Below, in pieces: positions 1 through 64,000 of a stretch of 64,000 bases of DNA. A program made the translations under genes and the position numbers. The DNA lies in the IMG/VR virus record IMGVR_UViG_3300029258_004419, one strand, 5' to 3'. Positions within the stretch are counted from its first letter, which is position 1; each line of letters begins with the position of its first letter. The notes under the pieces are model-generated. The model worked only from the letters and a program-made list of their open reading frames with translations. It was not told the origin of the DNA and made no database searches. Source of the stretch: a virus.

Positions 1-309
1 GAGAGACAAAAGAAGAAGAAGCGTCGTCGGAAGAAGAGACGAAAGAGGTCGGAGGAGATCGGATCCCGTGGGTATTCTTTGCCTCTTACGACGCCTCCGG
101 AGTGGTTTGAGGGGACTCATGTCAGGGGAGAGTACAGTGGGCCACGCCTCGACTTTGAGGCTATCTCTCCTTTCAGGTTCCTTGACGATCGACCTCGGTA
201 TCCACAGCTTCCTCCTGACGAGCCTGTCCGGTTTCTGGAGATGGAGATCACCGGGAGGCACGTCCTGATGGATCTAGAAGAGCAAATGGACTCCATTTGG
301 AGTGGCTGA
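1..309 (+). CDS. hypothetical protein, 5' end outside window
   Basis: Frame 1 is open from nt 1 to the stop at 307-309. The visible start is a K/R run (KKKKRRRKKRRKR). Track ORF 79..309 is only its TTG-initiated tail. Confidence 0.45.
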   Translation, partial: ERQKKKKRRRKKRRKRSEEIGSRGYSLPLTTPPEWFEGTHVRGEYSGPRLDFEAISPFRFLDDRPRYPQLPPDEPVRFLEMEITGRHVLMDLEEQMDSIWSG

Positions 310-340
310 CCTAGAAAACCCGAAAATCCAGTCAGCTTCC

Positions 341-361
341 TGGGATAAGAAAGATGAAGCG
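341..361 (+). promoter_or_regulatory. promoter-like box, degenerate copy (TGGGATAAGAAAGATGAAGCG)
   Basis: Shares the GATAAG-N4-ATGAAGC core with the boxes at 878 and 2974. Followed by hairpin AGCGAA/TTCGCT. Lies upstream of CDS 457..765. Confidence 0.35.
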
Positions 362-456
362 AAAGGTTCGCTGAAAAATCTTGCCTTGCAAGGTCGACGG
401 CTGTGGGACAGGCCCGCGGTCGTCGAAACAACCAACCCTCGAGGAGGTGCGAGACC

Positions 457-765
457 ATGGCAGCGAAGAAGAAGGACGAGAAGGCCCAGAAAGACGGACC
501 GGGCATCGGCGAGCGGTTCATGCGCGGCAGCCTGCTGTCGCCGTTCGACGGCGTCGTGGGCGGCGCGGTCACCGGCGTGGCGCTGGCGGTCGGGCGTCGG
601 GTCGCGGAGGAGACCTTCATCAACAAGCCCGTGACCGCGACCCTCGTGACCACCGGCGTGGCGCTCGTCACGACCACCGGCCTGCGCCGCGGCGTCGGCT
701 GGATCGTGCGCAACCACCGCGAGAAGAAGGCCGAGCGCGAGGCCACCGAGGCCGCCGCCAGCTAG
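457..765 (+). CDS. small membrane protein
   Basis: ATG 457 lies 9 nt after GAGGAGG (441-447). G/A/V-rich hydrophobic core flanked by K/E-rich ends. Track ORF 403..765 trimmed. Confidence 0.65.
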   Translation: MAAKKKDEKAQKDGPGIGERFMRGSLLSPFDGVVGGAVTGVALAVGRRVAEETFINKPVTATLVTTGVALVTTTGLRRGVGWIVRNHREKKAEREATEAAAS

Positions 766-823
766 CGGATCCACACCGCGAGCAACCAGTCGCCCCCGTC
801 CGGGGGTGGACGCGATTCCCAAC

Positions 824-854
824 GAGAGCGCAGAGACCACCAGGGTCTCTCGCT
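824..854 (+). terminator. stem-loop after CDS 457..765 (no clear T-tract)
   Basis: AGCGCAGAGACC / GGTCTCTCGCT forms an ~11-bp stem with one bulge. It sits between a stop codon and the next promoter-like box. Confidence 0.3.
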
Positions 855-877
855 TACGTGTGAGAAGACGGACTCTC

Positions 878-899
878 CCGGTATAAGTAGGATGAAGCG
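878..899 (+). promoter_or_regulatory. promoter-like box CCGGTATAAGTAGGATGAAGCG
   Basis: One of at least 8 intergenic copies of SGSTATAAG-N4-5-WTGAW. 37 nt upstream of ATG 936. Followed by a 7-bp hairpin. Confidence 0.5.
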
Positions 900-935
900 A
901 GGCAGGCTCGTTTCACCTTAACAGGGAGGAAGAAG

Positions 936-1253
936 ATGGAGACCGAGACCATCACCGGCTTCGCCGAGCGCATCGCCGACTACATCCCAGGACGTCCGTG
1001 GAAGCTCCCTCTTCGAGTCGGCAAGGAGCACGTCGAGGGCAAGATCGTCATGGTCCGGAAGAACCTCGTGCTGCGCCAGGTCTTCGACGAGTTCACTGAC
1101 TCCGGCGCGGATCCGGAGTCGGAGCTGTTCCTCTGGTGCGAGACGGATCCCCTCGAGGGACTGCGCACGAAGATCGAGACGCGCATTCTCTTCCACGACC
1201 TCAAGCGCTTCGGCGTCGACCTCGAGTTGCCGAGCGGAAAGGAGCCCACCTGA
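936..1253 (+). CDS. hypothetical protein
   Basis: ATG 936 follows GGGAGGAAG. 105 aa with normal composition. The stop overlaps the next start (TGATG). Confidence 0.7.
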   Translation: METETITGFAERIADYIPGRPWKLPLRVGKEHVEGKIVMVRKNLVLRQVFDEFTDSGADPESELFLWCETDPLEGLRTKIETRILFHDLKRFGVDLELPSGKEPT

Positions 1254-2245
1254 TGCTTCACGAAGACATGCCCCCTTGCCTGTGCGGAGCTCACGCCTGG
1301 TCCGGAGGCGGAGGAATGATGAGCTCGGATCTGTGTTCGTCACACTTCTCCTGCAGCAGCTGCGGCAAGCCTGCGATCTACCTGGCTGCCAACTACTGCT
1401 CCGCCGTCTTCCAGCCGTCTGGGACTCGCAACGAGTTCGACGAGCAGGACGACAAGTTCATCAACGGAGTCGTCCTCCGGATGTGGCGCATCCGCGGAGA
1501 GCGCATCGACGATCTCTGCACCGAGATCCGAAGGGCCGGCGCCGCACGGATCATGAAGGAGCTCGGTCACGCCGAAGGAACGACCTGGCGCGACCTCGAC
1601 AAGAAGCAGCTCGAGACGTTCCGGGAGGTGCTGCGCGCCCAGGAGAAGAGCCTCGCCCCGGACGTCAACGACAAGAAGATCCTCGAGTCCGTGCTCGAGG
1701 CGAACCCCGACCTCAAGCCGGAGCCGATGCTCCCGGGACTCGACGGCCGGCTCGTCGTGCGCACCGGCAACAAGAGCGACGGTTGGGTCGTGATGGACGC
1801 CAGTGTCTGCCGCGAGGCCGAGCTGCCGCAGGACCCCATCCGCGTCCGCCACGACAAGTACTTCGATCGCGTGTTCGCCGCCATCGAGGAGATCGTCGGC
1901 CACCCCGTCGAGCGCGAGGAGATCCCGAACCAGTACTACTCGGACCAGAACAACAACGAGCCCTGGTTCGAGTGCAGAGACATCCTCCCCCTCTTCCGTC
2001 TCACCATCGGTCCGCGGAAGCGCGTCATCAACATCAAGGTCGAGTGCCACAACCTCTTCTGTGTGGAGCGCATCCGGGACCTAGCCGCGGCCGACAACGT
2101 GACCTACGAGAACGAGGGCGTCTGGAAGGGGGACCGTGCGCTGTCCACCTGCATCGTCGTCCACGCCTGGACGCAGGCCAAGACCATCGAGTACCTGCGC
2201 GCGATCTTCGAGCCCATCCTCGAACGGATGGACAGACCGGAGTAG
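1253..2245 (+). CDS. hypothetical protein with Cys-rich N-terminus
   Basis: Track ORF 1136..2245 trimmed to ATG 1253, which is coupled to the upstream stop. 330 aa, GC3-rich. No family recognised. Confidence 0.7.
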   Translation: MLHEDMPPCLCGAHAWSGGGGMMSSDLCSSHFSCSSCGKPAIYLAANYCSAVFQPSGTRNEFDEQDDKFINGVVLRMWRIRGERIDDLCTEIRRAGAARIMKELGHAEGTTWRDLDKKQLETFREVLRAQEKSLAPDVNDKKILESVLEANPDLKPEPMLPGLDGRLVVRTGNKSDGWVVMDASVCREAELPQDPIRVRHDKYFDRVFAAIEEIVGHPVEREEIPNQYYSDQNNNEPWFECRDILPLFRLTIGPRKRVINIKVECHNLFCVERIRDLAAADNVTYENEGVWKGDRALSTCIVVHAWTQAKTIEYLRAIFEPILERMDRPE

Positions 2246-2280
2246 ACCAGGTACCCTAGGACACAGCTCTCTGACAGCTT

Positions 2281-2656
<376 letters not shown>

Positions 2657-2662
2657 GTTCTC

Positions 2663-2761
2663 GAACAGGGTTGCCGAGACAGGCCAAAGGCGCCCACGAT
2701 GGTGCTCAGCAAAGCCGGACTGCGCTGAGCTTCGCGGGTTCAAATCCCGCCCCCTGTTCCA
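2663..2761 (+). tRNA. tRNA-like element (non-canonical; possible pseudo-tRNA or class II-derived)
   Basis: Perfect 7-8 bp acceptor pairing (GAACAGGG / CCCTGTTC). Tyr-type D-arm TTGCCGAGACAGGCCAAAGGC. Canonical T-arm GCGGG-TTCAAAT-CCCGC. The middle holds only an 11-nt linker plus a 7-bp hairpin with a 13-nt loop. I could not fold a 7-nt anticodon loop. Confidence 0.4.
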
Positions 2762-2767
2762 GTTCTA

Positions 2768-2852
2768 TGGCCGCCTGCAGGGGATTGGGACCACAGCTCC
2801 CTTAGTGCTTTCCCCCCCTCCTGCAGCGAGATCGTGCTCCTGCAGGCGGCCA
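2768..2852 (+). other. long hairpin (13-14 bp perfect inverted repeat), possible small structured RNA
   Basis: GGCCGCCTGCAGG (2769-2781) pairs with CCTGCAGGCGGCC (2839-2851). The loop contains complementary G-rich and C-rich runs. It lies between the tRNA-like element and the terminator. Confidence 0.25.
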
Positions 2853-2902
2853 CCCATTCAAGAACAAGCCGCGAGTGGCGTAGCGCGGTTGTTCGCAGCT
2901 GG

Positions 2903-2938
2903 CCGGGCGCTTCCTTCGGGAGGTGTCCGGTCTTTTTT
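2903..2938 (+). terminator. rho-independent terminator
   Basis: 12-bp stem CCGGGCGCTTCC/GGAGGTGTCCGG (three G:U pairs), TTCG tetraloop, then TCTTTTTT. Confidence 0.7.
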
Positions 2939-2973
2939 ATTGCTCAGTGCCCTCCAGCAAACCGGCAACTCAT

Positions 2974-2994
2974 CCGGTATAAGTTTAATGAAGC
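2974..2994 (+). promoter_or_regulatory. promoter-like box CCGGTATAAGTTTAATGAAGC
   Basis: Same box as at 878. It lies after the terminator and 34 nt upstream of GTG 3028. Followed by a GCCCC/GGGGC hairpin. Confidence 0.5.
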
Positions 2995-3027
2995 CCCATA
3001 TTTACGACGGGGCATAGGAGGTGTTCT

Positions 3028-3807
3028 GTGGCAACTGCGAAGAAGACAGCGACGAAGAAGGCGCCGGCCAAGAAGAAGCCCGCGGCGAAGAAAGGAGGCG
3101 GGCTCGTGTCCGTCTCGTTCCCGCCGGTGAGGACGGAGCGCATCCGCGTCAGGGTGCGCAACCGGCCCGGGTCTCCGCTCGTCCCGCACAAGTGGGCCGA
3201 GAAGGGCAAGCTGGAGATCCTGGCCAAGCAGCTCCAGATCCCCAAGCAGAAGAAGGGCCCCCGCAACCCGCACAAGGAGTGCGTCGACTCGGCGTACTGG
3301 ATCAAGGGCAAGCCCTCCGAGGTCGATCCCCTGGTCATCCCGCAGCTCGCCGAGGGCGAGACCCTCGACTACAACAAGCTGCTCGAGCTCACGGACAAGC
3401 TGAAGAAGGCATTCGCCAAGGGGACCTTCGGCATCCCGTCCGTGGCGTTCGCCAAGGCGATGGTGTCGGCCGTCCGGCACATCGACGGTCCGACGATGGC
3501 GGCGACCCGCGGCATGTTCTTCGTGGTCGGCGACGCTGCGGACGGTGACCTGGTCACCATCCAGAGCAAGAACCCGCCGACGATGCGCGAGGACAACGTC
3601 ACCATCGGCATGGGCAAGTCCGACCTCCGCTTCCGGTGCGAGTTCGCCGAGTGGGAGGCGGACGTCACCATCGAGTACGACCCCTCCCTCATCAAGCCCA
3701 ACCAGCTGACCCACCTGCTCGACCGCGCGGGCTTCGGTGTCGGTGTCCTCGAGAACCGCCCGGAGAAGGGCGGCCAGTGGGGACGCTTCATGGTGGTGAA
3801 GCGATGA
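3028..3807 (+). CDS. hypothetical protein with histone-H1-like Lys/Ala-rich N-terminal tail
   Basis: GTG 3028 lies 7 nt after AGGAGG. The N-terminus is MATAKKTATKKAPAKKKPAAKKGGG, followed by a ~230-aa globular part. No family recognised. Confidence 0.75.
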   Translation: MATAKKTATKKAPAKKKPAAKKGGGLVSVSFPPVRTERIRVRVRNRPGSPLVPHKWAEKGKLEILAKQLQIPKQKKGPRNPHKECVDSAYWIKGKPSEVDPLVIPQLAEGETLDYNKLLELTDKLKKAFAKGTFGIPSVAFAKAMVSAVRHIDGPTMAATRGMFFVVGDAADGDLVTIQSKNPPTMREDNVTIGMGKSDLRFRCEFAEWEADVTIEYDPSLIKPNQLTHLLDRAGFGVGVLENRPEKGGQWGRFMVVKR

Positions 3808-4313
3808 TCTTCTCGTGGAAGAAGATGGCGCGCGGGCTGCTGGCCCACGACGCCCAGGCCATCGGCGATCAGATCCTCGAGCTCTACGAGGAGCACGGCG
3901 ACGCGGGCGCCGACGTTCTGGTCACCGCGGCCCGACGGGCGAAGCGCAGTCCGCTCGGGCAGGCCATCTTCGACCGCACCGTGGAGGAGGCCGCCGAGGC
4001 CCACTGGCGCAGCCAGGCTGGGTACGTCCTGCGGTCCATCCTCTACCTGCCCGAGACCGACGATGAGGAGCAGCACCCCATCCGCGCGTTCCTCACCCTC
4101 GACGTCGAGTTCGAGGAGGCCGACCCCTCCGAACCCGACACGATGGACGTCACCATCGAGCGCGTGACCGCGCCGACCAAGGTGGTGATGAGCAACGCGG
4201 AGATGCGAGATGCTGCTCTTCGCACGGCGAAGCGTGAGCTCAAGGCGTTCCGAGAGAAGTACCGGGACCTGAAGCAGCTCGCCGGCGTCTTCGCCGAGAT
4301 CGACGCGCTCTAG
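3804..4313 (+). CDS. hypothetical protein
   Basis: Track ORF 3636..4313 trimmed to ATG 3804 (ATGA overlap with the upstream stop). 169 aa, helical and acidic. Confidence 0.7.
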   Translation: MIFSWKKMARGLLAHDAQAIGDQILELYEEHGDAGADVLVTAARRAKRSPLGQAIFDRTVEEAAEAHWRSQAGYVLRSILYLPETDDEEQHPIRAFLTLDVEFEEADPSEPDTMDVTIERVTAPTKVVMSNAEMRDAALRTAKRELKAFREKYRDLKQLAGVFAEIDAL

Positions 4314-4350
4314 TCCAATCCGAGACAGAAGACGTGGTGCGGATTGGTGG

Positions 4351-6170
4351 GGCCGTCATGGTACTTCGCGCAGTGGCGGGGTGAGGTTTCCCAAGGTCAG
4401 GCGCGCTATGGTTAGGCCGTCATGTCAGGCATCGACTATCATGGTGCGCCGGGGTATGGCTCGGCCAGGCCGTCTTGGTAGAACTTGTAATGTTGAGTTG
4501 AGGTGCTGCGGGGGGCGTGGCCGTCGAGGCGAGTCGCGTCCAGGAATCGGATGTCTAGGTTCTGTTTGGCCGGGCCGTCTTGGAGAGTTCCGGTTGCTCC
4601 TGTTATGGAGGGTACGGCAGGTCGGGGCCGTCGAGGTCAGGCATAGTGAGCCATGTCAGGTCTGGGATGGTGCGGCCGTCGTGGCTGCGTGAGGCGGCTT
4701 CGGAATGCGGTACGGAATGGTGGGCTTGGTCTTGGCCGTCAAGGCAAGCTACCGTTCGGCAAGACAGGTCGCTGGCGCTGCTCGTTGATGGTGCGGCCGT
4801 CGTGTTGAGAAGTGGAGAGGTACGGTCCGAAGAGGCAGGACGCGTTAAGGCTCGCCCGTCAAGGCAAGACGAGTCGCGTCCAGGACCGGTCGGCATGGTC
4901 AGCTTTGTCGAGGCCGTCAAGGAATGGTACGACTTGTGTGCATTGGTGCGGAGAGGTCTGGCCGTCTAGGTTGGACGAGTTTCCGCGAGTCGTGCTGTTG
5001 GTTGCACCTGGTGCTGTGAGGCCGTCGAGGTTAGGTCTACTACGGTGGGCCGAGTCTGGGTTAGGTATTGCGCGACTTGGCCGTTGCGGTTAGGTCAACA
5101 TCGGTGGGACGAGTCCCGTTTAGGATGGCGCTGTCTTGGCCGTCAGGGTTGGGCTAGCTATCCTTAGTTGGGCTGCGGCACGTCCCGGCCGTCCCGTTAC
5201 GGTCTGCCGACGTGAGTCCTGGAATGGATGGCATCGACTTGGCAGGGCCGTCTAGGTGGAGCACGGTCGGCATCCCGGGTTCTTGTTCTGGCTGTCATGG
5301 AAGGCGCGACCTTGGAAGTCTAGGCTTCCGCGAGGCGAGCCTGTCGTGACAAGTCCTGTTCGGGCAACACTAGTTCGGGCGAATCAGGTCAGCGGTATCG
5401 CTGGGCCGCCAAGGTTGGGTGAGTCGTGACCCGTCAACGTGCGCCTCGGCCGTCCAGGTAGGGATGGGTCTATCGCGGCATGTTGCGGTGGTACACGACT
5501 CGGCCGTCTAGGTTAGGTCCCCTGGTTACGGTGCGCCGCGGGCATGTCCAGGCCGCGCGGGGTATCGGTACGGCCGCTTCGGAAGGGAGTGATGAGTGGA
5601 GTGGCCGTTTTGGTTCGATGAGGAATGGCGTGGGGAACTTGGCAGGGCCGTCTCGGCCAGGTCTCCCGGGCCGTGACGAGGCGCTGGATTGGTAGGGCCG
5701 GACTCGGCCGCCAAGGCCTGCTGGAGCAACCGCGGAACGAGGTTGTTCTGGGTCTCCTGTGGCCGTCGAGGCTACGTGAGGAGTGCAGAGGGCCGAGTGG
5801 CTGGGCCTGCTCTGGCCGTCGAGGTAGGCGGGGCTAGTCAACACGCGAGTTGGCTGCGTCTTGGTCTGCTGTGGCCGTCGAGTCGAGTTGGAACGAGGGA
5901 TGTCGAGGCAAGGCCGGTCATCGGTCTGCTCGCGCCGTCGTCTGGCCGTCTTGGACGGTCATCGTCTGCCGTGGTCCGGGCGAGGAAGCCTAGTCCGGGC
6001 CGTCGGGTCGGGCCAAGCCGGCGTCCGTCGAGTGCGTGGTACGCTGTCCGTGTGGCCGTCGCGGCAAAGCTGGGCTCTGCTGGTCGTAGCAGCTCCTGGT
6101 GAGGTCGTCAGGGCCGGGCAGCGGACCAACTGGTGCTGTGGAGGGACGGGATAGCCAAGAGGCGTCCGTC
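4351..6170 (+). repeat. unidirectional array of ~34 degenerate units with core GGCCGTC-N-W-GG; non-coding
   Basis: 24 exact GGCCGTC copies by manual count (4351, 4415, 4468, 4519, 4573, 4626, 4674, 4734, 4795, 4912, 4960, 5020, 5138, 5187, 5246, 5448, 5502, 5646, 5761, 5814, 5873, 5944, 5998, 6054). About 10 further copies have one mismatch. All share one orientation, mostly 44-64 bp apart. The top strand is strongly G+T-rich. No ORF with an RBS or plausible composition. Confidence 0.85.
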
Positions 6171-6220
6171 GCGGCGAAGGGTGTTGGGGTCTGGCCCCTC
6201 ACTCCTGAGCCAGAAGGGCG

Positions 6221-6262
6221 GGGAGCGGCTCGAAGCCGTGACCCCGTCCCTCCACCTTTTTC
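6221..6262 (+). terminator. hairpin plus T-run at the end of the repeat array (terminator-like)
   Basis: GGGAGCGGCTCGAAGCCGTGACCCCGTCCC contains a CGGCT/AGCCG stem with GGGA/TCCC flanks, followed by CCACCTTTTTC. Confidence 0.35.
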
Positions 6263-6278
6263 TCAAGAGGAGGTCGAG

Positions 6279-6524
6279 ATGGAGACGCTGACCGAGGAAG
6301 CTGTCAACCGGCTGCCGTGGAGGACCTGGGCGAACCGAGGTGACGAGCGCGTCGACGCTCCTCCGTGCAACCGCGGCTGCGACCCGAGCCCCGACGCCAT
6401 CGGCGGATACTACGGCATGTCCTGGACCGAGGTGTTCAAGGACCAGCAGAGCGGGGAGCTCTACCGGGTCGAGTGCTCGGACGGTGTCAACGGCGGGAAG
6501 GGCGCCTACGAGGATGAGGAATAA
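6279..6524 (+). CDS. hypothetical protein
   Basis: Track ORF 6099..6524 trimmed to ATG 6279, 6 nt after AGAGGAGG. The upstream part lies in the repeat array. 81 aa. Confidence 0.65.
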   Translation: METLTEEAVNRLPWRTWANRGDERVDAPPCNRGCDPSPDAIGGYYGMSWTEVFKDQQSGELYRVECSDGVNGGKGAYEDEE

Positions 6525-6744
6525 TGTCCCCTCACGGTGAACTTTCCGATCGGCCAGGCTGGAGTAGCTGAGGAGGTGCGAGATGGGTTGAGGGGGATGG
6601 TACTGGCCGATACCAGTCCCTCTCTTTTACCCTGGAGTCGCCTCGTCCGCTGTGCTATCCTCCTGACCGACCCCCGGGACAGGCCCGGGGCACCATACTG
6701 CGTCGGTCCGAGCAACACGACTCGCACCGACCCGGGAGAAAGCC

Positions 6745-7545
6745 ATGATGAAAGTATCCACCCCTCTCTTCCAACTCAAGGTCCTGGTCAACGGGCAGCC
6801 CATTCAGGAGTACCGCAAGGACTCCCGCACCTACGTCGAGGGACGAGCCGGCTCGAGGTTCGAGCTCGAGCTGACCAACCTCACCGGCGCCCGCATCCTG
6901 GTCCACCCGAACATCGACGGCATCTCCGCGATGACCGGCAAGGACGCCAGCCGGCGGGACCACAGCGCAGGGTACGTCCTCGGACCCCACGAGCGGGCGG
7001 TGATCCCCGGCTGGAGGCTGAACGACCGGGACGTGGCCGAGTTCTTCTTCGCCGGCGCGGGCAAGTCCTACGCCGAGGGCACCGGCCGAGGGAAGAAGAA
7101 CCGCGGAGTCATCGCCTGCACCGTCTGGCAGGAGAAGGTCTACCCCGTCCTGCGGACGTGCTTCCACCACGCGGTCGATGTCGAGCCCTCTCCGTGGGAG
7201 ACCATCTCCTGCAACGCCGGCGCGGCCTACTCCTCGGAGTGCTGCGACAGGAGCCCGACGAAGAGCGCCACCATCGGCTCTCCCCTCCGGTCCTCCAGGC
7301 GCCGCAAGGCCCAGCAGAACCTCGGAGCCGGCTTCGGGGACCGCGTGGACCACCAGGTGAGGGGCACGACCTTCGAGGTGGCCACCGAGCAACCCGCCGC
7401 GGCCGCGATCATCTACTACGACGACCTGGATGGCCTCCGCTCCAAGGGCCTGCGCATCAGCAGCCGGCGCCGACACCACGAGCACACCCCTGATCCGTTC
7501 CCCCAGGACACCGGCTGCCCGCCGCCCAGGGGCTGGGCCCGGTAG
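6745..7545 (+). CDS. hypothetical protein
   Basis: ATG 6745 follows GGGAGAAAG. 266 aa with a beta-rich N-terminal half (FELELTNLTGARILVHPNIDG). Preceded by a 220-nt hairpin-rich leader. Confidence 0.7.
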   Translation: MMKVSTPLFQLKVLVNGQPIQEYRKDSRTYVEGRAGSRFELELTNLTGARILVHPNIDGISAMTGKDASRRDHSAGYVLGPHERAVIPGWRLNDRDVAEFFFAGAGKSYAEGTGRGKKNRGVIACTVWQEKVYPVLRTCFHHAVDVEPSPWETISCNAGAAYSSECCDRSPTKSATIGSPLRSSRRRKAQQNLGAGFGDRVDHQVRGTTFEVATEQPAAAAIIYYDDLDGLRSKGLRISSRRRHHEHTPDPFPQDTGCPPPRGWAR

Positions 7546-7734
7546 ACGGCCCGAGTTCCGCCCGCAGGCCCGTCCCAAACGGCTCATAAATGGCTCAAAC
7601 GACCCACGCACGTCCTCCAGGGCTGCCGATCTCCGCCTGACAGGCACTCCCGCACCCCCAGACTGCTCCACGGCGCTCTCACGGCCTCGAGCACAACCAG
7701 ATCCAACAAGATTGTTGTTCAAAAGAGGTGAGCT

Positions 7735-7763
7735 TTGACGTGGCCGCTTAAAACGAGTAGGAT
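7735..7763 (+). promoter_or_regulatory. sigma70-like promoter TTGACG-17 nt-TAGGAT
   Basis: -35 at 7735-7740, 17-nt spacer, -10 at 7758-7763. It lies 22 nt upstream of ATG 7785, whose RBS is AGGAGGAG. Confidence 0.45.
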
Positions 7764-7784
7764 TTCTCCCACAGGAGGAGCAAC

Positions 7785-8306
7785 ATGCTGATCGGAACCT
7801 ACGAAGAGGAGTGGAGGCCGGCCGTCGGGTACGAGGATCTCTACGAGGTGAGCAGCTATGGTCGCGTGCGCCGGCTGAATGCCACGAAGAGGACCCCTCC
7901 GCTGCACATCGTGCCCCAGAACCCGTGCGGAGTCCGTGGATACCTGCAGGTGCCGCTGCACAACGGCGAGAAGTACCGGCTGACTCTCGTCTCCGACGTG
8001 GTGACCGCCGCATTCCTGGGTCCGAAACCGTCCGGTCTCGAAGTCAACCACGTCGACGGGGACACCCAGAACAACCAGGTGTGGAACCTGGAGTACCTGA
8101 CCCACTCAGAGAACGTCGAGCACGCTTGGAGAGAGCTGAAGACCACCCCCTCCCGGCCGGTGAAGCTCAATCCAGAGCGCGTGAGACTGATGCGCCGGCT
8201 GCGAGAGCAGGGATTCACCATCCGCCGGCTCGCAGAGACGTTCTCGGTAGGGGAGTCCACTGCTCGCATGGCCGTGAATGGCCAGACCTGGGCCAACGTC
8301 ACCTGA
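7785..8306 (+). CDS. HNH homing endonuclease (NUMOD4 + HNH_3 type) with C-terminal HTH
   Basis: YEVSSYGRVRR matches the NUMOD4 motif. EVNHVDGDTQNNQVWNLEYLTHSEN matches the HNH core. The C-terminus LRRLREQGFTIRRLAETFSVGESTA is HTH-like. Confidence 0.85.
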   Translation: MLIGTYEEEWRPAVGYEDLYEVSSYGRVRRLNATKRTPPLHIVPQNPCGVRGYLQVPLHNGEKYRLTLVSDVVTAAFLGPKPSGLEVNHVDGDTQNNQVWNLEYLTHSENVEHAWRELKTTPSRPVKLNPERVRLMRRLREQGFTIRRLAETFSVGESTARMAVNGQTWANVT

Positions 8307-8482
8307 TTCGCTCCCCCGGGACCCCCGCGGTAGGCAGAATACAACAACTGTGTTGGGTTGCTTAAAACCAGACCCAGAAAAAATCAGCCCCAGGGCCTCA
8401 TGGAAGACAGTCCCCATGTACGGGACCCGACTTCGGTGCGTTTTAGGCCTACTCGCTGTGAGATCCCGAGGGATGAGCAGAT

Positions 8483-9283
8483 CTACTCGCCTGCGTCGCC
8501 CAGCAGCTTGCGCGCCAGCATCGCCATCGCCTCCGTACCGGGGTCTGTGCGCCCTGCAGCCCGCTCCTGGGCTATCTGGACGGCCGTGGCCCGCATCCGC
8601 GTGCTCACCTCGGCGTCTGGGTGGAAGCGCTGGCCCAGCCGGTGCGAGACGGACGCCCTCGGTGGCTGCAGAACGATGACCTCGCCGGGCTTGGGGCAGT
8701 AGTACAGCCGCAGAGGGCCGTGGATCTCCGGCTCGAGGCACATCATCCTCGCGCGCAGAGCCAGGGAGACGCCTCCTCGGACTCTCCGCAGGTAGCTCTG
8801 CAGGTCAGAGCCGGTCCAGGGGAACTCGTGCTCTCCGTCTGACCCAGGGTGTCCCAGGGAAACGCGCAGCGTGACGGGCGGCTTCGTATTAAACGGGCGA
8901 TGGGGGGCAGTGTCCTGGTGGTGCGTTCCTCCAACTGAGTTGTTGGATTCTCCTCGTGTGCTCACTGCGTCCTCCCCTCCAACAGGATTGTTGGCTGCCC
9001 AGTCGTCATCCACTTCCACCCACTCGGTATCCTCATCAATAAAGTGACCAGAATCATCGTCAGCGAGGATGTCCTCCTCCCACTCCTGCTGGTCCTCCAG
9101 CTCTTCCTGTGCGGCCTGGGCTGCGAGGGCTGCCTTGGGCACGACGCCGAGGGATGTGGGCCTACCCGACGGTGCTCGCGCGCTGACCTCCCCTGGACGG
9201 TGGAACACGCCGCCGGTGGCCTTGAACGACGGTGTCCGCGCGCGGCTCTCCTCTGGCCGGGCTGTCTGCACGAGCATCCTCAT
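8483..9283 (-). CDS. hypothetical protein (acidic centre, NNxVGG repeats)
   Basis: Track ORF 8483..9607 trimmed to ATG 9283. The upstream part is R/P/G-rich and clashes with the better ORF 9340..9540. Last gene of the minus block. Start uncertain. Confidence 0.5.
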   Translation of the reverse strand: MRMLVQTARPEESRARTPSFKATGGVFHRPGEVSARAPSGRPTSLGVVPKAALAAQAAQEELEDQQEWEEDILADDDSGHFIDEDTEWVEVDDDWAANNPVGGEDAVSTRGESNNSVGGTHHQDTAPHRPFNTKPPVTLRVSLGHPGSDGEHEFPWTGSDLQSYLRRVRGGVSLALRARMMCLEPEIHGPLRLYYCPKPGEVIVLQPPRASVSHRLGQRFHPDAEVSTRMRATAVQIAQERAAGRTDPGTEAMAMLARKLLGDAGE

Positions 9284-9339
9284 CGGCAGCTGGTAGCCGC
9301 GGCCGCCTCCGGGTAGCGGCTGTCGAAGCACGCGGGGGT

Positions 9340-9540
9340 CTACTTGCCTCTGCCGCCTTTGCGCTTGGCGAGGGCCTTGCGGATGCGGACCGGCGTCTCC
9401 CTGGCCTCCTGCAGCGCCTTCTGCAGCCTGCGTCGCCGGCGAGCTCGGGGGCTGTACCTGTTCCACAGGACGTGGAGGATGAGGACCAGGAGGGACGCGC
9501 CCACCGTGACCTCTGCGATCGTCAGGACCATCTCTGCCAT
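9340..9540 (-). CDS. small membrane protein (N-terminal TM helix, R/K-rich tail)
   Basis: ATG 9540 follows GGGAGG. Codons are GC3-rich. Clear TM helix VLTIAEVTVGASLLVLILHVLW. Confidence 0.6.
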   Translation of the reverse strand: MAEMVLTIAEVTVGASLLVLILHVLWNRYSPRARRRRRLQKALQEARETPVRIRKALAKRKGGRGK

Positions 9541-9603
9541 ATTGGCCTCCCGCGGGCCGGTCGAACTCGTCTCCCAGCTTCCGCTTCCATTGCTCCTGCC
9601 AGC

Positions 9604-9810
9604 TCATCCGTCCTCCAGCGCCAGGCGCAGCTTCAGGTAGGTGTGCAGCGAGGGGTCACGCTCCCTGCGCTCGATGCGGCTGATGGTACTCGGCTGCACG
9701 CCGACGGTCCTGGCCAGCCTCCTCGCGCTCCACCCGAGCTGTCTGCGACGCTGGCGAAGCTCGTCGATGAGCTCCTCCTGGGCCTCGTCGATACGGTGTG
9801 CGGCGATCAT
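9604..9810 (-). CDS. XRE/Cro-type helix-turn-helix transcriptional regulator
   Basis: LGWSARRLARTVGVQPSTISRIERRERDPS is a classic HTH_3 motif. GGGAGGG lies 4 nt upstream of ATG 9810. Confidence 0.85.
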   Translation of the reverse strand: MIAAHRIDEAQEELIDELRQRRRQLGWSARRLARTVGVQPSTISRIERRERDPSLHTYLKLRLALEDG

Positions 9811-9894
9811 CGACCCTCCCGGGTAAAGAGAAGAGCGCGGGCCTCTCCTCCGTTGAGCGATTCTACTCCTCGAGCTGGCGCCGGTCCAGCCGAC

Positions 9895-10176
9895 TCACAG
9901 CTCCGCGCGGTCCCGGATCTCCCGCAGCCGGCGCACCTGGCGCACGACCCGGTCGGTCATCTCCTGGATGGCCCCCGCGAGCCTCACCCGCTCCTCGGCC
10001 TCCTTGAGCGTCTTGCCCTCCCCGGGCATCGGGTTGGTCGGCCGCAGCACGGTGCTGAAGCGCTCCTCCACCTCACCGACCTCACCCTCGAGCTCGTTGA
10101 CGACGTGCCCCAGGTGCTCAAGGGCCTCGCTCACCTGGCTCTGCCTCGATGCCGCCGTTGCTACCATCTCACTCAT
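9895..10176 (-). CDS. hypothetical protein (helical, E/R-rich)
   Basis: ATG 10176 overlaps the upstream stop by 8 nt. 93 aa. No motif recognised. Confidence 0.6.
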   Translation of the reverse strand: MSEMVATAASRQSQVSEALEHLGHVVNELEGEVGEVEERFSTVLRPTNPMPGEGKTLKEAEERVRLAGAIQEMTDRVVRQVRRLREIRDRAEL

Positions 10177-10639
10177 CCTCTGGTCCTTTCTCAGCCTCCT
10201 CGAGGCCGTCCTGTTGACTGATGAATCCGGCCGGCTGCAAGTAGCTCTTAGACGGTGGCGTCTCCGCGGCCTTGCCGGACACGACCGCGGCCGACTGCTC
10301 GCCGCAGATGCTGCAGGTCGGCTTGTCGACGTGACAACCCATCGAGAGCGGCTGCGAGGCCTGAATGCCGATGGCCTCGGCGAAGCGCCTGCGCTGCAGC
10401 TCCTCGAGAGAGTTGAGCAAGTCCGACCAGGCGATCCTGAGTGACCCTCGTCCTCCCGAGAGGCGCATGTAATCCTCGACCTGGCTGATGAGCCACCGCA
10501 ACCGCTCGTCGCTGATCTTGGGCTTCTCCTGCGCCTGCCGCATAGCCTCGGTCATGCAGTGCGGGCAGTAGGCGTTGTAGTTGGCCGACTCGACGAACTC
10601 GACCTCGCCGTGCTTCCAGCACTTGGACTTCATGGTCAT
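10169..10639 (-). CDS. hypothetical Zn-ribbon protein
   Basis: Trimmed to ATG 10639 (ATGA overlap). Cys pairs CWKHG..CPHC and C..CSIC. Confidence 0.65.
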   Translation of the reverse strand: MTMKSKCWKHGEVEFVESANYNAYCPHCMTEAMRQAQEKPKISDERLRWLISQVEDYMRLSGGRGSLRIAWSDLLNSLEELQRRRFAEAIGIQASQPLSMGCHVDKPTCSICGEQSAAVVSGKAAETPPSKSYLQPAGFISQQDGLEEAEKGPEDE

Positions 10640-10812
10640 CCCTCTCCCGCGCAGATGTTGTCGGGCTTCGTGCGCCACTGCCGGTCGTCCACCTCGAAGT
10701 GGACGGTCACGTCTCCGTTCTTGTGCACCTTGCGCACGGTGCCCCAGTGCATCACGCCCAGCGTCCTGGGGTGGAAGAACTTGGCCCGCAGGCCGACGTG
10801 GACATCGCTCAT
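10636..10812 (-). CDS. hypothetical small protein
   Basis: Trimmed to ATG 10812, directly after the upstream stop at 10815. 58 aa, GC3-rich. Confidence 0.5.
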   Translation of the reverse strand: MSDVHVGLRAKFFHPRTLGVMHWGTVRKVHKNGDVTVHFEVDDRQWRTKPDNICAGEG

Positions 10813-10814
10813 CG

Positions 10815-11285
10815 TCAGCCTCCCTTCAGCTCGAGCTTGTCCTCCTGGAGCTCCCTGCGCACCTGCATCAGCAGCTGGCCGAGCCAGTTCTCGCCAACGC
10901 CGTTGCACACGCCCCAGAAGGTGTCTCCCCAGTCGTTGCCCTCGACGAGGTGTGCATCGCCGGTCGCCAGCAGCTTCACGCCGAGGTCCTCGTGGTAGGT
11001 GAACTTGCTGCGCAGCAGGTCGCCCATGATCGCAACCTTGACGTCCTCCCAGTCGTGGCGCAGCTTCACTCCTCGACCCAGACGCTTCGCCTTGCCCGGG
11101 GTGCTCGCCGACTGCACACGCTCCCGATGCTGCAAGCTCACGCTCTTAGCCGCCTGGAACGCGTGCTCCACCGTGGGGTACTCCAGGCCGTCGAGGTGGA
11201 CCTCGGCCGGGTAGAAGTTGGAGAGGAACGAGAAGGGTCCGTTGAAGTGCTCGATGCTCTCGTGGAGCGGGATGGCCTTCTTCAT
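10815..11285 (-). CDS. NADAR (DUF1768/YbiA-like) family protein
   Basis: FSFLSNFYPAEV..GLEYPTVEHAFQAAK..GKAKRLGR..DWEDVKVAIMGDLLRSKF..LLATGDAHLVEGNDWGDTFWG..GENWLGQLLMQVR matches the NADAR signature along its length. ATG 11285 lies 7 nt after AGGAGG. Confidence 0.85.
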   Translation of the reverse strand: MKKAIPLHESIEHFNGPFSFLSNFYPAEVHLDGLEYPTVEHAFQAAKSVSLQHRERVQSASTPGKAKRLGRGVKLRHDWEDVKVAIMGDLLRSKFTYHEDLGVKLLATGDAHLVEGNDWGDTFWGVCNGVGENWLGQLLMQVRRELQEDKLELKGG

Positions 11286-11572
11286 TTCCAACCTCCTGGT
11301 ATTGGTAGCCCAATCGGCTCCTCTTCCCGGCAGGGAGGGATCTCGATGTTTTCCATGGACGAACGCTCTTCTGCCAGCTCGGGGGCGTAATTCAGTCGTG
11401 GGTTTGGCCAGCGCCTCCCACAGGTGATGCAGGCTACGGTCTTGGGCTCCGGACCATAGCCGACGCCGTCAGCTACCACATCGACCTGGTCTCCACTGCC
11501 GTTGATGACCACGCTTGCTCTTACAGACATGACGAGGAGTGAGCTCCCACAACTACAGATGTGCATCTTCAT
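11282..11572 (-). CDS. hypothetical Cys-containing protein
   Basis: ATG 11572 follows GAGGTGAGGA. ATGA overlaps at both ends. Cys pairs CSCG...CITCG. Confidence 0.6.
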   Translation of the reverse strand: MKMHICSCGSSLLVMSVRASVVINGSGDQVDVVADGVGYGPEPKTVACITCGRRWPNPRLNYAPELAEERSSMENIEIPPCREEEPIGLPIPGGWK

Positions 11573-11829
11573 TCCTCACCTCTCGGATCCGGCAGCATGT
11601 GGGGACTGATGTCCTGGTGCTCGCTGATGAGTCGCTCGACGAGCTCCTTGCCCTTGCGCGCCACCTCGTCGGGGTCGTAGCCGGCCGCGCGCAGCTCCTC
11701 GTCGATCTCCTCCTCGGTCATGTCGTCGATGTAGTCCGTGCCGAAGATGGCCTCCCAGAACTTGGCCTTCTTCTCGGGAGACAGAGCACGGTACTGCTCG
11801 AGCAGCTCCTGCTTGCGCTGAGCATCCAT
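11569..11829 (-). CDS. hypothetical acidic protein
   Basis: ATG 11829 follows GGAGG (TGATG overlap). 86 aa. Confidence 0.6.
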   Translation of the reverse strand: MDAQRKQELLEQYRALSPEKKAKFWEAIFGTDYIDDMTEEEIDEELRAAGYDPDEVARKGKELVERLISEHQDISPHMLPDPRGEE

Positions 11830-12092
11830 CACCGATCCTCCAATCTGCCGAAGATGGCGATGAAGAGCTCACGGTCCTCGGCGTTGCGGAGCGCACGCTC
11901 CTCGATCTCGGCCCAAGGGAAGTTGTCCAGCTGCATCCGTGGGCACACCAACCGCCTGATGGACCGACCCAACTCGGTGCGGATAGGGATGTTCTGCATC
12001 CTGGGCGCCCTCGCCGGCAGCTCGATGCGCACGCCGGACTTCAGCGCAATCCTCTTCAGCTCCTCGGCTTGCTCTTTGGTCGTGCGCTCCAT
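11829..12092 (-). CDS. small protein carrying a DNA polymerase I (family A) motif-2a/motif-A-like segment
   Basis: [20 protein letters not shown] aligns to PolA [40 protein letters not shown] aligns to [14 protein letters not shown]..LLTAF. Only 87 aa. Coupled at both ends. Confidence 0.6.
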   Translation of the reverse strand: [87 protein letters not shown]

Positions 12093-12319
12093 CACTGCAC
12101 CCCCCGCTTGAATAAAAGGGCGCCTGCGGCCTCCGCACCCCTACGTCGGAGAGCCTCGTTCCGCAGGAGCACGTCTCCTATACCGAGGGCCGCCTCCTGC
12201 AGCACCTCGGCCTTGAGGTTGATCTGGTGCTCCGCATCGGGACCGACCTGCTCGACGATCTTGACGTGGAAGAAGCCGTGCTTGTCGTCCTCGATGATGA
12301 CGGTGTAGATGTTCTTCAC
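12092..12319 (-). CDS. hypothetical protein
   Basis: GTG 12319 lies 6 nt after AAGGAGG. First gene behind promoter-like box 12356-12379. Confidence 0.65.
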   Translation of the reverse strand: MKNIYTVIIEDDKHGFFHVKIVEQVGPDAEHQINLKAEVLQEAALGIGDVLLRNEALRRRGAEAAGALLFKRGVQ

Positions 12320-12355
12320 CCCGACCCTCCTTGCTTCTGGGTAACTGAAACCCTT

Positions 12356-12379
12356 TGATTTCTATCACCCTTATACCGG
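12356..12379 (-). promoter_or_regulatory. promoter-like box (minus strand CCGGTATAAGGGTGATAGAAATC)
   Basis: Intergenic, between stop 12391 and start 12319. Same SGSTATAAG core as the other copies. Confidence 0.5.
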
Positions 12380-12390
12380 AAAGGGCCGGC

Positions 12391-12642
12391 TCACCACTTC
12401 ATCTTCCAGACCTTGAGCGACTTGATCATGGTGCTGCCGAAGCAGCGCACGCTGTAGTCCTCCGCGCCCTCCTCGACCTTGCCGCGGGCGACCAGGCGCT
12501 TCATCTGTCGCCGCACGGTGGTCTCGCTGCAGTGAGCGAGCCCGGCCAGCTCGGTGGCCGTCAGCGGACGGTTGGCGAGGCGCACGTACTCGAGGAGGTC
12601 CTCCTGCGTGCGCCGGCTTCGAGTTGCTGCGGATGAGGCCAT
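12391..12642 (-). CDS. winged-helix DNA-binding protein
   Basis: Trimmed to ATG 12642 (TGATG overlap). LTATELAGLAHCSETTVRRQMKRLVARGKV is a wHTH recognition motif. Confidence 0.7.
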   Translation of the reverse strand: MASSAATRSRRTQEDLLEYVRLANRPLTATELAGLAHCSETTVRRQMKRLVARGKVEEGAEDYSVRCFGSTMIKSLKVWKMKW

Positions 12643-12869
12643 CAGCCCACCCTCCCGAGGGCCTGGATGCCCGGCCCACTGCGCTCGGTTTCCTTCTTCA
12701 GCTCGCGGACCAGGTCGTCGTGGCTGGTGGCCTCGAACGGCTTCGCGGTCCTCTGGATCAGGTGCAGGATCTCCCCGTTCCTGGTGCGGTAGCAGTGCCA
12801 GGTGAAGCGGTGCTTCCGCATGGTCAGAACCTCCGCGAATCGACTCCTCTGGTAATCCAAGCACGTCAT
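12642..12869 (-). CDS. hypothetical protein
   Basis: ATG 12869 follows AAGGGAG (alternative start 12820). First ORF downstream of the AGAAC/GTTCT operator cluster. Start uncertain. Confidence 0.5.
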   Translation of the reverse strand: MTCLDYQRSRFAEVLTMRKHRFTWHCYRTRNGEILHLIQRTAKPFEATSHDDLVRELKKETERSGPGIQALGRVG

Positions 12870-12932
12870 TCTGCTGTCACTCCCTTTATTCACTGGCGAG
12901 AGCTGGTGATCAGCCCTCCAGTCGCCACCCGC

Positions 12933-12976
12933 TCTGAGAACATTTGGGGGTTCTGAGAACGTCCAAATGTTCTGAG
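12933..12976. promoter_or_regulatory. operator-like cluster of AGAAC/GTTCT half-sites
   Basis: AGAACATTTGG (12937-47) is the perfect inverse of CCAAATGTTCT (12963-73). A central palindrome GTTCTGAGAAC sits at 12950-60. TCTGAG occurs three times. The region is intergenic. Confidence 0.5.
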
Positions 12977-13033
12977 TAGGGGGGTAGTCCAACACGGTTG
13001 TTGTCTCTCACGGAGTTCCCGATCTCCAGCGCC

Positions 13034-13357
13034 TCACGCAGGCGCCTGTTCTTCTCCTCGATGTCCATTCTCCTCGCACTCCTTCATCGCCCGCTCGAGG
13101 GGCTTGCCGCAAAGGTCAATGTGCTGTCCCAGCTCGCCGCGGCGGTCCACCCGCGGCCGGCGCACGCCCAGCCGGCGCGCCGTCTTCAGCAGCCGCTCCT
13201 GGTTCATGTCGAAGAGGTGCGCCCACGGCCGGTTGCGCTGGAAGACGAGAGGAGCTCCCGGCCAGCCGCCCGGACCCGGGTCCCAGACGTGCAGAGCCTG
13301 CCCTCGGAGCGAGTACTCCTTGGCGGCCTGGACCTCCCTCGCCTTGAAAAGCTTCAT
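13034..13357 (-). CDS. DUF4031-like protein
   Basis: RPWAHLFDMNQERLLKTARRLG resembles the DUF4031 core as I recall it. ATGA overlap with the upstream stop. Confidence 0.55.
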   Translation of the reverse strand: MKLFKAREVQAAKEYSLRGQALHVWDPGPGGWPGAPLVFQRNRPWAHLFDMNQERLLKTARRLGVRRPRVDRRGELGQHIDLCGKPLERAMKECEENGHRGEEQAPA

Positions 13358-13878
13358 CGGCGTGTCTCCCTACCCTCCGCGCTGTCCGCGGCCTCCTCGA
13401 GGCGCCTGCGCCGGCGCTCGTGCTGCTCTTGGAGCTGGTCCAGGTACCGAAGAGCGGTGTCCAGCTTGCGCCACTTGCGGCGGGCGCCTCTGCAGCGGTG
13501 GCCGCGGCTCTGATGCCTCACCCACGCCCCGCCTCCGTCCTGTCCCACGATGCGCACCAGGATCTCGAACCGGACTGGGGACTGCTGGAACACCCAGTAG
13601 ACGAGGTCGCCGATGGTTCGGACGTGCACCCTCCCGGGAGGATCGGGCCGGTCGAAGTCCGGAGCTGTGCTACCATCCCCAACCCGGGTGTCAGAGCCAA
13701 TGGATGCGGCCGTCTTGTTGAACACCGCCTCCTCGTCCTGTCCGTACTCGTCCGGGTGCTCTCGGTACATTCTCTCGCAGAACTGCTGCTCCTCGGTGGT
13801 GAGCTCGGTGAGGCCCAGCTTGGACCTGCACCGCAGCTCGAAGAGCCGAGCTCGGTCCCCCGGTCTCATCCTTCCCAT
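13354..13878 (-). CDS. hypothetical protein
   Basis: Trimmed to ATG 13878 (TGATG overlap). 174 aa with an R-rich C-terminus. Confidence 0.6.
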   Translation of the reverse strand: MGRMRPGDRARLFELRCRSKLGLTELTTEEQQFCERMYREHPDEYGQDEEAVFNKTAASIGSDTRVGDGSTAPDFDRPDPPGRVHVRTIGDLVYWVFQQSPVRFEILVRIVGQDGGGAWVRHQSRGHRCRGARRKWRKLDTALRYLDQLQEQHERRRRRLEEAADSAEGRETRR

Positions 13879-14303
13879 CAGGTGTCCTCCGACATCGTCT
13901 TCAGCAGCCAGAGGGCGAACGGCTTCGGCTGCTTGCCGGTACCACCACAAGACTCACAGACGAGCTGCCCGCACACCTCTCCCTCGCTGACCGAGGCCAT
14001 CGGGATGGTCCCCGCACCCAGGCACAGCAGGCACTCGGGAACGCCGTCCCATCCATCGTAGGAGCGGTCCTCGATGGAGTCGAGCTGTGCGCGCACCTCG
14101 TCCACGCCGGGGACGCAGCTGTGTCGCAGCACAAGCCTGCGCAGCTGCTTTCCGTTGGAGACGGTGAACTCCTTGCCGCAGGTGGTGCACTCGTAGGCGC
14201 GCCAAGTGCTGGAGTAGTGGCTGCCGTCGTCGTCAATGGGCACCACCCTCGAAGGGACGATGTCGCTGTTGTCGACTGGGTCTCTCTTCGGTATGGCCAT
14301 CAT
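13878..14303 (-). CDS. DnaJ-type zinc-finger (CxxCxGxG) protein
   Basis: Contains CTTCGKEF, CLLCLGAG and CESCGGTG repeats. ATGA overlap with the upstream stop. Confidence 0.65.
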   Translation of the reverse strand: MMAIPKRDPVDNSDIVPSRVVPIDDDGSHYSSTWRAYECTTCGKEFTVSNGKQLRRLVLRHSCVPGVDEVRAQLDSIEDRSYDGWDGVPECLLCLGAGTIPMASVSEGEVCGQLVCESCGGTGKQPKPFALWLLKTMSEDT

Positions 14304-14479
14304 CGACCTCCCCGGGGATGTTGGCCACCGCGCAGCTGCTCGGACTGCAGCATAGCCATCCTCCCAGCCACCTGCTGCTGGTGCTTCAGCTGGCGTCGAC
14401 GTCGCTCCTCCTTGGCAGGCGTGCGGCCGCCCAACCCTCCGAAGAAGCCATTGCTCGCTTGCTGGAAAATGGTCTTCAT
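14300..14479 (-). CDS. hypothetical small basic protein
   Basis: Trimmed to ATG 14479 (ATGA overlap). 59 aa. Confidence 0.45.
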   Translation of the reverse strand: MKTIFQQASNGFFGGLGGRTPAKEERRRRQLKHQQQVAGRMAMLQSEQLRGGQHPRGGR

Positions 14480-15219
14480 CCCCGTGCCCTCCACTGGCTA
14501 CAGGCCTCCGAGTACATCGAGAGGTAGCCGGCGCCTTCTCCCTCGAGGGGCTGCTCGTCCTTGCCTGGGCAGTCCACCTGGTTGCCGTTCCAGAAGGGGT
14601 GATCCTCCTCGATGTCCTCGGGGAAGAAGCGGCAGGTTCCGCACGTCAGCCCAGACTTCAGCAAGTTCTTGGAGACGACGGACTGCAACATCACCGCTAC
14701 GTCCTTGTGGGTGAGCAGCGAGTACAGCTTCTTCTTCATCTCGATGATGCCCTGGCGCAGTCTCTCGAGCGCCTCTTCGGTTTCCTGCGACCAAGGGATG
14801 ATGAACTCCCCCTCTCTACGGTCGCGCTCCTCGACGTCCTCGGGACTGGTGGGCCCGTGGTAGTTGGAGATGCGGTACTCGCCCGACCCTCGAGGGAACT
14901 CCTCCCGCTCACGCCACTGGCCGTCAGCTCCCAGGGCCACCTCGTGCACGCCGAAGACGAGCTTGATCTCCGCGGCCGTGGGCATGAACTTGGGCACGGT
15001 GCTGCCGGTGATGATCTTCTTCCAGGTGAACGTCTGCAGCTCCTCGCACTTCTTGTGGAAGAGGCGCTCGCAACCGTCGGCGGTGACGTGGCGCACTTCC
15101 TCGCCCTGCACTTCGGCAAAGAAGTCGAGGCTGTTGCGGTCGAGGTAGAGGATGGCCCTGATGCCAGAGGTGTGGTGGTACAGATGCTTGGTCTTCTGTG
15201 GCTTGAGTCTACGTGCCAT
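14476..15219 (-). CDS. hypothetical protein
   Basis: 247 aa with normal composition. Start overlaps the upstream gene by 11 nt. No motif recognised. Confidence 0.7.
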   Translation of the reverse strand: MARRLKPQKTKHLYHHTSGIRAILYLDRNSLDFFAEVQGEEVRHVTADGCERLFHKKCEELQTFTWKKIITGSTVPKFMPTAAEIKLVFGVHEVALGADGQWREREEFPRGSGEYRISNYHGPTSPEDVEERDRREGEFIIPWSQETEEALERLRQGIIEMKKKLYSLLTHKDVAVMLQSVVSKNLLKSGLTCGTCRFFPEDIEEDHPFWNGNQVDCPGKDEQPLEGEGAGYLSMYSEACSQWRARG

Positions 15220-15478
15220 CCTCTTCCTCCAGCTCGCGCATCCCGTGCTTCACCTGCAGCTCCTTGATGCCGTTGAGCTCGGTACGCAGCTTGATGTCCA
15301 GCACCCCTTCGAGACAGGCTTCGATGCGAGCCACCCTCGCCTCGAGGGAGTGAGGCCGCTTCAGAACGCGTAGCTCCTTCAACCACTCCAGCACCTGTCT
15401 GGTGAGGTCAGAAGCGGCCGAAGCCTTGGTGCGCTCGAGCTCCTCGATGGCATCATCGAGGGTCCACTGCTCGCTCAT
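15209..15478 (-). CDS. hypothetical protein (coiled-coil-like)
   Basis: 89 aa. ATGA overlap with the upstream stop. Confidence 0.65.
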   Translation of the reverse strand: MSEQWTLDDAIEELERTKASAASDLTRQVLEWLKELRVLKRPHSLEARVARIEACLEGVLDIKLRTELNGIKELQVKHGMRELEEEDGT

Positions 15479-15771
15479 CGGTACCTCCAGTGATCGAAGT
15501 GCTCGGCCAGCAGGCGCAGGCCTTGAACCGCCTCAGGCCACCTGCCGGTGAAGCCGGAGAGAGTCGCGCGCATTCCCCAATCCATGTACATCCAGAGCGG
15601 TACCAGAACGTGAGTCTTGAACACTCTCGCAGCCTCTTCCTCGTCGACCTTCCGCCTACGCTCGAGGTAGCGAAGAGACGCCTCGCAGGTGGAGTAGTTG
15701 GTCCCGCCCGTCAGGAACTCGCGGGGGACGCCCAGGCCGGAGAGGATGGACCGATGCAGCTCTTCCATCAC
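15475..15771 (-). CDS. hypothetical protein
   Basis: 98 aa. ATGA overlap with the upstream stop. Confidence 0.65.
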   Translation of the reverse strand: MMEELHRSILSGLGVPREFLTGGTNYSTCEASLRYLERRRKVDEEEAARVFKTHVLVPLWMYMDWGMRATLSGFTGRWPEAVQGLRLLAEHFDHWRYR

Positions 15772-16049
15772 TCGTCTCCTTCCCAGCCCATGATGTCCTC
15801 AAGAACATCTTCTCGAATGGGCATCACCTCTGGGCGGAGCTCTCCTCCGACGGGACTCTTCTCCGGTGGCGGAGGGCAAACGCAGTAGCTGCTCTCGCCG
15901 AGCTGGCCCGATAGCTCCTTGCGCCGGTCCCGGCAGTCCGGACAGGTGCGCTCGAGAGGCCAGCCCACCTTGCAGAAGCAACCGGCCTCGCCCTTGCGGC
16001 AGTACTCGCCGTTGGCCAGCTTGGTCTCGTCGACGTCTTCGTTCTTCAT
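15768..16049 (-). CDS. hypothetical Cys-rich protein
   Basis: Trimmed to ATG 16049 (TGATG overlap). Contains GCFC..CPDC..CVC. Confidence 0.6.
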   Translation of the reverse strand: MKNEDVDETKLANGEYCRKGEAGCFCKVGWPLERTCPDCRDRRKELSGQLGESSYCVCPPPPEKSPVGGELRPEVMPIREDVLEDIMGWEGDE

Positions 16050-16510
16050 CACCCACCCCCGTCGAGCTGACGTGCCGTCTTGGGGTCTGCAGCGATGGTA
16101 GTACCCAGTCGACCGAACCACGCCTCTCTACTCGTCACCGCCTCGTCGAACGCAGTGAGGCAGCGCTGGAGGTAGTTGGCCAGGATGAAGTCCGGCGTGT
16201 TGGAGTTGTTCTCCATGCTGTGGGAGTTGATGAGCTGCTGCAACTGCCCACGGAAGGAGTCGGGATCGACTACGAGCTTTCCAGCTCTTTGCTTCCCCCG
16301 ATCGGTGAGACTGAAGTGGAACGGTCGCCGGGGGCCGCCCACGTAGACGAGGCGCTGTTTTCCCAGGTCCATCAGCGTGCGCTCGACCAGGGTGCCATCG
16401 TGGCTGCGCAGCTCCGGGAACTCCTCGCCCAAGGTCGAGAGTTCCTCCGGCCGGCCGTGCTCGTAGAGGCACCGCAGGATCAGGTTCTCGAGGTCAGTGT
16501 GGGTCTTCAT
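16049..16510 (-). CDS. hypothetical protein (N-terminal winged-helix-like)
   Basis: ATG 16510 follows GGAAGAGGAGAG. 153 aa. Confidence 0.65.
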   Translation of the reverse strand: MKTHTDLENLILRCLYEHGRPEELSTLGEEFPELRSHDGTLVERTLMDLGKQRLVYVGGPRRPFHFSLTDRGKQRAGKLVVDPDSFRGQLQQLINSHSMENNSNTPDFILANYLQRCLTAFDEAVTSREAWFGRLGTTIAADPKTARQLDGGG

Positions 16511-16886
16511 CTCGCTCTCTCCTCTTCCTAGCGACGTGCGCAGCTACGCCCTCGCCCGAAGTCCACTTCTCCATCTTGTCGCCGAGCTCGGCCACGGCGA
16601 TGACGTGCTCAGAGGTACAGCCCTCTGCTCGCATGGACTGCGCTGCCTGCGTCAGCACCTTGGTGGGACACGGGCTGGTGTGATAGTCGCAGTTGCGACA
16701 CTCCCAGTGAGCGAACATCGGCGGTTCCTCGGGGTCGATGATCCAGTCCTTCACCCACTCCAGTTTCTTCTGGCCGCACTGAGGACACTCCTGAAAGTAC
16801 ACGCGCTTGATCTGGTAGACCCAGAACGCCACGAAGAACAGGAGCACCAGCACAGATCCCACCAGCGCCAGTGCTCCGCCGGTCAT
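16494..16886 (-). CDS. membrane-anchored Zn-ribbon protein
   Basis: Trimmed to ATG 16886 (ATGA overlap). N-terminal TM helix, then CPQCG..CRNC. Confidence 0.6.
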   Translation of the reverse strand: MTGGALALVGSVLVLLFFVAFWVYQIKRVYFQECPQCGQKKLEWVKDWIIDPEEPPMFAHWECRNCDYHTSPCPTKVLTQAAQSMRAEGCTSEHVIAVAELGDKMEKWTSGEGVAAHVARKRRERDEDPH

Positions 16887-17254
16887 AGCTCGATCTCCTT
16901 GTGCCCCTCGGGGTGGCACTCGATGAAGTAGAAGCGGCTGATGGTGTCGTCCTCTTCGTACATCGCGCACAGCCGCACGTTGTCGGGCAGCTCGAGCGCA
17001 GACATCAGGCAGCCCGAGAGCACGCCGATGAAGCCGAGATGCAGACTCAGGTCCTCGTCCTGGAAGACGACGAACGGGACGTCGGAGTCGGCGAATGGCT
17101 TGTTGACAGGCACGCGGCTCTCGCACAGAGCGTGGATGGCTCTCTCGTCGAACTCGAGGGCCTTGTTGAGCGCGTCGACCACACGCTTCATCGCTTGCTT
17201 CCTGTCCGTGTCGAGGATGGACAGGGCGCGGCGGATTCGTTCTTCCTCGTTCAC
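16883..17254 (-). CDS. hypothetical protein
   Basis: GTG 17254 follows GGAGGTGAGG (GTGA overlap). 123 aa. Confidence 0.65.
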   Translation of the reverse strand: MNEEERIRRALSILDTDRKQAMKRVVDALNKALEFDERAIHALCESRVPVNKPFADSDVPFVVFQDEDLSLHLGFIGVLSGCLMSALELPDNVRLCAMYEEDDTISRFYFIECHPEGHKEIEL

Positions 17255-17784
17255 GCCTCACCTCCGTGTGGCTTGCGTCGGTCGAAGCACTGTCCGACCC
17301 ACGCCATGGTATCGGGCTTCACTCTTCTCTTCTCACCATCGTACACGAGACCCCTCTCGCAGACGATGTAGTCATCGTTGCCGGGGTCTCGAGGAGGGTA
17401 GCCCACGCAGTCGATGCACTGCGGTTCGTAGATCTGGACCGAGTGCCCGTCCCTCGGCCCCCTACCACAGGGTACCGCCGGCGTGCCATCGAGCACCTCC
17501 TGGCAGAACTTCATCGAGCACGCCTCCTCGAGCACCTGGTTCATCGTCCGGGCGAGTACGTGTGGGTCCACTCCGTGAGGCTCGACCTGCACCTCCTTCA
17601 CCACCCGCAGCACCACCACCTCCGAGTCAGGACCCGGGGCTGCAGTCCAACTCTCGGAGCTGCTTCGGCTGCCGAAGAGGCGACGCAGCACCTCCTGGAT
17701 GGGGAGGTCCCACTTGAGCGAGAGCTCCTTGACTCTCTTGCTCATCGCCTTGCTCAGGGTCAGCATCTCGGGACCGTCGCTCAT
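17251..17784 (-). CDS. hypothetical protein
   Basis: Trimmed to ATG 17784 (ATGA overlap). 177 aa. Confidence 0.6.
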   Translation of the reverse strand: MSDGPEMLTLSKAMSKRVKELSLKWDLPIQEVLRRLFGSRSSSESWTAAPGPDSEVVVLRVVKEVQVEPHGVDPHVLARTMNQVLEEACSMKFCQEVLDGTPAVPCGRGPRDGHSVQIYEPQCIDCVGYPPRDPGNDDYIVCERGLVYDGEKRRVKPDTMAWVGQCFDRRKPHGGEA

Positions 17785-17978
17785 GTCGGCCTCCAATCGA
17801 GGCAGGCGACGCAGCAAGTGCCCTCGTCATTCCTACAGCCCTTGAGTCGGGGCTCGTGGTGGACGGACTTGGGCCCCGGCACCAGGTCGCAGTTGTCGTA
17901 GTGCTCGCAGGTGCTGTCCAAGCACTCGAGCATCATCGGAATGGTGAACTCGCAGATGATGTGGTCTCCCACGATCAT
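17781..17978 (-). CDS. hypothetical Cys-rich small protein
   Basis: Trimmed to ATG 17978 (ATGA overlap, GGAGG RBS). 65 aa with 9 Cys. Confidence 0.55.
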   Translation of the reverse strand: MIVGDHIICEFTIPMMLECLDSTCEHYDNCDLVPGPKSVHHEPRLKGCRNDEGTCCVACLDWRPT

Positions 17979-18532
17979 CCTCCTTTCTCGTCGTCTGGAT
18001 GCCACCCGGCGTGGTTCATGGGCCGGCAGCCCTCTTTGCCACAGATGGAGCACACCACCGGCTGCTCTCGGAAGCGTCGAGCGGCCTCCTGGGCGGGGAT
18101 GCAACCCGGGTCGGGGTAGTCAAACGGCCTGTGCAGATCGCGGACCTCCACGACGGGCTTATCGCCTGCGCCAATCATGACGCGCTCTCCGGTCACCCAG
18201 GCCACATTCCCCTCGGGGATGTCAACTCCGAGAGATCGAAGATGGTCAGCGAACTTGGCCGGGTCGTTGAACTCCTCCGAGAGCAGCCTGAAGTCGGTGA
18301 GGGTGGTGCTCTTCTTCGTGGCCCGGCCGGTCTTGAGGACGACGGACTCGCCGTCGGTCATCTCGTAGATGCTCTTGCCCTCGGGGAGTTTGATGGGCTC
18401 GAGCTTGAAGGACTGCAGCACCCCAACGGGGGTGTCCACTCCCCAGTCGACGCCGACACACCAGTTGATGCCAGGGGGAGAGTAAGGCTTGCGGCCGGCG
18501 TTCTGACTCTCCTCGTAGTCGATGGGCTTCAT
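17975..18532 (-). CDS. hypothetical protein
   Basis: Trimmed to ATG 18532 (TGATG overlap). 185 aa with a C-terminal CSICGKEGC. Confidence 0.6.
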   Translation of the reverse strand: MKPIDYEESQNAGRKPYSPPGINWCVGVDWGVDTPVGVLQSFKLEPIKLPEGKSIYEMTDGESVVLKTGRATKKSTTLTDFRLLSEEFNDPAKFADHLRSLGVDIPEGNVAWVTGERVMIGAGDKPVVEVRDLHRPFDYPDPGCIPAQEAARRFREQPVVCSICGKEGCRPMNHAGWHPDDEKGG

Positions 18533-19080
18533 CAGGCCAGGCGGCCGTGGAAGCCAGCGACCATCTCGAGGGGCTGGCCCGCGCCGGGGACGGCGCGCTT
18601 CAGCATCCTGCCCGGAACCATGCCCATGCCGGGATGATAGTCGTGAGGGACGTTGGCCACGTAGTAGACGCCGGTGGGCTTCAGCTCGGACTTGGCGAAC
18701 CACCGACGCTCACCTCGACGCAGCTTGGTGTGGAGGGTACCTCCCTCCTCTCCTCGATCGTCTTGCACGCCCTCCTCGTTGATCTCGATGACCTCGACGA
18801 GGATCTCCTCGGCGTTGCGCTCGAGGACCACCGCTTCGATGAGGCCGTTCGAGACGATCGCTCCGGGGATGGGGATGTCCAGCGGGGGATCGATGGTGCA
18901 GGTGAGCCGGCTGGCCACCTTGCCCTGCACCCCACACATGGTGTTGGGGGCGTCCACGTTCAGCAGCTTCGCTCCGGTGGTGATGGCGGCTGCCACCTCC
19001 GCCTGGATCATCTGCTGCTGCTCGGGGTCCAGGCCGGTGATGCTGAACTCCACGGTCACGGTCTTGGTCACGTCGCCCAT
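18532..19080 (-). CDS. hypothetical protein
   Basis: Trimmed to ATG 19080, after GGGACGAGAGAG. 182 aa. Confidence 0.6.
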   Translation of the reverse strand: MGDVTKTVTVEFSITGLDPEQQQMIQAEVAAAITTGAKLLNVDAPNTMCGVQGKVASRLTCTIDPPLDIPIPGAIVSNGLIEAVVLERNAEEILVEVIEINEEGVQDDRGEEGGTLHTKLRRGERRWFAKSELKPTGVYYVANVPHDYHPGMGMVPGRMLKRAVPGAGQPLEMVAGFHGRLA

Positions 19081-19103
19081 CTCTCTCGTCCCTTCTGCTG
19101 ACG

Positions 19104-19280
19104 TCAGTGCCAGCGTTCCTTGTTGAGCTCCTTGAAGCCCTTCCACGTCTTCTTACACCGTCGGCACACGAAGTTGGACTGATCAGAGTCCCACTCTCCG
19201 AAGGTGGTTTGCTTGGTCCAGTGTCCGAGGATGAGGCACCAGAACGGGTGCATCAGCACCCGACGAAGCCGGTCAAGCAT
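19104..19280 (-). CDS. hypothetical small protein
   Basis: Trimmed to ATG 19280, 10 nt after GGAGG. 58 aa with a C-terminal CRRC. Confidence 0.5.
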   Translation of the reverse strand: MLDRLRRVLMHPFWCLILGHWTKQTTFGEWDSDQSNFVCRRCKKTWKGFKELNKERWH

Positions 19281-19336
19281 GGCTGTCCTACCTCCACGAC
19301 GCAGGGTGCACGATACACACGGTGTTGTCAAGGGGG

Positions 19337-20626
19337 CTACGCGTCCAGCAGCTTCTTGCCGAACCTCGAGGCGCCGTCCAGGTTGCCTACGTCCGAGAGA
19401 CGCAGCCCGTCCACCTCACCGATGGAGCGACCGGCGATGCCCTGCAGGTCGCCGTACATACCGCTCGTGGCCGCCACGATGCGCTCGAGCTGCTGCTCAC
19501 GCTTGGCCCACTGCTTGGTGATGGCCCGCTTCTCCTTCTCGAGGTCGGACTGCATCGCCGAGAACGCCTCGACGATGGCCTCCACTCGGTGGCGGAACTG
19601 CGGGCCGGTGAGGTACTGGTAGATCATCTCGGTCTTGGTCTGCTGTCCCTCGCCGATGGCCTTGGCCGTAGACACCTCCTGCAGCCCTTGGCGCAGCATC
19701 ACGGCGACAGGGACTACGAGGGATGGAGACACCACCCAGACTCCCTCCACCAGGTCGAACGAGGTGACGTCCTGGGGAAGGGCCGAGGAGGCGATGACCG
19801 CGACCTCGGCGCCGGCGGCGCGCTGGTCCTCGCGCAGCTTGGCCAACCACTGATGGCTCCAGGTCTTGGTCCTCTTCGACTCCCACAGGATGGTGCCGAT
19901 GAGGCCGCGGGGGCCGTTCACGCGCTGCAGGGTGTCACCGCCGTGGACGCCCTTCGGCACCGGCTCGATGGTGTCGGTCGGGAACGCAGTCCGCAGAGAC
20001 TCCTCGATTTGCAGCTCCTGAACCTCGCCCTGCAGCTGCTGCGAGCCCTGCTCCGCCTTCTGCTTGAGGTCCTCGATCTTGCGACGCATGGACTCGATGG
20101 TCTGGTCCCGCTCCGCCAGCTTGAGGCTGTTCTCCTCTCGGGCGGCGATAGTGGCCTGCGCCCGTACATCCTGGAGAGCCTCGTTGACGCGCCTCTCCAC
20201 GGTGAGGTCCAGCTCCCGGGCACGGTCGGCCAGCTCGCGCTCCTTGCGGACGGCCTCGGCCTGGGCACGCTGGGCCTCCGCCAGCTTCTCCTCACGCTGA
20301 CGGAGCTGCTCGCGGGCGTCGACGAGCTCCTGCTCCTTCTGCTGCATCTGGAACTCGTTGGAGCGCTTCTCCTCGGCCGCGATGGCTTCACGCAGGGTGG
20401 CCTTCTCCGCCTCGAGCAGCTCCATGACCCTGGCCTCGACGTTCTTCTCGGCCTGTAGGATCTTCAGCTCGCGTTCCTGGATCTCGGTCTCTCTCCTCTC
20501 GGCCTCCCTGTCCTTGGCCTCGAGCTCCTTCTGGTGCTTCTCCTTCAGATCAGCGACCAGAGGTGCAGCCAGGGACTCGGTCAGCTTGATCTCGGCATTG
20601 CACTGCGGGCAGCGAATCGTGTCCAT
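19337..20626 (-). CDS. DUF2130-like coiled-coil protein
   Basis: N-terminal Zn-ribbon MDTIRCPQCNAEIKLTESL, a long E/K/R coiled coil and a globular C-terminus. This matches the DUF2130 architecture as I recall it. Confidence 0.7.
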   Translation of the reverse strand: MDTIRCPQCNAEIKLTESLAAPLVADLKEKHQKELEAKDREAERRETEIQERELKILQAEKNVEARVMELLEAEKATLREAIAAEEKRSNEFQMQQKEQELVDAREQLRQREEKLAEAQRAQAEAVRKERELADRARELDLTVERRVNEALQDVRAQATIAAREENSLKLAERDQTIESMRRKIEDLKQKAEQGSQQLQGEVQELQIEESLRTAFPTDTIEPVPKGVHGGDTLQRVNGPRGLIGTILWESKRTKTWSHQWLAKLREDQRAAGAEVAVIASSALPQDVTSFDLVEGVWVVSPSLVVPVAVMLRQGLQEVSTAKAIGEGQQTKTEMIYQYLTGPQFRHRVEAIVEAFSAMQSDLEKEKRAITKQWAKREQQLERIVAATSGMYGDLQGIAGRSIGEVDGLRLSDVGNLDGASRFGKKLLDA

Positions 20627-20656
20627 CTCAACCTCCAGGTTAGAAGAAAGTCAGGT

Positions 20657-20678
20657 CGTTCGAGTTTCTTATAGCAGG
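20657..20678 (-). promoter_or_regulatory. promoter-like box (minus strand CCTGCTATAAGAAACTCGAACG)
   Basis: Intergenic, about 30 nt upstream of ATG 20626. Carries the GCTATAAG core. Confidence 0.45.
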
Positions 20679-20691
20679 AGAGGAGACGGAT

Positions 20692-21168
20692 TTACGTTTT
20701 CGTGGTCTTGAGTATCTCGGCGATGTGAGTAGTAGGTCGAGGCTGGCTGATCGATGGGGGGACCGTGGCACGTCCACCCCTCCCGCCAGAGGCAGCCGCG
20801 GCCATGAGCGCAGCGATGATCTTGGTCTTGAGTCCCTTACGCAGCTCGGCGAGCTGGGCTTGTTTCTCCAGCAGCCGATTCAGCTTCCAGAACTTATTGG
20901 TGACCTTGTGCATCCTACCGAGGTCGGCTTGAGTAAGACTTTTAACGGGTAGCGGCTTCTTGCTGAATAAGGACTCCAGGGGAGAGACACTTCTCTCCTT
21001 CACCGTCCCCGTAGCCCTCATCAACCTCTCGGCCAGTCCGTGTCTACCTCGCTGGGTGGCAAGGTGAGCTCGGGCACGGAGATTCCTCGCTACACTCTCC
21101 GCGTCACGAGCACCAAGACGAGGAGCGGCTGCCTTCTCCAGAAGCTGTATAGCGCGTCCAGGCTTCAT
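20692..21168 (-). CDS. hypothetical protein
   Basis: 158 aa, basic and helical. ATGA overlap with the upstream stop. Confidence 0.6.
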   Translation of the reverse strand: MKPGRAIQLLEKAAAPRLGARDAESVARNLRARAHLATQRGRHGLAERLMRATGTVKERSVSPLESLFSKKPLPVKSLTQADLGRMHKVTNKFWKLNRLLEKQAQLAELRKGLKTKIIAALMAAAASGGRGGRATVPPSISQPRPTTHIAEILKTTKT

Positions 21169-21407
21169 GTAGGTTCCAGCAGCTCAACGAGCTCGTTGGC
21201 CGCATCCTCCTCGTCTTCCTCGAGAGCTTCGCGGCAGTAGGCGGCGTCGCAGACCCACACGATTCGGTCACCGACTCCCACGGACTCGGTGGCGTCTCCG
21301 TCGCAGTAGCGGCAGGTGTGTTGCTCTTCGTCTTCCGGGCTCACGGTTTCATGGTCTCCTCCCTTCGGCACGTCTTCTGTCAGGTAAGAAGAGGATGCAC
21401 CAGGCAC
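21165..21407 (-). CDS. hypothetical acidic Cys-containing protein
   Basis: GTG 21407 follows AAAGGGGG with short spacing, so the start is uncertain. Contains CRYCDG...C..AYC. Confidence 0.5.
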   Translation of the reverse strand: MPGASSSYLTEDVPKGGDHETVSPEDEEQHTCRYCDGDATESVGVGDRIVWVCDAAYCREALEEDEEDAANELVELLEPT

Positions 21408-21429
21408 CCCCCTTTCGTCAAGATGTTCG

Positions 21430-21753
21430 TCAGCCTCTCCCCTCTGGGAGGAGCGGCAGCGAAGAAACGAGCTTCATCTCCTCGGCCTCCCTCCTCTCCA
21501 GCACCTTCTTGGCCGCAGCGGTGGCGGCCTGGGCCACTGGCCAGCGTTCCCAGTAGTCCTGCTGGTACCACACTACGTCAGGATGATTCTTGCCCCACTC
21601 CAAGCACTTCGGACAGGTAACCTCCTCGAAGATAGGGGTGCACGGCTCCGCCCCGACGCCGCAGGCACAGCGCCGGACGGTGGTCTTGGCTCCCAACATC
21701 ATCTTGAAGAAGACCGAGTAGTGACGAACCGGAACTGTGTCAGCACGATCCAT
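21430..21753 (-). CDS. hypothetical Zn-ribbon protein
   Basis: ATG 21753 follows GGAGGG. Contains CAC..C...CPKC. Confidence 0.6.
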   Translation of the reverse strand: MDRADTVPVRHYSVFFKMMLGAKTTVRRCACGVGAEPCTPIFEEVTCPKCLEWGKNHPDVVWYQQDYWERWPVAQAATAAAKKVLERREAEEMKLVSSLPLLPEGRG

Positions 21754-21976
21754 GTCGACCCTCCCTCATCTCCTGCAGTGCGGCCATGAACGCGCGGGCC
21801 TTCTGGCCGTTCAGACCGGAGCGGCTCACGATACCCTCGAACTCCTCTTCGGTCATCAGCTCCTTCTTCACCAGGTGGCCGAGGATGGCGCCGGTGGTAG
21901 CCACAGCGATAGCAGCTACGTCGAGAGCTGTTCGGACGTCTTCGGTGTTCTTCTTCACATCATCACGAAGCGACAT
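21740..21976 (-). CDS. hypothetical protein
   Basis: ATG 21976 follows GGGGGAGG. 78 aa. Confidence 0.6.
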   Translation of the reverse strand: MSLRDDVKKNTEDVRTALDVAAIAVATTGAILGHLVKKELMTEEEFEGIVSRSGLNGQKARAFMAALQEMREGRHGSC

Positions 21977-22613
21977 CGTCGTCCTCCCCCGGGTTGCCCG
22001 GCTGTGGGTGTGAGGCGGCGTAGGTGAGCTCCGAGGAGTGGAGGGTCATCCCTGCGTCCGAGAAGCAGTCCTTCACTGTCCCATGCGACAGCACGGCCAT
22101 CGCCCTGCCCACGTTCTGCTCGAACGAGCCCGGCTCGTCGAGCTGGACCCGCATCCTCACCGTCATCACGACGTGGGCGCGGAGGCAGTCCCTGCAAACC
22201 GGGAAGTCGTGTCCGTTATCGTCCTTGAGCCACTCGCAGTCGTCGGGAGGCTTCTTCTCCTGACACCACTGGCAGAGCAGCTTGCCCTCGTAGTCGAAGA
22301 AGAGGATGCGCATGGTAGGTATCTCTAGCGGGCTGAATGCCACGCACTTACCAGCACCCTCGAGTAACCTCTTCTCCATCTCCTCGACGAGCGCCTGGTT
22401 GAGGTTGTCGGGGTCATAGCGCACCTGATTGGCCTGGACGCGGTCGTGGTGAGCAGTGCGCTCGGGGCGGGCATACCAGAGGTCGAAGCCAGGACGGGTG
22501 TAGGCCACCCAAGGCTCCTCGGTCTCCTGGCAGCGCTTCATCGCGTAGCTGGCTGCGTCCCAACGACTGGGATGGCCGAGCAAGTCCAACTCGGTCTGCG
22601 ATCTATCGCCCAT
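21963..22613 (-). CDS. hypothetical protein
   Basis: Trimmed to ATG 22613, after GAGGAGG. 216 aa with CQWC...CRDC. Confidence 0.65.
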   Translation of the reverse strand: MGDRSQTELDLLGHPSRWDAASYAMKRCQETEEPWVAYTRPGFDLWYARPERTAHHDRVQANQVRYDPDNLNQALVEEMEKRLLEGAGKCVAFSPLEIPTMRILFFDYEGKLLCQWCQEKKPPDDCEWLKDDNGHDFPVCRDCLRAHVVMTVRMRVQLDEPGSFEQNVGRAMAVLSHGTVKDCFSDAGMTLHSSELTYAASHPQPGNPGEDDDVAS

Positions 22614-22614
22614 C

Positions 22615-22971
22615 TTACACCTCCTCGATGTCGAGCTGCTCCAGGATGTCGACCCGAAGCGAGAGAGCCTCGTCTCCATCATCCTCGAGCATTCGTCGCA
22701 GAAGCACCGGCAAGCTCTCCCGGCTCACCTTGCAGTGGAGCTTGACCGCGAAGACGGTCCCGTCCTTGAGCTTGTGCTCCACCCACTCGTAGCTATCGCC
22801 GCGGTCTGGGATGAAGCACGCCTCGAGGTGAGCGTCGATGCCCTGGTTGACCAGCTGCTCCACAACCTGTCCAGCCTCGCCGACGAGCTCCATCGTGAAG
22901 TGGTCTGGTGCTCGCTCGATGATGACCTCGGGTGGGGTTTCGCCCATTGAGAACGTGAGCTCTTCCGACAT
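22615..22971 (-). CDS. hypothetical protein
   Basis: 118 aa, acidic. Starts 2 nt after the upstream stop. Confidence 0.65.
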   Translation of the reverse strand: MSEELTFSMGETPPEVIIERAPDHFTMELVGEAGQVVEQLVNQGIDAHLEACFIPDRGDSYEWVEHKLKDGTVFAVKLHCKVSRESLPVLLRRMLEDDGDEALSLRVDILEQLDIEEV

Positions 22972-22972
22972 C

Positions 22973-23578
22973 TCACACCCCCAACTTCATCCACACCGTA
23001 GGATTGCTGGTCAGGTCGTCCAGCACGTTGGTGTGGAGCACACGCATGATCCTCTCGTCGTTGAGCTCGAAGAGGCGCCCGAGGAACATCTCCGGCCGAA
23101 GAGGCTCCTCTGGAAGATACAGCACTTCCACGCCAGCCTCGTTCAGCATGTCTGTGCCTTCCTGATCGGGGTAGCCCTCGCGGAATACGACCTTGACGAT
23201 CTTGGCGTTGATGATCTTCCTCGCGCAGATGGTGCAGGGCTGCAGGGAGGTGTAGAGCACGCCGCCCTTGGCCTGGGGACCGGCCCGGAGCATCGCGTTC
23301 TCCTCTGCGTGGACGGCCCGGCAGTGCTCCTGGTGGGTACCGCTCTCGATGCCGTCCCTGGTCCTCATGCAACCGCCCAGCTCGGAGCAGTGCTTCATCC
23401 CGCTCGGCGCTCCGTTGTACCCGGTGGCCACGATCTGGTTGTCGACCGTGATGATGGCTCCGACGTGATGCCGCTCGCAGGTGGAACGCCGACCGATGAG
23501 GTGCAGCATGTCCGCGAAGTAGTGGTCCCAGTCGGGCCTGTTGTCGGAGACGAATGGGCGGTATTGGCTGGAGTTCAT
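22973..23578 (-). CDS. deoxycytidylate (dCMP) deaminase
   Basis: Zinc-binding motifs HAEENA and PCTICARK are at the ComEB/dCMP-deaminase spacing. 201 aa. Confidence 0.85.
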   Translation of the reverse strand: MNSSQYRPFVSDNRPDWDHYFADMLHLIGRRSTCERHHVGAIITVDNQIVATGYNGAPSGMKHCSELGGCMRTRDGIESGTHQEHCRAVHAEENAMLRAGPQAKGGVLYTSLQPCTICARKIINAKIVKVVFREGYPDQEGTDMLNEAGVEVLYLPEEPLRPEMFLGRLFELNDERIMRVLHTNVLDDLTSNPTVWMKLGV

Positions 23579-24009
23579 GCAGCCTCCCTGCGCAGCTTGA
23601 GGTAAAGGACTTCCTCTCGGCGTCGTTCGAGCTGTTCCTGGAGCGCGATGATGTGGCGACGGATGGCCACCGTGCTCACTCCGTAGAGGCGAGCGAGATC
23701 GACGAGACGGGCACCCGACTCCCGACGCTCGAGCAGCGTGGGCCCCGGCACCTCCAGCTGCCTGTCGATCCAGTTGTCGCGCGTGACCTCCTTGTTGCGG
23801 TATCCGCCGTGCTGCCGCTTGGGTACCCGTTGCTCGACGAGGATACGGTTGACGAGGGTGCGGGAGATGCTGAACCTACCGGCCGTGTCTTCCATCGAAT
23901 GCCCAGCTCGGTAGTAGTCGCAGACCCCACGCACCTCCTCCTGGGTGAGCGGCCGGCGCTCGGAGTCGATGGTGTAGTACTCTCCGTGATCACACGGTGT
24001 CGCAGGCAT
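23575..24009 (-). CDS. DNA-binding protein with two HTH-like segments
   Basis: Trimmed to ATG 24009 (TGATG overlap). SMEDTAGRFSISRTLVNRIL and LVDLARLYGVSTVAIRRHI are HTH-like. Confidence 0.6.
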   Translation of the reverse strand: MPATPCDHGEYYTIDSERRPLTQEEVRGVCDYYRAGHSMEDTAGRFSISRTLVNRILVEQRVPKRQHGGYRNKEVTRDNWIDRQLEVPGPTLLERRESGARLVDLARLYGVSTVAIRRHIIALQEQLERRREEVLYLKLRREAA

Positions 24010-24434
24010 CAAACACCTCCCGCGCTGTCGCACCCCTGCTCGGAGCAGGCGTCACAGCACTTGTCGTCAACACGACACCGCTCGCACACCTCGGCGTCGC
24101 AGCCCTCGATCTCCTCCCAGGGAACGGTGCGGTGGCAGCGCTTGCACTCCGCCTCTCCGGGGGGTTGAATGGCCAGCTCCTGCCTGATTCGGTCGAGCTC
24201 GGCCGAGAGATCCCGATGGGTCTCGTCCAGAGCCTCGAAGACCTTGAGGGAGTTGTATCGCTTGCCACAACGCTCCATCGTGTTCTGCAGGATCCTGATG
24301 GCGACGTCCGCGGCCGAGAGGGAAGGATCTCCGATTACGAAGAGCTGGGACTGCAGCCAGACCTGCACCTCCCAGGGGATGGGGGTGGCCTCAAGCGGGC
24401 CGGGCGGCTTGCGCCCCTTGTGCACCAGGATCAT
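24009..24434 (-). CDS. hypothetical protein with Cys-rich C-terminus
   Basis: 141 aa. ATGA overlap. Contains CKRC...C..C.RC..CC.AC. Confidence 0.6.
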   Translation of the reverse strand: MILVHKGRKPPGPLEATPIPWEVQVWLQSQLFVIGDPSLSAADVAIRILQNTMERCGKRYNSLKVFEALDETHRDLSAELDRIRQELAIQPPGEAECKRCHRTVPWEEIEGCDAEVCERCRVDDKCCDACSEQGCDSAGGV

Positions 24435-25072
24435 CTCGACCTCCCGTGGTGCTCGACGGGCTTGTAGCCCGGAGAGTTTCTGATCATCCTCATCTGCTCG
24501 AGGACGTCCAGGTAAGACATCGGGGTGTAGTCCGTCTCGGGGGCGTCAACGCCGCAGTCGAACGACAGACCGTGCGGAGGTAGCTCGCCGTGAGAGTGAC
24601 CGAAGAGGTGCCACGTTCCCCAGTGGGCCTTGTGCCACTTCCTCATCGCCCAGTGGCACAGCACGATGTCGGGTAGATCTCCTGGCATCGAGAGGCGAAG
24701 AAGATGATAGATACCCTCGAAGAGCTCTGCCCTCTTGCTCCCGGGCTTCACCAACCCATGGTCACCCAGCACGTAGAGGATACGGCCGTTGAGCATCGGT
24801 ACGAATCGGTCGAGGTCCTTCTCGGCCATCGTGAGGTCACCCACCACGAAGACCAGACCGTTCTTGGGTACCTTGCGGTTCCAGCGGTCGATGAGCTGCT
24901 CGTTCATGAGCTCGAGATCTTGCCACGGCCTGTCGGCGTAATCGGGCAAGAAGATCTTCTTGTGGCCCAGGTGCAGGTCGGCCGTGAAGAACAGCCTGTC
25001 GATGTCCTGCTCACCGATCTTTCTACGTTCCACCTTTCCTCTCCTCCCAAGGAGCCTTGTCGATGAGCTCAC
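24431..25072 (-). CDS. metallophosphoesterase (calcineurin-like phosphoesterase)
   Basis: FFTADLHLGH, VVGDLT, VLGDHG and GHSHG motifs occur in the canonical order. GTG 25072 lies 9 nt after AAGGAG. Confidence 0.8.
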   Translation of the reverse strand: MSSSTRLLGRRGKVERRKIGEQDIDRLFFTADLHLGHKKIFLPDYADRPWQDLELMNEQLIDRWNRKVPKNGLVFVVGDLTMAEKDLDRFVPMLNGRILYVLGDHGLVKPGSKRAELFEGIYHLLRLSMPGDLPDIVLCHWAMRKWHKAHWGTWHLFGHSHGELPPHGLSFDCGVDAPETDYTPMSYLDVLEQMRMIRNSPGYKPVEHHGRSR

Positions 25073-25220
25073 CAGTGGTTGCTCCTTGTCCTCGGTCCTT
25101 CCTGATCTCCTGTCTCAGCGCACCGCACCTGCACCCAGCCATGACCAGATAGCAGTCTCCCGCGATGTGCCGGATGATGTTGCGGTAGCGAGGAGCGGAC
25201 CGGTGTCGGTGCTGCGCCAC
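25023..25220 (-). CDS. hypothetical small basic protein
   Basis: GTG 25220 lies 6 nt after GGAGG. 65 aa. Overlaps the phosphoesterase start by 50 nt, so it is uncertain. Confidence 0.4.
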   Translation of the reverse strand: MAQHRHRSAPRYRNIIRHIAGDCYLVMAGCRCGALRQEIRKDRGQGATTGELIDKAPWEERKGGT

Positions 25221-25223
25221 GGA

Positions 25224-26522
25224 TCACCTCCCCCTTCTCGTGAGCAAACGCCCGCCTCCGACCGAAGGGTATGGCTGCTTTCCGGAACTCATCGGCTGGA
25301 TCTTCTCATTCCCCCCCGATCCGCGTACCGAGGCAGCGAATCCTACCTTGCGTGAGCTGTCGGTCTCCCAGTGGGCCAGGATGGCGTTGAATGCGTCCTC
25401 GACGTGCTGCACCGTGGGAACCTCGTAGCCCTCCGTCAGCGCGTCCGAGCAGGCCTTGAGATAGACCTCTTCGATGAACGCCATCGAGAAGCCAGCCGTC
25501 TCCTTGACGATCTCCTTGTAGAACTCGTCCCCGCTGATACAGTCCCCGAAGAGCTTGAGCGCGAACTGCTGCCGGAGCTCGTCGGAAGGGTTGGGGAGCT
25601 CGAAGACTCGGTCGAACCGCCGCGGCCGCTGACGCAGAGCCGGGTCGATCTTGTTGATGTCGTTGGCCGTGGCCATCGAGAGGATGCCGGGGTGCTCGCC
25701 GACGCCGTCCATCGTGTTGAGGATGGTGTCGAGGCCGATCTTGACGTCGTACTTGCCACCCTGGCGGTCCGACGTCAGCGCACGGTCGAGGTCCTCGAGC
25801 AGGATGAGCGCCGGCGCCATCTCCGACGCGCACCGGAACATGTTCCGGAACGTATGACCCGTGCTGTCCTCGTCGTAGAAGTCGAACGCGAAGCCCACGA
25901 AGGGGTACTGGGAGAGGAGCACCTTGACCAGCAGCGTCTTGCCGTTGCCCGGAGGGCCCGTCATCAGGATGCCCCGCTTGTAAGGCATACGCCGGCGCTC
26001 GAACCAGTCCTTGCGCTCGAGGAAGAACTCGACGGTGTTGCGCACGTCCCTCTTCAGGGACTCGGGCCAGCAGATGTCGTCCCAGTCGTACTCCCGGTGG
26101 ATCTTGACATCCGGCCCGCCGAAGACCCTGATGGTCCGCGTGCGCACCTGGATGTCGCGCACGGCGTCGATGACGCGCTTGGTGATCTCGCGCAGGCTCT
26201 CCTCGGTGTGTGACATCAGGAAGAAGTGGGTGATGTCGCCGTTCGCCGCAGAGCCCATCGCCGAGACGGAGACCAGAGCCTGCTTGTGGCCTTGGAACTC
26301 GAAGAACACCTCGTCGACCGGGCAGAAGTTGGTCAGCGAGTGCATCGTGAAGTTGGTACTCGCCGACTTGGCGTTTGGGAAGAGGCTGTAGACGGCCTCG
26401 GTCAGCAGGTGGCCCTCCTCGTAGATGAGGACCGCGTAGTAGCCATCGAGGCCATGCTCCTCACGGATCTTGTCGAGCCCGGAGCGCAGCTGGTCGTTGA
26501 GGGGGGTGAACAGGACATCCAT
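25224..26522 (-). CDS. AAA+ ATPase (classic AAA clade) with ~190-aa N-terminal domain
   Basis: Walker A GILMTGPPGNGKTLL and Walker B ALILLEDLD are present. The second region of homology TANDINKIDPALRQRPRRFD follows. Confidence 0.85.
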   Translation of the reverse strand: MDVLFTPLNDQLRSGLDKIREEHGLDGYYAVLIYEEGHLLTEAVYSLFPNAKSASTNFTMHSLTNFCPVDEVFFEFQGHKQALVSVSAMGSAANGDITHFFLMSHTEESLREITKRVIDAVRDIQVRTRTIRVFGGPDVKIHREYDWDDICWPESLKRDVRNTVEFFLERKDWFERRRMPYKRGILMTGPPGNGKTLLVKVLLSQYPFVGFAFDFYDEDSTGHTFRNMFRCASEMAPALILLEDLDRALTSDRQGGKYDVKIGLDTILNTMDGVGEHPGILSMATANDINKIDPALRQRPRRFDRVFELPNPSDELRQQFALKLFGDCISGDEFYKEIVKETAGFSMAFIEEVYLKACSDALTEGYEVPTVQHVEDAFNAILAHWETDSSRKVGFAASVRGSGGNEKIQPMSSGKQPYPSVGGGRLLTRRGR

Positions 26523-26544
26523 CGGTTACCATTCCTTTCGGTTG

Positions 26545-26847
26545 CTAGAAGTGGTCTGGGTGAACTGGCATCAGCCACCCGTACTGAGGCTTGAAGAGAT
26601 CGGAGAAGTCGAGCTCCTTCTCCTCCTGGTCGAGCACGGAGGGATCAAGCAGCCCCGCCTCGACGGCGTCCTCCGCATCTCGGCGGTGAACTAGCCACAC
26701 CGGCTCTGGATAGCCAGAACGATCGTCTGGGTCGATCATGTCCAGCATTCCGTAAACACCCGCAGCTCGAGTTGGATCGGATGTCATCCCTAGGACGACG
26801 ACCCTGGCGATGTAGGCTCGCCTCTCGTGGAACTCGGTCCTAGTCAT
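26545..26847 (-). CDS. hypothetical protein
   Basis: Trimmed to ATG 26847. It overlaps the stop of the small acidic ORF by 8 nt. 100 aa. Confidence 0.55.
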   Translation of the reverse strand: MTRTEFHERRAYIARVVVLGMTSDPTRAAGVYGMLDMIDPDDRSGYPEPVWLVHRRDAEDAVEAGLLDPSVLDQEEKELDFSDLFKPQYGWLMPVHPDHF

Positions 26848-26962
26848 CGTCGCCTCGCAATCCGAGATCCGGCTCGGGGTCATAGTCGTCGTAGGGCATC
26901 TGGCTCGCTTCCCAGTCGTCGAGCCACATCTCCTGCAGCGCCTCGAGGTCATCGTCTTCCAT
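26840..26962 (-). CDS. hypothetical small acidic protein (40 aa; 56 aa if GTG 27010)
   Basis: Not in the ORF track (under 60 aa). ATG 26962 lies 10 nt after GGAGG. It fills an otherwise empty gap and is GC3-rich. Confidence 0.4.
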   Translation of the reverse strand: MEDDDLEALQEMWLDDWEASQMPYDDYDPEPDLGLRGDDD

Positions 26963-27013
26963 GCAGTAGCCGCCTCCTCGACGCCGCTTGCGCTTCTTCT
27001 TCTTGACCACGAG

Positions 27014-27274
27014 CTACCTACCCTTCTTCGGCTCTCCGTTCTCGTCCCAGTAGTAGTCCACGACGTCGGGATCGACGTTGGCGTCCTCCACCGTCTTCAG
27101 CGTTCCGGCCGGGCCGGTACCGCGCCACAACCAGAACTCGTACCCCTCGACGGGGAATCCCCGCAAGAACCTACCGAGGGCTCTGGATCGCTCCTCTCCC
27201 ATCACGGTGGAGGATCTGAACGGCTTCTCACCCTCGTGGGTCACCAGGATGTGGCCAATGTTCGTCACCGCCAT
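27014..27274 (-). CDS. hypothetical protein
   Basis: Trimmed to ATG 27274, after CGGAGGAAG. 86 aa. Confidence 0.6.
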   Translation of the reverse strand: MAVTNIGHILVTHEGEKPFRSSTVMGEERSRALGRFLRGFPVEGYEFWLWRGTGPAGTLKTVEDANVDPDVVDYYWDENGEPKKGR

Positions 27275-27429
27275 GCTTCCTCCGGCGTCGTCACGCGCTC
27301 CTGCTTGTATTGGAGGCACTCGCACGAGTCGCAGGAGCTGCAGGACAGCCGCTCCCCACTCACGATCATGCCGACGCAGAGCAGGATTGTGATCATCAGC
27401 TTCCAGCCCACCTCGTACTCGTGTTCCAT
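27265..27429 (-). CDS. hypothetical small membrane/Cys-rich protein (54 aa)
   Basis: Not in the track. ATG 27429 overlaps the upstream stop (TGATG). TM segment WKLMITILLCVGMIV, then CSSCDSCEC. Confidence 0.45.
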   Translation of the reverse strand: MEHEYEVGWKLMITILLCVGMIVSGERLSCSSCDSCECLQYKQERVTTPEEAWR

Positions 27430-27644
27430 CAGACAGCCCTCCGTATGATCTTCACCTCGCCGGTGAGTCGTTCGGTCTTCAGCCGGCCCGTCTTCGAGTC
27501 GACCTGGGGAATGGTAGCGCCACCATGTTGGATGGTCTTGGTGATCACGACGTATCCCTCCTCGTCGTCAGCCTCGTGATAGGAGTCTAGCTCCTTGCCG
27601 TCCAAGAGCACCTGGTAGCGTGGGTCGGTCCAGCGCACGATCAT
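27429..27644 (-). CDS. hypothetical protein
   Basis: Trimmed to ATG 27644 (ATGA overlap). 71 aa. Confidence 0.55.
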   Translation of the reverse strand: MIVRWTDPRYQVLLDGKELDSYHEADDEEGYVVITKTIQHGGATIPQVDSKTGRLKTERLTGEVKIIRRAV

Positions 27645-28021
27645 GGCAACCCCACCGCCTTTCTCCAATCCTGTCCCAGCTTGCACTTACCGCAGGTCAC
27701 CTTGTAGGGGTCGGTGGTGGTCTTGAACCCCCTCCTCTCGGAGAGGTTGGCGTTGCAGGAAGCGGACCAGCCCTGCTTGTGGGAGAAGTGGACAATGGGC
27801 TGTCCAGGCGCGGGCTTGATGGCGTCCAGCCGACGCAGCTTGAGGTAGAGGCCGTTCATCTTGTCGACGAGCCTCTCGGCTCTGCTGCGACACGCCATCG
27901 TGAGTGAGGCGCAAGGGCTGGGCCCTCCGGCGTGCGCCAGGTCGGCGACGATGTGGCAGGCCTCGAGCAGATCCTCGTCCTTGGCCTTCTTCAGCACGCG
28001 GTAGAGTGTCGGGCCGTCCAT
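27641..28021 (-). CDS. hypothetical protein
   Basis: 126 aa with a C-terminal CGKC. TGATG-type coupling. Confidence 0.6.
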   Translation of the reverse strand: MDGPTLYRVLKKAKDEDLLEACHIVADLAHAGGPSPCASLTMACRSRAERLVDKMNGLYLKLRRLDAIKPAPGQPIVHFSHKQGWSASCNANLSERRGFKTTTDPYKVTCGKCKLGQDWRKAVGLP

Positions 28022-28428
28022 CAGCGGTACCCCCAGGGCTCGAAGTTGTCGGCGAAGTCGTACATCCCGTTGAAGTGGAGCACCATCGTCAAGCCGAAAA
28101 GCTCTCGGCCCTGCCAGCGATTGCGGGTACTCTGCATAGCGAGGAGCATGTGCAGCGGACGCAAATCTAGCTTACGCCCAGAGACGAAGAAGTGTTGACC
28201 GTAGGTGTACTGCTCCGGCTTGTCCCTGCGCATCATCTCCAGCTGCGTGTCTTCCTCACAGTGGGGACAGACCGGGCCGCCGTGAGCATTCCACTTGACT
28301 TCGGTAGGGCAGACACGGCCGTGATAGAAGCACTCGAATGAGTTGCCGTAGATGAGGATGTCGCGGTCGAGCGACTCCTTCATCTCTCTGATCCTCTGGA
28401 TGGTCTCCCTTGCCTCTTGCTCGTTCAT
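28021..28428 (-). CDS. hypothetical protein
   Basis: Trimmed to ATG 28428 (ATGA overlap). 135 aa with C..CPHC. Confidence 0.6.
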   Translation of the reverse strand: MNEQEARETIQRIREMKESLDRDILIYGNSFECFYHGRVCPTEVKWNAHGGPVCPHCEEDTQLEMMRRDKPEQYTYGQHFFVSGRKLDLRPLHMLLAMQSTRNRWQGRELFGLTMVLHFNGMYDFADNFEPWGYR

Positions 28429-28790
28429 GGAATCACCCTGAATCCCACCTGCACGAACTCGGGGCAGGTCCAGCGGCCACCCTCCTCGTTGGGGCCCTCC
28501 GGCCCTTCCGGCTTGATGTGACAGAAGAGCTTGGCCTTGTTGCAGTCCTCGCACGGGTAGTGGAGGAAGTAGCGCTGCTGCACGTCCTCTTCGTCGAGGC
28601 CGAGGGTGGCGCCGTCCTCGGTGAGAACAAGCCAGTCGAACCCAAGGGCCTTGCCCTCGACGGCCTGGAGGACGTAGCCGGTGTTGAGCCGCCGCTGCCC
28701 CCCGAAGTCGGGGTCATTGAACCAGTAGCGTATGCAGGTGCCGACTCGAGGTGTCCGCTGATTGGGGGCGTTGATGATCTCGTCAGTCAT
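28425..28790 (-). CDS. hypothetical protein
   Basis: ATG 28790 (alternative 28799) overlaps the upstream stop by 8 nt. 121 aa. Confidence 0.6.
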   Translation of the reverse strand: MTDEIINAPNQRTPRVGTCIRYWFNDPDFGGQRRLNTGYVLQAVEGKALGFDWLVLTEDGATLGLDEEDVQQRYFLHYPCEDCNKAKLFCHIKPEGPEGPNEEGGRWTCPEFVQVGFRVIP

Positions 28791-29118
28791 CGTCCTCATC
28801 CTCCTCTTCCACCTCGTAGGAACAGTGGCAGTCGATACACCGATGCTCTTTCTGCCCTACATCGTTCAGGCTCTCGATGAGGTGGCCTCCGCACACTCCG
28901 CACTCCCCCACCACATGAAGCGTCACGCAGTCAGGTAACTTCTCCTGCTCGGAGTCTACAGCAAGGCAATCCAGCACGAGCCTGTCAGCCTTCTGTGCAC
29001 GCTCCAGCATCTTGTCCTTGGTGTGCTGCTCGGCGCCCGGCTCCAGGCCCATCTTGATGTAGGTGATGAGGGCGTGGAGCTGCAACCGAACTCCCCTGTC
29101 CATCACGGGCTTAGCCAT
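28783..29118 (-). CDS. hypothetical protein with Cys-rich, acidic C-terminus
   Basis: Trimmed to ATG 29118. Contains CGVCGG...CIDCHC and ends EEEDEDDD. Confidence 0.6.
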   Translation of the reverse strand: MAKPVMDRGVRLQLHALITYIKMGLEPGAEQHTKDKMLERAQKADRLVLDCLAVDSEQEKLPDCVTLHVVGECGVCGGHLIESLNDVGQKEHRCIDCHCSYEVEEEDEDDD

Positions 29119-29350
29119 CGTCCTCACCTCCTTCCACGATGCAGATCTCGAAGATGGGTTCCACCGCCACGAGGGGACCACAGGAACGAACGTGCGCCGG
29201 CAGCAGCTCCTGGATCGTTTCGAGGTTCTCGGGCTCCATCGGATTCTGGATGCAGTAGTCCGTCAGAGTGTCTCGCTTCACCTGCAGGGCGCAGCGCAGA
29301 AGACCTCCCCGGTACACAATCGTCAGCAGCCAGTTGATCGTATCACTCAT
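29111..29350 (-). CDS. hypothetical protein
   Basis: 79 aa. Overlaps both neighbours by 8 nt. Confidence 0.55.
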   Translation of the reverse strand: MSDTINWLLTIVYRGGLLRCALQVKRDTLTDYCIQNPMEPENLETIQELLPAHVRSCGPLVAVEPIFEICIVEGGEDDG

Positions 29351-30143
29351 CGTCGTCCCCCTCTCGGATCTCGTCCTCGCTGAAGCCTTCGTGCTCGAGG
29401 TAGCTCTTGCACCACTTCGCGGGGTTGTCGATGCAGCCGTTGGCGATGTCCCGGACGAGCTTGACGTAGCCCGCCACGCTGGAGCGGAGGGTGATCAGCT
29501 CCCGCAGCCACAGAGCGAGCTGGGCGTGCTCGGATGCGCACTTGTGTTGGGCTAGGCCACAACCTGGACCCGTCCGTGACTTCTCCTGGGCATGACGTAT
29601 GGCCTCGCCGATCTCCATCGTACCGGGCTCGGCCACCTCAGTACGCTTGTCGCGCCAGAGGCCACAGGTCTTGCAGTCCTGCTCGTTGCAGATGGAGTCA
29701 GCCCCACCCTCCCAGTTGGCGCAGTAGCTGGCCTCGGCCTCGGGGTGGTGGTTGGGCTTGCCTGGATGAACCATCATCAGCGCCCGCTCGATGTAGTAGG
29801 TCCGGCTACCGTCGTTGTTGGGCTCCCCGACGGTAGAGATGCTCTGCACCGAGATGACGGCACTGGTGGGGTTGGGAGGCAGGGCGATGAAGTTGAGAGC
29901 CTTGAGCCAGTCCACGAAGCTGTTCTCGAGGAACGCGGGGCTTCCAGGCTTCAGGTAGTAGGTACGCAGCAGCCCGAGGTCTGTCTGCTGATCCACCGTC
30001 CTCTCAACCAGAGGCTCACGCACCTCGTGCGGCCCACCACCCATCGCCACGGCGCCGAGGATGCTCTCCTCGAGGAACTGCATGAGGTGCTTGCGCTGCT
30101 CGGGGTCGGCCAGGATCTCCTTGATGTTGACGCGGCTGCTCAT
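29343..30143 (-). CDS. hypothetical protein
   Basis: Trimmed to ATG 30143 (ATGA overlap). 266 aa. Confidence 0.65.
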   Translation of the reverse strand: MSSRVNIKEILADPEQRKHLMQFLEESILGAVAMGGGPHEVREPLVERTVDQQTDLGLLRTYYLKPGSPAFLENSFVDWLKALNFIALPPNPTSAVISVQSISTVGEPNNDGSRTYYIERALMMVHPGKPNHHPEAEASYCANWEGGADSICNEQDCKTCGLWRDKRTEVAEPGTMEIGEAIRHAQEKSRTGPGCGLAQHKCASEHAQLALWLRELITLRSSVAGYVKLVRDIANGCIDNPAKWCKSYLEHEGFSEDEIREGDDDE

Positions 30144-30631
30144 CTCGCACCTTCCTTCATCATCTGGTCGTAGTTGAACCGGGTGCCGAGCGCGGCGTCG
30201 ATGTAGATCTTGCGGAGGTCGAAGTGCTGGACCTTGCCGGCGTAGAGGTAGACGTGGGACGGAAGCTGAACCCGACGCTCCACGAACTGACGACCGAGAG
30301 GAGTGATGCGCCACATCCCCGAGGTGCGCTTGGACTTGTCGAAATTCTCGGCCGTCTCGATGAGGCCCCAGTGGGCCAGCAGTGCGAACGTGCCGCCCTT
30401 ACTGACGAGCCACTTCGGACCCTGCTTGGGAACGTCCGTCCACATCTTGCCCTCTGGGTCGAGCTGGTAGAGCCAGATGAGGCCGCGGGCCATCGTCGAG
30501 TTGAGCGAGCGACGGTAGACCTTCGCGTTCTGATTGCAGCAGGGGCACACGCAGCCCTTCGGCTTGGAGGCCTGCTCGGCCACGTACTGGCGAGCGTAGT
30601 GGACAGTGTCCTGTGCCTGTGGTCTTCGCAT
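30140..30631 (-). CDS. hypothetical protein, paralog of CDS 43773..44369
   Basis: Shares CVCPCC..AKVYRRSL...WGLIE...SGMWRIT..G..F with the 43773 gene. Confidence 0.7.
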   Translation of the reverse strand: MRRPQAQDTVHYARQYVAEQASKPKGCVCPCCNQNAKVYRRSLNSTMARGLIWLYQLDPEGKMWTDVPKQGPKWLVSKGGTFALLAHWGLIETAENFDKSKRTSGMWRITPLGRQFVERRVQLPSHVYLYAGKVQHFDLRKIYIDAALGTRFNYDQMMKEGAR

Positions 30632-31270
30632 CTACGCCTCCAGTCCGAGGATGTGCCTCTGCACGTCTCCTCCGTCGTCGTCCAGCTCCAGCATCTCGTA
30701 GAACCAGAAATGGTCGGGGTCTCCCCCCTCGAGCTCCTTGAGGACACGCTCGGCCTCTTCCGCGGAGTAGGGCCCCAGGTACTTGGCGGTTTCGTCCGGC
30801 TCGTCGGCGTGGCAGACGTAGACCAGGTAGGGCTGGTTCTCCCGCTTGCCGAGGAGCTCCCACAGCCGGAGTAGCTTCTCACGCCAGTCGGGGTGGATCA
30901 CCCACTTCCAGTCCGCACCGAGGCGCACGAGAGGGCTCACGCGGCAGAGCACGATTCCGCAGTTGGGGCAGAAGACCGTGGACGCCCAGCACCCCAGCTT
31001 GGTGCCACAGAGGGCACAGGACTTGGGCTGGAGTCGGTCGTACATGATGCGCGACCTCTGCTCCTCGGGGGTGGAGCCGGGCTCGGGAACCTCGCCAGGG
31101 TCGAAGACGGACGACCAGGGCTTGGTGGCCGGCAGCTCCTTGCGCTCGCTCTCGGGGATGAAGCCGGTGCCAGACTTCTTCGGCGTGGGATCATCGGAGT
31201 CGGGCTCGGTGATGTAGAGGTCGACCTCGATCCAGTCCTCGATACGGACGGGGATTGATCCGTCGGTCAT
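30632..31270 (-). CDS. hypothetical protein with central Zn-ribbon
   Basis: Trimmed to ATG 31270 (ATGA overlap). Contains CALCG...CPNCG. Confidence 0.65.
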   Translation of the reverse strand: MTDGSIPVRIEDWIEVDLYITEPDSDDPTPKKSGTGFIPESERKELPATKPWSSVFDPGEVPEPGSTPEEQRSRIMYDRLQPKSCALCGTKLGCWASTVFCPNCGIVLCRVSPLVRLGADWKWVIHPDWREKLLRLWELLGKRENQPYLVYVCHADEPDETAKYLGPYSAEEAERVLKELEGGDPDHFWFYEMLELDDDGGDVQRHILGLEA

Positions 31271-31596
31271 GGCTTCCTTCCTTCCAGCTGACGCTGCAGC
31301 TTGCTGATGGCGTCGCTCATGTGAGTCCACGCAGCCATCCTCTTCTTGTGGTCCTCGAGCGTACCGCCCTGCACCCTGATGTGCCTGCTGCGGAACTCGT
31401 CGAGGATGGTCCTCGAGATGGACACCAGGTCACGAGCAGAGTTGAGGACCTCCTGCCGGCTGTCCGCCGCGGCGAAGTACTTGCCCTTCCACTCGTCGCT
31501 CCACCTCTGGATTTGCTCCTTGTCCTTCTTCAGCTCTCGTATCTCCAGCATCAGGAGCAAGACCACGACGAGAGAGCCGATGATGTACCCACACAT
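31267..31596 (-). CDS. membrane-anchored hypothetical protein
   Basis: Trimmed to ATG 31596 (TGATG overlap). N-terminal TM helix GYIIGSLVVVLLLMLEI. Confidence 0.6.
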   Translation of the reverse strand: MCGYIIGSLVVVLLLMLEIRELKKDKEQIQRWSDEWKGKYFAAADSRQEVLNSARDLVSISRTILDEFRSRHIRVQGGTLEDHKKRMAAWTHMSDAISKLQRQLEGRKP

Positions 31597-32006
31597 CACG
31601 AACCCCCGCGTTGGGACATCTCCACGGTGCGCTGGAGGATGACGATGCCCCGGTTGAAGAACTCCCGGAAGAACGTGGCCACCATCATCCGCTGCTGCAC
31701 CCAGTCGGACACGATCTCGGTTGCAGTGGGATCGTTCTTCTTGACCGGGATGCCGCGGTAGAGCCTGTGCGCGTCCTCCATCGACCTCTCCATGCGGCCG
31801 TGGGCCCGCAGGAAGTCCGAGATGGCCGTCGCCTCGATGATGTTCTCGTTGATCCACCGCCGGCACTCGGGGCAGGTTACCTCCGAGAGCTCGATGTGGG
31901 TCGAGCCGGTCTCGGCTCCTGCGCCACAGGCCGGGCGGCCGAGAGTGGTGGAGAAGTCGAGGAGGGGGTTGCTCGTGGCCTCGACGTAGTTGAAGTGGAC
32001 AGGCAT
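31596..32006 (-). CDS. hypothetical protein
   Basis: Trimmed to ATG 32006 (TGATG overlap with the helicase stop). 136 aa with CPEC. Confidence 0.6.
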   Translation of the reverse strand: MPVHFNYVEATSNPLLDFSTTLGRPACGAGAETGSTHIELSEVTCPECRRWINENIIEATAISDFLRAHGRMERSMEDAHRLYRGIPVKKNDPTATEIVSDWVQQRMMVATFFREFFNRGIVILQRTVEMSQRGGS

Positions 32007-33961
32007 CACGCACCTCCGTTCAGGAACTCGGCGATTTCGTCGAGGCTCTCGCCCACGGGCATCCTGGGCAGACTCCTGTAGTACGCCTGGCCGTAGCTCT
32101 TGGTGTTCATCCGCTTGTCGAGGATCACGATGACTCCCCGGTCGTCCACACGTCGGATCAGCCGACCGACGCCCTGCTTGAACTGGATTATGGATCGCGG
32201 GATGACGATGTCCCAGAACCAGTTGTCGTTGTACGTCTTCACCACGTCGAGGACCGGGTCCTCCGGGCTGGCGAACGGGAGCCTGTCGATGATCACGCAT
32301 GAGAGAGTCTCCCCTGGCGCGTCCACGCCGGCCCAGAACGACTCGGTTCCCAGGAGCACGGAGTCGGTGTTGTCCTTGAACTCCTGCAGGAGCTGGGTGC
32401 GGGGCTTGTCCCCCTGCCTGAGGACCATGAAGTCGCAATCGCGCTCGAGGCGCACCGCGGCGTGGTTGAGGCTCTTGTAGCTGGTGAATAGCGCGAGGGT
32501 GCGGCCGCGGGCAGCCCCGATGATGCGGTGCACGGCGCCGGCGACGGCCTGGTGGAATGTCCGGTCCGTGGGAGCCGGCATCCCCTCGAGCACGATCAGC
32601 TTGGCCTGGTGGCGGAAGTCGAAGGGGGTGGGCACCTCGAGGAAGCGAGGGTCAGCGACCCCGAGCTCGCCTTGCACGAAGTCGAAGCGGCCCTCCACGG
32701 TCATCGTGGCGGACGTGAGGATGGAGCTGCTGACCTCGTCGAAGAGCATCTCGTTGAGCAGGCCGGCGACATCCACCACTCGTGCCTGGATGACTGCGGT
32801 CTTGCTCTTCTTCGAGCCGAACTCCTCGAGGTAGATGGCCAGATTCTCCTCGTCCTCCTCACCCACGGAGTACACGATGTCCAGCTCGCCAGCGATCTCG
32901 TAGCAGCGGGCCGAGGCCTTCTTCAGGTCCAGCAGCAGCCCCTTGCGCTCGGTGCCGAACTTGGTGTTGGAGGACATGCTGGCCTTCTTCATCACGGCGC
33001 CGGCGCTGCGGAGCATCTCGACGAGATCGGAGGGGTCGACGGGAGGGGGCTCGCGCAGGCGGCACGAGTACTCATCCGACCTCGAGAACTCCAGCAGCTC
33101 GCCGAAGAACTCGAACGCCTTGGTGACCGCAGCATCCCGAAGCTGTTGCTCCGAGATCTTGCCCAGGAGACGGACAGCCCTGCGGACCACGTAGGGAGAG
33201 AGACGGAACCCGAGGAAGTCCCTGGCGATGTCCGCCGTCTTGTGCGCCTCGTCTAGGATCAGCACCTCGTAGTTGGGGATGATGATCGACTTGCCGGTCT
33301 TGGCCTTCACGATCATGTCGGCGAAGAGGAGGTGATAGTTCACCACCACGATGTCGGCCTTGCGGGCCCGGGACCGAGCGAGGTCGGGGAAGCACAGCCC
33401 CTCCTTGCAGAACTTGCAGGCCCCGCCTCGGCAGGAGTCCGAGGACCTCGAGGTGAGCCCCACGACGCGCGGCGTTCGGTTGAACCCGAGTTCGCTGAAG
33501 TCGCCGTGGTCGGTATCCTTGGCCCACGTCTCGATCTCCCGGAACTGCTCCCGCTCGTCGAGGTCCATCCGCTTGTAGTCCTCGTCCTGGTCAGCCTCCT
33601 GCAGAGATGCCCGACACAGGTAGTTGGTCCGGCCCTTCAGCAACGCGAACTCGAAGTGCCAAGGGAGGATGCCCTGCAGGAGAGGCAGGTCCTTCTTCAC
33701 GAGCTGCTCCTGCAGCGCGATGTTGGCGGTGGCGATGACCACACGCTCCTCTGTGCGCACCGCGAACTCGACGGCCGGGACGCTATAGCCGAAGGACTTG
33801 CCGGTCCCGGCCGGACCCTCGACCATCAGGTTCTCTCCCGCGGAGATGGCGTCGCACACGGCCTGGGCGAGGTCCACCTGCCCAGAGCGCATCTTGTAGC
33901 CGTCGAACGCCTGGGCCAGGTGGCCTTCGGGTCCGAAGACCTCCTGGATGAAGTCACTCAT
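32006..33961 (-). CDS. DinG/XPD (Rad3)-family ATP-dependent DNA helicase with Fe-S cluster
   Basis: Walker A GPAGTGKSFGY and DEAH box ILDEAHK are present. A four-Cys insert (C..C..C...C around SDSCRGGACKFCKEGLC) and the C-terminal motifs LLGTESFWAGVDAPG follow. 651 aa. Confidence 0.9.
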   Translation of the reverse strand: MSDFIQEVFGPEGHLAQAFDGYKMRSGQVDLAQAVCDAISAGENLMVEGPAGTGKSFGYSVPAVEFAVRTEERVVIATANIALQEQLVKKDLPLLQGILPWHFEFALLKGRTNYLCRASLQEADQDEDYKRMDLDEREQFREIETWAKDTDHGDFSELGFNRTPRVVGLTSRSSDSCRGGACKFCKEGLCFPDLARSRARKADIVVVNYHLLFADMIVKAKTGKSIIIPNYEVLILDEAHKTADIARDFLGFRLSPYVVRRAVRLLGKISEQQLRDAAVTKAFEFFGELLEFSRSDEYSCRLREPPPVDPSDLVEMLRSAGAVMKKASMSSNTKFGTERKGLLLDLKKASARCYEIAGELDIVYSVGEEDEENLAIYLEEFGSKKSKTAVIQARVVDVAGLLNEMLFDEVSSSILTSATMTVEGRFDFVQGELGVADPRFLEVPTPFDFRHQAKLIVLEGMPAPTDRTFHQAVAGAVHRIIGAARGRTLALFTSYKSLNHAAVRLERDCDFMVLRQGDKPRTQLLQEFKDNTDSVLLGTESFWAGVDAPGETLSCVIIDRLPFASPEDPVLDVVKTYNDNWFWDIVIPRSIIQFKQGVGRLIRRVDDRGVIVILDKRMNTKSYGQAYYRSLPRMPVGESLDEIAEFLNGGA

Positions 33962-34448
33962 CGGAATCGTCCTCCCTCTTCTTCATCTCGCCGATCACGT
34001 CTTCCATGCCCAGGTCGGCGGCCATCGCCTTGAGCTCCTTGCGAACGACCCCCACACCCCCGACCGAGTGCTTCCACAGGCGCCCCAGACGGAACTTGAC
34101 GATGCTCTTCATCGTGTCGTAGCCGACGCCCTTGGCCTTGAGGTCGGACAGCAGCTTGGTGGCCACGTCGACCGCGTCCTCCACAGGCTCGGACACGTCC
34201 TCGCCGCTGATGATGCGCAGCCAGGTCTTCACCGACTCGGGGAACGTCTCGATGAGGTAGTCCGCCAGCCGCTTGATGTTGTTCGAGGCCATCTCCGGGT
34301 CGATGAGGAACTCGGGCAGGATCTTCAGCTTGGGTCTCGCCAGGATGAGACCGTCCGCACGGAGGTCGTCAGTCCACACGTCGAACGCCGCCTCGAGCTC
34401 GCGCAGGTCGGTGGGATCCTGGACTTCGATCAGCATGAACCTAGGCAT
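33954..34448 (-). CDS. hypothetical protein
   Basis: Trimmed to ATG 34448 (8-nt overlap). 164 aa. Confidence 0.6.
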   Translation of the reverse strand: MPRFMLIEVQDPTDLRELEAAFDVWTDDLRADGLILARPKLKILPEFLIDPEMASNNIKRLADYLIETFPESVKTWLRIISGEDVSEPVEDAVDVATKLLSDLKAKGVGYDTMKSIVKFRLGRLWKHSVGGVGVVRKELKAMAADLGMEDVIGEMKKREDDSDE

Positions 34449-35106
34449 CGGGCTCCTCCTTCTTGGGACCGACGACCTCGAAGCCGACAGTGCTCTGGTC
34501 CGCGAGATAGGAGATGCGCCCGTAGTTGATCTCGGGGTCTCCCAGATCCGTGAACTCGACCTCGAGGAGATCTCCATCCGAGGACAGAATCCAGACCCCC
34601 TCCTTGGCGAGGTAGCCCTTCAGCATATCCCTAGTCAGCGAGATGAGACCAGAAGCTCGGATGATGAAGACCACCGACCTCTTCCGGTAGGGGCACGTCT
34701 CACGGAGCCCGCACTCCTCGCAGTGTCGGGGCTCTGCGATGCTGGTATCACAGAGGTCGACCGAGGACTGGCATTCCTCACACCAGCTACGAGAGTGGTC
34801 CTTGTTGTCCTTCCACTCCCCGAAGTCCTGCACGACCTCGTTGGTGTTGGACTTCACCCACACGACGTGCTGAACGTGTCTGCTGCCGCACCGCTTGCAG
34901 ACGACGGGGTCGGACTTGTCCTCGTTCAGAGCGCTCCGGGCCCGTTCCCGCACCGACTGGTCGATGCGCTGGATGTAGTCGCAGTAGAAGGAGTGGAGCT
35001 TCCCCATCCGCTCCTGCTCCGTGGAGCCGCTCCAGCAGGTGGTCGGCGTCAGGTCGAAGCGAACTCCGTGCTCGGCCATATCCTTGATGGTCTCGTCAGC
35101 CTTCAT
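34441..35106 (-). CDS. hypothetical multi-Zn-ribbon protein
   Basis: Trimmed to ATG 35106. Contains CKRCG, CEEC and CEECG pairs. Confidence 0.6.
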   Translation of the reverse strand: MKADETIKDMAEHGVRFDLTPTTCWSGSTEQERMGKLHSFYCDYIQRIDQSVRERARSALNEDKSDPVVCKRCGSRHVQHVVWVKSNTNEVVQDFGEWKDNKDHSRSWCEECQSSVDLCDTSIAEPRHCEECGLRETCPYRKRSVVFIIRASGLISLTRDMLKGYLAKEGVWILSSDGDLLEVEFTDLGDPEINYGRISYLADQSTVGFEVVGPKKEEPDA

Positions 35107-35497
35107 CGATCTTCCTCTGCTTTCTTGCCAGGCTTCGGAGGTTGAACTCCCCCAGCGTGTTGAGGATCGCCTGCTCCAGCTCGTCCCAGACCTCGTCACA
35201 GGCGTTGGGCATCGACGGCGGAACCTTGATTCCATCGCCCACCACCACCTTGTAGAGGTCCCGGATGGTCACCTGCGACGGCATTCGGGCCATCTGGTAA
35301 CCACCCTGCACCCCACGGGTGGAGCGCACGAGGCCAGCTCGGCGGAGGCGCAGCAGGAGCTGCTCCACGTAGTCGCGGGAGAGCCCTGCGCGCTTGGCGA
35401 TCCGAGATACCGAAAGGGGAGTGCGATGCTCACGCTCGTGGTTGATGACCTGCACCAGCGCCAGCGCCGCGTACTCGAGCTGCGTCGTCACCCTCAT
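35096..35497 (-). CDS. Rrf2-family transcriptional regulator
   Basis: Trimmed to ATG 35497 (ATGA overlap). MRVTTQLEYAALAL...SVSRIAKRAGLSRDYVEQLLLRLRRAGLVRSTRGVQGGYQMA is the Rrf2 wHTH signature. Confidence 0.8.
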   Translation of the reverse strand: MRVTTQLEYAALALVQVINHEREHRTPLSVSRIAKRAGLSRDYVEQLLLRLRRAGLVRSTRGVQGGYQMARMPSQVTIRDLYKVVVGDGIKVPPSMPNACDEVWDELEQAILNTLGEFNLRSLARKQRKIDEG

Positions 35498-36012
35498 TCC
35501 TGCACCTCCTCTCGGGGCCGGTACTTGTCGACCCACAGGTCCCACAGGTTGTACACCGGCTTCTCCTGCTTGTCTGCGTAGCGCAGGCAGTTGCGGGTGC
35601 CGCCTCCGGAGCCGTCCCAGACCGCGGCGATGTGAGTGCCTCGGTCGACCATCCACTCGTTGCGGCGTTGCATCTTGGCCGGATGGTACACGCCCTTGCT
35701 GACGAGCTCGACGCGGGTGGCCTTGGACAGGATGGAGTTGTAGCGAGCGCGAGACTCGGGCGGCCAGCGCGACTCCTGCCCCTCGCAAGGAATGGCAGCG
35801 ACGAGGGGGATGCCCAGCTCGATGGCAGCCTGGGCGAGCGCCTGGTCCCACCCGAGGGCCATGCCCGACACGACCTCGACGACCTTGTCGTTCAGCTCTT
35901 CCTGGATACGAACCAGCCAGTCCTTGGCCATGTCCACCAAGCACCAGAAGACGTCGTCGCTGTAGCCACCGAGCTTGGGCGGCCGGTGTCCTGTTCCCGA
36001 CACGATGATCAT
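35494..36012 (-). CDS. SLOG-family protein (DUF1273/YpsA-like)
   Basis: SGTGHRPPKLGGY...VVSGMALGWDQALAQAAIELGIPLVAAIP...RNEWMVDRGTHIAAVWDGSGGGT matches the DUF1273 pattern. Confidence 0.75.
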   Translation of the reverse strand: MIIVSGTGHRPPKLGGYSDDVFWCLVDMAKDWLVRIQEELNDKVVEVVSGMALGWDQALAQAAIELGIPLVAAIPCEGQESRWPPESRARYNSILSKATRVELVSKGVYHPAKMQRRNEWMVDRGTHIAAVWDGSGGGTRNCLRYADKQEKPVYNLWDLWVDKYRPREEVQE

Positions 36013-36170
36013 CTCTCTCGCTCCTTCTTGTCGCGCTTCTCCAGCTTGCGCAGGCAGCGCCGGCAGGTGACCCTCTTCCGGTCGAGGGTCAGCTTCTTGG
36101 GGTCGAAGACCCGGTAGTCGCAGAGCGCGTGCTCTGCGGTCTCCATCTCGAAGTGGATGAGCTTAGGCAT
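36009..36170 (-). CDS. hypothetical small basic protein (53 aa)
   Basis: Not in the track. ATG 36170 follows GGAAGGAG. Its stop overlaps the next ATG (ATGA). Contains C...CRRC. Confidence 0.45.
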   Translation of the reverse strand: MPKLIHFEMETAEHALCDYRVFDPKKLTLDRKRVTCRRCLRKLEKRDKKERER

Positions 36171-36519
36171 CTCCTTCCTCCTCGGATCTCTTCTTCTGCA
36201 GCCGGCGCCGCTCCTCCCGGGCGCTGCGGAACCTGTCGCACAGGTCCTGGGCGATGGCGATCACATTCTCCTTACCGTCGGAGATCCGCTTCTTGACCTC
36301 GGCCATCACCTTGTGCTGCTCGCCCACGGGGAATGGCCACTCACCTTGCAGCACCATCTGCCCGTTGACGTAGGAGTACATCTCCGACTCGAGACGATCC
36401 ATGTCTCCGAGCACCACGAGAGGAGGGCTCTCGAGCACCAGCACGCTCTTGCCGAACGGCCTCGTCGTGGACTTGGCCACGCGAGTGCCGTACTTCTCGG
36501 ACACCGTCCAGTCGATCAT
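36163..36519 (-). CDS. hypothetical protein
   Basis: 118 aa. ATGA overlap with the upstream stop. Confidence 0.65.
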   Translation of the reverse strand: MIDWTVSEKYGTRVAKSTTRPFGKSVLVLESPPLVVLGDMDRLESEMYSYVNGQMVLQGEWPFPVGEQHKVMAEVKKRISDGKENVIAIAQDLCDRFRSAREERRRLQKKRSEEEGDA

Positions 36520-36794
36520 CTTGCACCTCTCGCGTTGTCGATTCGGTCCCAGCGACCCAGGTTCAGCCGATGCCGGAGGAAGCAGCGCATCGCCTTCCAG
36601 AGGGTGCCGCTCTCCCGGTTCCAGTTGATGTCGCTGTTGAACGCGCGCTCGATGAGGCTCACCGCCTCGGGGTCACCTCGGACGCCGTCCCAGAGGATAC
36701 GGCAGACCGCCTCCGACCTGGTCTCTCCGTGCTGCTGGTCCTGGACCACACGACGGTAGAGCTCCTCGTCCATCTCCACACGGATAGTCTTCAT
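36516..36794 (-). CDS. hypothetical protein, possibly RHH-like
   Basis: Trimmed to ATG 36794, after GGGAGGAGAAG. The N-terminus MKTIRVEMDEELYRRV resembles a CopG/Arc beta-strand plus helix. Confidence 0.55.
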   Translation of the reverse strand: MKTIRVEMDEELYRRVVQDQQHGETRSEAVCRILWDGVRGDPEAVSLIERAFNSDINWNRESGTLWKAMRCFLRHRLNLGRWDRIDNARGAR

Positions 36795-36849
36795 CTTCTC
36801 CTCCCAGCCCACACGCAGTAGGCCACCAGCAGGTAGAACCCGATGGCGA

Positions 36850-37503
36850 TCAGTAGTCCACAGTCCACGCGCCCCTCCCAGCGAGAGGATCTCCCTTGTC
36901 GAGGAACCCCTGCCACTCGCCCAGAGCGTTGAGCCGGCTGGCGAAGTTGTAGGCCGCATCAGTGCTGCTCTCGATGCGGATGGTATCGACGGGGTAGGCG
37001 TCAGGATCGTGGAGGTCCCACTCATGATAGCCATGCATCAGGTCACGGCCCTCGGTGAGCAGCAGGCAGTCGTCTGCGAATTTCACCAGCTTCCAGAGGT
37101 CGCTCTGGGCAGGCCACTGCAGGTTGAACTTGATGAAGATGGCCCTGCGGACCTTGTCCTCGATGGCCTTGAACGCGGAGCCGAGAGGCTCGATGTGGCG
37201 GAGGGGCCGGGACAGGTCGTTGGTGTAGGCCTCGGAAGCGTCGTGCATCAGCCCGAGCTTGGCGGCCAGCAGCCGGATACGCTCGTGTTCCTGGCAGTCG
37301 TCTCCCCACTTCTCGTTGGCCAGATTCTCTGCGAGCTGGGAAACGAGGACGCTGTGCTGCGCCACGGAGTAGAGCTCCCCGGTGTGTCCGGTGAACCTGC
37401 AGATGTGAGCGAGTGAGATCACCAGGTCGAGCGGGTCCACCATCGACGGCTGGGGGTTGAGGAGATCGAACTTGATCCCCCTGTAGGTGTGCATCCAGGA
37501 CAT
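36850..37503 (-). CDS. HD-domain phosphohydrolase (YfbR/5'-deoxynucleotidase-like)
   Basis: Contains HICRFTGHT...SVAQHS...LMHDASEAYTNDLSRP (H...HD...D). ATG 37503 follows GAGGAGG. The alternative leaderless ATG 37542 lies inside the promoter-like box. Confidence 0.8.
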   Translation of the reverse strand: MSWMHTYRGIKFDLLNPQPSMVDPLDLVISLAHICRFTGHTGELYSVAQHSVLVSQLAENLANEKWGDDCQEHERIRLLAAKLGLMHDASEAYTNDLSRPLRHIEPLGSAFKAIEDKVRRAIFIKFNLQWPAQSDLWKLVKFADDCLLLTEGRDLMHGYHEWDLHDPDAYPVDTIRIESSTDAAYNFASRLNALGEWQGFLDKGDPLAGRGAWTVDY

Positions 37504-37534
37504 CGGTCCCTCCTCGGAAAAAGTAATGTCGGAA

Positions 37535-37556
37535 GCGTTCATCAGGCTTATACCGG
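37535..37556 (-). promoter_or_regulatory. promoter-like box (minus strand CCGGTATAAGCCTGATGAACGC)
   Basis: Near-identical to the plus-strand box at 878. It overlaps the TAA stop of the upstream gene. Confidence 0.5.
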
Positions 37557-37925
37557 GGAACGGGCCCCCGCTTCGGACTCCTGAGCTAGCCTCTTCACCA
37601 GCTCGAGCCGGTCAGAGTTGAGAGAGGAGCTGCATCCCTCTCCGATCGACAACCACTCCCTCACCATCTCCTCGTCGACTGGTGAATCGGAGTCGAGGAG
37701 GCCGCACCTGTAACTGCCGGGTCCGTCCCCCCGAAGGTAAGGGCACTCCTCTCTTAGCGCGTCCAGATCTTCATCCAGCAGCCCGACGACGAATGGATCT
37801 GACGGGAGAGTCTCTTCTGTGTATCGTCCCTCCGCGATGAGGGATAGAGCGCAGCGAGCCTTCTTACAGCAGTACCCACATCGGACGCATGGACGAAGAG
37901 GGACTCCATCGACGACATCGGTCAT
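37548..37925 (-). CDS. CxxCxxCC (YkgJ/UPF0153-like) putative Fe/Zn-binding protein
   Basis: Contains CVRCGYCCKKARC plus downstream Cys residues. 125 aa. Confidence 0.6.
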   Translation of the reverse strand: MTDVVDGVPLRPCVRCGYCCKKARCALSLIAEGRYTEETLPSDPFVVGLLDEDLDALREECPYLRGDGPGSYRCGLLDSDSPVDEEMVREWLSIGEGCSSSLNSDRLELVKRLAQESEAGARSPV

Positions 37926-38413
37926 AGCCTGGACCTCCCCTTGTCCGTGATGCGCCAGTAGGTAGCCGATCCGCGGCCGGGAACAGCCTCGACGTCTCCC
38001 ACCTCCTCCAGTTGGTTGAGCGTGCGGCGCAGCGTCCTGATGTCTCTGTCGCGCAAAGACTCACAACCTTCGTAGAGAGCTCGAGCAGTGGAGTTCTCTC
38101 CGCAGTTTCTATTCTGCACATCGGACAGCCTTCGGAGCACCAACCAGTCGTAGGGGGCGGGTTCCTCCACGCGCTCGAGCTCGTTGAAGACGGTCAGCCC
38201 ACCCTCGCTGACGACATAGTGACCCGAGGCCGTCTTGGTGACGAGCCTTTTGTGATAGAGGATCAGGAGCAGGCGACGGGTGGTGTTCACTCGCATGTCG
38301 ACGGCGCTCGCGATGTGGGCGACGGTCATCTCGGACGGGTCCGCTATGCGATGCGCACCCACCAAGAGCTTGAGGACCTCGTACTCCTTCTCGGACAGGC
38401 TCATCTGCTCCAT
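37922..38413 (-). CDS. tandem winged-helix DNA-binding protein
   Basis: Two wHTH-like halves: EYEVLKLLVG...VAHIASAVDMRVNTTRRLLLILYHKRLV and IRTLRRTLNQLEEVGDVEAV. The start is ATG 38413 or GTG 38425. Confidence 0.6.
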   Translation of the reverse strand: MEQMSLSEKEYEVLKLLVGAHRIADPSEMTVAHIASAVDMRVNTTRRLLLILYHKRLVTKTASGHYVVSEGGLTVFNELERVEEPAPYDWLVLRRLSDVQNRNCGENSTARALYEGCESLRDRDIRTLRRTLNQLEEVGDVEAVPGRGSATYWRITDKGRSRL

Positions 38414-38453
38414 GTTGGAACACACTCCTTTCTATCTGTGTCGAGGGGTGGGG

Positions 38454-39161
38454 TCAGGCTTCCCAGTCCACCTCGGTTCGCTCAAAGAAGCTGGCCAGGC
38501 GCACGACGTGGTTGGTACTGCGGACAACTCCTACGAAGCCGCGGTGCTCGAGCAGGCGCTTGCGGAACTGTGGCCACTTCGTATCCAACCAAACGAGCCA
38601 GCCGCCAGGGCGCAGAACCCGGGCCAGCTCGAGGGTGCACCTTCGGCCGACAGGCATCGGGGTACCGTAGATCTCGGCGTCCTTCTTGGTGTAGGGAGGG
38701 TCGGCCATCGCCAGGTCGTAGCAGCCGGTCCAGTCGTCGGGTAGGCTCTCCACACTGCAGTTCACTTCAGCCGGCTGCAGCAGGTCGACGCGGGTGTAGG
38801 GACCGGGGGGCAGCGAGCCTGAGAATGCGTGCAGGACGTTCTGCATGTCGGGGAACATCGACATCACGCGAGGCAAGTAGGAGCGGGGGTAGGCGCCGTG
38901 GTACTCGGTCTTGTTACGGTAGTCGTTGCCGATGTGCCAGATACCGAAGAGACGACCACCCACAACCTGCAGCGGAGGCCAGTCGGGGAAGCGGTTGGAG
39001 TAGAGGAGCGCTCGCTCCTCTGGTGAGGGCCGACCAGGGTTGGCGTTGCCCTCATAGGCCCAGCAGTAGTCGGCTCGGCCGTTGAAGCACGGCTCGTCGA
39101 AGTGGAGGCACTTCCCTCGATCACCCAGGTTTCCGCAGCGCTCAATGGATGGTGGGGACAT
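38454..39161 (-). CDS. DNA methyltransferase (DPPY motif; N6-A or N4-C)
   Basis: Trimmed to ATG 39161. Motif IV is DLAMADPPYTKKD and an AdoMet-region-like LRPGGWLVWLD follows. Confidence 0.75.
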   Translation of the reverse strand: MSPPSIERCGNLGDRGKCLHFDEPCFNGRADYCWAYEGNANPGRPSPEERALLYSNRFPDWPPLQVVGGRLFGIWHIGNDYRNKTEYHGAYPRSYLPRVMSMFPDMQNVLHAFSGSLPPGPYTRVDLLQPAEVNCSVESLPDDWTGCYDLAMADPPYTKKDAEIYGTPMPVGRRCTLELARVLRPGGWLVWLDTKWPQFRKRLLEHRGFVGVVRSTNHVVRLASFFERTEVDWEA

Positions 39162-39501
39162 CGTCGTCCTCCTCTGCGTGGCAGACAGCACACTGGCTCT
39201 CGCCGCGGGCATCGGCACCCGTGATCTCGTCGATGGCGTCGCCGGCGACGGCGATGATGGCCTTCGCCTCGAGGGTGTGTGGTTCAATGATGGTGTGCTC
39301 GAGCTCCCCTCGGATGCGGTAGATCCGGTAGATGACGGCCACCTCGTCGGGCACGCCGTCCTTCGTCTCCAAGGCCACGACGAGGGCGCACTGCTCCCCC
39401 TCGATGATGTAGTCCTCGAACTGCATCTTGGCGGTCTCCAAGAACTCCGAGCCAGTCACCTGTGCTCGAGGTCCCGCCGCCACTCCCAGAACGTCCTTCA
39501 C
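39142..39501 (-). CDS. hypothetical protein
   Basis: 119 aa. Normal composition. Confidence 0.6.
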   Translation of the reverse strand: MKDVLGVAAGPRAQVTGSEFLETAKMQFEDYIIEGEQCALVVALETKDGVPDEVAVIYRIYRIRGELEHTIIEPHTLEAKAIIAVAGDAIDEITGADARGESQCAVCHAEEDDDVPTIH

Positions 39502-39532
39502 AGCACCGCCTCCTTCCAGGCAGAGGGTAGCC

Positions 39533-40144
39533 TCAGTCCTCGTCGTCGTCCAGCACCGTCACCTTGCCGTCCTCGCCGATGGTCGCGACCGGTCTGTCGT
39601 CGGCAGGATAGACCTCGGTCTGCTCGACTCGGCAGTCCTCGTGCGGGCAGATCGTGAGAGTCGGACCGATGGTGCGCCCGCACCCGGGGCAGGTCTTGCA
39701 GACGGGCGTCTCACGAGGGGGCGAGGGGACGTGGCCGTCGATGAGCTCCCTGACGGCCACGTCCCCGAGCTCGCTGATGAGGAACGAGACCTGCTTCACG
39801 ATCCCGCGGTTGTTGATGTTGGCGGCCGTGTTCGACATCGCATCGTGCACGGCCTCGTCGAGGTAGTCCTCCGTGGGGACCGCGCAGGAGAGATCGTCGA
39901 TGAGGTCGATGTCGTTGCCGTACTCGTCCATGTTGAAGAAGTCGGGCTCGCTGCCGATCTCCTTGAGGGCCTCGACGGCCTCCTGAGGGGTGAGCTCCTT
40001 GCTGTCGACGTGACCCCAGTTGCCGGCGGCGTCCCCCTCGTCGATCATGTGGTCGATGTCCAGCAGGGTGACGCCCTCGATGGGGTCCCGGCTGATGACC
40101 ACGACCTCGATCCGGGTCTTGAAGAACTTGCGCTCGTCAGCCAC
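39533..40144 (-). CDS. hypothetical acidic protein with C-terminal Zn-ribbon
   Basis: Trimmed to GTG 40144, 6 nt after GGAAGGAGG. Contains CKTCPGCG...CPHEDC. Confidence 0.6.
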   Translation of the reverse strand: MADERKFFKTRIEVVVISRDPIEGVTLLDIDHMIDEGDAAGNWGHVDSKELTPQEAVEALKEIGSEPDFFNMDEYGNDIDLIDDLSCAVPTEDYLDEAVHDAMSNTAANINNRGIVKQVSFLISELGDVAVRELIDGHVPSPPRETPVCKTCPGCGRTIGPTLTICPHEDCRVEQTEVYPADDRPVATIGEDGKVTVLDDDED

Positions 40145-40415
40145 TGGCCGCCTCCTTCCTGTGCGAAGCACACCCACACGGTGGGTTGGTCTCGAAGTCC
40201 AGAAGGATCTCGAGGTACTCCACCTGGAGCGGCAGGGCGAGATCGTCCTTGTGGTGAACTCGGCACCCGCCGATCGCGTACAGCTTCTCCTCGAGCAGCT
40301 TCTTACGCTCCTCGAGGGTGCTCTCTGGCTCCTTGGAGAACACCCCGGTGATGGGCCTGCGGAAGATCTGTCTCGTCGCGATGCACAGCGACTGTACCTT
40401 CAGATTCTTGTCCAT
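40137..40415 (-). CDS. hypothetical protein
   Basis: Trimmed to ATG 40415, 2 nt after the upstream stop. 92 aa. Confidence 0.55.
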   Translation of the reverse strand: MDKNLKVQSLCIATRQIFRRPITGVFSKEPESTLEERKKLLEEKLYAIGGCRVHHKDDLALPLQVEYLEILLDFETNPPCGCASHRKEAASG

Positions 40416-40416
40416 C

Positions 40417-40857
40417 TCACGCCCCCATCCAGTTGTTGCACCGCGGGCAGTTGTGCTCCGTCGAGTTCGCAGGGAGGACGAAGCCGCACTGCCCACACAC
40501 GCGGTTGTAGGGATTCTGCATCGACCGCAGAGCCCCCTGCATGAGCATCTTGAACCAGGCCTGGGTGCCCTCCCTCACCACGATCTCGAGGATGCCGTCG
40601 AAACGCTCCTCCCAGTCGTAGTCCGACCAGAGGCAGTTCTTGATCCACTCCTCCAGCCGCGGCCGCAGGAACTTCTCCAGCTCTGTGTTCACCAGCGCCG
40701 GCAGCTTCTCCGTCTTGAACTTCTCGAACTGCCGGGCGATGAGCTGCGCCCACTCCTCGTCGCTGATGATCTCGAGCAGGGCGACGTCGATCTTCTGCTT
40801 GACTGCGGCGAGCACGTCGCCCGGGCCCGCCTCCAGCAGCCTCTTGGGTGCGCTCAT
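40417..40857 (-). CDS. hypothetical protein with C-terminal Zn-ribbon
   Basis: 146 aa. ATGA overlap. Contains CGQCG...CPRC. Confidence 0.65.
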   Translation of the reverse strand: MSAPKRLLEAGPGDVLAAVKQKIDVALLEIISDEEWAQLIARQFEKFKTEKLPALVNTELEKFLRPRLEEWIKNCLWSDYDWEERFDGILEIVVREGTQAWFKMLMQGALRSMQNPYNRVCGQCGFVLPANSTEHNCPRCNNWMGA

Positions 40858-41309
40858 GTATCACCTCCGTGCCCGAGGGCCGCACACGCCAGGAACGCGC
40901 CCATCACGCACTCCGGGTCGAGGCGCCACTCCTCGGACGTCCAGTAGCCCAGCTGATTGCCTCGGGGGTCCAGGACTCGGACCCACCCCCCGTACTTGTG
41001 CTCATCGCCCTGGCCCACCTCGATCTTGCGGCCGTTGCGAAGGTAGAGCGTGAGCGCAGCATCCGGGTAGGGGACGGTCCTGGCACCAAGGAACTCGAAG
41101 CGCTCTCGACCGTCGGTGAGGATGTCCCACTTCGAGGCCAGCTCGGTCGGATGCTCACCCCGGCGGTCCTCGTGGATCTGGTGCAGGTTCTCCCGGACGA
41201 TCTTCTGGAGCTCGGAGTCGAGCTGGGCTGGAGTACGCCCGACGATCACCTCCACTCCCGTCGCGTGGTGGTACTGCACCAGGTAGATCTCCTGCTCACT
41301 TGCTGACAT
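40854..41309 (-). CDS. hypothetical protein
   Basis: Trimmed to ATG 41309. 151 aa. Confidence 0.6.
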   Translation of the reverse strand: MSASEQEIYLVQYHHATGVEVIVGRTPAQLDSELQKIVRENLHQIHEDRRGEHPTELASKWDILTDGRERFEFLGARTVPYPDAALTLYLRNGRKIEVGQGDEHKYGGWVRVLDPRGNQLGYWTSEEWRLDPECVMGAFLACAALGHGGDT

Positions 41310-42009
41310 CGTCCACCTCCAGTTCGTGCTTGCGGCCGCACTTCGGGCACTCATAGCCGTCGAGCTCGTGGCCGTCGCACTCGCAGGAGAGCTCGCACTC
41401 CACGAAGGCCTCCTCGAGCCCGGAGTCCTCCACCGCATCTCCGAGCTTCATCTCGATGTCGTCGATGTTGCGGAGGGCCCTGCGCTCGGCCTCGTAGATG
41501 CTGCGGGCACCAACCTCGATGTCGCCGGTCATCCAGAACGGACGGCTGACGCGGACCCGGAACATCCTCTCCTTGGGCTCCCGACCGTCGTAGAGAGGGG
41601 GCTGCTTGCCCTCGCGCCAGGCCAGCATGGCCGGCTCGATGTCCCGCCACTCGAGGTTGACCCGGTAGTGGAAGAGGTAGACGCTGTCCACACCCCGCAG
41701 ATGCCAGATGTTGGAGAGGATACGGGTGACAGCGCGGCTAGGCACGTACTCGTCGTCGCCCACGCCGTAGCTGACGAGGCGGTTGAAGATCTCTACTGGG
41801 TCACGAGGGATGTCATCCCAGTCGAGGCAGTGGTACTCGATGCCGTCCATCCAGTCGAGAACGAGGATGCCCATCACTGGCGGCCACTCGACGAGGAGCC
41901 GATCGCTCTCGAAGTTGCCGGTGTCCATCCACGGCTTGGGGTAGGTGACCTGGACAGGGTCGATGGCGACGACGTTGGAGCCGGGAGAGACCACGAGCTT
42001 TCCGGTCAT
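41296..42009 (-). CDS. hypothetical protein
   Basis: Trimmed to ATG 42009. 237 aa with a C-terminal C.C...CPKCG. Confidence 0.65.
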   Translation of the reverse strand: MTGKLVVSPGSNVVAIDPVQVTYPKPWMDTGNFESDRLLVEWPPVMGILVLDWMDGIEYHCLDWDDIPRDPVEIFNRLVSYGVGDDEYVPSRAVTRILSNIWHLRGVDSVYLFHYRVNLEWRDIEPAMLAWREGKQPPLYDGREPKERMFRVRVSRPFWMTGDIEVGARSIYEAERRALRNIDDIEMKLGDAVEDSGLEEAFVECELSCECDGHELDGYECPKCGRKHELEVDDVSK

Positions 42010-42014
42010 GATCC

Positions 42015-42419
42015 TCACTGCAACACCTCCGTCGTCCTCGCGGAATCGTCCATCCTCGGGATGTTGTACACGCGCTTCGACCAGTCCCTGGGGGAGATGG
42101 GCTCGGCGTTGAGCTTCGCCTCTCTCGACCTCTCGCACTCCCGGTAGCACCACTTGTTGAGGCGGAACTCGGGCTTCTGGGGCTTGTACTCTCCGCCCTC
42201 TGAGGTGCCGGGGCACTCCGGAGCCTCCCCGAGCTCGCTGTCGGACAGCCAGACGAAGTCGTCGGGGTTGTTGGGGTCGAGGTCCTCGCTCGGACGCGAG
42301 TTCATCCCCCAGGCCTTGTCGCACCGGCCGTCGCACATCATCACATGGGGCTCTCCGTGGGCCGTGACGCACTTGGCGATCGGCATTCCCAGCACGGACT
42401 GCATCTTCTCGTAGCTCAT
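42015..42419 (-). CDS. hypothetical protein
   Basis: 134 aa. ATGA overlap with the upstream stop. Confidence 0.65.
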   Translation of the reverse strand: MSYEKMQSVLGMPIAKCVTAHGEPHVMMCDGRCDKAWGMNSRPSEDLDPNNPDDFVWLSDSELGEAPECPGTSEGGEYKPQKPEFRLNKWCYRECERSREAKLNAEPISPRDWSKRVYNIPRMDDSARTTEVLQ

Positions 42420-42862
42420 GACGACTCCTTCCTGAACCTGATCTTGCGCGGGGGCGAGGTCGGTTCAATGTCGAGGACCTTGTAGGGTCGATCACGTCTC
42501 TGCACGGAGACGGGGTCCGGCTTCCAGCCCGGAGACCAGAGCTCGTCGGGGATGGGATCGACCTCCTCGAACGGGAGCTCGTCCACCTTCCGCAGCTCCT
42601 CCTCCGGCACCTCCTCGCGGTGGTGTGCTAGGTAGTGCACGCAGAGCGAGTTGGTGTAACACGGCGTCATCGGAATGGAGTGCTCTACGTTGGAGCTCGG
42701 CGCTCCGCAGGAGCAGATGTGGAACCCGCGGGTGGGGTTGACCGACTCGCTCTCCCGCAGCGCGGCCGCCATCTTCCTCGTGTAGCGGTCGAGGACAGGC
42801 TCCGGTGACGGAGGAAGATCGGGCTCGATGAACAGGATGGCTTCTGGCATCTCGTCGATCAT
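42416..42862 (-). CDS. hypothetical protein
   Basis: 148 aa. ATGA overlap with the upstream stop. Confidence 0.65.
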   Translation of the reverse strand: MIDEMPEAILFIEPDLPPSPEPVLDRYTRKMAAALRESESVNPTRGFHICSCGAPSSNVEHSIPMTPCYTNSLCVHYLAHHREEVPEEELRKVDELPFEEVDPIPDELWSPGWKPDPVSVQRRDRPYKVLDIEPTSPPRKIRFRKESS

Positions 42863-43209
42863 GACTCCTCCCCACCGAACTTGCCCTTGCTCAGGTCGAA
42901 GAGCTTGCTGCCGTCGTCCTCCGGTCCGCAGACGGAACAGAGGACTCCTCCCTCACTGGCCGGGCTGCTCTCCTCACCCGGCACTATGAAGCGGCCGCAG
43001 TCGACGCAGTGCGGACCCTCCTCCATCGTCTCCGGGTCCAGGTGGGCTGCGACGGCGGCGCCCTTCAACTTCGGGAGGTCCTCGAAACAGAGGGCGTGCT
43101 CCTTCTTGGCGTGGAGCTGCCGGACGGCCCACTGCAGGTGCTCGAGCATGACGTCGAAGCAGCCCTGGCAGACGTCTCGGTCCTCGCTACGGCATTCAGT
43201 GCACGGCAT
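42859..43209 (-). CDS. hypothetical multi-Zn-ribbon protein
   Basis: ATG 43209 follows GAGGTGAG (TGATG overlap). Contains CTEC..CQGC...CVDCG...CSVCG. Confidence 0.6.
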   Translation of the reverse strand: MPCTECRSEDRDVCQGCFDVMLEHLQWAVRQLHAKKEHALCFEDLPKLKGAAVAAHLDPETMEEGPHCVDCGRFIVPGEESSPASEGGVLCSVCGPEDDGSKLFDLSKGKFGGEES

Positions 43210-43772
43210 CACTCACCTCTCATTCCGTAGAGGACCCCAAACATCAGTGCCTTCCGAGCCTTTCGACTACGGTCGTCGGGGGCAGCGTCGATGAAGCGGG
43301 CCGCGTCCTCTGTTGATCCCTCTCGGATGATGCGAGTAGCCTCGAGGAGCTCATCCTTGGTGGCGCCAGCGATGTCGCCCTTGTCGGTCACGCTCACGAC
43401 TCCTTCATCGAACTCGAATCCGAGAGAGAAGAATCCGCCGTCGTAGCGATTGCCATGAGCCGCGATGGTCCTCGTGACGCCGTCCTTGGTGATGATGAGC
43501 TCCTCGCTGTTGCCCTTGTCCACACGTTCGAGACTGGCCACATCGAGGAACTTGGCAAGAGCGCGCATCCGTCGCTCGAGCTTCTCCTTGACATCGTCAG
43601 CGACGCAGGCTGGGTCCGAGTAGTGCACGCGGACGATTGGGTTGAGGCAGCGCCCAGCGATGTAGGCACTGAGGAGCTGCGCGACCGCCGGCATCCCTAG
43701 CTCCTCTCGCAGACGGCGCTCCATCTCGTTGATGTCCTGAACAGACATCGAATCCAGCTTCGTAGTTCTCAT
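43209..43772 (-). CDS. hypothetical protein whose C-terminus carries a DNA polymerase I motif-B (O-helix)-like segment
   Basis: The C-terminal RSRKARKALMFGVLYGM aligns to PolA RRAAKTINFGVLYGM. The protein ends 4 aa later. The rest has no PolA similarity. Confidence 0.65.
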   Translation of the reverse strand: MRTTKLDSMSVQDINEMERRLREELGMPAVAQLLSAYIAGRCLNPIVRVHYSDPACVADDVKEKLERRMRALAKFLDVASLERVDKGNSEELIITKDGVTRTIAAHGNRYDGGFFSLGFEFDEGVVSVTDKGDIAGATKDELLEATRIIREGSTEDAARFIDAAPDDRSRKARKALMFGVLYGMRGE

Positions 43773-44369
43773 CTAGTCCTCCCTCCTCTTTTTCCTTTTG
43801 TTGAGCTTGTCCAGATACTTCTGCCTGAGGTCTGGGAGGCCCTGCATGAGCTCATCGTAGTCGAACAGACCGAACACCTCCTGGATGTAGATCTCCTCCT
43901 CACTCCACTCGACGATGGTATCCTTGTAGAGATCGACGTAAGAACACTCCCTACGCCTCCCCTCGATGAACGCCACCCCCCTCCTACGGAGCCTCCACAG
44001 CCCAGAATCTTTTTTCCTGGTGTCGGTGTTCAGCTGCGTCTCGATCAACTTCCAGTGCTTACCGAACCAGGCATGCTGCCCGTTGGAGAATGGCTTGGTG
44101 AGCGGGTGTCTTCGTACATCGATCCAAGGGAATCTCCCCAGCAACCAGTTCACCCTCGAGCAGCTACTTTTGCTAGCCTCATAGAGACCGAAGAGGAAAT
44201 GGGAGTGGTACATCTTGATCGTATTGCGATACACCTTGGCGAGTCCGTCGCAGACCCCGCACACACACCCATTCTTATCGAATCGGTGTAGCATCACCCA
44301 CTCTCGGGCGATCTGGATGTCGATATGAATGGGGAATTCGGTTGGAGGGTACTTCTTCAAGCTCGGCAT
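43773..44369 (-). CDS. hypothetical protein, paralog of CDS 30140..30631
   Basis: Trimmed to ATG 44369 (TGATG-type overlap). Contains CVCGVC..AKVYRNTI...WKLIE...SGLWRLRRRGVAF. Confidence 0.65.
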   Translation of the reverse strand: MPSLKKYPPTEFPIHIDIQIAREWVMLHRFDKNGCVCGVCDGLAKVYRNTIKMYHSHFLFGLYEASKSSCSRVNWLLGRFPWIDVRRHPLTKPFSNGQHAWFGKHWKLIETQLNTDTRKKDSGLWRLRRRGVAFIEGRRRECSYVDLYKDTIVEWSEEEIYIQEVFGLFDYDELMQGLPDLRQKYLDKLNKRKKRRED

Positions 44370-45592
44370 TAATCCTCCCAAATGTCGCTGATCTCCTCTG
44401 CGCAACCGCAGTCCGGAGTAGCGACAGGGTCGTAGTCCTTGTCATCGAGCAGCTGCACACCCCGGAGGGGCTGTCGGCTGCGGTGAGTGAAGAGCAGGTC
44501 AGTAGTTCCTCGGACGCCTTCCCTCACGGTGTCGTCGATCAGGCAGGCGTCTTCCCACTCGTCAGGGCGGTCGCGCTTCATCCGCGCCCACTCGGCGTCG
44601 GAGTGGTAGGGACAGCCGATGCAGCTCGAGCGAGGAGGGATGGGATAGCCCATCGCGGACATCCACTCCACGCAGCCCTGCCGGCTCACGTCGAGCTCGA
44701 GCAGTGGCCAGCGTACACGTACCCAGGTCTCGTCCGCGGGCCGGGCCCGCTGGTTCTCGTCGGTGCTGATGCCCAGCCACTGCTCGACCTTGCGCAAGCC
44801 GACATGCTGTCCCTTGCGGAGACCGAAGAGCTCCTTCACCTTGCGCATGATCGGCAGGAGCTTGTACTCCCTCGTGCAGAGCCGGCGCAGCCTGCCCTTG
44901 CTGCCGGAGGCGTCCAGGGTGTAGAGCGGGGGCCCTGCCCACCTAGCTCCGTCCAGCGCGCTGGACATCATGTCGTGACGGATGTTCCCGCCGGTCACCC
45001 GATGGACAGGAAACGGTACCACGCGCTCGAGCCAGTCGAGGTGCCGGTAGACCGCGGCTGGCTCCCAGCCCGTGTCCGAGAAGATGGCGCAGTCGGGCCT
45101 GCTGATGACTCCCTCGGCCACCATCAAGGCGATGGCCGTGGACTGGACGCCGGCGCCGAGGGACAGGGCGTGCAGGGTGGCAGGATGGGGTCGGAAGATC
45201 AGGCGCCCGAACCGGGGGTGGACGAGGCCGATCCCCTTGAGATCCTCCTGGGGGTCGGAGTAGCTGCCGCGGCGCTCCTCTTCCTCGACCACGGCCTGGA
45301 AGCCCTCGGGTGTCAGTGAAAACCCTGGGATGTGCCAGCCGGGGTGGTCGGCCGCGATGTTCGTGGCCTCGATGGCTCCGTAGTCGACGCCGGCGCAGAG
45401 GACCTCGCAGACCTTCTCCATCGGCCTGTTGTAGTCCCGTGGGTCGACGCTGCGCGGGCCGCCGAACTTCTTGGCCGCGATCTTCACTGCCTGTGGCACG
45501 AGGGCGTTGTCGGGCCCCACATCCAGGACGGAGAGGACGGCGAACTCGTCGTGCTCGAGGCGCCTGATCCAGTAGCCCAGCGTGTGCTTCAT
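44369..45592 (-). CDS. PAPS-reductase-like (adenine-nucleotide alpha-hydrolase) protein with ~110-aa N-terminal extension
   Basis: The SLGAGVQSTAIALM P-loop-like motif and downstream pattern are typical of phage PAPS-reductase-family proteins. 407 aa. Confidence 0.7.
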   Translation of the reverse strand: MKHTLGYWIRRLEHDEFAVLSVLDVGPDNALVPQAVKIAAKKFGGPRSVDPRDYNRPMEKVCEVLCAGVDYGAIEATNIAADHPGWHIPGFSLTPEGFQAVVEEEERRGSYSDPQEDLKGIGLVHPRFGRLIFRPHPATLHALSLGAGVQSTAIALMVAEGVISRPDCAIFSDTGWEPAAVYRHLDWLERVVPFPVHRVTGGNIRHDMMSSALDGARWAGPPLYTLDASGSKGRLRRLCTREYKLLPIMRKVKELFGLRKGQHVGLRKVEQWLGISTDENQRARPADETWVRVRWPLLELDVSRQGCVEWMSAMGYPIPPRSSCIGCPYHSDAEWARMKRDRPDEWEDACLIDDTVREGVRGTTDLLFTHRSRQPLRGVQLLDDKDYDPVATPDCGCAEEISDIWED

Positions 45593-46251
45593 TTCAGCCC
45601 CATCCTCTCGAAGTAGTCGCCGCGGCGGCTATCCTCGTTGGCGCAGTACTCGACAGCATTGGAGAAGCTACTGTCGCTGATCTTCATGATGTTGCCAAAG
45701 CTGCGGTGCTTCCACTCGCAGCAGTAGATCGTCCCCCTGGGAGTGATGGTCATATCGTAGCAGGCACTGACGTCGTGCTCGTCCTCTCCCCAGCTCTTTG
45801 CTCGGCCGAGAGCCTGGATGTGCGAGGGCTTGTGGAAGCCCGACCGGCGGATACCGAACTCGTTGGCCTGCCTGCAGCCGTAGTCGATCCAGTGCTGCTT
45901 GACGATGTTGATGTCGTGGTAGCCGTCCTCCGGGTCGGACACCCCCACGTAGAGCAGCTCGGCGCGGGCCAGGGCCTGCAGTACCCGGAACACGTCGAGG
46001 TCGGAGGTGCCGTTGGTGACCAGCCCGGGCTGGCTCCACTCGTTGCCCACGAGAGACCGAGCTACGAACTCCAAGAAGAGTGGGTGCAGCGTGGGCTCTC
46101 CTCCCCCAAGGAAGATGTTGAGGCCGTAATCCCCGGCCAGCTCCACCGCGCGCAGGAAGACCTCCCGCTTCATGTCCTCGCCTCGGGGGCCGCACGAGAA
46201 CAGGCAGTGCGAGCAGCTCATGTTGCAGCGAGTGGTGATCTGCACGTACAT
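45589..46251 (-). CDS. radical SAM enzyme
   Basis: CNMSCSHC is a CxxxCxxC motif at residues 9-16. The GGEPTLHP motif follows. ATGA overlap with the next gene. Confidence 0.85.
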   Translation of the reverse strand: MYVQITTRCNMSCSHCLFSCGPRGEDMKREVFLRAVELAGDYGLNIFLGGGEPTLHPLFLEFVARSLVGNEWSQPGLVTNGTSDLDVFRVLQALARAELLYVGVSDPEDGYHDINIVKQHWIDYGCRQANEFGIRRSGFHKPSHIQALGRAKSWGEDEHDVSACYDMTITPRGTIYCCEWKHRSFGNIMKISDSSFSNAVEYCANEDSRRGDYFERMGLK

Positions 46252-46587
46252 CTACTTCTCCTTGGGCTTGCGCGCCTCCGCGAACTCCCCGAGCTCGAGA
46301 ACCTTGTCGCAGATCTCGGCCATCCCCTTGTAGGTGGGCAGCCCCAGCTTCTCCCGGGCCCGGTCGAGGGCCTCCTCGAGGTCCCGCCTGGGAAGGTGGA
46401 CGATCATGATGTCGCCGTCTCGCTCGAGCGGGTCGATGCGCTCGACCACGGGCACCCTTGCCACCTCTGTGCAGGTAGCCCGGGAGTCCTCGCCTTCCCC
46501 CTCGTAGGTGAGGCTGGTGATACGGACGGCGACGCGGTTCATCCTCTCCGAATCGACGGAGGGGATACGGACGATTCTGGCTTTCAT
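46252..46587 (-). CDS. hypothetical protein
   Basis: 111 aa. Its stop abuts the radical-SAM start. Confidence 0.65.
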   Translation of the reverse strand: MKARIVRIPSVDSERMNRVAVRITSLTYEGEGEDSRATCTEVARVPVVERIDPLERDGDIMIVHLPRRDLEEALDRAREKLGLPTYKGMAEICDKVLELGEFAEARKPKEK

Positions 46588-46590
46588 GGC

Positions 46591-47208
46591 CTACTCCTTG
46601 GGTTCGGTTAGCTGTTCTCCGCACTCATCGCAGTGCCAGCAGTCGTCGTCCCCGGTCTTGCAGCGGTGCATCCGCGCCTGGCACTTCGAGCACCGAACGA
46701 CGAGCGGTCTGATGTCCTCCTCCGGGAACGCCTCGAGGTGATCCGGATCGGTGTTGAAGCACACGTCGTACATCCACACCAGCTTCCTGGCGAGGATGTA
46801 GCCCTTCCCGGCTCCACGACCAGGAGCAGAGCACATCATCCGAGGAACGCGCACGTCGTCCCCCTCCTCGAACTCTGGTGCGGGGACGTCCTTGAGCTTC
46901 ACCGAGAAGCGGTCGTGTAGGTAGGGCGGCGCGTCCGGATCGTTCTCCGGAGGCATCCCATCCTCACCGATACGGGCCATGAATGCCACGGAGACCGCAG
47001 CCACCTGTAGCAGGCGCTTCCTGGCCTCCACGGAGGCGTGAGGCTTGCGGACGTCCACCTCCTCGAGCTTGACGATACGCTTGCGCAGCGTCCGCAGCCA
47101 CTCCTCGAAGTTGATCTTCTCGTTGAGATCTCCCCAGAGGAACTCCTGCACCCGCCTCGCCGCCTCGATGGCCTGACCGACGATCGTGAACTCGCTCTCC
47201 CGGATCAC
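46591..47208 (-). CDS. hypothetical protein with C-terminal Zn-ribbon
   Basis: Trimmed to GTG 47208 (GTGA overlap). Contains CSKC...C..C.ECG. Confidence 0.6.
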   Translation of the reverse strand: MIRESEFTIVGQAIEAARRVQEFLWGDLNEKINFEEWLRTLRKRIVKLEEVDVRKPHASVEARKRLLQVAAVSVAFMARIGEDGMPPENDPDAPPYLHDRFSVKLKDVPAPEFEEGDDVRVPRMMCSAPGRGAGKGYILARKLVWMYDVCFNTDPDHLEAFPEEDIRPLVVRCSKCQARMHRCKTGDDDCWHCDECGEQLTEPKE

Positions 47209-47753
47209 GACGCACCTCTCTTTCCAGGGCTCACCTCGCCCACCCTGGCTTGGCCTACCCAGTGGCAGCTCCAGCAAATGTAGAACGAGGCGGAGCCCGG
47301 ACGATCGTCGTCGAGCAGGTGACCCACGGTCTGGGTGCAACACTTCGGGCATGTCGCCTTCGGTACATGCCGCACAGAGTAGCTCGACTTGGTGACATCG
47401 GGCACGTCAACGTGAGTAGGGTCCGGGACCCACAGCCGCCCGCATCCATCACAACGCAAGGACGAAGACCCGACAAACCCGCGCAAGGTCCCCTTCTTGC
47501 AGATCGGGCAGAGCATCCCATTCTCGACCGTGGGGTAGGCCTCGAGGTGACCCCTCCAGTAGCTCTTGCCCTTGTCGGTCAGCGAGAACTCCACCCGTTC
47601 CTGGACATAGCCGTTGGTCTTGAGCTGGCTGACCGCAGCCCAGATCTGATCCTTGGAGAACCCAGGGATGTCCTTGTCGAGTGCGCGGATGGTGGACTTA
47701 CCATCCCGGAACAGCGCCTCCAGTACCTTCTCTTTCGTGACCTCGATGCTCAT
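47205..47753 (-). CDS. winged-helix plus Zn-ribbon protein
   Basis: The N-terminus KVLEALFRDGKSTIRALDKDIPGFSKDQIWAAVSQLKTNGYV is wHTH-like. It is followed by CPIC..C.GCG and CPKC...CWSC. Confidence 0.65.
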   Translation of the reverse strand: MSIEVTKEKVLEALFRDGKSTIRALDKDIPGFSKDQIWAAVSQLKTNGYVQERVEFSLTDKGKSYWRGHLEAYPTVENGMLCPICKKGTLRGFVGSSSLRCDGCGRLWVPDPTHVDVPDVTKSSYSVRHVPKATCPKCCTQTVGHLLDDDRPGSASFYICWSCHWVGQARVGEVSPGKRGAS

Positions 47754-47756
47754 CTC

Positions 47757-48083
47757 TTACTCCAGCCAGGCGGGCGCTTCCCAGCGTCCGGTTTCAGGGT
47801 TCTTCTCTGCCAGGGCCTCTGCGAGATCCGACCAGAGATCCCCGTAGGTCCACCCGCACGACATGAAGTCCTTGCGGATCTGAGCACAGATGCGACACGT
47901 CTTGTAGGTGCCGAACGACCCGTCCCACTTCCCCCGCACGAGCTCGTAACGGTCGCCCTTCTTGATCAGCTCGTGGCACTCGCAGCAGCGGTGCTCCTTG
48001 TGGGCTGTGACCATCTTCTCTGTGAAGAACTCGGGCTCCTCGTAGTCGGCGGAGGTGCACACACAGGTGAACATTTCGGACAT
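47757..48083 (-). CDS. hypothetical Cys-rich protein
   Basis: 108 aa. Contains CVC...CCEC...CRIC. Confidence 0.65.
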   Translation of the reverse strand: MSEMFTCVCTSADYEEPEFFTEKMVTAHKEHRCCECHELIKKGDRYELVRGKWDGSFGTYKTCRICAQIRKDFMSCGWTYGDLWSDLAEALAEKNPETGRWEAPAWLE

Positions 48084-48092
48084 GCTGTCCTC

Positions 48093-48392
48093 CTACCAGT
48101 CGAAGACAGTCAACCCCTCGACGGTCGGGCCGTCTCGGTCGAGCCGCAGGAAGGAACAGTTCTCCTTCTTGCAGCGCATCAGGATGGCGAGGAGCGCGTC
48201 GCTGTAGCCCAGCTCCTTCATCGTGACCCAGTCCGACGGCTCCACGTTGATGAGCCACCCGTACTCCCCGAGAGGGTATCTGACCGGAGGATGGCCGATT
48301 GCCTCCTGGTCGAGCCTGGCAGCATCCTCTCTGGTGATGTGGGCCGTGCTGATGTCGGCCACGAAGTACTTCGGCAGGTGTCCAGTGCCCAT
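48093..48392 (-). CDS. hypothetical protein
   Basis: 99 aa. Normal composition. Confidence 0.65.
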   Translation of the reverse strand: MGTGHLPKYFVADISTAHITREDAARLDQEAIGHPPVRYPLGEYGWLINVEPSDWVTMKELGYSDALLAILMRCKKENCSFLRLDRDGPTVEGLTVFDW

Positions 48393-48393
48393 G

Positions 48394-48900
48394 TCAGTCC
48401 TCCTCCCCGCTCGTATCGCTCGTCACCTCGGGAGCCGAAGCCCCCCGCCGGAACGAGACCCGATGCGTCTCCTCCGGAGGGATTCGCTCCTTCTGCATCG
48501 TGTCGAGGGGGACGGGCCACCGCGGGTTGCGCTCGAGCGGCCGCATCAGGATACCGCCGTCGAAGGAGAGCTGCGAGAACACCACGCGGCGCTCGTCGGA
48601 CAGCACGAGGAACGTGCCCATCCAGGGCTCGTCCTCGAGGGAGAGCTCACACCAGCGGCCGTAGATCCGGCACTCGCGCTCGAGCGCCTCGTAGGCCCAG
48701 GCCTCCAGGAACTCTACCCCTGGCGGGATGTCGGTCAGGGCGATGTCGATCCGGGCCATCCCCATCTCGATGTGGTGCACCTCGATCTTCTCATCGAACT
48801 CGGCGAAGTCCCAGATGGACATTCCGTAGAAGAGCTTGAAGAGGTTGCAGGCGTCGGTGTCTGCATAGATCATTCCGTAGAACTTCCTCGATACGGACAT
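48394..48900 (-). CDS. hypothetical protein
   Basis: ATG 48900 follows GGGAGG. First gene behind promoter-like box 48927-48949. Confidence 0.7.
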   Translation of the reverse strand: MSVSRKFYGMIYADTDACNLFKLFYGMSIWDFAEFDEKIEVHHIEMGMARIDIALTDIPPGVEFLEAWAYEALERECRIYGRWCELSLEDEPWMGTFLVLSDERRVVFSQLSFDGGILMRPLERNPRWPVPLDTMQKERIPPEETHRVSFRRGASAPEVTSDTSGEED

Positions 48901-48926
48901 CAGTACCTCCCGTAAGTAGTGGGTTC

Positions 48927-48949
48927 GGATTCATAGATCTTATACCAGG
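48927..48949 (-). promoter_or_regulatory. promoter-like box (minus strand CCTGGTATAAGATCTATGAATCC)
   Basis: Lies in the 92-nt intergenic gap. Carries the GGTATAAG-N5-ATGAA core. Confidence 0.5.
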
Positions 48950-48992
48950 TAATGAGAAGAGCCGACGGGCTCTTCTGGAGGGGTGCGGAGAC

Positions 48993-49223
48993 CTACTTGT
49001 AGCTGTCCCAGTCGAGGGGACCGTCTTCACACTCCTCTCGCTCGGACTCTCGGCGCTCGATCTCCTCGGAGATGATGGCCGATGCCTCGTCCATCGTCAG
49101 TGCGTCGAGAGCCGGACTCGTGTAGCCGAGGTCCATCTCGTCGATGGTCTCCTTCTGTCGTGCCGTCGCCATCCGCGGGCGAGTGCGAGGCTTGATGCCC
49201 CTGGTGTTCTGGAACCCTGCCAT
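48993..49223 (-). CDS. hypothetical protein
   Basis: Trimmed to ATG 49223, after AGGAGGTGGG. 76 aa. Confidence 0.55.
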   Translation of the reverse strand: MAGFQNTRGIKPRTRPRMATARQKETIDEMDLGYTSPALDALTMDEASAIISEEIERRESEREECEDGPLDWDSYK

Positions 49224-49489
49224 CACCCACCTCCTGTCTGGACACCGATCTTGATGATGGCCGTAGCCAGTCGGGAAGCGGCGGTGGCCTGGATCCACTC
49301 GCCGACCTTGATCGCGTCCTCGGTATCTCCCCACTGCAGCTCGCTCTTGTGCTTCCACAGGCCTGCCTCAGCGAGCATGTTCCACACCCGGTCCTCGACC
49401 GCGGCGTCCAGCAGCTTGGTGAGGTTGTCGGGTGTGAGCCCCGGCCGAAGGGCCTGCACCATCTCGTGGAGCTCGCTCTCACTGATCAT
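49223..49489 (-). CDS. hypothetical protein
   Basis: Trimmed to ATG 49489, after GGAGGC. 88 aa. Confidence 0.55.
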   Translation of the reverse strand: MISESELHEMVQALRPGLTPDNLTKLLDAAVEDRVWNMLAEAGLWKHKSELQWGDTEDAIKVGEWIQATAASRLATAIIKIGVQTGGG

Positions 49490-49799
49490 CCATGCCTCCC
49501 ATCTCTCGGAGTCGCTGACGCGCGAACTCCAGCCGCATCGTCGCCCTGACCCGCGGGTCGGAGATGGGCCCGAAGCGGCGGTTGTCTCCTGTCGGGTAGG
49601 GGCGGGCGTTGCTCGGCTGGGTGGGATCCTTCTGGTTGAACCAGTCGGAGAACATCTCACCGTGGATGCCGAACGCCTCGCCCACCCGACGGTGTGCTTC
49701 TGCGATCTCCTCGGGGCTCATCCCCTGCACCCGAGGATCGGGTCCGCGTCTGGGAGCCTGCCCCAGGGCCTCCCTGACCCAGTCCTCGAGGGTCTTCAC
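49479..49799 (-). CDS. hypothetical protein
   Basis: Trimmed to GTG 49799 (GTGA overlap). The start is uncertain and an internal ATG is possible. Confidence 0.5.
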   Translation of the reverse strand: MKTLEDWVREALGQAPRRGPDPRVQGMSPEEIAEAHRRVGEAFGIHGEMFSDWFNQKDPTQPSNARPYPTGDNRRFGPISDPRVRATMRLEFARQRLREMGGMDDQ

Positions 49800-50404
49800 G
49801 CCACCAGGCCCACGAAGCGGTAGTCGATCCGCTTCTTCAAGTCGGCCGTCCGCAGGCTCCACGCGAGAGGGGGATGCTCGGCGAGGGAGGCCACGTTGGC
49901 CGCGGCCACGCGGGGGGAGGGGAACGGACCGTAGAGGTGGCCGTTGCGCCAGTTGGAGCAGTGCCAGTAGAGCGGCGTCTCCCAGTCGTCGTCCTCGGAC
50001 TTCAGCAGGGCGACGTTGTGGCCCTTGGCCTTCCAGCCCACTCTCCAGAGGACGGTCAGCAGACCGACGGGAGCGTAGGACCTGCCGTTGTCGTCGACGA
50101 ACTCGTCCCGTGCAGCGTCGAGGATCCACACCGCGAACTCGTCGCAGTCGCGGCCGGCGATGCGCGTGCCCTCCTCGAAGTACCGGGGCCAGCCGATGGC
50201 ATCGCCGAGCTCGTGCAGGATCGTGTCCTTCCGCCACTCTTTGCTGCGAATCACGTTGCGCAGGTCGTAGTGGGTGTGACGAGGGCGAACGTGCCCCTCG
50301 AACCCGCGCTGGAGCTTCGACTTCCGGTAGATGTTCCGGCTCCACCAGAAGTAGAGACCGAGATAGAGGAGGAAGAAGAGGCCGACGCGGTAGATGAGAT
50401 TCAT
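49796..50404 (-). CDS. membrane-anchored transglutaminase-like/papain-fold Cys protease candidate
   Basis: Trimmed to ATG 50404. N-terminal TM helix. GRDCDEFAVWILD then KGHNVALL..DDD resembles a BTLCP-type Cys-His-Asp arrangement. Confidence 0.5.
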   Translation of the reverse strand: MNLIYRVGLFFLLYLGLYFWWSRNIYRKSKLQRGFEGHVRPRHTHYDLRNVIRSKEWRKDTILHELGDAIGWPRYFEEGTRIAGRDCDEFAVWILDAARDEFVDDNGRSYAPVGLLTVLWRVGWKAKGHNVALLKSEDDDWETPLYWHCSNWRNGHLYGPFPSPRVAAANVASLAEHPPLAWSLRTADLKKRIDYRFVGLVA

Positions 50405-50406
50405 GC

Positions 50407-51063
50407 CTACTCCCCAGGCCAGAGCTTCTCGCGGAACCAGTGGATGGTCGGAGCGAGGATGTCGTCCTTGATGTCGCGCTCGCCGTCGTGGAGCGGGAAC
50501 CCGTCGTCGTGGTCGACCGACCAGGCAGGGACGTGGATCTCCACCCCCGGAGCAGGCTCGAACATCGCGGCTCCCTGCTCCGGGAAGTACGTCCGGACGA
50601 CGCAGGGTGTCTCCCCGTGGTAGCAACGGCGGCCGATGAGATCCGGAAACTTGTTGCCCCCTACTGGGGCCTTCCAGAGGCACACCGGATGCTCCATCAG
50701 CCTGATGATGAGCTGCCGCACGCTGATCAGCGCCTCGGTCACCTCCCGGAAGCCGAACCCATAGACGAGACGCTCGTCGAAGTAGATTCGGCAGCTGCCA
50801 CCCTTGCGCACCTCGTCTCCGGACAGGCCCGAGGTCTTGAGGTAGTTGTGCTCGCTCATCTCGATCCTGGTGCAGGGGCGGTGGCCGTCGAAGCCGATGG
50901 GCTCTCCGCCAGGCCGAAGGACCACGTAGTCGGTGTTGTCCCTCCTGGAGTGTGGGTGCTCTCCGTGGAAGATGGGCACCTTCCTCTGTCGGTCTCCGGT
51001 GCCGAAGAGGACCTCTCCGTACTGGTCCAGGCGGTTGCCTGGACCCCACTCCTGATCGCTCAT
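50407..51063 (-). CDS. hypothetical protein
   Basis: Trimmed to ATG 51063, after GGAGG (ATGA overlap). 218 aa. Confidence 0.65.
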   Translation of the reverse strand: MSDQEWGPGNRLDQYGEVLFGTGDRQRKVPIFHGEHPHSRRDNTDYVVLRPGGEPIGFDGHRPCTRIEMSEHNYLKTSGLSGDEVRKGGSCRIYFDERLVYGFGFREVTEALISVRQLIIRLMEHPVCLWKAPVGGNKFPDLIGRRCYHGETPCVVRTYFPEQGAAMFEPAPGVEIHVPAWSVDHDDGFPLHDGERDIKDDILAPTIHWFREKLWPGE

Positions 51064-51359
51064 GTGGAACCTCCTTCCGCCGCCTTGTCCCAACTGCGAC
51101 TGTCGCGCAGGTTCTCCAGCAGACGTCTCCGCTCGGCCTCGACCTCGTTCAGATCGATGCCGAAAAAGTCGGCCAAGAGCTGCTCGGTGCGCTTGGAAGT
51201 AGGCCAGTAGTTGTCGACCTCGCTGCCCGTATCCTCGCAGATCGTGTATCCCTGCTCACCGAGCCACTCGATGAACTCGCCGATGATCTGGCTCCCCTGA
51301 TTGCGGGCCGAGGACATCCTGCGACACTCGTCCAGTCGCTCTCTGCTCTCCTCACTCAT
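51060..51359 (-). CDS. hypothetical protein
   Basis: Trimmed to ATG 51359, after GGAGG (ATGA overlap). 99 aa. Confidence 0.6.
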   Translation of the reverse strand: MSEESRERLDECRRMSSARNQGSQIIGEFIEWLGEQGYTICEDTGSEVDNYWPTSKRTEQLLADFFGIDLNEVEAERRRLLENLRDSRSWDKAAEGGST

Positions 51360-51970
51360 CTCGTACCTCCTGGTGGTAGGATGCTGATCTTGCACGGCCA
51401 CGACGAGCTCTCGTTAGGACGCCAGACGAACCAGGCGTAGTCGCTCATGTCGTTGCCTCCGCCCAGGAACTTGGGCCTGGCAGAGAGTACGTAGATGTGC
51501 TCGGGAGCCAGATCGTCCTGATGCCACCACTCGTAGCGCTTCACCGAAGACAGCATCGGCAGGCGCATCAGGAATGCGACGAAGTCGAAGAGGTGAGGGC
51601 CGCGCACGCACTCCTCGATGAACTCCTGGTTGAACGTGAACGGTGGGTTGGTGATGACGCTCCGGGCGAAGGGCACGTCCCTGGGATCCATCTGAAGGAA
51701 GTTCGCGATGACGACGCCCTCTGTGATAGACTTGAGACTTTCCTCGTGACCTGGCTGGATGTCCACGGCTGCAGTTCGGTAGCCGAAGAGCTCGATGACG
51801 CTGATGAGGTGCCCCTCGCCGGCGCAGGGATCTAGGAATGGCCCGGAGACTTCGGGGTACTCCTTCCGTAGCACCTCCGTGATGAACTGGTTGGTGACCC
51901 ACGTCGGGGTCGGGTAGTTATCGGTCGGACGGTCCGCGAGGGCTTCGTCCGCCGCTCGTCGACGACTCAC
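51356..51970 (-). CDS. DNA N6-adenine methyltransferase (NPPF motif)
   Basis: Trimmed to GTG 51970 (GTGA overlap). NYPTPTW, motif I FLDPCAGEGHL and motif IV VITNPPFT are all present. Confidence 0.8.
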   Translation of the reverse strand: MSRRRAADEALADRPTDNYPTPTWVTNQFITEVLRKEYPEVSGPFLDPCAGEGHLISVIELFGYRTAAVDIQPGHEESLKSITEGVVIANFLQMDPRDVPFARSVITNPPFTFNQEFIEECVRGPHLFDFVAFLMRLPMLSSVKRYEWWHQDDLAPEHIYVLSARPKFLGGGNDMSDYAWFVWRPNESSSWPCKISILPPGGTR

Positions 51971-52398
51971 TTCGCTCTCCTCTTCTTCTTGGCCTCGTTC
52001 TGCTTGCGTCGGTGCTCGACGAAGTGCGCATGACAGCGCTCCGATCCGCGGGAGATGGTCTTCCCACAGACGACGCAGCGAGACGGGGGCAGCGGGGGCT
52101 TCTTCTGCTTGCGACGCTTCACGGCACAGGCCGGGCAGCGCACTCCTTGCTTCGAGACCGAGGTCCTGCATCCAGGTTCGATGCAGCGGAAGTCCTGCAG
52201 TCTCTCACCCTTGTCGGAGTACGTGCCCGCCTGCGGCGTGGTCCCAGAGAAGTCTTCCTCGTAGACCGGGACGGCCTCGCACAGAGCACAGCTAGTCTTC
52301 AGACCCTGGCTCTTCCACTCCCTGCAGCGGGCGAGGGCGATCATGGCCCCCGTCGCCGGGCAGCGGACCTCTCCCCGCTTGCCGTGTACCCTCTTCAT
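51967..52398 (-). CDS. hypothetical multi-Zn-ribbon basic protein
   Basis: 143 aa with several CxxC pairs and a K/R-rich tail. Overlaps the 3' end of the upstream ORF by 107 nt. Confidence 0.6.
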   Translation of the reverse strand: MKRVHGKRGEVRCPATGAMIALARCREWKSQGLKTSCALCEAVPVYEEDFSGTTPQAGTYSDKGERLQDFRCIEPGCRTSVSKQGVRCPACAVKRRKQKKPPLPPSRCVVCGKTISRGSERCHAHFVEHRRKQNEAKKKRRAK

Positions 52399-53386
52399 CT
52401 CTCGTTGCCCTCTCGAACTTCAGCTGGCATGATGCCCGGAATCCGCACTCCTGGCAAGCCGTGTCGTTCGCATCCGGGCCCTTGCCCCAGCACCGCGGGG
52501 CGCCCTGCGGGCGCTCGAGCTCGGCGTGCGGAAGGAAGCTGTGGAGGAAGGCGAGAGGGCTGCCGTGGGTCTCGTAGTCCCACCTCTTGCCCTCGGGGGT
52601 GTCGATCATCACGAGCGGGAACTTGAGCCGGAAGAGCTCGCCGAGCTCGTTCATCAGCCTCAGCGCCTGGGACAGGCGCTCGGGACCTTCCGGCAGGAAC
52701 TCGATGAGGGAGCTCTCGACGGCCGAGACGAAGCCGTGGAGGTCCTTGACGCGGCCGATGATGGTGCTGCGCCACTCGCCGGCGGCCACGGTCTCCTGCG
52801 GGAGGAAGATGAGGGCTGCGATGTCCTTCAGCGTCTGGCTGTCCTTCTCCCGAGCGTGGCTGTCGAGGACCCACTGGGTGAGCTCGTTGGTGCCGACCGG
52901 GCCCTGGTCCTGCTCGTCGAAGATGTGCTCCTTGACGATGCGCAGGAACTGGGCGGCCTGGTCGACCATCGTGAACGTGTCGTTGAGCCGGCGCAGCGCC
53001 GACTCGGCGTCGAAGTCCTCGTGGCCCTCGGCCCGGATGCCGGCCTGGGACAGCAGCCCCTGGACGAAGTTGTTGGAGTCCTTCCAGGTCCGGATCATGT
53101 CGGCGATGTGCTCGAGGCGAGCGGCGGGGTCGAAGTCGAGGTCGGCCAGGAACTGGCGCAGCGGGCCGGCCTCCGTCTCCTGCGCCTCCGAGAGGGCCTC
53201 GAGGCTCTCCTGGACGTGCAGGATCTGGGTGTGCCAGAGGTGGATCTCCTTGAGGATCTCTCCGGCGAGAGCCTCCTCTGGCACGGAGCCGTTGCGGAGG
53301 TTCTCGATGGCGTTCTCGAGGCGCTCCTTCACCAGGCCGACGAGGACTTCGAGCTTCTGGGTCTCGGACAGGGCGGTCATGGTCAT
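52292..53386 (-). CDS. hypothetical protein
   Basis: Trimmed to ATG 53386, after AAAGGAG (ATGA overlap). 364 aa. The last ~35 codons have poor codon usage and overlap the next gene. Confidence 0.6.
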   Translation of the reverse strand: MTMTALSETQKLEVLVGLVKERLENAIENLRNGSVPEEALAGEILKEIHLWHTQILHVQESLEALSEAQETEAGPLRQFLADLDFDPAARLEHIADMIRTWKDSNNFVQGLLSQAGIRAEGHEDFDAESALRRLNDTFTMVDQAAQFLRIVKEHIFDEQDQGPVGTNELTQWVLDSHAREKDSQTLKDIAALIFLPQETVAAGEWRSTIIGRVKDLHGFVSAVESSLIEFLPEGPERLSQALRLMNELGELFRLKFPLVMIDTPEGKRWDYETHGSPLAFLHSFLPHAELERPQGAPRCWGKGPDANDTACQECGFRASCQLKFERATRDEEGTRQAGRGPLPGDGGHDRPRPLQGVEEPGSED

Positions 53387-53799
53387 GCTCCTTTCGGGAC
53401 GAGGGTCTCCCCTTCCTCGGGGAGGACTGCTTGGACCAGCCACCGTGCAGTGATGACCGGCACGTTCAGAAGATGGACCTCGAGGGCCTCGTGGGCTTGC
53501 TCGGGGGTGTCGAATCGGTTGGGCCAGATCGGTTCGTCGTCGAACTCTCCATCCTCGATCTTCACCACCCGCCACTTCTGGGTCAGTGGGCGGATGACGA
53601 GGGCAGGGCGACTCATCTCGTCTTCGTAGAGGCTGCGGGCGAAGAAGAGCTCGTAGAAGCCCTGTTCGGAGTCCACGACGATGCGGTGCTGCGCGATGCC
53701 CGGCTCGTCCTCGATAACGAGGTAGTCGCCCTGGCTCAGCCCCGTGATTCTCTCGAAGAGCTCGAGGAGGTCGTCGCGGGCGTCGACGAGGTTCAGCAT
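53383..53799 (-). CDS. hypothetical protein
   Basis: 138 aa. Normal composition. Confidence 0.65.
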   Translation of the reverse strand: MLNLVDARDDLLELFERITGLSQGDYLVIEDEPGIAQHRIVVDSEQGFYELFFARSLYEDEMSRPALVIRPLTQKWRVVKIEDGEFDDEPIWPNRFDTPEQAHEALEVHLLNVPVITARWLVQAVLPEEGETLVPKGA

Positions 53800-53802
53800 G
53801 GA

Positions 53803-54153
53803 TTACTCCCTCTGCCGCGAGTCGATCCACGAGAGGTTGAGCTGCCCGGTGCGGGACAGCTTCATCTGCCCGCGGCGCCGGATGGAGGCCACCCGTGAGC
53901 GGATGTCGCTGTTGAGCCGCGGGTAGCAGTGGCGAGCGTACTCGGACATCGCCAGCAGGGCGGCCTGGTCGCCGCGGGGGTTGAGGACGAAGTACCGCTC
54001 GGAGACGTCGAGAACCTCGGGCTCGAACGTGACACGCACGAGGCCGGTACTCGGGTCGGTGGACTGCTTGACAATCCGCGAGCGGGGGATGACGAGGAAC
54101 TTGTCGAACAGTCCGTCGCCGTCTCCAGTGATCAGTGGCTCCTTGTCAGCCAT
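53803..54153 (-). CDS. hypothetical protein
   Basis: 116 aa. Normal composition. Confidence 0.65.
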   Translation of the reverse strand: MADKEPLITGDGDGLFDKFLVIPRSRIVKQSTDPSTGLVRVTFEPEVLDVSERYFVLNPRGDQAALLAMSEYARHCYPRLNSDIRSRVASIRRRGQMKLSRTGQLNLSWIDSRQRE

Positions 54154-54156
54154 GGT

Positions 54157-54450
54157 TCACCCCTGCTTGGCGGATTGAACCGCCGATTTAATGGCCTTGG
54201 TGATGGCCTTTGTTACGTCCTCGGACTCTGCCCTCACCTCCTCCTTGTTCTTCTCGAGGAACTCGAGCGCGCTGTCGATCTCCCTGTACTGCTCGCGAAT
54301 GAACTCCTCGAGGTCCTCGGTGTCGACGTTGCTGTTCTGGGTGAGTGCAGTTTCCAGTGCTTCGAGCTTGCGGCTCACCTCCTGGATGGCCCCGATTGCA
54401 TCCTTGATGCTGTCGAAGCGCGTGGTCGGATCAGTTACGGACGAGGCCAT
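54157..54450 (-). CDS. hypothetical coiled-coil protein
   Basis: ATG 54450 lies 7 nt after AGGAGG. First gene behind promoter-like box 54493-54516. Confidence 0.65.
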   Translation of the reverse strand: MASSVTDPTTRFDSIKDAIGAIQEVSRKLEALETALTQNSNVDTEDLEEFIREQYREIDSALEFLEKNKEEVRAESEDVTKAITKAIKSAVQSAKQG

Positions 54451-54492
54451 AGCCACCCTCCTGTTTAGAGAAAACGACAGGTAACGGGGTTA

Positions 54493-54516
54493 CCGAATCA
54501 ACAGACTTATAGCGGG
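54493..54516 (-). promoter_or_regulatory. promoter-like box (minus strand CCCGCTATAAGTCTGTTGATTCGG)
   Basis: Intergenic. Followed on the transcript by the perfect hairpin GGTAAC-CCC-GTTACC (54480-54494). Confidence 0.45.
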
Positions 54517-54538
54517 AAAGGAAGCGAGTTCGCAGGAG

Positions 54539-54745
54539 CTAGACGTGCACTCTCCCTGCGGCCTTGTAGGCGAGGAGCTGCGCGACCCGGTACTTGGCGC
54601 CCTGGAGCATCCTCCCGAGAGGGCTGTTCTTCAGCCCGGCCAGGTACCGCTGAAGCGGTGGCAGCGCACCGATGACGGCCTCGAGGGCGATCACACGGGC
54701 CTTGGCCGTCGCCAGATCCATTCCTCCATCCTGCAGTGACGCCAA
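54539..54745 (-). CDS. hypothetical protein
   Basis: TTG 54745 lies 5-6 nt after AAGGGAGG. 68 aa. Confidence 0.5.
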   Translation of the reverse strand: MASLQDGGMDLATAKARVIALEAVIGALPPLQRYLAGLKNSPLGRMLQGAKYRVAQLLAYKAAGRVHV

Positions 54746-54758
54746 GACGTCCTCCCTT

Positions 54759-55268
54759 CTACCCCAGACTCCAGATCACGTTGGAGGGGTGCATCGGGTA
54801 CATGTAGCGGATGCGAGCGACGCGGGCCTTGGCCGCGGCCACCGCCTCCGGTGTGGTCGGCTGCACGATCGGGATGCTCTCCGAGCTGCCGGACACGGTG
54901 CGGTTCTGTCCGCTCAGCTCACCGTACCTGCGGAGTGCCTCCTGCTGATGGTTCCCGGTCCGTGGGAACCGACCGTCGTCGGCCAGTGCTCGAGGTCGGG
55001 GCTTCAGCCAGATTCCCCGGCCCTCCCGGACCCAGAAGCTGCTGCGACGATCGCGGACGCCGGCGGCCGAGTGAACCACCAGCTTCCGGGCGTCGTAGAT
55101 GGTCCTGCAGTTGGGGCACTTCCACCTGACGTCGCCCAGGCGCTTCTCGCTGATGGGCGCCGGCACGAACTGGGTGTTGCTGCAGACGGCGCAGATGTCC
55201 GGAGGCGAGTCGGATCGGAGCTGGTCCTCAGCCAAGAGCGTCCCCCAGTCCAGCGGACCCCGGCCCAT
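54759..55268 (-). CDS. hypothetical Zn-ribbon protein
   Basis: 169 aa. Contains CAVC...CPNC. Confidence 0.6.
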   Translation of the reverse strand: MGRGPLDWGTLLAEDQLRSDSPPDICAVCSNTQFVPAPISEKRLGDVRWKCPNCRTIYDARKLVVHSAAGVRDRRSSFWVREGRGIWLKPRPRALADDGRFPRTGNHQQEALRRYGELSGQNRTVSGSSESIPIVQPTTPEAVAAAKARVARIRYMYPMHPSNVIWSLG

Positions 55269-55448
55269 GCCTTGCTAGGGTTGCCCTCGAGCTCCCGGTA
55301 CCCAGACACCCCTCGTGGTCCGCCGGCGGGGGAAGCGGAGTCGCCTCACCTGTGGCCGTTCGTGGGTCTGCTGGCTTCATCCGGGTAGCCCTCCTGAGGG
55401 GTTCCCATCCTCGAGAGGGCTCCATTGTCGCGCGCCTGGACGGCGCTG

Positions 55449-56417
55449 TCAATCCTCGTCAGGTCCCATCCCGGGCCGGAGGAGTCCGAAGTCGGGCGCC
55501 GGCGCCGCGTCCTCGGGTGGGCCGCCGAACTCGTTGTCCTGCGAGATGTTGGTGGGGAGCTGCACGGTCTGGACGTCACCGTTGCCGTAGGCCGGCTGCA
55601 GCTCGGGCGCCGGCGGAGCCGGCCGGGGCTGCGGGGGGCTGCCTAGGCCGCCCTGGCTGGACAGGAAGCCCACCAGATCGCCTGGTGGGTCCTGGGGGAC
55701 CTGCTCGACCGTCGTGGGTGTCCCGTAGGACCCCACGCTGGGGGTGGTCGGCGAGGCCCTCGAGGCCACCTCCTGGACGTGCTGCTCTCGCTCGAGCTGG
55801 CCCTGGACCGCCTGGTGCACCGTCTGGCCGTAGCCAGGGACGGCCGGCGGGATGGGCATTCCGGGGGGCGCAGGGGCCTCCTGGACCGGCACTCCGGCCG
55901 GGATCGGCGCCGAGTGGCCTGGAACGGCCGGCGACGGGCCCGGAATGGGGGTCTGGGGCGCCGGAGGAGCCGCAGGAGCGACGTACTGGGGCTGGGACAC
56001 TCCGTTGCCCCCGCCGGACAGCCGGAGGTCCCTACGCTCGAGGTAGGAGCCGATCTGGGTGTCGTCCCAGCCGGCGTCGGACAGGTATCCGATGGCCTGC
56101 TCCTCGGGCATCAGGTCCAGCCGGCTCTCGATGTCGCCCGTCTGCTGCTGCAGGGCGTGCTCCACCCGGGCGGCCCGCTGCTCCGTCAGCTGGTCGTTGA
56201 GGTTCCAGTCGACGCCGATGGCCTCGTTCTGGACCACCCGGACGACCCCGTCGCTGTCCAGGTGCAGGGCGAGGAACCGGTGACGGAACAGCGCCACGGC
56301 TGCGATCGAGCCGAGGACGTTGATCCCCTCCGGTGTCGCCATATTGTGGATGGTGAGTGGCTCCCGCTCCTCTTCCCCAGGAGCCTGGTGCCTGCGGTAC
56401 AAGCCGACCTTCTTCAT
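55449..56417 (-). CDS. hypothetical protein with long Pro-rich C-terminal half
   Basis: ATG 56417 follows GGAGGTAGG. 322 aa. First gene behind the palindromic operator. Confidence 0.65.
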   Translation of the reverse strand: MKKVGLYRRHQAPGEEEREPLTIHNMATPEGINVLGSIAAVALFRHRFLALHLDSDGVVRVVQNEAIGVDWNLNDQLTEQRAARVEHALQQQTGDIESRLDLMPEEQAIGYLSDAGWDDTQIGSYLERRDLRLSGGGNGVSQPQYVAPAAPPAPQTPIPGPSPAVPGHSAPIPAGVPVQEAPAPPGMPIPPAVPGYGQTVHQAVQGQLEREQHVQEVASRASPTTPSVGSYGTPTTVEQVPQDPPGDLVGFLSSQGGLGSPPQPRPAPPAPELQPAYGNGDVQTVQLPTNISQDNEFGGPPEDAAPAPDFGLLRPGMGPDED

Positions 56418-56433
56418 GTGCCTACCTCCAGGA

Positions 56434-56462
56434 ACATGCTATAGCATGTCCCCACATGCTAT
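56434..56462. promoter_or_regulatory. operator: 16-bp perfect palindrome ACATGCTATAGCATGT plus extra half-site ACATGCTAT
   Basis: The palindrome is at 56434-56449 and the half-site at 56454-56462. It overlaps a GCTATAG element that resembles the promoter box. It lies between divergent genes. Confidence 0.55.
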
Positions 56463-56489
56463 TGCAAGCTGACAATTTGCTGTCAAGCC

Positions 56490-56518
56490 TTGACTTTGTT
56501 GGGCTGCTGGAGCAGAAT
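56490..56518 (+). promoter_or_regulatory. sigma70-like promoter TTGACT-17 nt-CAGAAT
   Basis: The -10 ends 7 nt before ATG 56526, so the transcript is probably leaderless. Direct repeats GCTGACAA/GCTGTCAA lie just upstream. Confidence 0.4.
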
Positions 56519-56525
56519 CCCACTC

Positions 56526-56744
56526 ATGGCGACCGACGACCCCTACAGGATGAGCTTGAGGTTCGACGAGGAGATCCGCACGTTCCTCCGAGGGCTGAAG
56601 GGCGACTACGCCCGCCGGGGCATCAAGGTGTCACTCAATGCCATCGTCTGCGGCATCATCCGCCGAGCCCGCCACGAGATCAACGCCGACCGATCTCGGC
56701 TCGACATCGTCGACGCCATCCTCAAACGAGCAGCTGGTGAGTAG
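56526..56744 (+). CDS. ribbon-helix-helix (CopG/Arc-like) transcriptional regulator
   Basis: Track ORF 56490..56744 trimmed to ATG 56526. RMSLRFDEEIRTFLRGL fits a beta-strand plus helix A. It is the only plus-strand gene inside the minus block. Confidence 0.65.
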   Translation: MATDDPYRMSLRFDEEIRTFLRGLKGDYARRGIKVSLNAIVCGIIRRARHEINADRSRLDIVDAILKRAAGE

Positions 56745-56752
56745 GAGGGCAA

Positions 56753-56781
56753 CCCCCCGCCCAACCGCGAAGGACGGGGGG
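56753..56781. terminator. bidirectional terminator candidate (CCCCCCG...CGGGGGG hairpin)
   Basis: 7-bp GC stem between convergent genes. The GGGGTGCACCCC palindrome at 56834-56845 lies nearby. Confidence 0.4.
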
Positions 56782-56822
56782 AGCCCAACCCAGGGGAGCT
56801 ATTGGAGGTAGGACCCCCGGGG

Positions 56823-56909
56823 CTACTTCCGTAGGGGTGCACCCCTTGTGGCCTCGAGAAGCTGCGAGACTCCCTCCACGATGCCTCGTCGCTTGATGTA
56901 GAGATCCAT
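56823..56909 (-). CDS. hypothetical small protein (28 aa)
   Basis: Not in the track. ATG 56909 lies 9 nt after GGGGAGG, at the operon end. Very short, so weakly supported. Confidence 0.3.
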   Translation of the reverse strand: MDLYIKRRGIVEGVSQLLEATRGAPLRK

Positions 56910-56928
56910 ACCTGCCGACCTCCCCTCG

Positions 56929-57639
56929 CTACCGTGACGCGGCCGCGGAGATCTCCGCGAGCTCGTCGAAGAACGAAGGCGGAATCGATCCCTCCTTCTC
57001 GAGCGTCGCCACCGGCTTCAGCTTCTTGCTCAGCGCGAAGTCGATGGGCAGGATGTGGCGCCTGGACTTCCCAGGGACGAGCTCCTCGTCGGAGTAGGCG
57101 AACGCAGGCACCGCGGTGCAGATGAGCTTGCCGGGGGCCTTCTCCTCGTCCTTGCGCTTCGCCGGTAGCACTCCGGCCCGGATGGCGTCCATGGTCGCGT
57201 AGGCCAGACCTCGGTACTCCTCCGAGCGCTTCACGGCCTGCTGTCGCTCCTTGGCTGGGAGCTTGGGGCGGAAGGCCATGAATTCAGCGTTGCGCTTCTC
57301 GCGCAGGAAGTCCATGTCCTGGTCGCGCACCTGGTAGCCACTCTCCCCCACGGCCTTGCTCATCCCCTTGTAGGGGGTGTAGCTGTGCCTGATCTTCCCA
57401 TCCCCGATGTAAAGCCCGGCGTGGGTCCAGTCGGACAGAGGGCTGTTCTTGTTGCGGATGCGCTGGAAGATGTTGACGATGTCGCTCTTGATGGCTGGCT
57501 CGACCCGCTTGGCGAGAACGATGTCGCCGGGCCGCAGCTTCTTCTTGAAGTCCTTGAAGCTGGTGGTAGGGGGAGCCACCACAGATCCGGGGGCGCCAGC
57601 GATCTTGGCGAGCTCGTCCTGGAACGAAGAGGGGATCAC
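56929..57639 (-). CDS. permuted NlpC/P60 (YiiX/C92-like) cysteine peptidase, probable cell-wall hydrolase
   Basis: GDIVLAKR...SDWTHAGLYIGDGKIRH precedes the Cys in GKLICTAVPAFAY, giving the permuted His-before-Cys order. F-x-DEL-x-KIA motifs sit at both termini. Confidence 0.7.
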   Translation of the reverse strand: MIPSSFQDELAKIAGAPGSVVAPPTTSFKDFKKKLRPGDIVLAKRVEPAIKSDIVNIFQRIRNKNSPLSDWTHAGLYIGDGKIRHSYTPYKGMSKAVGESGYQVRDQDMDFLREKRNAEFMAFRPKLPAKERQQAVKRSEEYRGLAYATMDAIRAGVLPAKRKDEEKAPGKLICTAVPAFAYSDEELVPGKSRRHILPIDFALSKKLKPVATLEKEGSIPPSFFDELAEISAAASR

Positions 57640-58040
57640 AGACCCACCCTCTCCGCTCGACGAGCTGACCTCCCTCCCACCCGGATCATGTCGAGGACGT
57701 CTCGGCCGACACCTTTGGCGGACTCGACCGCGCCGCGGACCTTGCCCGCAGCTTCCTGGACGCGAGAGGACACTGGCGCCTTGGCTGCAGCTCGAGCGTG
57801 TTCGACGCCCTTCTTGAAGCCCTCGGCGAGGCCCTCGGACCTACCACCGTGGAAGCCGATCTTCCGACCTCTCTGACCGCCCAGGTAGTAGGATCCTCCG
57901 AGGAGGGTACCGGCTGCCGCCCCTGCACCCAGGCCGGTTGCTACCGGATGCCTCCCAGCCCACGACTTCCGCTCTTCCTCCGCGGCGATCTTCGAGAGCT
58001 CGTCGAGGAATGCAGCGGCACGGGCCTGGTCGGCGTGCAT
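57636..58040 (-). CDS. Gly-zipper membrane protein (holin-like or virion membrane-active candidate)
   Basis: N-terminal FLDELSKIAAEEE motif, then GLGAGAAAGTLLGGSYYLGG. ATGA overlap with the next gene. Confidence 0.6.
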   Translation of the reverse strand: MHADQARAAAFLDELSKIAAEEERKSWAGRHPVATGLGAGAAAGTLLGGSYYLGGQRGRKIGFHGGRSEGLAEGFKKGVEHARAAAKAPVSSRVQEAAGKVRGAVESAKGVGRDVLDMIRVGGRSARRAERVGL

Positions 58041-58055
58041 GACGACTCCGGGGGT

Positions 58056-58093
58056 GAGGGGCGGCCCCCAAGACAGAGACAGGGCCGCCCCTC
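58056..58093 (-). terminator. 12-bp perfect inverted repeat hairpin (attenuator/terminator candidate)
   Basis: GAGGGGCGGCCC (58056-67) pairs with GGGCCGCCCCTC (58082-93). It lies between CDS 58111..58719 and ATG 58040. No U-tract. Confidence 0.4.
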
Positions 58094-58110
58094 GAGCAGA
58101 GAGCCCAGGA

Positions 58111-58719
58111 TCAGATCAGGCCCAGATCGGCGAGCACGCCCTCGGCGATCATCTGGACGTTGAAGCCCGCGGCGGCGGCCTTCTCGGCCTCCTTCTCGCC
58201 CTTCTTCTTCTTGAGCTGGGCGAGCAGCATGGACTTCTTGTCACCGCCGTTGCCGTTCTCCTCGTCGTCGCCCTTGCCGTTGCCGCCGTTGCCGTTCTCG
58301 TCCTCCATGCCGAGCTTCTGGAGGATGCTGGACTCGATCTGCTGGGCCAGCTTGGAGATGTCCAGCGGCTGCGCGGCGGGCTGCTGCAGCGCGCCCTGGA
58401 GCACGGAGGCCACCTTGGAGGTGTCCACGGCCGGGGCCGGCGCGGCGGGAGCCTGCGGCGCCTGGGTCTGCAGCGAGTCCACGAAGGCCTCGGTGATGGC
58501 CTCGACGTCGAGGCCGGCGGCCGCGGCCTTCTCGGCCTCGGCGACGCACTTGCGGCGCGCGAGCGCCTCGGACAGGTTCACGCCGGCGGTCTTGCTGAGA
58601 TCGGGCGAGCCGATCCCCGAGCCACCCGCCAGGCGCTTGAGGACGGCGGCCTTCTGCATGTGCCCCGCGGCTGCCGCCTCCTCCGCAGCGATCTTCTCGA
58701 GCAGGTTCTTGCGATCCAT
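58111..58719 (-). CDS. Ala/Glu/Lys-rich low-complexity protein (scaffold-like)
   Basis: 202 aa. The N-terminus is LLEKIAAEEAAAAG. A/E/K/Q-rich with a GNG repeat. Function inferred from composition only. Confidence 0.6.
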   Translation of the reverse strand: MDRKNLLEKIAAEEAAAAGHMQKAAVLKRLAGGSGIGSPDLSKTAGVNLSEALARRKCVAEAEKAAAAGLDVEAITEAFVDSLQTQAPQAPAAPAPAVDTSKVASVLQGALQQPAAQPLDISKLAQQIESSILQKLGMEDENGNGGNGKGDDEENGNGGDKKSMLLAQLKKKKGEKEAEKAAAAGFNVQMIAEGVLADLGLI

Positions 58720-58770
58720 CGTCTTCTCCTTCCCTGCTTCCTGTTCAACCCCTCGATGAGGCGACAGCCC

Positions 58771-59541
58771 CTATGAGGGAACCAGTCCTTGTTCAGCACG
58801 ACTCATCTCCGAGGTGTGCTCCACCTCGGTGAGTCGGTCGAGCTCCTTCATCACACCGCGCAGGCTGCCGATGGTCCCACCGACGCCCATGCCGGCCGCC
58901 ACGCCGCCGGCGACGCGCTTGAGGATTCCTGCGGCCGGCGAGTCCCCGCCTTGACCCTCCCCACTGATCCACGGGTAGGCGGCGCCGAGCAGAGCACCAG
59001 GTCCGATCCCGTACAGGGCTCCCCTGAGCCCGCCTCGTGCGACCGCGCGGGGGAATGTCGCTTCCTTCGTCAGCAGGGAGGTGACCCGGGCGAGACGCTG
59101 GTCGAACGCCTTCTTCGTTGACCATGACGCCGAGGACTTGCCTTCTTTCAATGCCTTCTCCATCGCATCCAACGCTGTGTAGTATCGCGGATGTTCGACC
59201 AGATGGTCAAGGGCAATCTTCCTGGCGATCTGGGGGACGTCGGTGTGCTCCTTCTCCACCTCGATCCCCTTGGCGACCTCCCCCTGGTCCAGCCCCTTGG
59301 GATCATTCCCCTTGGACTTGCCGCCCGACAGCACGTTGCCGAGAAGCGCATAGGCCACTTCCTCGGTCTCCTCCGGCTCGATGCCCTGCTGTTCCGACCA
59401 GCCGTGGAGCTCCTTGTCCTCCGGCGAGGGCTTCTTCTTCAGGAACTTTAGGACCTCGGCCGGAGGTGGGTAGACCTCGGCGTGCCCCTCGCTCCCGCCG
59501 GCCAGCTTCAGGATGCTGGCCACCCGCAGGAGGTCAGCCAT
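58771..59541 (-). CDS. hypothetical protein with C-terminal Gly-zipper segments
   Basis: Track ORF 58771..60093 trimmed to ATG 59541 (TGATG overlap). It has a conserved-looking EKEHTD..IARKIALDHLVEHPRYYTALD block. The C-terminus is G/A-rich and membrane-like. Confidence 0.65.
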   Translation of the reverse strand: MADLLRVASILKLAGGSEGHAEVYPPPAEVLKFLKKKPSPEDKELHGWSEQQGIEPEETEEVAYALLGNVLSGGKSKGNDPKGLDQGEVAKGIEVEKEHTDVPQIARKIALDHLVEHPRYYTALDAMEKALKEGKSSASWSTKKAFDQRLARVTSLLTKEATFPRAVARGGLRGALYGIGPGALLGAAYPWISGEGQGGDSPAAGILKRVAGGVAAGMGVGGTIGSLRGVMKELDRLTEVEHTSEMSRAEQGLVPS

Positions 59542-60263
59542 CAGCCGCCGATCCCCAGCGCGTCGAGGCTTGCACTGTTGATGAGGCCGATGGCCTGCAC
59601 CGCGACCGGCACGCCGCGCTCGAACTGCAGCGCCGCGTTCTCGCTGATGACCGTGCCCTGGGCGTCGGTGGCGATGGTGTGGTTCGGGACGTAGCTGCCC
59701 TCGAGGTAGATCGCACCGACGGTGCTCTCGTTCGAGTCCTTGAGGTACATCAGCATCCCGATGGGCTGGTTGAAGAGATCCGACGCCAGGTTCAGGAAGA
59801 TGTTCTGGTAGCCCGGCGGGATGATCACGTTGTGCGGGTTGGGCGTGACCACCGAGCCGAGGGACTGGAACATCGGCTGGACGAAGGTCGGCGGGAGCTG
59901 GTCGTTGTAGTACGCGTAGAGCACGCGCAGCAGCGACGGACCGTGGTACAGGATGCGCGAGAGCGCCAGCTGCCCCATCGTCCGACCGCTGATGAAGTAC
60001 GACCGCTCCGAGCCGAGCTCGAAGATGCGGTTGAACTGCCGGGTGTGGGACAGGTTGACGTTCTGCACGATGCCCACGGGCCACGCGATGCAAGGACCGC
60101 CACTCCCGATCAGCGCAGCTCCGGCGGTCGCACCGCCGATGTTGGCCAGGCGCGGGGGGCCCGCGGCCAGCAGCGTGAACGCCGCGTTCAGGAACTGCCC
60201 GTCAGCCAGACCTTCCTGGACGTAGCTGGTGTACGGGGACCACCTCTGGATGCAATCACCCAT
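59541..60263 (-). CDS. hypothetical virion-associated protein
   Basis: 240 aa with normal composition, in the structural neighbourhood. No motif recognised. Confidence 0.65.
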   Translation of the reverse strand: MGDCIQRWSPYTSYVQEGLADGQFLNAAFTLLAAGPPRLANIGGATAGAALIGSGGPCIAWPVGIVQNVNLSHTRQFNRIFELGSERSYFISGRTMGQLALSRILYHGPSLLRVLYAYYNDQLPPTFVQPMFQSLGSVVTPNPHNVIIPPGYQNIFLNLASDLFNQPIGMLMYLKDSNESTVGAIYLEGSYVPNHTIATDAQGTVISENAALQFERGVPVAVQAIGLINSASLDALGIGG

Positions 60264-60516
60264 CGTTCTCCTCCTCGGAAGGCTGGTCGTCCTTGGTCTC
60301 GGTGCCGGGCTTGGGCTTCAGCCGCTCCGGCTCCTTCTTCCCCCACCACACGAGCCACCAGAGGTTGCCCTTCAGGCCCTGGTAGATCCCCTCGACGTCC
60401 CCTCGCTCGATGCCGTGGGCGTTCACCCACTCGGTCAGCACGGAGAGGTTGTCGAAGTTCTTGGAGAAGAGATCGAGATCCTTGACCCGCTTCTCCTTCT
60501 TCTTGGACTCGGCCAT
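60256..60516 (-). CDS. hypothetical protein
   Basis: 86 aa. Contains WWLVWW, a hydrophobic/aromatic patch. Confidence 0.6.
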   Translation of the reverse strand: MAESKKKEKRVKDLDLFSKNFDNLSVLTEWVNAHGIERGDVEGIYQGLKGNLWWLVWWGKKEPERLKPKPGTETKDDQPSEEENDG

Positions 60517-60695
60517 CAGCTCACCTCGAAGCCAAGCTCGCGGGCGGTGCTCCTCCAGTTACGATCCCAGAGGTGCAGGTTCGCCCGGAACACACTCTTC
60601 TCCTCTCCGGGACCGAACCGTATCCCGAAGAGCTTTCTCGCACGCTTGGCCCGGTTGCGTAGCCGGACCAAGCTCTTGGTGCGGCCCTTGGCCAC
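60516..60695 (-). CDS. hypothetical small basic protein (59 aa)
   Basis: Not in the track. GTG 60695 overlaps the upstream TAG. Its stop overlaps the next ATG (TGATG). GC3-rich. Confidence 0.45.
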   Translation of the reverse strand: MAKGRTKSLVRLRNRAKRARKLFGIRFGPGEEKSVFRANLHLWDRNWRSTARELGFEVS

Positions 60696-61504
60696 TACCG
60701 CAGCGCGGCCCAGTCCACGTCCACCTGGAAGCCCACGCCGGGGGCCGCCGAGATGTTCAGGTTGAAGCCGTTCACCGTCTTGCTGTCGACCCAGCAGACC
60801 ACGTTGGCGAGACCGGCGGTGTTCTCCACCGGCGTGTGGGCCACGCGGTAGTTGGCGTCCGGCTGCGGCGTCGCGAAGGCCACGGCCACGGTGGCGTTGG
60901 CATCCAGGAAGGCGGCCGTACCGAATGCGCTCGGGTTCGGACCCGTACCGGCCAGCGCGTCGATGGCGTCCGACAGGCTGCCCGTGAACTCCCCACCGCC
61001 GTTGGCCAGGCCGATCTTCAGGTCGTCGGCCACGTTGTTCGCCAGGCCGTCGCTGATGACCACGCTGGCTGCCGCCGGGTCGTCCGGGTCGTAGGGACCG
61101 ACGATGATGTAGCGGCCGCCGTAGTAGTACGCCTTGGCGGAGCTGTTGTCGGTGCCGGTCAGCTTGGCCAAGGCGGCGTTGATCGCAGCGACGATCAACG
61201 CCGCCGTGTTCAGCGTGGTCACGTTGGCCAGGATGACCTGCTCGACGGCGTCGCCGTTGACGCTGATGCCGAACTGGTTGTCCGTGCCGCCCGAGATGTT
61301 GGTGCTCGGGGTCAGGTCCGAGCCGCTGATGCCGCCGTGGCCGGTGCCCTTGTCGATCTCCCAGGCCACCTCGGTCAACGAATCGGCGATGTCCTCGCGG
61401 AGGTCGTAGACCTCCTTGCCCATGCCACCGCCACGCAACAGGTGGGGCCGCACCGGGTATCGCGAGACGCCGAAGAACCGGTCGTCGTACTGTCCGTGCT
61501 CCAT
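60695..61504 (-). CDS. fibre/receptor-binding protein candidate with H-type-lectin-like C-terminus
   Basis: ATG 61504 follows GGAGGAAGAG. The C-terminus VAVAFATPQPDANYRV...VDSKTVNGFNLNI...VDVDW resembles the H-lectin pattern. Confidence 0.6.
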   Translation of the reverse strand: MEHGQYDDRFFGVSRYPVRPHLLRGGGMGKEVYDLREDIADSLTEVAWEIDKGTGHGGISGSDLTPSTNISGGTDNQFGISVNGDAVEQVILANVTTLNTAALIVAAINAALAKLTGTDNSSAKAYYYGGRYIIVGPYDPDDPAAASVVISDGLANNVADDLKIGLANGGGEFTGSLSDAIDALAGTGPNPSAFGTAAFLDANATVAVAFATPQPDANYRVAHTPVENTAGLANVVCWVDSKTVNGFNLNISAAPGVGFQVDVDWAALR

Positions 61505-61560
61505 CTCTTCCTCCAGTCTGACTGCCGTCAGTCTACTGCATCAGTTCTCCTGGGTCCAGC

Positions 61561-62391
61561 CTACGGGATCGGCACCGCCGCGGACAGAACCACCACCTGC
61601 GTCGCGATCCGGTCGATGGCCTCGAGCAGATCGAGCGGAGTCGGGCCACCGGGACCCGGAGCCCAGTTGGCAGGGTTGAGCTCGACGCCCGGGATCATCA
61701 GCATCGACGTGCGCGGCATGATGGTGGCGCCGGCGACCACGTTGATCGTCAGGTTGCCCAGCTGGACATCCGGCGTCAGAATCACCACCGCGGCGGCGGT
61801 CAGCACGACGTCGGGAGCGACGCCGTCGCCGGTGTAGGACCCACCGACGTAACCACCGAAGCCGTCGTGCGAGGACGCGGGCGCAGCCACTGCCAAGACC
61901 GCGCAGTCGTAGTGCAGCAGGACGCCGCCGGCCACGCACTCCGTGCCATCGCCACCGCCCGTGTTGGCCACGGAGCAGTTGCGCAGGGTTCCGCTACCTC
62001 CGTTGTCGCAGAACACGCCCCGACTGGCCACTGCCGGGTCCTGGCACTCGATGCGGACGTTCTCGACCGCTGCGCCATCGCCCGCCATCGCGGCCGGGAA
62101 CGTCACAGTGTGTCCGACGGGGGCCTGGATCATCGCGGAGTCCACGCCGAACGAGGCGCCCACGATGGTGACCCACGGGATCATCACGACGTTCTCGACG
62201 TAGTTGCCCGGGGCCAGGACCACGGCGTAGCGCTTGACGGCGCTGGCGTCCGTGATCGAGGCGAGGGCCGCCGTGATCGTCTGGAACGGCATCGACATGG
62301 TGCCGGGGTTGGTGTCCACACCCTTGACCGGGTCCACGTAGACGTGCTGGATGACGCCGCGGCTCGTCTCCTGAAGCTGACTGGTTCTCAT
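61561..62391 (-). CDS. right-handed beta-helix (pectin-lyase-fold) protein, tail spike/fibre candidate
   Basis: VYVDPVKGVDTNPGTMSMPFQTITAALASI...VVLAPGNYVENVVM is a typical beta-helix N-cap. G/N/V-rich repeats follow. Confidence 0.65.
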   Translation of the reverse strand: MRTSQLQETSRGVIQHVYVDPVKGVDTNPGTMSMPFQTITAALASITDASAVKRYAVVLAPGNYVENVVMIPWVTIVGASFGVDSAMIQAPVGHTVTFPAAMAGDGAAVENVRIECQDPAVASRGVFCDNGGSGTLRNCSVANTGGGDGTECVAGGVLLHYDCAVLAVAAPASSHDGFGGYVGGSYTGDGVAPDVVLTAAAVVILTPDVQLGNLTINVVAGATIMPRTSMLMIPGVELNPANWAPGPGGPTPLDLLEAIDRIATQVVVLSAAVPIP

Positions 62392-62415
62392 CTCGTTCTC
62401 TCCTCTCCTCTGAGG

Positions 62416-64000
62416 CTAGTTGAAGTGCAGCCAGATGAACGCCAGCTTGTTGATGCCGGCGGTCACGTTCTCGGACCCATGTCCGAGCTCCTGGAAGTGC
62501 TGTAGTACAGCGCCCGGAGGTGCGGCGGTGTTGACCGTCGCTCTCCCAGCCTGCGAGTTGGACGTTCCGGCCCAGTACTCCCTCGTGGCCGCTGTCCCGT
62601 CCTCAAGAAGCACCTGACAGCGGCCGGAGATGACCATCCACATCTGAGACCCGTCAGGTACTCCGTTGTCGTAGGCCACTCCGATAGGATCGAGGGCGGA
62701 CACAGCGGATACCTGCGTCCCTCCGTCGACCGTGGGAGAAGCCTCCAGGACTGTTCCCTTGACGGAAGGAGCTCCGGTGTTGTTGGTCACGAGGACGGCG
62801 ATGCCGCCTTCGGGAGTGAAGAGCACGTTCGTGTCACCGAAGTGGCGCCACGCTGCGCCGTCCCAGTACTCCATCTGCCCGATGTCGGTGTTGAAGCCGG
62901 TAGGGTGCTCAGTGGCAGCCGGAGCCGGCCGTCCCGCTGTAGTCCAGCGCATCCCACCGTAGAGCTGGTCGTCGAGGCCCGGGAAGTTCGTCCCGCCAGC
63001 GACGTAGGCCGCGGACTTCGGACCCGGGCCGATGACCTGGCTGTTGAAGAAGCGGTAGACGAAGCCGGCCGGGTCGATGAGGAGCTCGTTGTCGAGGTCC
63101 TGGTCGACCGTGGTGATTCCACCGAACATGAACCCACAGCCAGCACCGATGTCGGCCACGTAGTCGCCGGCGCCGTGCCCGATGGCCGAGAACGCTGCCT
63201 GGAATGTGGCACCGTTTCGCAGCTTGATCGCGTTGTCTCCCGCGGTGTGGGAGCCAGGTCCTTGGAATGCAATCCCGCAGTCCGACCCAAAGAACGCGCT
63301 GATGTTGCCGTCGAGATCGATCAGGTTCTGGAATGGCCGGTCGGCGAAGACGTTCGACTCGCTGTAGTTCATCTCCACCAGGATTGTAGGAGACACACCC
63401 TGGATGCACGGCATCGTGCCGACAGCCGGAGGGATGCCCCCACCGAAGAGCGTGGAGTCGCCGGCGAACTCGACTCTTCCGTTCAGAGCTCCCGTGGTGT
63501 CGAACTCCAACGCCAGGCCGTTGAATGTGTGGATGGTGCAGAACCGGTGGTCCACCAACCCTTCTAGGCAGTCCGACGGGACCCCGATCTTGAACGCTCC
63601 CCCTCCGGCCTGGTCGATGGCACCCACATCGTGGAAGCGGGCCTCCCACCTTTTGGAGATGTCAGCGACGTTGGCCACGACCTTGATGGCCGGCTCGAGT
63701 GCTTCGTTCCCGAGGACGATGATGTGGTCGAGGAAGATACCTCCCTCATCGGTGAAGACGACATCCAGGCCAGGAGATCCGGCCGCGCCAGAGATGAATG
63801 TCTCCCCCGACGCTCGCCCTATGAGAGAGATGTAGCTAGGGGACGCTCCTGCAGCAAAGCTGGCCAGCACGCTCTCATTGTACGTGCCGGGCTCGACAAC
63901 GATACAGACAGACTGACCGATGAACAAGGTGTTGGCCAAGTTGATGGCTGCCTGGATGGTGTCGACCGGACTTCCCCACTGGCCGTTGTTGGTCGGCTGC
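62416..64000 (-). CDS. right-handed beta-helix tail spike/fibre protein, N-terminus outside window
   Basis: The frame stays open upstream of TTG 63939 to the window edge (..QWGSPVDTIQAAINLANTLFIGQSVCIVVEPGTYNE). Repetitive G-rich beta-helix-like body. Confidence 0.7.
   Translation of the reverse strand, partial: QPTNNGQWGSPVDTIQAAINLANTLFIGQSVCIVVEPGTYNESVLASFAAGASPSYISLIGRASGETFISGAAGSPGLDVVFTDEGGIFLDHIIVLGNEALEPAIKVVANVADISKRWEARFHDVGAIDQAGGGAFKIGVPSDCLEGLVDHRFCTIHTFNGLALEFDTTGALNGRVEFAGDSTLFGGGIPPAVGTMPCIQGVSPTILVEMNYSESNVFADRPFQNLIDLDGNISAFFGSDCGIAFQGPGSHTAGDNAIKLRNGATFQAAFSAIGHGAGDYVADIGAGCGFMFGGITTVDQDLDNELLIDPAGFVYRFFNSQVIGPGPKSAAYVAGGTNFPGLDDQLYGGMRWTTAGRPAPAATEHPTGFNTDIGQMEYWDGAAWRHFGDTNVLFTPEGGIAVLVTNNTGAPSVKGTVLEASPTVDGGTQVSAVSALDPIGVAYDNGVPDGSQMWMVISGRCQVLLEDGTAATREYWAGTSNSQAGRATVNTAAPPGAVLQHFQELGHGSENVTAGINKLAFIWLHFN

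Follow-up and report, generated by a model that had tools for sequence, protein, structure and literature searches.

The 1.95-kb tract without called genes in a 64,000-nt stretch of viral DNA (IMG/VR record IMGVR_UViG_3300029258_004419; this whole stretch is hereafter called the window) is very probably a vrRNA (guide-RNA) array of a VIPR system, rather degenerate in sequence and comprising about 31-35 guides. Since the tract directly follows the two protein genes of the system, we regard it as another example of a kind already described. VIPR, for Viral Interference Programmable Repeat, is a phage system for RNA-guided DNA silencing that has been described in 2026 preprints and proposed to be older than CRISPR (bioRxiv 10.64898/2026.04.26.720920, 10.64898/2026.04.26.720927), and its vrRNAs guide Vipr filaments onto double-stranded DNA targets (bioRxiv 10.64898/2026.04.26.720920). 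The phage that carries the locus is roughly 147 kb in size, possibly up to ~200 kb, and the contig is identical across independent samples. The locus is organized as follows.

2901..2942, + strand: terminator-like hairpin and T-run of the intrinsic type (14-bp stem with 9 GC pairs, then TTTTTTATTG)
2943..3027, + strand: leader with the presumed vipr operon promoter, assigned by position only (after the terminator and before the start codon of vipr)
3028..3807, + strand: vipr, predicted RAMP-family protein of 259 aa, phrog_4652 (profile match to PDB 36pp; AF2 model)
3804..4313, + strand: accessory gene at the vap position, 169 aa, phrog_15946 (phrog match and family alignment)
4315..4347, + strand: 8-bp hairpin between the stop codon of the accessory gene and the first box (z=-0.76 versus shuffles)
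4351..5600, + strand: well-formed part of the putative vrRNA array, ~22 head-to-tail units (GG periodicity and register composition)
5020..5137, + strand: two neighbouring 59-nt duplicate units, 79% identical (Tandem Repeats Finder; tile-by-tile parse)
5601..6170, + strand: degenerate 3' part of the putative array, ~10 more boxes (at 5603-6164)
6138..6262, + strand: long stem GGAGGGACGGG / CCCGUCCCUCC around smaller hairpins, then a U-run (RNA fold)

As judged from its family profile and its predicted structure, the 259-aa protein is a Vipr RAMP protein. Vipr proteins are minimal RAMPs built from an RRM core, a glycine-rich loop and a thumb. The profile matched the PDB entry 36pp, 'SUSP1 Vipr protein', with E=1.9e-9 in an alignment of 114 residues that takes in the thumb and the G-loop, and the AF2 model (pLDDT 70.6) matched the Csm3/Cas7 RAMPs with probability 1.0. 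Of the SUSP1 residues by which GGY is read (R138, D177, W178 and R179), the thumb residue R138 aligned with R203, a residue invariant throughout the family, and the G-loop residues D177-W178-R179 aligned with E242-N243-R244; H17 and K33 lay outside the aligned stretch. In SUSP1, Trp178 stacks on the second guanine, G2 (bioRxiv 10.64898/2026.04.26.720920, 10.64898/2026.04.26.720927). The corresponding residue in the window is Asn (N243), the sole Asn among 76 loci, and Trp is kept in 69/76 relatives. The G-loop also contains a Gly-to-Leu substitution, and about residues 1-25 form a Lys/Ala-rich N-terminal extension. When we compared the G-loop residue with G2 conservation across the 76 loci, a link between the two received no statistical support, because Asn occurs only once and Gly variants are found with a normal G2.

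The accessory gene begins with a 4-nt overlap of the vipr stop codon, and both genes are intact with a GC3 of 0.94. Its phrog_15946 family partners 63/79 related Vipr genes. The AF2 model of the 169-aa protein is confident (pLDDT 92.4) and had no fold neighbour in the PDB. As a single query the protein was an orphan at the sequence level, with no Pfam, NCBIfam, PADLOC or PDB sequence match, and it showed no homology to SUSP vap1. A first, sequence-only reading of the window had named the products of 3028..3807 and 3804..4313 among those to be tested, and these turned out to be the right genes, Vipr and its partner.

Based on the layout, vipr, the accessory gene and the array are most likely transcribed rightward as one precursor. 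The sequence-only reading, which had placed a promoter-like box at 2974, was right that the tract could share a transcript with the two genes before it. Upstream, the VIPR operon is bounded by the hairpin at 2901..2942, which sets it apart from the tmRNA region; no sigma-70 consensus was found in 2943..3027. At the other end, the 3' stem (6138-6255) folded with -75.4 kcal/mol and z=-3.05, and 1/200 shuffles folded as well. It was not called in a simple terminator scan, and together with the U-run it probably marks the 3' end of the array transcript or acts as its terminator. The tract had earlier been described as bracketed by hairpins. The hairpin at 4315-4347 does exist, as do a 3' stem and a U-run, but the 5' hairpin folds no better than shuffles, so that its significance is doubtful, and the 3' stem was placed too narrowly. 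The array RNA itself also folded no better than shuffles, which fits a protein-bound single strand.

The tract is punctuated by a short box, GGCCGTC, of which 24 exact copies were found on the + strand (4351-6060) and none on the - strand. When one mismatch was allowed, 11 further copies appeared on the + strand and only 3 on the - strand of the tract. The other 62 kb of the window contain 20 (+) and 17 (-) exact copies; at this rate, ~0.55 copies would be expected per strand per 1.85 kb, and the box is therefore enriched roughly 40-fold. Most boxes follow one another at 43-65 bp, and two gaps are longer (101 and 114 bp). The box usually extends to GGCCGTC-N-W-GG, with A/T at +8 in 75% of boxes and G at +9 and +10 in 97% and 81%, respectively, and it is conserved at 1.6-2.0 bits per position over 32 phased copies. 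The whole tract is G+T-rich (GC skew +0.19 to +0.30, AT skew -0.15 to -0.28). No gene was placed in it by two independent public annotations of this contig, the unit lengths are no multiples of 3, and the ORFs inside it reach up to 137 aa. Tandem Repeats Finder reported a period-59 repeat of 2.1 copies at 5020..5137. These adjacent 59-nt units are recent duplicates and show that the array is enlarged as units are copied and then diverge.

Most of these features had been read correctly from the letters: the count (24 exact and ~10 one-mismatch copies), the single orientation, the extended box, the non-coding character and a chance expectation below one all stood, and the proposed count of the box in the rest of the window confirmed that it is enriched only in the array. 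The spacing had been given as 44-64 bp, which is close to the range observed apart from the two gaps, but the 'five helical turns' seen in it were not supported, the relevant phasing being 5 nt on a single strand. The segments between the boxes are G+T-rich as described; calling them not conserved missed a periodicity of GG.

When we calculated the spectrum of GG dinucleotides, the array showed a peak at 4.9 nt, and the sole period of coding DNA was 3 nt. Across the 64-kb window, the GG periodicity is restricted to the array, with a power of 10-17 in 4351..5600 against a window median of 2.7 and a power of <8 in the degenerate 3' part, the last third of the array. The same 4.9-nt period is present in three relatives (L133, L335 and L072). 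In a register anchored on the boxes, position 1 is G in.78, position 2 is G in.52 and position 3 is a pyrimidine in.84 of the tiles. Positions 1-3 carry 0.89, 0.33 and 0.36 bits, respectively, and positions 4-5 carry 0.02 and 0.00 bits. GG-start tiles make up 43% of the tiles, against 28±1% when the sequence is shuffled and 13% when the opposite strand is read, and a pyrimidine follows 79% of the in-phase GG. With this GGY/NN grammar, the inter-box segments are not an unconserved G+T-rich filler.

The pattern is loose, which speaks against a VIPR array: a strict YNNGG x4 run occurs just once, G2 is G in barely more than half of the tiles, and the last third is weak. The Asn of the G-loop, the lack of a structured 3' tail, an accessory protein unrelated to vap1 and the absence of targets in exact-pattern scans with four guides also speak against it. 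The single run, at 4450-4469, compares with 0.03 expected in shuffles, and at least 4 tandem YNNGG units is the published search criterion for vrRNA candidates. Four NNNGG x4 runs were observed, compared with 0.9 expected in shuffles. The G2 conservation of the array is the second-lowest of the 76 loci. The preprints allow degenerate and alternative consensus repeats (bioRxiv 10.64898/2026.04.26.720920, 10.64898/2026.04.26.720927).

The box itself can be accommodated in the same grammar. We infer that GGCCGTC opens a 9-nt tile, GGC-CGTC-NN, which amounts to a normal tile carrying a fixed insert of 4 nt. Such a tile would shift the pentamer register by -1, and this shift may set one guide of ~8-12 tiles apart from the next. 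In the well-formed part of the array, roughly 7-11 pentamers of the G-G-Y-N-N type come after each 9-nt tile. The unit length is ≡ 4 mod 5 in 13/31 units (p=0.004), and 18/31 units are out of register from box to box. Units of 43-65 nt correspond to ~7-12 tiles, at the low end of the published guide range of ~9-16 and up to 30 repeats (bioRxiv 10.64898/2026.04.26.720920, 10.64898/2026.04.26.720927). The 9-nt tile would thus act as a boundary, as the ~40-nt structured tail does in SUSP1-type vrRNAs. By analogy with the SUSP1 and P. fulva systems, one Vipr protomer would bind each tile, sequestering GGY and exposing both N bases; the string of NN would pair with a double-stranded DNA target in which every third base is skipped, and the filament may transcriptionally silence a competing phage or mobile element.

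Relatives of the Vipr protein were collected by a profile search, as a single-sequence query with the 259-aa protein gave none in IMG/VR. At 76/80 IMG/VR loci with a Vipr relative, at least 300 nt of GG-periodic sequence adjoin the gene on the vipr strand. Among cultured phages, canonical YNNGG arrays stand beside the same gene pair in Mycobacterium phage Quico and the Gordonia phages ODay and Pipp, which, like IMGVR_UViG_3300031854_000004, belong to a Vipr/phrog_15946 clade made up of actinophages and contigs from IMG/VR and sharing both protein families with the window. This clade probably corresponds to the 'staggered arrays' of the preprint (fig. S18); staggered arrays without tails have been described for other VIPR types (bioRxiv 10.64898/2026.04.26.720920, 10.64898/2026.04.26.720927). 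As in the window, a 4-nt overlap of the partner gene with the vipr stop codon is frequent in the clade, and the arrays run head to tail without tails, with unit lengths ≡ 4 mod 5. A subset (L266/L133, L264, L323, L318, L072 and L095) also has GGC[C/A/T]GTC punctuation. The sequence of the box varies among relatives and the GGY/NN grammar is kept, and in the cultured relatives the same -1 shift is made by a 4-nt tile, GGCA in GGCAGGC. At least one array in the cultured actinophages is annotated as a protein gene.

Detailed comparison also revealed differences within the clade. The relatives have much purer GGY tiles, with 64-84% GG-start tiles against the lower value of the window, and keep Trp in the G-loop. 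The cultured relatives have only ~2-5 units with GGCAGGC punctuation, whereas the array of the window is single, very long and degenerate, and many relatives have arrays on both sides of the partner gene, whereas that of the window is downstream only.

When we compared the locus with VIPR type II (Escherichia phages SUSP1/SUSP2 and a Pseudomonas fulva prophage), we found in common a minimal phage-encoded locus of vipr with one accessory gene and long non-coding flanks, 5-nt tiles with GGY fixed and NN free, an array on the vipr strand, and conservation of the thumb Arg and the acidic-x-Arg of the G-loop. On the contrary, SUSP-type vrRNAs are ~100 nt long, number ~4 per locus and each have a ~40-nt pseudoknotted 3' tail and their own flanking hairpin leader, while the units described here stand head to tail with only the 9-nt tile between them. 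The structured 3' tail, clear in the SUSP2 vrRNAs, was absent here, where only a 7-nt box within the 9-nt tile is conserved. The window further differs from SUSP1 in its relaxed G2 with Asn in place of Trp178, in an accessory protein unrelated to vap1 and in the Lys/Ala-rich tail of Vipr. In another VIPR subtype, hammerhead ribozymes are interspersed between the vrRNAs (bioRxiv 10.64898/2026.04.26.720920, 10.64898/2026.04.26.720927). An Rfam search of 4250-6300 at E<=1 found no hammerhead and nothing else but a chance-level M23 match, and at the gathering threshold Rfam found only the tmRNA.

With the Cas7 backbones of Class 1 CRISPR systems, the locus shares, by predicted structure, a RAMP fold that would oligomerise along the guide RNA, a many-guide array next to protein genes and, according to the preprints, a role in mobile-element conflict. 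It has no 23-47-nt repeats alternating with unique spacers and no cas1/cas2 or other cas genes or adaptation machinery, and its guide information would be non-contiguous, with 2 of every 5 nt. We rejected a CRISPR array because the conserved part is too short, at 7-11 nt per unit, and the neighbouring proteins include no cas or PADLOC families; repeat tools returned no CRISPR-like repeat family. tRNA or tRNA-like units were also rejected, as ARAGORN finds only the tmRNA and the 3' ends of the units are not complementary to the box. The array DNA showed no similarity to GenBank phages in near or distant mode, and the bacterial genome loci obtained from an extended-box scan held no comparable array. 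A three-box pattern scan matched mostly coding repeats. Exact 1-nt-skip patterns made from four guides matched nothing in IMG/VR and JGI metagenomes, and there were no self-targets above control skip rules.

Several other explanations of the tract need to be considered. The sequence-only reading had suggested a phased protein-binding platform on double-stranded DNA, such as iterons, a centromere, a pac site or a decoy. It was right that the sites are phased and strand-specific, and boxes ~55 bp apart in one orientation, together with a Lys/Ala-rich Vipr tail that could touch DNA, would suit such a platform. However, the strong strand asymmetry and a period of half a helical turn fit same-face duplex binding poorly, the adjoining protein has a predicted RNA-binding RAMP fold, and among the relatives the arrays keep to the vipr strand with a constant GGY/NN grammar and a changing box. 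In addition, the homologous SUSP1 arrays yield transcripts that co-purify with Vipr (bioRxiv 10.64898/2026.04.26.720920), and we consider a DNA platform very improbable. The stoperators of cluster A mycobacteriophages, with which the tract had been compared, are 13-bp duplex DNA repressor sites that are dispersed genome-wide; like the boxes, they consist of a short asymmetric motif repeated many times in a single orientation, in an actinophage-like genome, but the boxes are clustered in one non-coding tract, belong to an RNA grammar and have a RAMP protein linked to them. The other earlier suggestion, a G/U-rich sponge RNA by which an RNA-binding protein of the host or phage is titrated, would be served by a long repetitive, putatively transcribed G/U-rich sequence with many copies of a short motif. 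We found instead that the inter-box sequence follows the VIPR guide grammar: a fixed GGY with NN of zero information is not a repeated identical binding site, and the characterised members of the linked RAMP family use such RNAs as DNA-targeting guides, leaving the sponge equally little credence. From the ORFs in the tract, one might suspect a repetitive protein gene that has decayed or is unconventional, or else a generic REP-like repeat, but the tract has a main period of 4.9 nt rather than 3, the unit lengths would break any frame, public gene calls leave it empty, the box is enriched here alone and the bacterial genome loci from the pattern scan held no comparable array, so this possibility is close to negligible. 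Readings as a TRAP-like ring or an SSAP filament with 5 nt per subunit, as DNA wrapping with a 10-bp period, and as an R-loop or Rho-avoidance skew were superseded by the identification of Vipr.

It could also be supposed that the tract is a VIPR array by descent and is now largely a decaying relic, in which most units are no longer loaded or used and the locus is drifting. The low rank of its G2 conservation, the single strict run, the weak periodicity of 5600-6260, the many units out of register, the Trp-to-Asn and Gly-to-Leu changes of the G-loop and the lack of exact-pattern targets for four guides would all be consistent with decay. On the other hand, the box is held at high information over its phased copies, and positions 1 (G) and 3 (Y) are constrained while NN is free of information, which is a signature of selection, not of drift. 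The vipr and partner genes are intact, units are still duplicating, and the contig is the same in independent samples. Based on these observations, we judge a relic improbable.

A further reading goes beyond membership in the VIPR family, and we put it forward only tentatively, as the less likely case: the locus may use a distinct VIPR dialect, in which ~31-35 tail-less guides are bounded solely by the -1 shift tile and are read by an Asn-type Vipr as G-N-Y/NN. In such a dialect the effective tile would be G-N-Y/NN rather than G-G-Y/NN because the Trp that stacks on G2 is replaced by Asn. The pairing of this G-loop variant with a relaxed G2 offers a hypothesis on specificity. If the dialect existed, the second guanine would be dispensable, guide boundaries could be encoded by frame shifts alone, and one phage would field one of the largest natural VIPR guide repertoires known.

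Taken as a VIPR array, the tract places ~31-35 guides in one putative precursor of a large and otherwise orphan phage, compared with ~4 at the SUSP1 locus, which implies that a broad set of competitors is targeted. The guide boundaries of the clade would be -1 register-shift tiles, of 9 nt in the window and of 4 nt in Quico, and suggest a way to set the length of a filament without a structured tail. Such arrays are recognisable by reading the sequence alone, and Quico, ODay and Pipp are cultured, lab-tractable actinophages that carry the system of the same clade.

The ORF-free tract at approximately 4314-6262 on the plus strand is a VIPR (Viral Interference Programmable Repeat) guide RNA array, accompanied by its vipr gene (3028-3807) and accessory gene (3804-4313). 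This kind of locus is already known, VIPR having been defined in two 2026 preprints, and the window provides a further example. In the published description, a VIPR locus is minimal and mostly phage-borne, and consists of vipr, one accessory gene (vap) and long non-coding flanks that encode guide RNAs (vrRNAs) of 9-16 YNNGG repeats (bioRxiv 10.64898/2026.04.26.720920, 10.64898/2026.04.26.720927). Each 5-nt repeat is bound by one Vipr protomer, with GGY sequestered and NN presented, and the NN string pairs with double-stranded DNA, every third target base being skipped; the complex silences transcription, and in nature it is directed against competing phages, satellites and prophages (both preprints).

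The window belongs to a phage contig of about 147 kb from a metagenome (JGI 3300017989), and its sequence is identical in a second public assembly. The elements flanking the genes and the array are as follows.

2281-2656, plus strand: the phage's own tmRNA (Rfam score 106 bits; tag peptide ADDDTVEAPLANAA by ARAGORN), a short distance upstream of the VIPR operon
2901-2942, plus strand: strong terminator between the tmRNA and the VIPR operon
6138-6262, plus strand: long stem with a U-run, 3' of the array (fold z=-3.05 against shuffles)

The sequence-only reading had bracketed the array with two hairpins; on the 3' side there is this long stem, and the 5' hairpin was not significant in the fold test. 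Elsewhere, the window encodes a homing-type HNH endonuclease (7785-8306, plus strand; NUMOD4, HNH_3 and HTH_7), a NADAR-domain protein (10815-11291, minus strand) and a PAPS-reductase-like protein (44369-45592, minus strand), which are part of the usual accessory set in large phages. A 386-aa gene with a precomputed AcrVA2-like Pfam match (PF26125) lies on the same contig about 1.6 kb before the window begins (4601-5761 in L121, a locus from the source contig).

The array noted from the sequence is real and was delimited correctly. It holds 24 exact copies of the GGCCGTC box (4351-6060), all on the plus strand and none on the minus strand, and one-mismatch copies add 11 on the plus and 3 on the minus strand. 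Elsewhere in the 64-kb window there are 20 (plus) and 17 (minus) copies, corresponding to about 0.55 expected per strand in a tract-sized stretch. Most boxes lie 43-65 bp apart and extend to GGCCGTC-N-W-GG, as had been described. The tract is G+T-rich (GC skew +0.19 to +0.30; AT skew about -0.15 to -0.28), and in two public gene calls of this contig, made independently, no gene lies between the 169-aa accessory gene and the following 81-aa gene, in agreement with the non-coding assignment.

The segments between boxes had been regarded as not conserved, but GG recurs in them with a period of 4.9 nt (spectral peak 13 times the mean), whereas the adjoining coding DNA shows a 3-nt period only. When the whole window was scanned, GG periodicity was essentially limited to 4200-5600, where its power is 10-17 (median 2.7), and it fades across 5600-6260. 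In the 12 units that stay in register from box to box, tiled from the box, the first tile position is G in 78% (0.89 bit), the second is G in 52% (0.33 bit) and the third is a pyrimidine in 84% (0.36 bit), while positions 4 and 5 hold next to no information (0.02 and 0.00 bits), which is the signature of a fixed GGY and a free NN. A global parse gave 43% GG-start tiles, compared with 28±1% in shuffles, 13% on the opposite strand and 19% in coding DNA, and 79% of these tiles continue with a pyrimidine. The box itself is an ordinary GGC tile with a constant insert of 4 nt (GGC-CGTC-NN, then GGY). The pentamer register continues through it with a shift of -1, and because of this shift unit lengths favour values ≡ 4 (mod 5) (13 of 31 units, p=0.004). 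Units comprise about 7-12 tiles, at the short end of the guide-length range in the literature. In folding, the array RNA has no advantage over shuffled sequence (z=-0.44 and -1.49), which is consistent with a single strand coated by protein. Three isolated stretches of 200-300 nt within or adjoining coding ORFs (11151-11350 and 48301-48600, plus strand; 24201-24500, minus strand) also had a moderately raised periodicity of GG (or CC) at 5 nt (power 10-11). With so many windows scanned, they may have arisen by chance; alternatively, they may be solitary vrRNA-like tracts.

The profile of the 259-aa protein family matched one solved structure, the SUSP1 Vipr protein (PDB 36pp, E=1.9e-9), and the alignment spans the functional core: the SUSP1 thumb Arg138 corresponds to the family-invariant R203, and the G-loop D177-W178-R179 to E242-N243-R244. 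Independently, the AF2 model of the protein (9-sequence alignment, pLDDT 70.6) matched Csm3/Cas7 RAMP subunits with probability 1.0. Trp178 of SUSP1 Vipr stacks on G2, and the window Vipr is alone among 76 in having Asn at this position. Judged from the aligned sequences, the substitution may be linked to the relaxed G2 of the array, but we treat this as a lead only, because it is a single case and five Gly variants at the same position show normal G2 conservation. Residues 1-25 (3028-3105) form a disordered N-terminal tail rich in Lys and Ala (MATAKKTATKKAPAKKKPAAKKGGG) that recalls DNA-binding tails of the H1/HU type. Most relatives, at 204-220 aa, are without it, and the Vipr of L095 (an IMG/VR locus; 4114-4995) has a similar Lys/Ala-rich tail, but at the C-terminus.

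The accessory protein (phrog_15946) is an orphan at the sequence level. In its confident AF2 model (pLDDT 92.4) a long C-terminal helix accompanies a helical bundle and a beta-hairpin sheet. No significant structural neighbour of the model was found in the PDB, and the fold may be one not yet solved. The family is present in 63 of 79 loci of the window's Vipr clade and is its standard companion, and it is unrelated to SUSP vap1 (hhalign probability 0.1).

A DNA search of deposited phages gave no match. A search with the 259-aa family profile retrieved 244 IMG/VR contigs, and in 76 of the 80 loci fetched a vipr relative adjoins GG-periodic sequence that lies on its own strand and is at least 300 nt long (up to 2.4 kb). 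Array spacings in these relatives are 44, 49, 54, 59 and 64 nt, all ≡ 4 (mod 5). A phased-box pattern scan of IMG/VR returned mostly coding repeats, together with three loci (L072, L133 and L095) having non-coding, one-orientation, G-rich arrays with a GGCCGTC-type box; among the bacterial genome loci that the equivalent scan yielded, no such array was present. In L133 and L095 the arrays lie 3' of homologues of the window's vipr and accessory genes (phrog_4652, phrog_15946). The closest analogue is L133 (also L266; IMGVR_UViG_3300031854_000004), with about 2.4 kb of very clean GGY/NN tiles that are punctuated by GGC[C/T/A]GTC and lie on either side of the partner gene; a small putative RHH/CopG-like ORF lies 3' of its array. 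L072 (IMGVR_UViG_3300032001_000013) carries two GGY/NN-type arrays with GGCCGTC boxes (1000-1620 and 2346-3180), which flank a 234-aa structural-looking gene just upstream of a tail sheath-like gene; they are apparently detached from vipr, since neither Vipr nor the partner gene was detectable in this 12.9-kb locus.

Among cultured phages, Mycobacterium phage Quico and Gordonia phages ODay and Pipp encode a vipr/partner pair of the window type, with canonical YNNGG arrays in short gaps adjoining it. These arrays are punctuated by GGCAGGC, whose 4-nt tile produces the same -1 register shift as the window box. Annotated gene 43 of Pipp (MN234179.1, 4557-4826, 'hypothetical protein') coincides with such an array (runs 4585-4765) and is probably a mis-annotated non-coding array. 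In ODay (MW534375.1, 3100-5650) the pair, the array and two HTH genes lie between the tail assembly chaperone and tape measure genes, a moron-like position, while the Pipp and Quico loci are in the early region.

The SUSP2 locus, in which the Vipr segment matches the SUSP1 PDB sequence exactly, served for direct comparison. A tail of about 40 nt and individual hairpin leaders are present in SUSP-type vrRNAs, whereas the window array has neither, and no hammerhead ribozymes were found in it. Register-shift arrays of this kind probably belong to the class that the VIPR paper shows in fig. S18 ('staggered arrays'). Of 81 loci examined, the window has one of the longest arrays, totalling about 1.85 kb; it ranks second to that of L266 (about 2.4 kb, split around the partner gene) and above that of L297, another of these loci (about 1.65-1.9 kb). 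It is also unusually impure, since it contains one strict YNNGG x4 run and ranks second from the bottom among 76 loci in G2 conservation.

Self-targets did not exceed the level of control skip rules, and the lack of excess self-targeting was also the control outcome of the VIPR paper. Four in-register guides, searched as exact 1-nt-skip patterns (18-22 specified bases), had no match in IMG/VR or JGI metagenomes, which is a weak test, since in the published definition an NN match of 80% or more already qualifies a natural target.

A DNA platform for a binding protein and a sponge RNA had both been proposed for the tract. Family membership of the protein, the RNA grammar and the linkage of gene pair and array across relatives lend support to neither and identify a VIPR vrRNA array; the broader idea of a non-coding, protein-binding array tied to the adjacent genes, presumably transcribed, was right. 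By analogy with published systems, the array would be transcribed and processed at the box, Vipr would form filaments on the guides, and the complexes would silence the DNA of competitors. Peculiar to this locus are its length, its degeneracy, the tail-less register-shift punctuation and the Asn-substituted G-loop.
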